Shown one piece after another: positions 1 to 21,957 of a stretch of 21,957 bases of DNA (position 1 is its first letter; each line of letters starts with the position of its first letter). Made by a program: the position numbers and the translations under genes. This DNA comes from Candidatus Hodarchaeota archaeon (GTDB lineage Archaea > Asgardarchaeota > Heimdallarchaeia > Hodarchaeales > Hodarchaeaceae): the NCBI GenBank assembly GCA_016839785.1, contig JAEOTQ010000067.1, positions 1 to 21,957 on the forward strand. The letters run 5' to 3'. The notes under the pieces were generated by a model that made no database searches, was not told where the DNA came from, and was given only the letters and a program-made list of their open reading frames with translations.

Positions 1-1
1 A

Positions 2-277
2 GTCCTCACAGGTCCCCACCCAGCTGTTGTTTATGCTGCCTATCTAGCAAATTTACTTAGACCAAAAGTTAAATTCGCTACTGTAATTGGTTCTTATGGT
101 TGGAAAGGCAGTGTAGTTGAACAAATTGTAAATCTGATTCCTAAACTTAAAGTAGAACTTTTCAATCCTGTGATTGTCAAAGGAAAACCACGTGATAATG
201 ATTTTAAACTTCTGGATAATCTTGTTGACGAAATTGTCAAAAAACATGAAGAATTAGGATTGTTTCATCATACCTGA
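2..277 (+). CDS. fprA: FprA-family (A-type) flavodiiron flavoprotein, C-terminal flavodoxin part (5' partial)
   Basis: Not in the ORF track. Frame 2 reads VLTGPHPAVVYAAYLANLLRPKVKFATVIGSYGWKGSVVEQ...KKHEELGLFHHT* (TGA 275-277). GSYGW and the GPHP..YAAYLANxLRPK pattern are typical of the FprA flavodoxin domain. Confidence 0.85.
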   Translation, partial: VLTGPHPAVVYAAYLANLLRPKVKFATVIGSYGWKGSVVEQIVNLIPKLKVELFNPVIVKGKPRDNDFKLLDNLVDEIVKKHEELGLFHHT

Positions 278-569
278 AAATGTACCTTCAGGTTTACACT
301 GGATAAAAGGGATTTGATTGAAAATTCCCCTGAAGTTTTACTGATTACACTGAACGTTGGTTATTGCACATCTACTATATGTTAACTTAAGGATGCCCCG
401 ACTCAAATTACGAATACTTTGTTTTATTAACGATATCTTCAGGGGGATTCTTAACAAAAAAACTCAATGTTTAGGTCTCTTCTCTCTCCCTTTCCTTCCC
501 AATTTTTTTCTATCTATGACAGATTTGAAATATTCTTCAATAACTAATTCATTTTCTCTTCAAGAGATG

Positions 570-1223
570 TTACAAGTATTTAAGTGCCATTTCTGCCATT
601 TTTTGTACATCAGAATTTTTAGGAGATTTTTTCTTAACCTCTTTGAGTATTTTTTTTGCTTTACGTTTCTCATTGATATGTTTTAATGCATTTGCTTTAC
701 CTAGTAAAGCATAAAAATAATGTCTTGATCTAGGATGATGTTTAATTAGTAAGTTGAACGTTTCTATCGTTTCACGATATTTCTCCAAAGATAATAAGAC
801 TCCACTTTTTCCCATCAGAGCATTTTCATGATTTTCTACAATTTTTAATGCTCGATTAAAACTCTTAAGGGATTGATTCAGTAATTCAATTTCATTAGGT
901 GTGAATTTGAAATGAATTAATGATTTGGGCCCATTTGTTTTCAATATTTCCCCTCTCCTCACTCCTGCAAGTTCCCTGTAGGTGTTCCCTATATTAATCC
1001 AAGCGTCAACTTGTTCTGGGTTGAGTTTAATTACAGTTTTCAAAGATTTAAATGCTTCTCGGTATTTCTTTTGTGCAAATTCTACTTCACTTCTTAAGAG
1101 CCAAGCACGTATGTTCTCTGGATCTTTTTTAATCACTTCATTAAAGATAGAAAGTGCTTTGGCGAGTTCATCTTTTTCTATATAATTTGTACCTTTTTTA
1201 ATCCAATCGAAAGAGCTATTCAT
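570..1223 (-). CDS. Tetratricopeptide repeat (TPR) protein
   Basis: 217 aa with repeated TPR signatures (W..KG..Y, P.N..AW, AWINIGN.Y, ALMGKSG.L, ALLGKA.AL). AGAGG lies just upstream of the ATG. Confidence 0.85.
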   Translation of the reverse strand: MNSSFDWIKKGTNYIEKDELAKALSIFNEVIKKDPENIRAWLLRSEVEFAQKKYREAFKSLKTVIKLNPEQVDAWINIGNTYRELAGVRRGEILKTNGPKSLIHFKFTPNEIELLNQSLKSFNRALKIVENHENALMGKSGVLLSLEKYRETIETFNLLIKHHPRSRHYFYALLGKANALKHINEKRKAKKILKEVKKKSPKNSDVQKMAEMALKYL

Positions 1224-1256
1224 CTTTTAATCCTCTAATTAGATGCATAGAAGAAT

Positions 1257-1382
1257 TTAATCCAGAATTTCCTGAATCATATCTTTTGTGGCCCTACTGA
1301 AATTAATAGAATAAGTCATCTGATAATGAGTTTGATTCTCATCCTTTAAGGTAAATCCATGCGATTTATATACCATTAACAT
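1257..1382 (-). pseudogene. Possible small ORF or gene remnant (GNAT-like C-terminal motif)
   Basis: MLMVYKSHGFTLKDENQTHYQMTYSINFSRATKDMIQEILD*. YxxxGF...YxM resembles the end of GNAT acetyltransferases, but it is only 41 aa. Confidence 0.2.
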
Positions 1383-1511
1383 TATTCAAGCACGGTTTTG
1401 TATCTTGTGGGGAGAAGAGTTAAAAAAGCGATTTTTAATCTGGACAAGGATTTTTAGGAATTTTCAAAGTTTGAAGCTGCGTTTCGAAAGATCACTATTA
1501 GAGATGTTATT

Positions 1512-2699
1512 ATGTCTGATGATGTAAAATTCTTAGTCAATGAAACAAAAGATCGGATGATAAAATTAACACAAAATTTAATAGCTATCCCTTCACCCCC
1601 AGGAAAGGAAGACGCTATAAGAGCATATGTCAAAAACGAGATGGAATCCATAGGACTAGATGAAATTGTCATTGATGGAATGGGTAATATTTATGGAAGA
1701 TTGGGTAAAGGTAAACACTCTATTGCTCTTGACTGTCACATGGATACGGTAGATATTGGCAATCTTGAAAAATGGGTTCATGATCCGTTTGGTGGTTTGA
1801 TTACTGATGGTATAATCTATGGTAGAGGTGCTTCTGATCAAAAAGGAGGTCTTGCCTCTGCATTAAGCGCAATTAGAATTATTAAAGAGATAGGTCTTCC
1901 AAAAGACCTCAAATTGATTCTTGTAGGTTCAGTTGGTGAAGAAGAACATGAAGGATTAAATTGGCAATATTTGGTTGAAGTTGAGGGAATTAAACCTGAT
2001 TTTGTAATATTAACAGAACCGACCAATCTTGAAATTGCAATTGGGCAAAAAGGACGGGTTGACCTTAAAATAGAGACCGATGGAGTTTCAGCACATGGAG
2101 CAAATCCTGATTTGGGTGTCAATGCCCTCTATAAAATGCTGTCGATAATTAATAGTATAATAGAATTACAAAAAAATATGCCTATAGACCCCTTATTTGG
2201 AAAATCTCAGATTTCAGTGACTGATATACAATCAAGTAGTCCTAACATTAATGCAACCCCTGATAAGACTATTATTCATGTTGATCGTCGATTAGGCTCT
2301 GAAGAATCTGATGTAACCGCTATGACTCAACTTAAAAATCTCCAATCTGTTAAAACAACAAATGCACGAATCTATATTCCTGAATACACAAAGCAAATTG
2401 GAGAGGGCAAATCATTTTCATTTAAATCCTATTACCCTTCTTGGACAATGAATCAAGAACATCCATTAGTGCAAAAAGCTATACGGGCCTATCGTTATCA
2501 GTTTCATCAAACGCCTCCCCTGAAGTATTGGCCCTTCTCGACAAATGGTGCGGCGACAAAGGGCATCTATAATATTCCAACAATAGGTTTTGGGCCTGGA
2601 AAGGAAGAGCATGCCCACACTCCCGAAGATCAGGTAGCTATTGATCAATTAGTTGATGCAATGGAATATTACGTTAGATTAGTGCAAATGTATAATTAG
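1512..2699 (+). CDS. M20 metallohydrolase, YgeY-like (ArgE/DapE superfamily)
   Basis: Motifs DCHMDTV, YGRGASDQKGG, GEEE, LTEPT, G.SAHG..P..GVNA and FSTNG..T.G...IPTIGFGPG.E..AH. Confidence 0.85.
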   Translation: MSDDVKFLVNETKDRMIKLTQNLIAIPSPPGKEDAIRAYVKNEMESIGLDEIVIDGMGNIYGRLGKGKHSIALDCHMDTVDIGNLEKWVHDPFGGLITDGIIYGRGASDQKGGLASALSAIRIIKEIGLPKDLKLILVGSVGEEEHEGLNWQYLVEVEGIKPDFVILTEPTNLEIAIGQKGRVDLKIETDGVSAHGANPDLGVNALYKMLSIINSIIELQKNMPIDPLFGKSQISVTDIQSSSPNINATPDKTIIHVDRRLGSEESDVTAMTQLKNLQSVKTTNARIYIPEYTKQIGEGKSFSFKSYYPSWTMNQEHPLVQKAIRAYRYQFHQTPPLKYWPFSTNGAATKGIYNIPTIGFGPGKEEHAHTPEDQVAIDQLVDAMEYYVRLVQMYN

Positions 2700-2770
2700 A
2701 GGGAGTTATTGATTGGAAAAGACCGAATTAATGTGTTAAATGATTAGATCTTTGTATGATAGTTGTTTTT

Positions 2771-4150
2771 TCATTTTGAATATTCAATACTCTCAATAGC
2801 TGACTTTAAAATATCAATCCCTTTATCTACTAAGTCTTTTGTAATAATTAATGGTGGAAGTATCCGTAAAACATTATTATAATGACCTCCTAGTTCTAAA
2901 ATCACTCCTCTGTTGAAAGTCTCTAATCTAATCAATTTAGCCAATTCTTCTGAAGGATTGTTAGTCTCCTTATCAGTTACTATTTCTAATCCTATCATTA
3001 ATCCTTTTCCACGAACTTCCCCAATAATAGCTGAAGACTTTTCTATTTTCTTTAAACATTGCAGCATATACTGTCCTAACGTGGTTACATATGTGGATAA
3101 ATCATTTTCAATCATGAAATCAATGGTAGCGACACCTGCAGCCATCGCAGTAACATTTCCTCGGAAAGTTCCTATATGGGCTCCTTTAGTCCATTTATTT
3201 TTTTTATCAAGATCATCTCGATATGCTATTGCAGATAATGGGAATCCCCCTCCGATAGCTTTTGACATCGTGATGATATCTGGTATCGCTTTATCATGTT
3301 CAAATGAGAAGAATTTCCCTGTTCGATTAAATCCCGATTGAATTTCATCAAAAATGAGTGGGATGTCATACTGACGACTTATATTCTCAATTTCTTTTAC
3401 AAATCCTTCTGGGGGTATAATAGATCCTCCCTCTCCTTGAATTGGTTCTATGATGGTACCAGCAGGTTGTACAATTCCTGAATGAGGATCAGTTAACTTT
3501 CGATTGTAATATTGCGCACAAATCATTCCACAGTTTTTAAATTCTCTATTAAACGGACATCTGAAACAATAAGCGTATGGGAGAAAATGAATATCTGGTA
3601 ATAAAGGCGTAAATTGCTCTTTCCAAAATCTACCAGAGGTGAGTGATAATGCACCTGATGTCATGCCATGGTAAGCTCCCTCAAAAGAAATAAAGCTCCG
3701 TCGTTGGGTTAAAATTTTGACAAATTTTAACGCCATTTCAACAGCATCTGACCCCGTAGGCCCTCCAAACTGTACTTTCATATTGTTTTTTAATTTTCCT
3801 GGTAATATCTCCCTGATTCTTTCAACTAAAGTGATTCTTACTTCAGTTGGAAAGTCTAATGTGTGAGTAATTTTATGTAGCTGTTCTTCAACTGCTTTCA
3901 ATATTATTGGATTATTATAGCCTAATGCAACTACTCCTGCACCTGCAAAAAAATCTATGAAGATATTACCATCACTATCTTTTAAAGTTGCTCCTCTCCC
4001 TTCATCAAGAACTAGTGGAATGGCTTTTGGGTAAGAAACCGCCTTTCCTTCAATCCTCTCTTGTTTAGTAAGGATTTTCTGGGCTTTTTTTCCAGGTATA
4101 TTGCCGGTAATTATTGGTGCCTCAGGAAAATGAAGATTTTCAAATTTCAT
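2771..4150 (-). CDS. Class-III PLP-dependent aminotransferase, diaminobutyrate--2-oxoglutarate/4-aminobutyrate transaminase-like
   Basis: Motifs DFFAGAGVVALG, GPTGSDAVE.ALK, AYHGMT, EPIQGEGG, DEIQSGF.RTG, MSKAIGGG (PLP lysine), HIGTFRGN, RGKGLM.G and LELGG..NNVLR.LPPL. Confidence 0.9.
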   Translation of the reverse strand: MKFENLHFPEAPIITGNIPGKKAQKILTKQERIEGKAVSYPKAIPLVLDEGRGATLKDSDGNIFIDFFAGAGVVALGYNNPIILKAVEEQLHKITHTLDFPTEVRITLVERIREILPGKLKNNMKVQFGGPTGSDAVEMALKFVKILTQRRSFISFEGAYHGMTSGALSLTSGRFWKEQFTPLLPDIHFLPYAYCFRCPFNREFKNCGMICAQYYNRKLTDPHSGIVQPAGTIIEPIQGEGGSIIPPEGFVKEIENISRQYDIPLIFDEIQSGFNRTGKFFSFEHDKAIPDIITMSKAIGGGFPLSAIAYRDDLDKKNKWTKGAHIGTFRGNVTAMAAGVATIDFMIENDLSTYVTTLGQYMLQCLKKIEKSSAIIGEVRGKGLMIGLEIVTDKETNNPSEELAKLIRLETFNRGVILELGGHYNNVLRILPPLIITKDLVDKGIDILKSAIESIEYSK

Positions 4151-4297
4151 ACGATCACAAGCTTTTCAAAGCCAAATTAATTATGCAATCCTTAAATTTC
4201 GATATCATAAAATTAAGAAAGGTCTAATTTTAAATTATTCGTCACTGAACGATTAAGTGTGAAGTTTGATTTTTTAAACTGGGATATTTGGTCAGAG

Positions 4298-4501
4298 TCA
4301 ATCAAAGCAATGGAAATGAAAGTTTACATTTCTGATCCTTTCTTGATGAATATTGTCAATTTTGTCATTATTTCGAAAATTCAATGATCTAGGATTGAAT
4401 AGACGGTGAGATATAATATTAAAACTCTCACTGGTCATACACAAGGTAGAGAAGAGTATAATCACTAGTACCAGAGAGGATTTCTGTTTATTTCTCTCCA
4501 T
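4298..4501 (-). pseudogene. Probable truncated N-terminus of a secreted protein
   Basis: From ATG 4501 it reads MERNKQKSSLVLVIILFSTLCMTSES..., a basic plus hydrophobic signal-peptide-like start like the neighbouring cargo genes. There is no C-terminal anchor and it is only 67 aa. Confidence 0.3.
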
Positions 4502-4598
4502 TCTGTTACCAAGATACCCGCTCACCTTTACCACATCCTTTCCTTTAGAAAAGTTCAGAATTAGTTTATCTAGAGATTTTCTTGTATGAAACTTTTCT

Positions 4599-4964
4599 TT
4601 GTCAGCACCTTCACATGAATTTGCAATTGTCTTTTCATGTGCAGATACTATTCTGACCAATACGGGGATTTTCACCATTTTTTATTCTAAACATGATCCC
4701 TATGCCATTGCCACCTTACTGGGTATTCCGAAAAATGAGTATGATCAACTCCGTGCTTTGTTGAAGGTCAATCCTGATGTTCGGAATTGTTTGATCTCCG
4801 TTAATGGCCAGCTGTCGTTGTTACGGACGAATGACTTTCTTTTAGATCTATCCACGCCTTTTGATCTTTCTGCGATCCAAAATCTCCCTCTCCAACGGCA
4901 ACTCCATGCTTCCTACCAACAGTATGTCTTTGATCCTATTGACGAAATTCTGTCTCAAAAATAG
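4599..4964 (+). pseudogene. 3' fragment of a probable HerA/VirB4/TraG-like (FtsK-HerA superfamily) ATPase gene
   Basis: ILTNTGIFTIF...D..AIA.LLG.....Y..L..L resembles the segment after the Q-motif of HerA/VirB4-type ATPases. Walker A/B are absent and the start is a weak TTG, so it is 5'-truncated. The family call is by eye. Confidence 0.45.
4926..4961 (+). repeat. Copy 1 of a diverged direct repeat (gene 3' end, VFDPIDEILSQK)
   Basis: gtctttgatcctattgacgaaattctgtctcaaaaa; 29/36 nt identical to 8862-8897. Confidence 0.8.
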
Positions 4965-4998
4965 TGGGAATTCCAATGTATACTGGTGTTAGATCCGT

Positions 4999-5670
4999 TT
5001 ACTTCTCCTTTCTTCTTTTTTGAGTAATATTCTGCTTGTAAAAGACTCCCATCATCAAAGCCAATATAGCCATGGATCCTGGCGTGTTGATAGTCTGGAG
5101 TGTTGGATCGATTGGATTATCATTGATGTACTGGATAGAGGTGGATTCACTATTATTCGTCCAGAAATAGGATTCATATCTCACGGTAATATTTAAATAT
5201 ACTATTCCCGTCCATATCGTGTTCATGGGTATGTTTGTGATGAGGTCTGATAGATTCCATCGTCTTTGTTGCACCCATAAATCTTCATGAATTCCGTATG
5301 TCACTGATCTTCTCCAAATTTTTAGGCTTTGATTGTCAACACTTTCTCCCGACGAGTTATAAAAATCTACTTTTAGGTCTGCACGTATGTATGTCTCCTT
5401 CCCCTCGGTGTGTATTGGTGTCGTAAAATGATATTCATATTCTATGTCCACCAGTGTGATGGTAGTCCAATCCGTAGGCACTTCAGCCGTTACAGAAACA
5501 TAAATATCCTCTATCTCCTTATCTGGAAAATAACATCTCATTACTAGATGAAGTTTTTTTCCAGAAGCCATTGTGGAAGATTTTACTTCATAAGTAATCA
5601 AGAACAAGCTATTAGAGAGACAAATTATTATTAGAATTAGCCATTGTGATTTTCCAGTTCGTCTACTCAT
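4999..5670 (-). CDS. Hypothetical secreted protein with C-terminal membrane anchor
   Basis: Likely ATG at 5670 (MSRRTGKSQWLILIIICL) with GGTGA upstream; the track gives a TTG start at 5694. C-terminus TPGSMAILALMMGVFY...KRRKEK. Confidence 0.75.
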   Translation of the reverse strand: MSRRTGKSQWLILIIICLSNSLFLITYEVKSSTMASGKKLHLVMRCYFPDKEIEDIYVSVTAEVPTDWTTITLVDIEYEYHFTTPIHTEGKETYIRADLKVDFYNSSGESVDNQSLKIWRRSVTYGIHEDLWVQQRRWNLSDLITNIPMNTIWTGIVYLNITVRYESYFWTNNSESTSIQYINDNPIDPTLQTINTPGSMAILALMMGVFYKQNITQKRRKEK

Positions 5671-5724
5671 TTTGTATCCTTCACCACGAAACAACTTATA
5701 GCTCTTGTAGCTTACCTATCTTTC

Positions 5725-8034
5725 TTAATGCTTACGATGGATTCGTTTCTTACTTACGAGTATAAGAGAGACAAAGATCACTAGGATTTCTAACCGACCT
5801 TCCTTAATTATCGAAGTTGTCGTAGTTATTATTGATGTACTGGTTGGTATCTCGGAAGTGGTTGTTTCTTCTGATGTCCAGGTAGATGTGGTAGATTCAG
5901 ATTCGCTTGTAATATTGGTGCTAACGCCATTTATAATTTCAAATTTCTGTACTTCTTCCCACGGTTGAAAGAGGGATCTTTCAGGATCGAATTCGCCATA
6001 TATCCAATTTGCGACAACCGTAAGTTCTCGTGACTGGTACAAGGTAATATATGCATAATCGAGAGAGACATTCCGTTCAATATTCTCAATAATCTTCGCC
6101 CGTTCCTGTAAATTACCTTCATTTTTTGATTCGGTAATTAGCTCACTTACCACTGGGTTCGAATAATTCAGTTGAACGGCGTACCCTTGGTTGGCTACGT
6201 AAAACCTTTCTAAATAATTATTAGCATCTGGATAACGTGTAGAGTGTTCAATTAAAACCATAGGGAGCTCTGGTTGAATTGTGATGTATGTTGAATGACT
6301 TACTTCTCGAAGAAGTATCTTGATTCCTACGTCCATTTCCTCTATAGTACTTTCGATATGCATCGCCAATGTTCGTGTTACTGGATCTCTGTCTTTCAAG
6401 ACCAGAGTAATTGTTCCCCGCCAGCCAAGTGCTTCGAATAGAGCTTTAGTACCCTCGGGATCATATTGAGGTTGATATCCTTCATCAATTAAAAAATCTG
6501 TAGCACCCAGAATGTGTTGTGGAATTATCCCTTGTTGAGGTTCTCCAATTCCCTCTTCCAAGTCAATGATTAGCTTTTCGGTATCAATGGCCTTACTCAT
6601 GGCGAGTCGAAAAAAGCTATTTGCAAAGGGGTTATTGTGAATCGTGCGATTATCAGAGAAAGGTGGATTTCCGTTATCCTCACTCCAAGAATACGGATAC
6701 CAATCACTAGCATTATATTTGGACTCCTCTGCTTCTTCTACCCACTCTGAGGCAATTAATGAATGTTGATTTATTCCTAGAAAATAGAGTTGAGAATTCT
6801 GATGGGTTAAATAAGCATTTAGTTCCATGTCAGAGGACAGTACTTTGATTGTCCCATCTTGTATCAGTCTATCTATATTAATAATGCGACTGACATAAGA
6901 ATGAGGGAGGGCCACTAATTCGATATCACCTTCGAGTATATCATCAATATGGGTATTTAGATTATTATTTATTCTGATTAATACATACTCGTGACCTCTA
7001 TTTGAAAACAATACTTCATCCCACTTGGTCCATAGATAGTTTTTCTGACATTTTGCTTGTTGTTGGAAATCTGTCTCTGAGGGCAAAAGATAATACGGAC
7101 CGCTTCCACACGCTGAAGACGTCATATTTGTATGTATATATTGACTATTCATCTTAATTGAAGGGACTACTCCCGATATATTCCCATTCCAGCCATTTTG
7201 AAATCCAAGTTTCGTATAATTACCAGCTAATTGCGGGAACCACCAATCTAAGGGGACCATAGCAGAATTATTATCTTGTGTATGGTTTATATATTGATAT
7301 TCTGTGTAGGAAGCTGGTATAGATTCTGCAATCCAGACAGGATTAACTGCACATCCAACATTTGTCGTTAATACTCCTAAGACTGCAGCTACACCGTATT
7401 TTACATTAATTCTTAAGGTCCAATCGTCCACCACTTCTACTGCATTCTTTTCCAAATACTCGTACATATGGGTCAGATTCACATCAAATTCATGCATATA
7501 TGCATTCTGCCACTTTCCCTCGTTCTTGTCCCAGATTGTGAAATTTGTTCCCTGTAGATATGGTTCCAGATACCTATTATCGCCCAGTGGAGCTCCAGTG
7601 ATTATCATCCGATCGATCGAGTATTTCATTATCCATGCATTGATTTCTATACTGGTATTCTCGCCTGTACTGGGTAGTACAAAGTAATGCCCTTTCTCGA
7701 TGGTGAAATTTATGGTTTTTTTATCTGAGGCTATATTCCAACTGGAGGCTATTTCTCCTTTGATTGAACCTTTTCTTACCTCAACGCTATTAAGTAATTT
7801 TTCATAAATTCCATCAATTAGTGCATCACCTACTAGGCTCGGATTCAGAGCTGGATCAAGGGTATCTGGACTTGTCGTTGCTCCAATGATCAGAGTATCA
7901 GGGTCTTTTTCTGATATTATGCTCCTCATCAGTGGAGTAGCAATTATTCCAGTGGATATAATCATTATTATTAGAATACTTCCTGCTGCGAGATAAATTC
8001 CTCTGGTTATCCCGATTTTTGTGAAGATGTTCAC
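5725..8034 (-). CDS. ABC transporter substrate-binding protein, family 5 (peptide/nickel-type), orphan
   Basis: Motifs TLIIG....PDTLDPA, IYEKLL, A.SW.I..D.K...F, YSIDR, GSGPY, FR.AMS.AID and YDPE..KAL. It has an N-terminal TM segment and a Ser/Thr linker, C-terminal TM and basic tail. The GTG start overlaps the upstream TGA (GTGA 8031-8034). Confidence 0.85.
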   Translation of the reverse strand: MNIFTKIGITRGIYLAAGSILIIMIISTGIIATPLMRSIISEKDPDTLIIGATTSPDTLDPALNPSLVGDALIDGIYEKLLNSVEVRKGSIKGEIASSWNIASDKKTINFTIEKGHYFVLPSTGENTSIEINAWIMKYSIDRMIITGAPLGDNRYLEPYLQGTNFTIWDKNEGKWQNAYMHEFDVNLTHMYEYLEKNAVEVVDDWTLRINVKYGVAAVLGVLTTNVGCAVNPVWIAESIPASYTEYQYINHTQDNNSAMVPLDWWFPQLAGNYTKLGFQNGWNGNISGVVPSIKMNSQYIHTNMTSSACGSGPYYLLPSETDFQQQAKCQKNYLWTKWDEVLFSNRGHEYVLIRINNNLNTHIDDILEGDIELVALPHSYVSRIINIDRLIQDGTIKVLSSDMELNAYLTHQNSQLYFLGINQHSLIASEWVEEAEESKYNASDWYPYSWSEDNGNPPFSDNRTIHNNPFANSFFRLAMSKAIDTEKLIIDLEEGIGEPQQGIIPQHILGATDFLIDEGYQPQYDPEGTKALFEALGWRGTITLVLKDRDPVTRTLAMHIESTIEEMDVGIKILLREVSHSTYITIQPELPMVLIEHSTRYPDANNYLERFYVANQGYAVQLNYSNPVVSELITESKNEGNLQERAKIIENIERNVSLDYAYITLYQSRELTVVANWIYGEFDPERSLFQPWEEVQKFEIINGVSTNITSESESTTSTWTSEETTTSEIPTSTSIITTTTSIIKEGRLEILVIFVSLILVSKKRIHRKH

Positions 8035-8747
8035 TTCTTTTCCCTTTCTTCATGTAGCGAATATTTACGATAAATTCGTCTCATACTCACGCTGATGAGT
8101 GAAACTATGATTATTGCTACCCCTAGACTGGTTCCCTTAGTAATGGTAGTAGTAGTAGTAGTAGTAGTAGTAGTTTTTATGGTGGATTGGAGAGTCGTAG
8201 TTGTAGACTGCTGACTTGGTTTTGATGGATTATATGTTACTAGATTAGTCCAATGATTTGGCCACGTAACTGGAGGAAAGTCGTATTCTAAGGGCTTTTC
8301 TATCCATATGCCATCTATTTTTATTGATACATGGCTAAAAAAATGTAATACATAGGGGGTGTAGACATAATATTGCCAATACTCAGTTGAAGCTACTACA
8401 ATTGGGAAATCGACTGTATTAGAGAGGGTTATATTTCCGACAAACCGTCTGTTTCTGCAGAGGTCCAACAAACTTTCTGTAATATTGATTAGATTAATGC
8501 TGTGAGTTTTATCATCTAAATTAGCAATTGTTATATTGAATCCCTTCACCATCATCACATCCCAACTTGAACCCCCAGGACAATCACCTCCCGTAAAATG
8601 GTATTGAGCATCAAGCATAAGAATTTCTAGATTGAATTCTTCTTTTCCCCCTTCTATGATGGATAGGGAAGGAAATAATGAGAGTAGAATCAAGAAGCTG
8701 ATTCCTAGGGGAATATAGACCTTTCTCACCTTCCGTTGATTTATCAA
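8031..8747 (-). CDS. Hypothetical secreted/anchored protein, 'family A' (paralog of 9724-10365)
   Basis: Signal peptide, IANLDDKTHSI and FPIVVASTEYWQ motifs shared with 9724-10365, poly-Thr linker, TM and RR tail. Confidence 0.8.
   Translation of the reverse strand: MINQRKVRKVYIPLGISFLILLSLFPSLSIIEGGKEEFNLEILMLDAQYHFTGGDCPGGSSWDVMMVKGFNITIANLDDKTHSINLINITESLLDLCRNRRFVGNITLSNTVDFPIVVASTEYWQYYVYTPYVLHFFSHVSIKIDGIWIEKPLEYDFPPVTWPNHWTNLVTYNPSKPSQQSTTTTLQSTIKTTTTTTTTTTITKGTSLGVAIIIVSLISVSMRRIYRKYSLHEEREKK
8146..8174. repeat. (GTA)9 trinucleotide microsatellite encoding a poly-Thr linker
   Basis: gtagtagtagtagtagtagtagtagtagt gives 9 consecutive ACT codons on the minus strand. Confidence 0.95.
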
Positions 8748-8861
8748 CTTCCTCGCAAAATTTCTAATTTCTCTCCCTTTTATGCCTTTCTTCTGAGCTA
8801 CTCTGTGTCAAAAAACTGTATTACATCACTTAAGATGTTGAAGATGGTAAACGAGCATTCT

Positions 8862-8909
8862 GTCTTTGATCCCATTGATGAAGTTATTTCCCAGAAAGAA
8901 TTACTCTAA
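8862..8909 (+). repeat. Copy 2 of the diverged repeat: remnant 3' end of a homolog of the 4599-4964 gene
   Basis: Translates VFDPIDEVISQKELL*, 10/12 aa identical to the C-terminus of 4599-4964. Similarity stops abruptly upstream of 8861. Confidence 0.75.
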
Positions 8910-8948
8910 AACACGCTGTTATTATTGAAAGAATCCCTTCAACTTTTG

Positions 8949-9656
8949 TCATTTTTTCCTTCTGGAATAACCAATCACTAAAACACTTAAGCTTATGGTC
9001 ATAATTTCGAGGAAGGGTGCTATCAAGCTAGTTGTTGTGGTTACGTTATCTGTCGGGTGAGTGGTTTGACTTTGTGATTCTAACCAAGCTGTGATATTGC
9101 CAACATAGATGTTCCCAGTCCCAACAAAGACGCTATACCCTGGATTGGTTTTTTCAAGCGTATATGTCCCACTTGCTTTTTTCGTTGGATCGCTAAGAGA
9201 ATAATCTATCCTCCAGTGACCCACATTATCACTCACTACATGCTGGATATACTCCCCACTGTATGTTTCATTTGGCGCGACTTCAAAGGACTTTTTTCCT
9301 TCCCATATCTCGGGTATTCTGTTTGGATCTTGGGGATAAAATTCAAAATTGACCGTAGAAGTGGAATTGGCATGAATGTAGATGGTGATATTCCATGTTG
9401 TCCCAATACAACAGGTTGAATCTTATTCTTGGCATAATTGTTGTGATGAGGAGGTAGTGGCAATAGTGAAAAACTGGGTGGTATTCACGGAATGAGGTGA
9501 TACTTGAAATACATAGAATGAACTTAAAGGGAAGTAGAGGATTAAACAAGTGAAAAAAAGGAAAAAGAAAGTGCGAGATTCTGGGAAAAATACTCGTTTA
9601 AATTCTGCTGGAGATTTCATTTCAATCACCCTATTGAGTTCATTTGAAATGTTCAT
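8949..9656 (-). pseudogene. Secreted/anchored protein, 'family B', interrupted by a single in-frame TAA (9423-9425)
   Basis: Track ORFs 9423-9656 and 8949-9236 are the same frame (708 nt total). It reads ...QQLCQE*DSTCCIGTTWNITIYIHANSTSTVNFEFYPQDPNRIPEIWEGKKSFEVAPNETYSGEYIQHVVSDNVGHW... through to a TM and RRKK. The paralog at 21711 has GAA (Glu) at the stop position. Confidence 0.85.
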
Positions 9657-9723
9657 AGAAACCCCTTTATTGATAATTTTTGTCTAAGCATCGTTTATAT
9701 GTCAATTCGATTGGCCAAAGTAT

Positions 9724-10365
9724 TTATCTTTTTTGAGTTCTGTCTGTCATTCTCCGCAAGAAAATTAGAACAACGCCAACGAGAATAGCAGTTGGGCCTA
9801 TCGAAGCAGGAGTAATTGAAATATAAGTGAAATGGTGTACATTAGACCAAGTGGTTAATAATTCATCTTGAAAATACATATATCCCTTTTCATGTGTACT
9901 TATAATCCCAAAATCAATTATAGTCTTATCCACAAGAATTTTTAAGGAAATAGACTCGGTGCACGGAGGACAAGTAAATTTTCCTTGCCAGTATCGATGA
10001 GAGCCTAGAGTGACAGGAAGAGAAAATTCTTCAGAGGGTAATTCTAAAACTGTGAATTCTGAGTAATTTGGTTTGTGTCCACTCATGGTACTATTCACTT
10101 GCTCCAACGTGTGCGGGACATCATCTAAGTTGGCGATTCCTAAGGTGAATAATATAATATTAATGCTATCCCATTGAGTAATTGTTCCTGAATTGTTTAT
10201 CTCACCCCCACAATATCCTGTTTCCAAATCAAGGATTTTTACACTAATATTCGTCTCTAATGATCCTTTTGTTGTTAAAACTGGTATTAACCCTAATATT
10301 CCCAGAATAAGAATAATCAATATATGTCGGGGTCTCTTCTCATCCAAATATCTCTTCACCACCAA
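9724..10365 (-). CDS. Hypothetical secreted/anchored protein, 'family A' (paralog of 8031-8747)
   Basis: Signal peptide, IANLDDVPHTL, LPVTLGSHRYWQ, and C-terminal TM with RR tail. Confidence 0.8.
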   Translation of the reverse strand: MVVKRYLDEKRPRHILIILILGILGLIPVLTTKGSLETNISVKILDLETGYCGGEINNSGTITQWDSINIILFTLGIANLDDVPHTLEQVNSTMSGHKPNYSEFTVLELPSEEFSLPVTLGSHRYWQGKFTCPPCTESISLKILVDKTIIDFGIISTHEKGYMYFQDELLTTWSNVHHFTYISITPASIGPTAILVGVVLIFLRRMTDRTQKR

Positions 10366-10482
10366 TTTATTATATCATGAGGGACTTGATAGAACTTAAA
10401 GATTTTCGTTTTTTGGTAGCTTATAAGGGAGAGAAGAGCTAGCTGATGAACACCTCCTAACGCTTGTACTCAACTCATACCC

Positions 10483-11271
10483 ATGGAGGGTGTTGTTTGC
10501 GAGTTTCCCGGAATGACTACCCCAATAATCAAGATCCCCAAAGCGATTTTTAAAGCGTATTATTTTTCTCTTCGGGCCCAACATTATGATCAGCTCGGAA
10601 GCGTCAAAAAGGCTATGGGCTTGTATCTTCATGCAGCTCGTCTATTTACGAGTACAATGAAAAAATTTCCTAAATTTGCGTATTTTCCCTTATGGGCAGA
10701 ACAAACTCGCTTAGTAATTGCCCGTTTGAAGCACTTAAACAAGGAACTCACTCCTACTTCCGAAACTTCCCAAACTCTCTCAAATAAAGAACCTGCAAAA
10801 TCAAAGGAAGAACAGACCCTAACCGCTCTGGTTGCCCAAAGTATTGTCACACCCAATCCCAACTTAACCTGGGCTGATATCATTGGGTTAGATCAAGTCG
10901 TAGAAGAGCTGCAGAAGCTCATCTTTTTACCGCTCCAGCGAACTGAGCTGTTACAGGGGAATATTACCACTCCGCGAACTGTTCTTTTATTTGGTCCACC
11001 TGGATGTGGTAAGACCCATTTGGTCCGTGTTCTTGCCTCTCAGGTCAATGTCCCAGTGTATAGTATTTCCGCCGCGACCCTTCTTTCCAAATGGATGGGT
11101 GAAAGCCAGAAAATGGTCCATGCCTATTATCAGGCTGCTTGGGCCAATAGTCCCTCAATTGTCTTTATTGATGAATTTGATGGGTTATTTGGTAGTCCGT
11201 CTCATGCTTCGTCAGGGTCAGAAGCGTCTACTACTGCCATTCAGATTCAAAAAGAGCTGCAACAACATTGA
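10483..11271 (+). pseudogene. Vps4-like MIT-AAA+ ATPase, C-terminally truncated/frameshifted
   Basis: N-terminal MIT-like three-helix region (AQHYDQLG..KKAMGLY..AA..F...W.......RLKHL), then P...W.DIIGL, Walker A GPPGCGKT, pore loop SKWMGESQK and Walker B IVFIDEFD. It stops at KELQQH*, and another frame continues IDGFGNNK (the expected MDG motif). Confidence 0.8.
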
Positions 11272-11375
11272 TGGGTTTGGAAATAATAAAAGGTTTTTTA
11301 TTTTAGAGTTAGGAAAAATATCTAGACCTAGCTTACATTGTGAAATAAGGGATTTAAGGAGAGGAATTGACTTAA

Positions 11376-11861
11376 TTACAATGATTCATCGGTTTTTAAT
11401 TTTAGCTGATTAAAAAGAATTATTTTCCCGAGAAGAGAGTCTCTTCCTAGATTGACTAATTTTTCTTCTGAAAGGTCAGCAATTATGGTTGACATTGGAG
11501 TCTCATCAGAAAAGTCCATAATTTCTTGTAATTTTAATATCTCAAAATTTAATTGGTTCAACTGACTGAAATTCATGACTTGAAGATCTAGGACCTTTTT
11601 CACCTCTTCCAGTCTTAAATAGAGTACATTAAGATCTTTAACTGACATATTTCTTGGTAAGCCCAGTTCTTCTTGCATTAGCTTGAGGATTTGCCAAGTC
11701 ACCTTGATATTCGTATCAGAAGTTTCAGAATACATCTTTAATTCTTTAAGCTCGGCTTTTTCAATATTCATCTGTTTTTGGGGGGCCGTAGCATTCACAT
11801 CCAAGACAATTTTATTATATGAGTTTTCTTGAATTACATTCATCTGATATTCTTGGAACAT
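11376..11861 (-). CDS. Hypothetical helical/coiled-coil protein
   Basis: 161-aa ORF rich in E/L/K/Q with protein-like composition and GAGGGG directly upstream of the ATG. No family recognised. Confidence 0.6.
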   Translation of the reverse strand: MFQEYQMNVIQENSYNKIVLDVNATAPQKQMNIEKAELKELKMYSETSDTNIKVTWQILKLMQEELGLPRNMSVKDLNVLYLRLEEVKKVLDLQVMNFSQLNQLNFEILKLQEIMDFSDETPMSTIIADLSEEKLVNLGRDSLLGKIILFNQLKLKTDESL

Positions 11862-12139
11862 CCCCTCATTTAATCAATCGTAATATAAAAGTGACATGAC
11901 AAAGAGTCGGAGATGTGATACGAAGAATATGAGAAGAAAGAAGTCTTCTACATAAGTGTTCATGACTGAATTTGTCAGATAACCCTTTAAAAAAAGAGTT
12001 CTGGACAGGACGAGTCATGCATCCGCTATCAGGAGAATGAAGAATCACAAACTGATACCTCATTCGAAGGATAATTTGAAACTAGGAATCGATTGAGATT
12101 TTAGTACATTGATTTCAATGACTAATAGCTGTTACAACC

Positions 12140-12290
12140 TCACCTTTGACGAGTAACCGTCCAACGTAGTAACGAGGGTGTCACACCAAGATCAATGCCA
12201 AGTTCACGGCTTCATTCTTCAGTTTTTGACAGGAGTAACCCCTTTTAGGGATTTAAGAGAGAAAACCCCCCCTTCACTTTTGACGGTGAA
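12140..12290. repeat. Three imperfect direct repeats TCA(C/G)-Y-TTTGAC in an intergenic region
   Basis: 12140 tcacctttgacgagtaacc, 12219 tcagtttttgacaggagtaacc, 12274 tcacttttgacggtgaa. Confidence 0.45.
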
Positions 12291-12299
12291 TTCTCTAAA

Positions 12300-12404
12300 A
12301 TCCGACAAAACGTATCGAAATATGCTTCATTAGGTCTACATTATTATCTGGCATTTTAATTAAGTCCATAATTCCTTCTTTCTTATGTTCAGATTTTGTC
12401 GGAT
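12300..12404. repeat. 11-bp perfect inverted repeat
   Basis: atccgacaaaa (12300-12310) and ttttgtcggat (12394-12404), 83-nt spacer. Confidence 0.55.
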
Positions 12405-12611
12405 AATTATTATGAGTAATTCTCAGAATAAAGAGTTTATAGAGTCTATAATTCAAAATAATGTCATCTATTTGCTGATATTTTCTTTAGAATGATTTAT
12501 ATAGGAAAACTAGATGTACACTTTTGTTAGATGGAGCTAGATGTCAAAAATTCTTTGGAAAAAATAGTATACAAGAAAAGGATATGAGAAGCAACTAAAC
12601 AATTAATAATC

Positions 12612-15230
12612 TTGGAACATTTCGATTTCTCCACTAATTCAAAACGGATATTGAGGAAATTGTTAGTGAAGCACATCCAAAAGATTAAGTACAGTATAGT
12701 GTTCTTTATAATTTTACTAACTCTTAAAACATTTTCTGTTCAATATTTGGGAGAGCCAATCTCTAATTCATATGAATCCATCTCAAAAGCTAATTTTAAG
12801 GAATATCTTGGACGTTCTGATTCAAGTTCTGCTAGAATGAGTAAAATGAATGCAAATACTTCTTCTTTGACTTCGAATAATCGATGGGTGGATACACGAT
12901 TTCTGTTTCGGAAGAACTTTACAATCCCCATTTCAAACATATTTGGGAATTTAACCGATTTTCCAGTATTACTTGATATATATGATAAAGATCTAAAGAA
13001 TCGTACTTTATTTGACAATTTTCATCTCCTTTTCACGAATAAATATGGACAAATCCTCCCTCATGAAATAGAACTTTTCAATCCAGAGCATAATGAAACC
13101 CATTGTCATCTTATCACCTGGGTTAAGACAAACCTCACTACCACAGATGATAATATTCTTTCAATGTATTATGGAATCAACTCATCTTACGCACAAAATA
13201 TTCCTGAACAAGTATGGAGTAGTCAATACCTTGGAGTTTGGCATTTGTCTGAAAATTCAGGACCACGCTATGATTCGACAATTAATAAACTAGATCTGAG
13301 CCCACAAAACTATAATAAAGATGAAGCCACTATTGGTATAATTGGGAGTGCAGATGATTTTGATGGAATTGATGATTATCTAGAGACATATAAAACACCA
13401 ACTGAAATAGGATTGAACGGAAAGAATAATAAAACAGTGAGTATGTGGATTTACACAAGAGAATTTACTTCAAGAGGGCTTTTTGAATTTGGACAATTTG
13501 CTAATAGGCGATTTTTTTCATTACGAACCCAAAATAAATCTAATGAATGGAAGGCAGATTGGTGGGGGGCAAGTGATTCTTTCACTTTTCCTTCTGAAAA
13601 CATATGGATCTACCTAGTTATCACGTACAATAATGAGACATTAAAGATTTTTGCCAATAGTGAATTAATGGTAAACAGCACACAAAATCTGAATACTGGA
13701 GAAAAAATAACCTTAAGATTCGGAACCACCTTAAATCAGTCATTTTCAGGAAAAATAGATGAGATCCGTATTTCCAAGAATGTCCAATCAGAAGAATGTA
13801 TAAAAACAGAATATTTGAATCAGAAGGATCCATCTAGGTTTTATTTACCAGGGAATCAGGAGATAGATGCTACAGCCCCTACAATACACAATTTTGGAAT
13901 CAACAGTCAAGGAAAGGGTAGTGTAAATTTTTTTGCCAATGTTGAAGACGATTACACAACAGTGAAGGAAGTTACAATCAAAGTTGGGGAGTCATTTTTC
14001 CAAATGCAGCAAAATTTTTCTGGAATCTGGTATTATAACTACTCGCCAATCTATTATGGTGAACAGCTTGTATATCAAATTGTGAATGCATCGGATCTTT
14101 TTGGAAATTTTCTCTCTGAATCGTCAGAAGAAAAAGTATTTGAATATCTCGTTGATCAAGAAAATCCTAAAATTAAAACTTTATACTTCATCATTAATAA
14201 CGAAAGAAACCCAACCAATCTAACTTTTTATTCTGAAATTGAGGAATATGGATCAGGTATTGACAATGTTACGTTATATTATTACTTCGAAGAAATAAGC
14301 AATAATCAAACAGGAATAGGAGCGTCTATTGTCCAAGCAGATAGTTTAAATTGGTCACACACATTAATGGACTGTGAAAATGAGAGTGAGGGAATCTATT
14401 TATTCCGAAAAACAATCCCGTTTTTACAAAATGAGACTACTTGGAAAATAATCTATCAATTATACTCAACTGATAAATGTGGGAATATAAATAACAATCC
14501 TTTCACAATCAACCCAGAAAACGCGTTACAATCGATTATCATTTATAATTCTGTTTCTACTCTTGATAATCCAGTGATAAAGGATTTAAATCAGTATATA
14601 TCATTGATCACCATCTCTTTTCTAATATTCCTTCTGTTTTCAGGTGTTTATGTTAAATTTATCCGAAAACACCATCAATTTGGAATTGACCCGACTTTCC
14701 TTTTAATGAAGTCTAAGCGTGTGAGTGAAAAGGATATTAAAAGAGTAATTGATGACCATACAATAGGAATTGTACTTTCCTATTTTGACCAACATCGAGG
14801 GCCAACACCTATTTTAACAGTCCCAATATCTCTTGAAACTGAAAGTAACTCTTTTATGAATCTTGCTGTACAATCTTTCAGTACCTGTAAATTTTCACGT
14901 AATTATGAAGACCTCTCTCATGCACTATTTAATTATTCATACGAAAACTCCCATAAAACGATCAATCTCAAATCAATTTCCTATACATTTGTAATTGTTA
15001 AGCCGGAAGCGCGTGGAGGAGTTGAGAATTTGTGTTTGAGCGTTTTAGCTGTCGATAAAGTAGCAAGACTACTTATGCAAATCCCAGACATATTGGAGGA
15101 ACGAGTAAAACGAATCCAAAATTTACTTGATAAAGATACAGAAGATCAATTGATCATTTTAAATGAAATGGATGAATTTCGAAAAATGATTTCACGAATA
15201 GTTCTATCTTATACTAAAATTTATCACTAA
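12612..15230 (+). CDS. DUF2341/LamG-domain membrane protein with Ig-like repeats, a TM segment and a cytoplasmic uDENN/longin-like C-terminal domain
   Basis: DUF2341-like FRK..TI...LTDFPVLL...L.HEIE...WVK...MYYG, followed by VW...YLGVWHL. LamG-like FDG.DDY...F.G.IDEIRIS. D.T.P.I Ig-like starts. TM at about 14594-14662. C-terminal IVLSYFDQHRGP.P and ARGG.E...LSV. The start codon (TTG) is uncertain. Confidence 0.8.
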   Translation: MEHFDFSTNSKRILRKLLVKHIQKIKYSIVFFIILLTLKTFSVQYLGEPISNSYESISKANFKEYLGRSDSSSARMSKMNANTSSLTSNNRWVDTRFLFRKNFTIPISNIFGNLTDFPVLLDIYDKDLKNRTLFDNFHLLFTNKYGQILPHEIELFNPEHNETHCHLITWVKTNLTTTDDNILSMYYGINSSYAQNIPEQVWSSQYLGVWHLSENSGPRYDSTINKLDLSPQNYNKDEATIGIIGSADDFDGIDDYLETYKTPTEIGLNGKNNKTVSMWIYTREFTSRGLFEFGQFANRRFFSLRTQNKSNEWKADWWGASDSFTFPSENIWIYLVITYNNETLKIFANSELMVNSTQNLNTGEKITLRFGTTLNQSFSGKIDEIRISKNVQSEECIKTEYLNQKDPSRFYLPGNQEIDATAPTIHNFGINSQGKGSVNFFANVEDDYTTVKEVTIKVGESFFQMQQNFSGIWYYNYSPIYYGEQLVYQIVNASDLFGNFLSESSEEKVFEYLVDQENPKIKTLYFIINNERNPTNLTFYSEIEEYGSGIDNVTLYYYFEEISNNQTGIGASIVQADSLNWSHTLMDCENESEGIYLFRKTIPFLQNETTWKIIYQLYSTDKCGNINNNPFTINPENALQSIIIYNSVSTLDNPVIKDLNQYISLITISFLIFLLFSGVYVKFIRKHHQFGIDPTFLLMKSKRVSEKDIKRVIDDHTIGIVLSYFDQHRGPTPILTVPISLETESNSFMNLAVQSFSTCKFSRNYEDLSHALFNYSYENSHKTINLKSISYTFVIVKPEARGGVENLCLSVLAVDKVARLLMQIPDILEERVKRIQNLLDKDTEDQLIILNEMDEFRKMISRIVLSYTKIYH

Positions 15231-16071
15231 TACGGTTATTGATTGAACATTGACAAAAATATGAACTCTCATCACTAGTGTGACTGAAAATCGAAGCGTT
15301 AAACCTTTATTTCGTTTTTTAAGGAACTTAACTGAGTCCTTTTAGTGATAATCTCTTAAGGCATTCTTTGATTAGGTGTAATTGATTTACATTTTTAATT
15401 CTCTCAAGTTCACCTCAGCACTGGTGGGAAAATTGATTTTAATAACTGCAATTGTTAGAAAAACAAAAGAAAATAGAAAATAAAGTTCATTTCTTGAAAT
15501 ACTCTCCCCAACGTTTTTAGTAAGAAAATTATAGATTGCTTTATATGAGCAATTGATTCTCGAATTTCAATTTCATTTATTCTTTCCTTTTTTTTGACCC
15601 AGTTTACAAAGAAATATCCGATCACATTTGGGAACCCCTGAAGGATGAAAGCTATCTATATGTACGGCTTCCGTCGAAGAAACGAGAGGCGTTGAAGGCT
15701 ATACGTGTTGATTAGGATTATCACACTTACTAAGACTAGAAATATTGAAACAATGTAACATCCTATTCCCGCCCCTATGGCTTTTCTCTCCTGTTTTAGA
15801 TAGGTCTTTATTGAGTTTAACACCATTATGGACACATTTTATCTAAATGTTTGGTTTCAGATATTTGATGACTCCCTGATTGGTTGGATGATTGCCATGT
15901 AAATTCTCACCAATGAAATGTATATTTCTGGGATCAAAAGATTTATTTTGAACAGAATGTAAAGTAAATATCTTATAATCTTCTCACTTTTAGATTGGGG
16001 AATGTAATTTGCTTAAAAATCCTCACCAGATTATGCAAAATAATAAATAATGCATCTTTATTGCTTCTTCT

Positions 16072-16644
16072 ATGGTAATTCTAAAGCTCGAACCGAGATT
16101 TTCACCTTTTCAAATGCCCTGTGTAATCATTGGAACAATTGTTAATGAAAAACCCAATTTTATGTGTGTTACTTGGGTTAATCGCGTGAATCGAACACCA
16201 CCGTTATATATGGTCTCTATTAATAAAACTCATTATACTATGGAGGGTATTAAAAAGAACAAAGTTTTTAGCATTAATTTTCCTTCATGTGATCTCGTAA
16301 AGCAAGTTGACTATATTGGTATCACTTCAGGAAAACATGTAGATAAATCAAAGGTGTTTGATATTTTTTACGGAGAGATTAAAGCTCCCTTGATCGAAGA
16401 ATGTCCATTGACTATTGAATTGTCATTAACTAACCTTATTGAGCTACCTGATCACTATATGGTAATAGGAACCGCGGTTAATACCTATTTTAATGAGGAA
16501 TATCTCACAGATGGTTTACCTGATTTTAAGAAGATGAACTTAATTATCTATACTGGTATTAAGAATAAACAGGCATATTGGTCTATCGGAGAAAAACAAG
16601 CTGATGCCTTTAAAATTGGAAAAGAATTAAAAAAAAAGAAATAA
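16072..16644 (+). CDS. Flavin reductase family protein (flavoredoxin-like)
   Basis: Motifs P..IIGT....KPNFM...W...N..PP, HYT..GI..N..FSINFP, DY.GI.SG...DKS, APLIEECP...E and H..VIG. Confidence 0.9.
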   Translation: MVILKLEPRFSPFQMPCVIIGTIVNEKPNFMCVTWVNRVNRTPPLYMVSINKTHYTMEGIKKNKVFSINFPSCDLVKQVDYIGITSGKHVDKSKVFDIFYGEIKAPLIEECPLTIELSLTNLIELPDHYMVIGTAVNTYFNEEYLTDGLPDFKKMNLIIYTGIKNKQAYWSIGEKQADAFKIGKELKKKK

Positions 16645-16985
16645 GTAATAGCCACTTCCTTAATAATTTTCTTATTAAAGTTCCACTCTCCAAGAATATT
16701 TTCGATGTAAGAGCCCTTAAACTTTTGTTCCGTCCATTCAGTGGTGGGCTAATGGGGCAAATAGGGCACACATTTTTGTGACAGTCGATCCTGTAACTCC
16801 AAGTAGATTTTTCTCCTAACGACTCGTTTTCCTTGGCTTTGTGTACGACTTGTGGATTTCAGTGACTCCCTCACTAGTTATTGTCACTTCTGCTTTTTAA
16901 ATTCATAACTTTTGCGGGAACTATTGGTTTGACTTCTTTGTCCAGTTATTTTCTAAGTTTTTTTCTGAATTCATTAGTCTCCTTG

Positions 16986-16999
16986 AGAAACCTTTTATA
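16986..16999 (+). promoter_or_regulatory. Candidate archaeal BRE-TATA promoter for 17052-18671
   Basis: agaaacc-ttttata, about 55 nt upstream of the GTG start. Confidence 0.35.
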
Positions 17000-17051
17000 G
17001 AACAGTGGAGTCCTAATGGATAGGTTCTGATGAAGGATTGATGAATGAACA

Positions 17052-18671
17052 GTGACTCGCTGTAAGGTTATGACTCTGGTTTTCATTGTCTTTTTTGGTG
17101 TAATCACTAGTCATCCCCCAAGTGGAGTGAAAACCGTCCAAACAGAGGAGCCTGTAGTAACAAAAAATCCACCTCTCCGATCAATGGATGATAAATCTAC
17201 ATTCCTTGTACCACATGAAGCAAAATCTCAGATAAAGGAAGATCCATTATCAAATCATGATGATCAATTCACTAAGAACATGAATCATATTGTTAAGCCG
17301 TTTTTTCGGCCGAACTCAACTCCCCCACTTCATCAGGCCGTCCTTTCAGTCACTGCGGCTCTAACTCTCACGGAAAATTATAGCCATCATGAAATTGATT
17401 CAGATGGAAATAATCTTATAAATAGCCTTGTTTTTTATGCAGAATTTAATGTTACTATTGCCGATCGTTATTATTTTCTATATGGGATTTACCCAACAGA
17501 GTTTGAAAGTAGTTCAAATCAGCAATTGCAGGTTGATTGGACTCCTGGAATCCATAATATTTCAGCATCTTGGGTAATGGGGAAAATCGCATATTCTAAA
17601 CAACTCGTGAGTTCCTATTATATAGGTCCCATATTATGGGGTACTGAACCCTCCGAATACACTAATACGTTTTATCCAGACTATACAACTCGTGTATATA
17701 ATTACACTGAATTTGATCCTCCGTCCGTCTTTCTGACGGGTAATTACTATGATGAAGGAATGGATACAGGTGAAGATGGGTTATTCGATTATCTTGCATT
17801 TATTTGTGAAGTCAATGTTACCATGGATGGAACCTATGAAATCAATCTTTGGGTAGAGGAGGAGCAAGACCGATTTTTAGATGCAGGAAATTTGCGTGGT
17901 ACTCGTAAATTCTTTTCCCCAGGAATTTATAATGTCACATTCCTCTACCCTTGTATAGAGTTATATGTTAATCAGTGGACTACCTTTTTTCTCTTTGATT
18001 TGGTATCTATTGTAGATGAAAGCGGGAGAACAAGTCTAGGTGAAGCTTTTAATGTGTATACAACTCGTGTGTACCACTATACGGAGCTGGATCCTTGGGC
18101 GGTACTTACAGGTCATTATACAGACCAAGGCAGGGATACGGATAACGATAGCTATTTTAATGCCGTCGAATTTCGCTGTGAAATTAATGTTAGCGTAGCT
18201 GAAGAATATATCTTTTCCATTTCATGTCATTCATTAATAGGGGGTTATTCTTGGAATCTGAAGGCGAGTCAATTTGTATCGAGGGGAATACAGAATATAT
18301 CAATCTTAATTCCAGTTGATGAGTCTAATCTAACGTCTCCACTCCATTATAATACGTCTTATATTATTGATTCAGTTTCTATTGAGAAAGCCAATGTAGA
18401 TAGAAAGAATACCATCGTAGATGAAAAACTCAACAATGTTCATTTTACTAGAACATATACTTATACTGAATTTGTTCCACTTGAAGTCAGTGAAGAAACG
18501 TACCTCACAAATTCATCCTCAGATACTCCTGTCACCCTGGATGATACGAATGAGAGTGTTACTCAACAGAGTGTTACTTCACTCCTTTTTCTAACGAATA
18601 TTTCTGGATTATTCTTTTATTGTCTAATTGGATTAACAGTGATTCTCACTCATAAAAGAAGGAATAAATAA
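17052..18671 (+). CDS. Cell-surface protein with three ~123-aa beta-rich repeats bearing DxDxDG-like motifs and a C-terminal anchor
   Basis: Repeats start at 17367, 17733 and 18105 and follow LT..Y.....D.D......L.F..E.NV....Y ... G..N. ... TR.Y.YTE..P. Signal peptide, Ser/Thr linker, TM and KRRNK. Confidence 0.85.
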   Translation: MTRCKVMTLVFIVFFGVITSHPPSGVKTVQTEEPVVTKNPPLRSMDDKSTFLVPHEAKSQIKEDPLSNHDDQFTKNMNHIVKPFFRPNSTPPLHQAVLSVTAALTLTENYSHHEIDSDGNNLINSLVFYAEFNVTIADRYYFLYGIYPTEFESSSNQQLQVDWTPGIHNISASWVMGKIAYSKQLVSSYYIGPILWGTEPSEYTNTFYPDYTTRVYNYTEFDPPSVFLTGNYYDEGMDTGEDGLFDYLAFICEVNVTMDGTYEINLWVEEEQDRFLDAGNLRGTRKFFSPGIYNVTFLYPCIELYVNQWTTFFLFDLVSIVDESGRTSLGEAFNVYTTRVYHYTELDPWAVLTGHYTDQGRDTDNDSYFNAVEFRCEINVSVAEEYIFSISCHSLIGGYSWNLKASQFVSRGIQNISILIPVDESNLTSPLHYNTSYIIDSVSIEKANVDRKNTIVDEKLNNVHFTRTYTYTEFVPLEVSEETYLTNSSSDTPVTLDDTNESVTQQSVTSLLFLTNISGLFFYCLIGLTVILTHKRRNK

Positions 18672-18741
18672 AGTTTAGGCACCCGTACGATTCTATATTA
18701 TCCTTATCGGATGTATATATTAGGGAATTTCCCTTCGCTGA

Positions 18742-18830
18742 GGGGTATCGAATTCGACAAAAATCTTCAGGGCGATCCTTATACTACAATGGAATTTTTC
18801 TCCAATCTAGTAGCTTTCCACACATACAAC
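18742..18830 (-). pseudogene. Possible decayed YkgJ-like (Cys-cluster) gene remnant
   Basis: The minus strand gives VCVESY*IGEKFHCSI, then after a frameshift YKDRPEDFCRIRYP, resembling the CxIYxxRPxxCRxYP motif. Confidence 0.3.
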
Positions 18831-18863
18831 TCGAGCTTTCTTACTAGCAAAGTTATGCTATGG

Positions 18864-18871
18864 TTTATAAA
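18864..18871 (+). promoter_or_regulatory. Candidate TATA box for Kelch gene
   Basis: tttataaa lies about 40 nt upstream of ATG 18908, arguing that the true start is 18908/18911 rather than 18860. Confidence 0.35.
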
Positions 18872-18907
18872 TTCCGAAGTTCCCACCTCTGTGATCAGCT
18901 GGGAATA

Positions 18908-19918
18908 ATGATGAATTGCAAATCTGCTCCACGGATATTGACATTGATTTTACTATGTTTCTCTCTTTTTTTGAATATGAATGGCTTGTTAGTAGTTACT
19001 TCAGCCGTCCCAACTTGGGAAGAGGCACCTCCATTGGTAATTGGTGATGTAGGGTATGCTCATTCTTATAATGGAAAAATATACTTTGTTGGAAGTCTAG
19101 CTGTCCAAGAATATGATCCTGATATAGGATCTTGGGTTATAAAGAACAATGAAGGGTTGGGGGCTAAGTCTACCCGGGGTGATAGTGCGTTGATTGGCGA
19201 TAAAATCTATATCATTACCACCTGGATGAGTACTGCAATTTACGATATTGCCAACAATTCGTTTGCAGAATTTCCCACCTCTAAAACTGACCGAATTGAT
19301 ATCGGTGTCGGAACAACTAATGGAGAATTACTAGTAGCAGGCGGGTGGTTGAGTGGGGACTCCACTTCCGTTACATTGGTTGAAACCTTCAATCCAGACA
19401 ACAATTCATGGCAGACAATTACTCCCATGTTGACTAGTAGAAAAAACCATAAGCTAGTAACAGCAGAAAATTATGTTTATGCTGTTGGGGGGTACTCGGG
19501 ATTTGGATTCAATGTACTGACCCGAGTTTTTGAGAGGTATAATCCAGCGACGCAGGAATGGGAAAATCTGACCGCAGTCCCTTATGAGTATCGATCTCCA
19601 GGAATAACAGCTATTCAGGATGGTCGAATCATTGTTGCGGACATGACTCAAACTTCGGTGTATAATCCCATGGAGGATTCCTGGATAACTGGAAATTCCA
19701 TCATAGACTCAGGAGTATATTACTTAAATTCATTGGCGAATTTGAATAATACGGTGTATTCCATTGGTGCTATTGATGGGGATGATATTCTTCATGGATT
19801 TGTATGGACCTTAAATCTATCCGCTCCCTCACAGATACCTGGATTTGAATTACTATCCTCATTATTAGGAATATTAGTGGTTATCTCTTTCCTTAATTAC
19901 AGAAGAAAACAGAATTAG
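18908..19918 (+). CDS. Secreted Kelch-repeat beta-propeller protein with PGF-CTERM-like anchor
   Basis: Kelch repeats (KIY.VG, LLVAGG...VE.FNP..NSW....PM...R, VYAVGG...FERYNP....W), signal peptide MMNCKSAPRILTLILLCF, C-terminus IPGFELLSSLLGILVVISFLNYRRK. Confidence 0.88.
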   Translation: MMNCKSAPRILTLILLCFSLFLNMNGLLVVTSAVPTWEEAPPLVIGDVGYAHSYNGKIYFVGSLAVQEYDPDIGSWVIKNNEGLGAKSTRGDSALIGDKIYIITTWMSTAIYDIANNSFAEFPTSKTDRIDIGVGTTNGELLVAGGWLSGDSTSVTLVETFNPDNNSWQTITPMLTSRKNHKLVTAENYVYAVGGYSGFGFNVLTRVFERYNPATQEWENLTAVPYEYRSPGITAIQDGRIIVADMTQTSVYNPMEDSWITGNSIIDSGVYYLNSLANLNNTVYSIGAIDGDDILHGFVWTLNLSAPSQIPGFELLSSLLGILVVISFLNYRRKQN

Positions 19919-19930
19919 CCAAGCAAGCAC

Positions 19931-21307
19931 TTATTTGTTATCCTTTGGGATTCTTCTTCTTAACACTACTAAACCTAGGAATTGAATAAGAAGAATCAAA
20001 GTAAAATCCCAAGGAGAACTTGATTGAGTTGTTGATTGAGTTGTTGAAGGTAGTACTTCGACCCTAGCTAAATCTGTGGCTGTATTCCCATCCTGATCCA
20101 TAACTGTACAGACAAATGTATAGTTACCCGCAGCTAAGTTGTCGACATTGACATGTATCAGGCCTCCGTCCCATGAACCCTCCTCAATCAACTCCTCATT
20201 CTGAGTTAGGTTATAAGATGCTGGGTTATTATCAAGTGGAGACCAAACGACAGAAATCGGGCCAAGTGCATCCTCGGAAATTTTAAGATTGTTAGGATGA
20301 TCTATGAAAGGGGGAATAGTGCTTTTTACCTTCCATACAAAACCATAATAATTTCCTGGACTATCCCGTGCTCCAATCGAATATACATACCCATCTAAAT
20401 ACGCCAGAGAATTTGCACCATAGGCATCATAACCTTTTTCATTAAACGGTCCTTGATACCATTGATTTTGCTGGAAATCATAAATCTTAGTTGAACCTTC
20501 TCCTGGACCTCCAATGAAAATATCTCCTTCTTGAATAATTGTTGCTCCAAATTCTTGATAAGCTGGTCCTTCTCCAATTTCTTCCCACTGCTTTAATTCA
20601 GGATCATAGCGCTCTACAGGACAGTTTCCAAGTACCCCTCCAATTACATATAGGTATCCCCCACTTGAGACCATTTCATGATCTTTCCGGGCAGTTCCTA
20701 GTGGTTCAACAGGAAACCAACTCTCATTCTGAGAATTATATCCCCTCACTGCTTGTGTTGGATTAATATTTCCACTTTTCCAACCACCAGAAACATAGAT
20801 TATTCCATTCAATGTAGCAACAGCGACATCTAAACGGTTATAATCGGCTGTAGGGAAGTTAGAAAATTGGTTTGCGGTAATATTATAGACTGTGGTTTTT
20901 TCTGCAGTCCACCCATGGATCATATAGATTTCATCGTCTATCAGCGCGCTTCCTCCGCGATAAGGGTTATAACCTATCCCTTGATTGTTGATTATGGTCC
21001 AGGCGTTTTGTGTGGGATCGTATTCTTGAACTGCGCTTCCCCCAACAAAATAAATCTTTCCATTATAGGTATGCGCGTGACCCGTGTCGTTGATAACTAG
21101 AGAGGGAGCTTTTTCCCAAACTACGTTTGAAGAATATTCAACGGGAGATAATGAAGCGCTGGCCATATCTGAGCTATCAGAAACTGAATTTTTCATCCTC
21201 TGACTTGCTGGTTCAAACCCATGTACACTGAGAAGTGGAGTAAACATGAACATTGTAAAGAGGGTCACGATAAAATATGAAAAGGCTGATTTTCTCGGAG
21301 TATACAT
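19931..21307 (-). CDS. Secreted Kelch-repeat protein with an extra Ig-like domain and C-terminal anchor
   Basis: Kelch repeats (IYVSGG, LYVIGG...VERYDP...W), Ig-like PP.I.HP...W...D.NP..Y...G.W...L..G.YTF.CTV.D.DGN, then STTQ linker, TM and RRR. Paralog of 18908-19918. Confidence 0.88.
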   Translation of the reverse strand: MYTPRKSAFSYFIVTLFTMFMFTPLLSVHGFEPASQRMKNSVSDSSDMASASLSPVEYSSNVVWEKAPSLVINDTGHAHTYNGKIYFVGGSAVQEYDPTQNAWTIINNQGIGYNPYRGGSALIDDEIYMIHGWTAEKTTVYNITANQFSNFPTADYNRLDVAVATLNGIIYVSGGWKSGNINPTQAVRGYNSQNESWFPVEPLGTARKDHEMVSSGGYLYVIGGVLGNCPVERYDPELKQWEEIGEGPAYQEFGATIIQEGDIFIGGPGEGSTKIYDFQQNQWYQGPFNEKGYDAYGANSLAYLDGYVYSIGARDSPGNYYGFVWKVKSTIPPFIDHPNNLKISEDALGPISVVWSPLDNNPASYNLTQNEELIEEGSWDGGLIHVNVDNLAAGNYTFVCTVMDQDGNTATDLARVEVLPSTTQSTTQSSSPWDFTLILLIQFLGLVVLRRRIPKDNK

Positions 21308-21339
21308 TAAATTCTCACTTCTTAAACATAAGGAATAAG

Positions 21340-21361
21340 CACTTTTTCATCTTAAAAAGTG
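21340..21361. promoter_or_regulatory. Operator-like palindrome upstream of the minus-strand Kelch gene
   Basis: cacttttt-catctt-aaaaagtg (8-bp arms, 6-nt spacer), 33 nt upstream of ATG 21307 and overlapping a TATA-like tttttaa. Confidence 0.4.
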
Positions 21362-21710
21362 GTTGGTGAGTTAATTTCACAGAAACACATCTTCTTATAT
21401 TGAGAAACCTTCCCTCTTTTAATTCCAAATTAGACTATAATGCTCATTATTTCCCTAGTAACATTCGAATGGAGTCAGTTGTTTTGAAGGTGTTGGTAAA
21501 AGTTTGTAGAATCCTTTTCCTCTCCAGATGCTATACAAAAACCTAATAATCTTCCAAGTATGACCTCGTATGTCTTTTCATGTGTCAATAAGGAGATTGG
21601 ATTAAAACAAGAAAATGTAGATCCATTCTGTGATTATATCTGCAGGGGAATCTAATTTCCATAGTTTTCAATAACTTTATAGCCTCTAAGATAACTTAAG
21701 ATTATTTGAT

Positions 21711-21957
21711 GTGAACCTCGTTTTGAAATATGGACGAACTAATCGGAATATAGCTGTGGGTATGTTTTTGTTCATTTTTGGCGTGATCTTTTTATTTCCT
21801 CTCAGTATAACGGTCTCTGACTGTACTTCAGTTACTTCTAGTAGTGCCTCTTTTACTTTCACGATCGCTAACACAACTGCTTCTCAAAGGTTATGCGAGA
21901 ACGAAGACTCTTTTTGCTGTATTGGTACTACTTGGAATGTTTCAATTTATCTTAATG
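21711..21957 (+). CDS. Secreted protein, 'family B' (paralog of 8949-9656), 3' partial
   Basis: Not in the ORF track. From GTG 21711 or TTG 21723: ...KYGRTNRNIAVGMFLFIFGVIFLFPLSITVSDCTSVTSSSASFTFTIANTTASQRLCENEDSFCCIGTTWNVSIYLN, open to the window end. Confidence 0.8.
   Translation, partial: MNLVLKYGRTNRNIAVGMFLFIFGVIFLFPLSITVSDCTSVTSSSASFTFTIANTTASQRLCENEDSFCCIGTTWNVSIYLN

Follow-up and report, generated by a model that had tools for sequence, protein, structure and literature searches.

Two ATPase gene fragments and the genes between them

The window analysed here is a stretch of 21,957 nucleotides from a Candidatus Hodarchaeota archaeon. It contains an island in which two fragments of ATPase genes, both on the plus strand, bracket five complete open reading frames that all lie on the minus strand. 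The left fragment (4650 to 4964) consists of the last 104 codons and the stop codon of an accessory VirB4/HerA-like ATPase gene, here termed HerA-B; the mechanical open reading frame call (4599 to 4964, plus strand) adds 17 unrelated codons. Its 5' boundary is sharp and falls at 4649/4650. With the full-length HerA paralog of the same genome (G000:C206, 711 aa) as a tblastn query, positions 4650 to 4946 match residues 620 to 718 at 47% identity and nothing upstream is matched. DNA identity to the closest relative, the gene for a 754-aa protein in genome G002 (contig C54), reaches 79% over 314 nt, begins abruptly at 4650 and runs out at the stop codon. The homologous part is set at 4650 to 4964 because DNA identity starts there and because an in-frame reading of the preceding 330 nt scores no better than shuffled sequence against the family profile (-1.3 bits; 300 shuffles, up to 4.6). 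BLAST extensions of the remnant to 4611 or 4542 were rejected, since the profile test finds no homology there. In the family tree the remnant pairs with the G002 gene (SH-aLRT 99), from which it is separated by a dS of 0.99 at a dN/dS of 0.12. It begins downstream of the ATPase core, without Walker A, Walker B or any other ATPase motif, and is a piece of a member of the VirB4/HerA-FtsK family, not a working member.

Profile matches of the parent family are weak: the full-length C206 paralog matches Pfam DUF87/HerA at 3e-14, and further matches point to the VirB4-like CD1110 (5e-11) and to CedD (1e-10). A full-length structural model (mean pLDDT 77.8) retrieves TrwK/VirB4 of plasmid R388 by Foldseek at E 1e-19 over some 800 alignment columns. 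TrwK/VirB4 chains as a whole range from 1e-19 to 1e-13, HerA (4d2i) follows at 6e-12, and the C-terminal domain of VirB4 (4ag5) is matched at a TM-score of 0.70. The Walker A motif G-M-T-G-E-G-K is invariant in full-length relatives. The family was found in MAGs of the Hodarchaeales/Heimdall group only, with 69 clusters followed by a drop to 33% identity.

In the right fragment (10483 to 11271), 262 codons from the start of an accessory AAA gene of Vps4/CdvC-like type, Vps4L, are followed by a stop codon. It encodes, in order, an MIT-like N-terminus, Walker A (GPPGCGKT) and Walker B (IVFIDEFD), and stops just past Walker B with '...IQIQKELQQH'. About 170 codons are missing from the 3' end, and with them the second region of homology, sensor 1, arginine fingers and lid domain; the giant partner gene is absent as well. 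AAA+ ATPases need arginine fingers for an active ring, and by that general knowledge the truncated product should be unable to form one. Over its whole length the remnant is 81-82% identical to the first ~253-262 residues of a 432-aa protein of genome G019 (contig C21), with a dN/dS of 0.09. It also aligns with residues 23 to 246 of the genome's canonical 387-aa Vps4, which sits in an ESCRT locus on contig C137 and is 33-35% identical to Vps4L. For a full-length relative CdvC is the best NCBIfam model (2.5e-45 over residues 17 to 380), at a score of 155 bits against a cut-off of 650. The Pfam models MIT and Vps4_C do not match Vps4L, while its N-terminus can be aligned with canonical Vps4 from residue 23, in the MIT region, and with the CdvC profile from position 12 onward. 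Every full-length Vps4L gene is followed by a gene for a giant acidic protein of 860-1500 aa without a Pfam family. PADLOC returned only generic AAA (IetA-like) and weak HerA/mad8 matches, nothing for the giant partner, and no defence-system call. The family assignments of both fragments, their truncation on opposite sides and the minus-strand surface proteins between them thus agree with what the first-pass annotation had described from the sequence alone.

All five intervening genes encode a hydrophobic N-terminal segment; four of the products also reach the hydrophobicity threshold at the C-terminus and carry a basic tail after it, and three contain Thr/Ser-rich runs. Three of the genes make up a cassette: a 231-aa membrane protein without Pfam family (4999 to 5694), a 769-aa surface protein of the family-5 solute-binding type (5725 to 8034; SBP_bac_5, Pfam E 1.6e-23) and a 238-aa surface protein that has a poly-Thr stalk and is anchored at its C-terminus (8031 to 8747). 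The 769-aa protein has a Ser/Thr-rich stalk, a C-terminal membrane anchor and hydrophobic segments at residues 7-41 and 741-761, and no transporter genes lie beside its gene. Beyond the cassette follow a C-terminally anchored 95-aa protein that includes a Thr-rich stretch (8949 to 9236), in a region (8766 to 9211) spanned with zero differences by a contig of run X1, and a 213-aa surface protein (9724 to 10365), a paralog of the 238-aa protein (28% identity over 95 aa, E 5e-9). The first gene past the right breakpoint (11376 to 11861, minus strand) encodes a 161-aa helical protein of family F23, an ortholog of G019:C82. Pfam searches of the 10 window ORFs found no integrase, transposase, T4SS, capsid or ESCRT-III gene in the island, and no recombinase or homing endonuclease was matched in these or in 10 ORFs of the G010 and G008 islands. 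A 75-nt repeat lies at 11959 to 12033; tRNA and Rfam searches of the window found nothing, and the repeat is therefore not explained as a tRNA.

Stranded ends of HerA-B

The last 16 codons of HerA-B (4915 to 4961; YQQYVFDPIDEILSQK) recur at 8851 to 8897 on the same strand, as an intergenic, stranded terminus of 16 codons that has lost its stop codon (NEHSVFDPIDEVISQK). The two copies are 77% identical in DNA and flank, in direct orientation, the 3.9-kb cassette of three surface-protein genes. The peptide pattern of the repeat occurs at just these two places in the six-frame translation of the 4.04-Mb assembly, and a degenerate DNA pattern gives two matches in the window against none in 100 shuffles. 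Over all 17 aligned codons the copies differ at 4 codons synonymously and at 7 non-synonymously, and the last 12 codons, counted by eye, contain 4 synonymous changes and 2 conservative ones. When the six-frame genome was searched with a profile of the 45 C-terminal residues of the family, the second copy was missed, the extreme terminus being specific to the subgroup, and a subgroup-specific terminus pattern was used for the repeat scans instead.

Across 22 genomes of the genus the degenerate pattern has 13 matches (reversed control, 0): five ends of full-length HerA-B genes, five extra copies and three instances of one unrelated, identical 26-mer. Besides the two extra copies of the present genome, one lies 13.9 kb downstream of the intact gene in G010 and two lie 6.6 and 11.9 kb downstream of it in G008, all three on the strand of the gene, so that direct repeats around a cassette have analogues in both genomes. 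Extra copies occur in just three of the six genomes with this terminus type. The G010 copy differs from the gene end at 5 codons synonymously and 4 non-synonymously in 21 codons, the last 13 residues being identical, and for G008 the corresponding counts are 5 and 2 in 23 codons. Because the differences are largely synonymous, the copies appear to have diverged while functional and to have been joined later. Remnants are biased towards the C-terminus and vary in length, all of these reaching the gene end (16, 20, 22, 40, 60, 77, 85, 96 and 104 codons), and only one N-terminal piece was seen. With anything between 16 and 104 codons, the repeat has no fixed length, a point against a site-specific att core.

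In G010 the stretch from HerA-B to its stranded end resembles the window in content, with the remnant of a Vps4L head and one gene each of SBP_bac_5 and F23. F23 is a multi-copy family (1-5 matches per genome), and its shared presence is for that reason weaker evidence than it looks. The DNA after the G010 remnant does not match the DNA after HerA-B in the sister genome G012, and no homologous empty site was found in the relatives compared. That the 104-codon piece in the window is itself a stranded end is a tentative reading, because full-length HerA-B is absent upstream on the contig (4.6 kb available) and throughout the 4.04-Mb assembly (84.5% complete), which has no other copy of the missing front either, and because a search of protein collections for full-length HerA-B of the window's lineage brought back only the G002 protein.

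Linkage of the two ATPase families

The first-pass annotation had taken the island for a segment captured from a mobile element, circular or tandem, with a Vps4-like ATPase at the start of its backbone and a VirB4/HerA-like one at the end. The physical linkage on which this reading drew is borne out: the two families are linked beyond chance, and Vps4L head remnants share a contig with a HerA gene, always on the same strand, in three genomes (at 2.6 kb in G010, 14 kb in G003 and 5.5 kb in the window). HerA-B also acts as a movable single-gene unit, as judged from sister copies whose homology is confined to the gene limits while their flanks are unrelated (G001 and G017, 90% over 2253 nt; G010 and G012, 76% over 2236 nt). 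A DDE transposase gene follows HerA-B in G002, though in G002 only, and a VirB4-like fold would suit DNA transfer.

Both fragments are compositionally odd, and their raised GC3 gives the same reading some further support. They have the pyrimidine-rich coding strands that had been noticed by eye (purine fractions 0.413 and 0.473, where 1647 long ORFs of the genome average 0.521 with an sd of 0.034), and their GC3 values of 0.43 and 0.40 fall in the top 0.3-0.5% of the 2558 ORFs of at least 200 aa. The elevation is, however, gene-by-gene: GC3 of Vps4L exceeds that of its immediate neighbours, its own operon partner included, in five of five Vps4L loci scanned, and that of HerA-B does so in three loci (G010, G012 and G002) but not in five others. 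Raised GC3 is a property of each gene and does not delimit a common block.

The remaining evidence speaks against an element with a two-ATPase backbone. In the 22 genomes none of seven full-length Vps4L loci has a HerA gene in its fetched flanks, and a full-length Vps4L gene is found at none of 25 full-length HerA loci. One lineage of the HerA family is a chromosomal gene in conserved synteny with uS8, uL6, an HTH protein and PAN. These are largely the outcomes that the first-pass annotation had named as refuting its reading. A same-strand 'HerA ... AAA' pairing in seven fetched loci was considered as a link to Vps4L and rejected, the AAA gene there being PAN (a proteasomal OB domain plus AAA in G010; products of 358-398 aa at the equal position in the others). 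No integrase, T4SS, capsid or ESCRT-III gene accompanies either ATPase. Membrane-channel, coupling-protein and relaxase genes were found neither in the window nor among the genes tested at G000:C206, G002:C54, G010 and G008, and no T4SS-type gene recurs in a neighbourhood map of 43 loci. Scans of viral contigs with both full-length proteins, sensitive to close relatives only, found no relative, and tblastn against plasmids gave a single 22% match, from an actinobacterium. A HerA-like gene is likewise missing from 80 metagenomic Vps4-family loci (824 kb), although these were rejected as Vps4L loci: all are at most 33% identical, and thus generic Vps4/CdvC and uninformative on Vps4L itself. Literature searches on Asgard mobile elements, Asgard VirB4 and Hodarchaeales Vps4 paralogs listed no paper on these families, and the passages of PMC8813620 retrieved by term make no mention of VirB4, HerA, FtsK or conjugation. 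The linkage therefore holds, whereas the new mobile element uniting an ESCRT-type and a DNA-pumping ATPase does not stand, and we consider a captured segment of it very unlikely.

History of the island and parallels in known systems

At the right breakpoint (11268 to 11279) DNA homology to the intact Vps4L gene stops after two 1-nt gaps. A contig of run X4, which stems from another study and differs from the window at 6 of 192 nt, continues past 11268 with ATGGATGGCTTGTAC..., reading MDGLYTPLVN, the continuation found in the intact G019 gene; contigs of this run match pieces of the left flank and the island at 95-99% identity. Since a near-identical population variant keeps the gene intact and dN/dS is about 0.1 in both remnants, Vps4L was probably cut recently and in place by a deletion, and the window can be regarded as a dated case of the loss of Vps4L and its giant partner. 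No other copy of the missing back of Vps4L or of the partner gene exists in the assembly at its 84.5% completeness. A frameshifted continuation beyond 11271 ('IDGFG...', +1 frame) was rejected, because only ~10 nt of homology are left and the tail scores below shuffles.

We lean, by a modest degree, towards a history in which HerA-B anchors a locus of recombination-stacked gene blocks and Vps4L was cut by a recent deletion; the island would then be, with the same guarded preference, a piece, now decayed, of a rapidly changing accessory locus in this Hodarchaeales genus and no two-ATPase element. HerA-B, a gene for a VirB4-like two-domain ATPase, is found as a single-gene unit whose surroundings vary, and its 3' end would act as a homology anchor beside which gene blocks, mostly for surface proteins, come in. 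Every new block would carry a HerA-B end of its own and strand the older one downstream, perhaps by homology at one end and an illegitimate join at the other, or by single-crossover integration of a circularised fragment. The 104-codon piece may be a further stranded end whose intact gene lies beyond the contig start, or a deletion leftover. Vps4L, normally a two-gene unit with the giant acidic protein, would be a frequent cargo or neighbour of such islands, and the deletion ending at 11268 to 11279 would have taken its 3' 170 codons and the partner. On this history the stranded tail ends are the trace of gene stacking around a lineage-specific VirB4-like ATPase gene, and HerA-B may flank a hot spot for the exchange of surface-protein genes and conflict systems that proceeds with no recognisable integrase. 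This bears on how Asgard genomes acquire accessory genes, the Hodarchaeales being the archaeal order placed closest to eukaryotes.

Both remnants retain intact frames at a dN/dS near 0.1, so both cuts should be recent, and the two truncations around one block could be a single event. In such an event a linear piece of chromosome might have been captured in one step from a related strain, out of its homologous variable locus. Cut at random within both genes, it would have started at HerA-B codon 651, taken in the rest of that gene, the three-gene cassette, the stranded terminus and the two small genes beyond it, and ended at Vps4L codon 262; it would have landed by illegitimate recombination between an aminotransferase gene and F23, with no mobile element required. 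Sharp fragment ends fit this, as does a composition that differs from the flanks (GC 0.384 over the 6.7-kb island, in the top 3.2% of stretches of equal size, against 0.342 and 0.353). Synteny with G003, G008 and G010 ends at the aminotransferase gene, and the population variant that keeps Vps4L whole and shares the interior of the island would represent a donor-like state. Against it, F23 is a neighbour of the Vps4L remnant in the window as well as in the island of G010, as if the right flank were native to such loci; a plain deletion accounts for the right junction equally well, because the F23-F29 pair and Vps4L of G019 lie on separate short contigs; and the predicted empty site was seen in no relative. 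A one-step capture is on balance rather unlikely.

A chimeric join of contig C18 at one or both junctions would make the layout an artefact, and the source material invites the suspicion: a metagenome bin of 248 contigs, with a depth of about 3-6 in public runs, in which 44-60% of the contigs placed on the window continue differently, so that strain mixtures must be present. The right junction is bridged by no contig in runs X1-X4, which leave most of 11175 to 11481 without cover, but the left one is spanned from 4251 to 4970 by an independently assembled contig of run X2. The missing gene halves are nowhere in the assembly. Comparison of the junction regions with all fetched loci and the genome revealed no repeat, IS end or similar sequence, so that no repeat is available for mis-joining. 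The right end of C18 overlaps C248 by an exact 127 nt (its left end is linked to nothing), which suggests a de Bruijn assembly with junction k-mers taken from reads. Chimerism is highly improbable.

One extension of gene stacking at HerA-B goes considerably further. HerA-B and its downstream island might form an integrase-less transferable unit of the Hodarchaeales. In this reading, which we think distinctly unlikely as a whole, the VirB4-like ATPase would be the motor of DNA transfer or uptake with its own gene as the landing pad, incoming DNA would recombine into the resident HerA-B, and new surface-protein and conflict genes, including the Vps4-like ATPase and its giant partner, would be stacked behind it. 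If true, the stranded gene ends would record integration events, and a DNA pump would be coupled to the integration site of the DNA that it pumps.

How far the locus resembles known systems differs from part to part. The two-domain VirB4 build of TrwK from plasmid R388 (PDB 8rtd, 7o43), of the FtsK-HerA superfamily, is common to the parent family of the left remnant; the NCBIfam models CedD and conju_CD1110 belong to the wider FtsK-HerA comparison set. Identity to VirB4/TrwK is, however, just 12-16% and every curated cut-off is missed by a wide margin (41 bits where 325 are required, in one case), and unlike in VirB4 systems no VirB3/6/8/10, coupling-protein or pilin gene lies beside any copy of the family. 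Vps4L resembles Vps4/CdvC in an N-terminus that can be aligned with the MIT region of the genome's own Vps4 and in a single AAA cassette with Walker A and B, but whereas Vps4/CdvC has an ESCRT-III/CdvB context and a complete cassette, the partner of Vps4L is a Pfam-less protein of 860-1500 aa and the copy in the window ends ahead of the arginine fingers. A direct repeat of the last codons around the insert is likewise left by integrative elements that target the 3' end of a tRNA or protein gene and supply a replacement end; unlike for these elements, neither an integrase nor a homing endonuclease was found in the island. Arrays of displaced gene ends are known from Rhs, CDI and T6SS orphan arrays, where they are explained by homology-facilitated illegitimate recombination. 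HerA-B departs from these in that the repeat is the end of an ATPase gene and not a toxin tip with an immunity gene, that its cargo consists chiefly of surface proteins and assorted accessory genes, and that the live gene is missing in the window. In both settings, all the same, stranded ends in the same direction lie downstream of a live gene with unrelated gene blocks between them, and the copies have diverged from the live end largely at synonymous sites.

Two truncated ATPase genes and their surroundings

The left edge of the island, a segment of about 6.7 kb, is formed by the last 104 codons of HerA-B, an accessory VirB4/HerA-like ATPase gene (4650-4964, plus strand). In tblastn against the bin's own full-length HerA-family gene (711 aa, contig C206; Pfam DUF87/'HerA central', 3e-14), positions 4650-4946 align to residues 620-718 only. 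Among relatives, a 754-aa gene on contig C54 of the related genome G002 is the closest; it shares 79% DNA identity over 4650-4963, ending at the stop codon, and clusters with the remnant in a quick family tree (SH-aLRT 99). No HerA-family homology was detected 5' of 4650: the in-frame translation of the preceding 330 nt reaches -1.3 bits with the family profile (300 shuffles: up to 4.6 bits). A structure model of the full-length G002 protein (26 aligned sequences as input, mean pLDDT 77.8) finds as its top match full-length TrwK/VirB4 of plasmid R388 (E 1e-19, ~800 columns), with a TM of 0.70 to the VirB4 C-terminal domain and HerA hexamers ranking next. The NCBIfam matches of the family (VirB4-like, CedD, HerA) are weak and every one far under its cut-off. 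A protein search returned 69 clusters, all source-labelled as Heimdall-, Hodarchaeales- or other Asgard MAG proteins and named 'ATP-binding protein' or 'DUF87', at 47 to 63% identity before the next step down to 33%.

The right edge consists of the first 262 codons of Vps4L, an accessory Vps4/CdvC-like AAA gene (10483-11271, plus strand; Pfam AAA, 2.5e-22). Its alignment with the bin's canonical 387-aa Vps4, encoded in a canonical ESCRT locus on contig C137, spans residues 23-246 of that protein. A 432-aa gene opening contig C21 of G019 matches it over the first ~253-262 residues at 81-82% identity. DNA homology to the intact gene ends at 11268-11279. The fragment, with the last residues '...IQIQKELQQH', retains Walker A and B and is missing sensor 1, the arginine fingers and the lid. 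The best NCBIfam model for the family is CdvC (2.5e-45 over residues 17-380; 155 bits against a cut-off of 650). Full-length Vps4L occurs at seven loci in six genomes; the next gene, its partner, is in every case Pfam-less and 860-1500 aa in length. Neither this partner nor the missing halves of the two ATPase genes are found anywhere in the assembly of the metagenome bin (4.04 Mb, 248 contigs, 84.5% complete), of which the window makes up one entire contig, C18 (21,957 bp).

Between the remnants lie five complete genes, all on the minus strand and each with an N-terminal hydrophobic segment; Thr/Ser-rich stalks occur among their products, four of the five have C-terminal anchors and basic tails, and one is an SBP_bac_5 protein. 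Alignments and gene calls thus bear out the first-pass annotation in its description of two outward-truncated ATPase fragments bracketing minus-strand surface genes, and the computed composition confirms the pyrimidine-rich coding strand it had claimed for both fragments. Both remnants have high GC3, and the GC content of the island is within the top 3.2% of the bin's 6.7-kb windows. Raised GC3 is a property of the Vps4L gene itself: at all five loci scanned (L040, L045, L076, L078 and L079) it exceeds the value of each adjacent gene, the giant partner among them (for example 0.57 versus 0.39).

The surface-protein genes invite two further remarks. A poly-Thr stalk coding run at 8138-8173 (ACT/ACC repeats on the minus strand) has short matches of 90-97% in many relatives; reading these as homology was rejected, the similarity being one of low complexity. 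In public sequencing runs X1-X3, 44-60% of the contigs matching 3500-12700 continue into sequence unlike the window, and many of their loose ends fall within surface-protein genes (e.g. 5020, 5299, 6044, 6761 and 8312); polymorphism of the island between strains that occur together appears to be high. To its right, a repeat of ~75 nt (11959-12033) adjoins a second of ~85 nt (12116-12200), neither recognised by ARAGORN or Rfam. The former looks MITE-like, with ~20 copies at 78-85% in the bin and some 40 matches on both strands in G002, and is absent from the orthologous region of G019 (C82 1991-2087). Beyond it, 12612-15230 encodes a protein of 872 aa that combines a Laminin_G_3 domain with a TM helix and, at the C-terminus, a cytoplasmic module. 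The family of this protein is strongly expanded: five relatives have 6-37 matches each, many of these within proteins of 1000-8800 aa.

Pairing of the two ATPases

The first-pass annotation had read this layout as a captured piece of a mobile element, with a Vps4-like ATPase at the start of its backbone and a DNA-pumping ATPase at its end. The pairing was examined by searching 41 relatives, retrieving 43 loci and clustering their ORFs. HerA genes are present in 19 of the 21 other genomes of the genus, in one to three copies each. One lineage retains conserved synteny in at least 10 genomes (loci L050-L070), in the order luciferase-like gene, small ORF, HerA, two Pfam-less genes, uL6, uS8, HTH protein and AAA gene; its sister lineage, which includes the bin's C206 copy (G000:C206:12850-14982), has five additional genes inserted. 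This syntenic VirB4-like ATPase lineage is a conserved chromosomal gene. The two Pfam-less genes are likewise conserved and encode ~515 and 626 aa, and the uS8-uL6 pair is stand-alone. The AAA gene at these loci was considered as a case of Vps4L pairing and rejected, since it is PAN. In G012 only the C-terminal 85 codons of the syntenic HerA are left, two TGA stops among them (C3:206299-206556, L073), and an intact accessory HerA-B is found on C24.

No HerA gene occurs in the retrieved flanks of any full-length Vps4L locus (0/7), and no full-length Vps4L at any full-length HerA locus (0/25). The expected co-occurrence of the full-length homologues with integrase, T4SS, capsid or ESCRT-III genes did not materialise; Pfam finds none of these in the island either, and a search of viral contigs and plasmids gave no close relative of either ATPase. 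By the criteria that the first-pass annotation itself set, the backbone idea fails. What survives of the mobile-element proposal are the gene identities and the linkage: all three truncated Vps4L copies found have a HerA gene or a HerA remnant on their contig, and the full-length copies have neither. The other two head remnants lie in G010 (59 codons, 42% identity, 2.6 kb downstream of a full HerA-B) and on G003:C41 (70 codons, 14 kb upstream of HerA).

Stranded ends of HerA-B

A repeat search of the window revealed a 47-nt direct repeat (4915-4961 and 8851-8897, 77% identity). Both copies are on the plus strand and correspond to the 16 codons at the end of HerA-B; the second sits between genes of 238 and 95 aa. 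In a six-frame translation of the whole bin the terminal peptide pattern matched only these two copies, and the DNA pattern with at most three mismatches matched twice in the window and not once over 100 shuffles. Over 22 genomes of the genus there were 13 matches (reversed control: 0), comprising five full HerA-B gene ends, three instances of one unrelated identical 26-mer and five extra copies: two in the window, one in G010 and two in G008. The G010 copy, IHDSYQQLYFNPIQEILTKD, retains its stop; the live gene is found on the same strand, 13.9 kb upstream of it. On G008:C37 a 22-codon copy follows the live gene at 6.6 kb and a 96-codon copy at 11.9 kb, again on the same strand; the distal one adjoins a beta-helix surface-protein gene, and in G010 such a gene comes directly after the live HerA-B. 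The differences between live and stranded ends are largely synonymous, implying that they diverged while still in use as gene ends and came together only afterwards. Four further genomes carry C-terminal HerA remnants of 40, 60, 77 and 85 codons; only one N-terminal piece was seen.

The non-syntenic HerA-B copies form several lineages in the family tree, and DNA homology between sister copies is limited to the gene itself. The G010 interval from gene to stranded end holds beta-helix, Zn-ribbon, PI-PLC-like and TPR/CN-hydrolase proteins and, besides HerA-B, three families in common with the window: the Vps4L head remnant, SBP_bac_5 and F23, a multi-copy helical-protein family. No recombinase was found among the interval proteins tested. 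The blocks between stranded ends in G008 (C37; L043 7819-15033) contain B12-binding radical-SAM, NYN-LOTUS and LRR protein genes. In G002, HerA-B and a DDE transposase gene are followed by genes (C54:7418-15000) with 83-95% identity to genes at the end of the bin's contig C96 (26921-27523). As this contig stops within the first of these genes, the bin may have its orthologous HerA-B site just past that contig end.

Reality of the cuts and a proposed recombination account

The window stretch is present in public marine-sediment runs. A 729-nt contig of run X2 covering 4251-4970 bridges the left junction, and the second HerA-B end is covered by an X1 contig with zero differences; no bridging contig emerged for the right junction in runs X1-X4. 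From the exact 127-nt overlap of the window's contig C18 with C248 we infer a de Bruijn assembly, whose junction k-mers must derive from reads. An X4 contig from another study, with 6 differences in 192 nt, tracks the window to 11268 and then reads ATGGATGGCTTGTAC..., encoding MDGLYTPLVN, the intact continuation in G019; a population variant that is nearly identical therefore has an uncut Vps4L. With dN/dS values of 0.12 (HerA remnant versus G002) and 0.09 (Vps4L remnant versus G019), selection acted on both remnants during most of their divergence.

We propose that HerA-B borders a variable region, where inserting gene blocks would abut its 3' end and bring a replacement for that end with them, leaving older ends downstream. 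The window contains two HerA-B ends around a 3.9-kb cassette; the 104-codon piece would be either a stranded end, with the live gene past the contig start, or what remains of a gene lost by deletion. Vps4L and its partner would be recurrent cargo or a neighbour, with Vps4L repeatedly lost through deletions sparing its head. The whole segment 4650-11279 may also have moved in one step; no empty site was found in the relatives compared.

A full-text search of the literature gave no description of such gene-end arrays or of these families in Asgard archaea, nor did a term search of PMC8813620, and the array of stranded gene ends is newly noted here. Repeats of variable length and the absence of a recombinase argue against a site-specific element and fit homology-facilitated or single-crossover recombination, a mechanism inferred from these features. 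Recombination debris at an accessory locus is the simplest account of the island.
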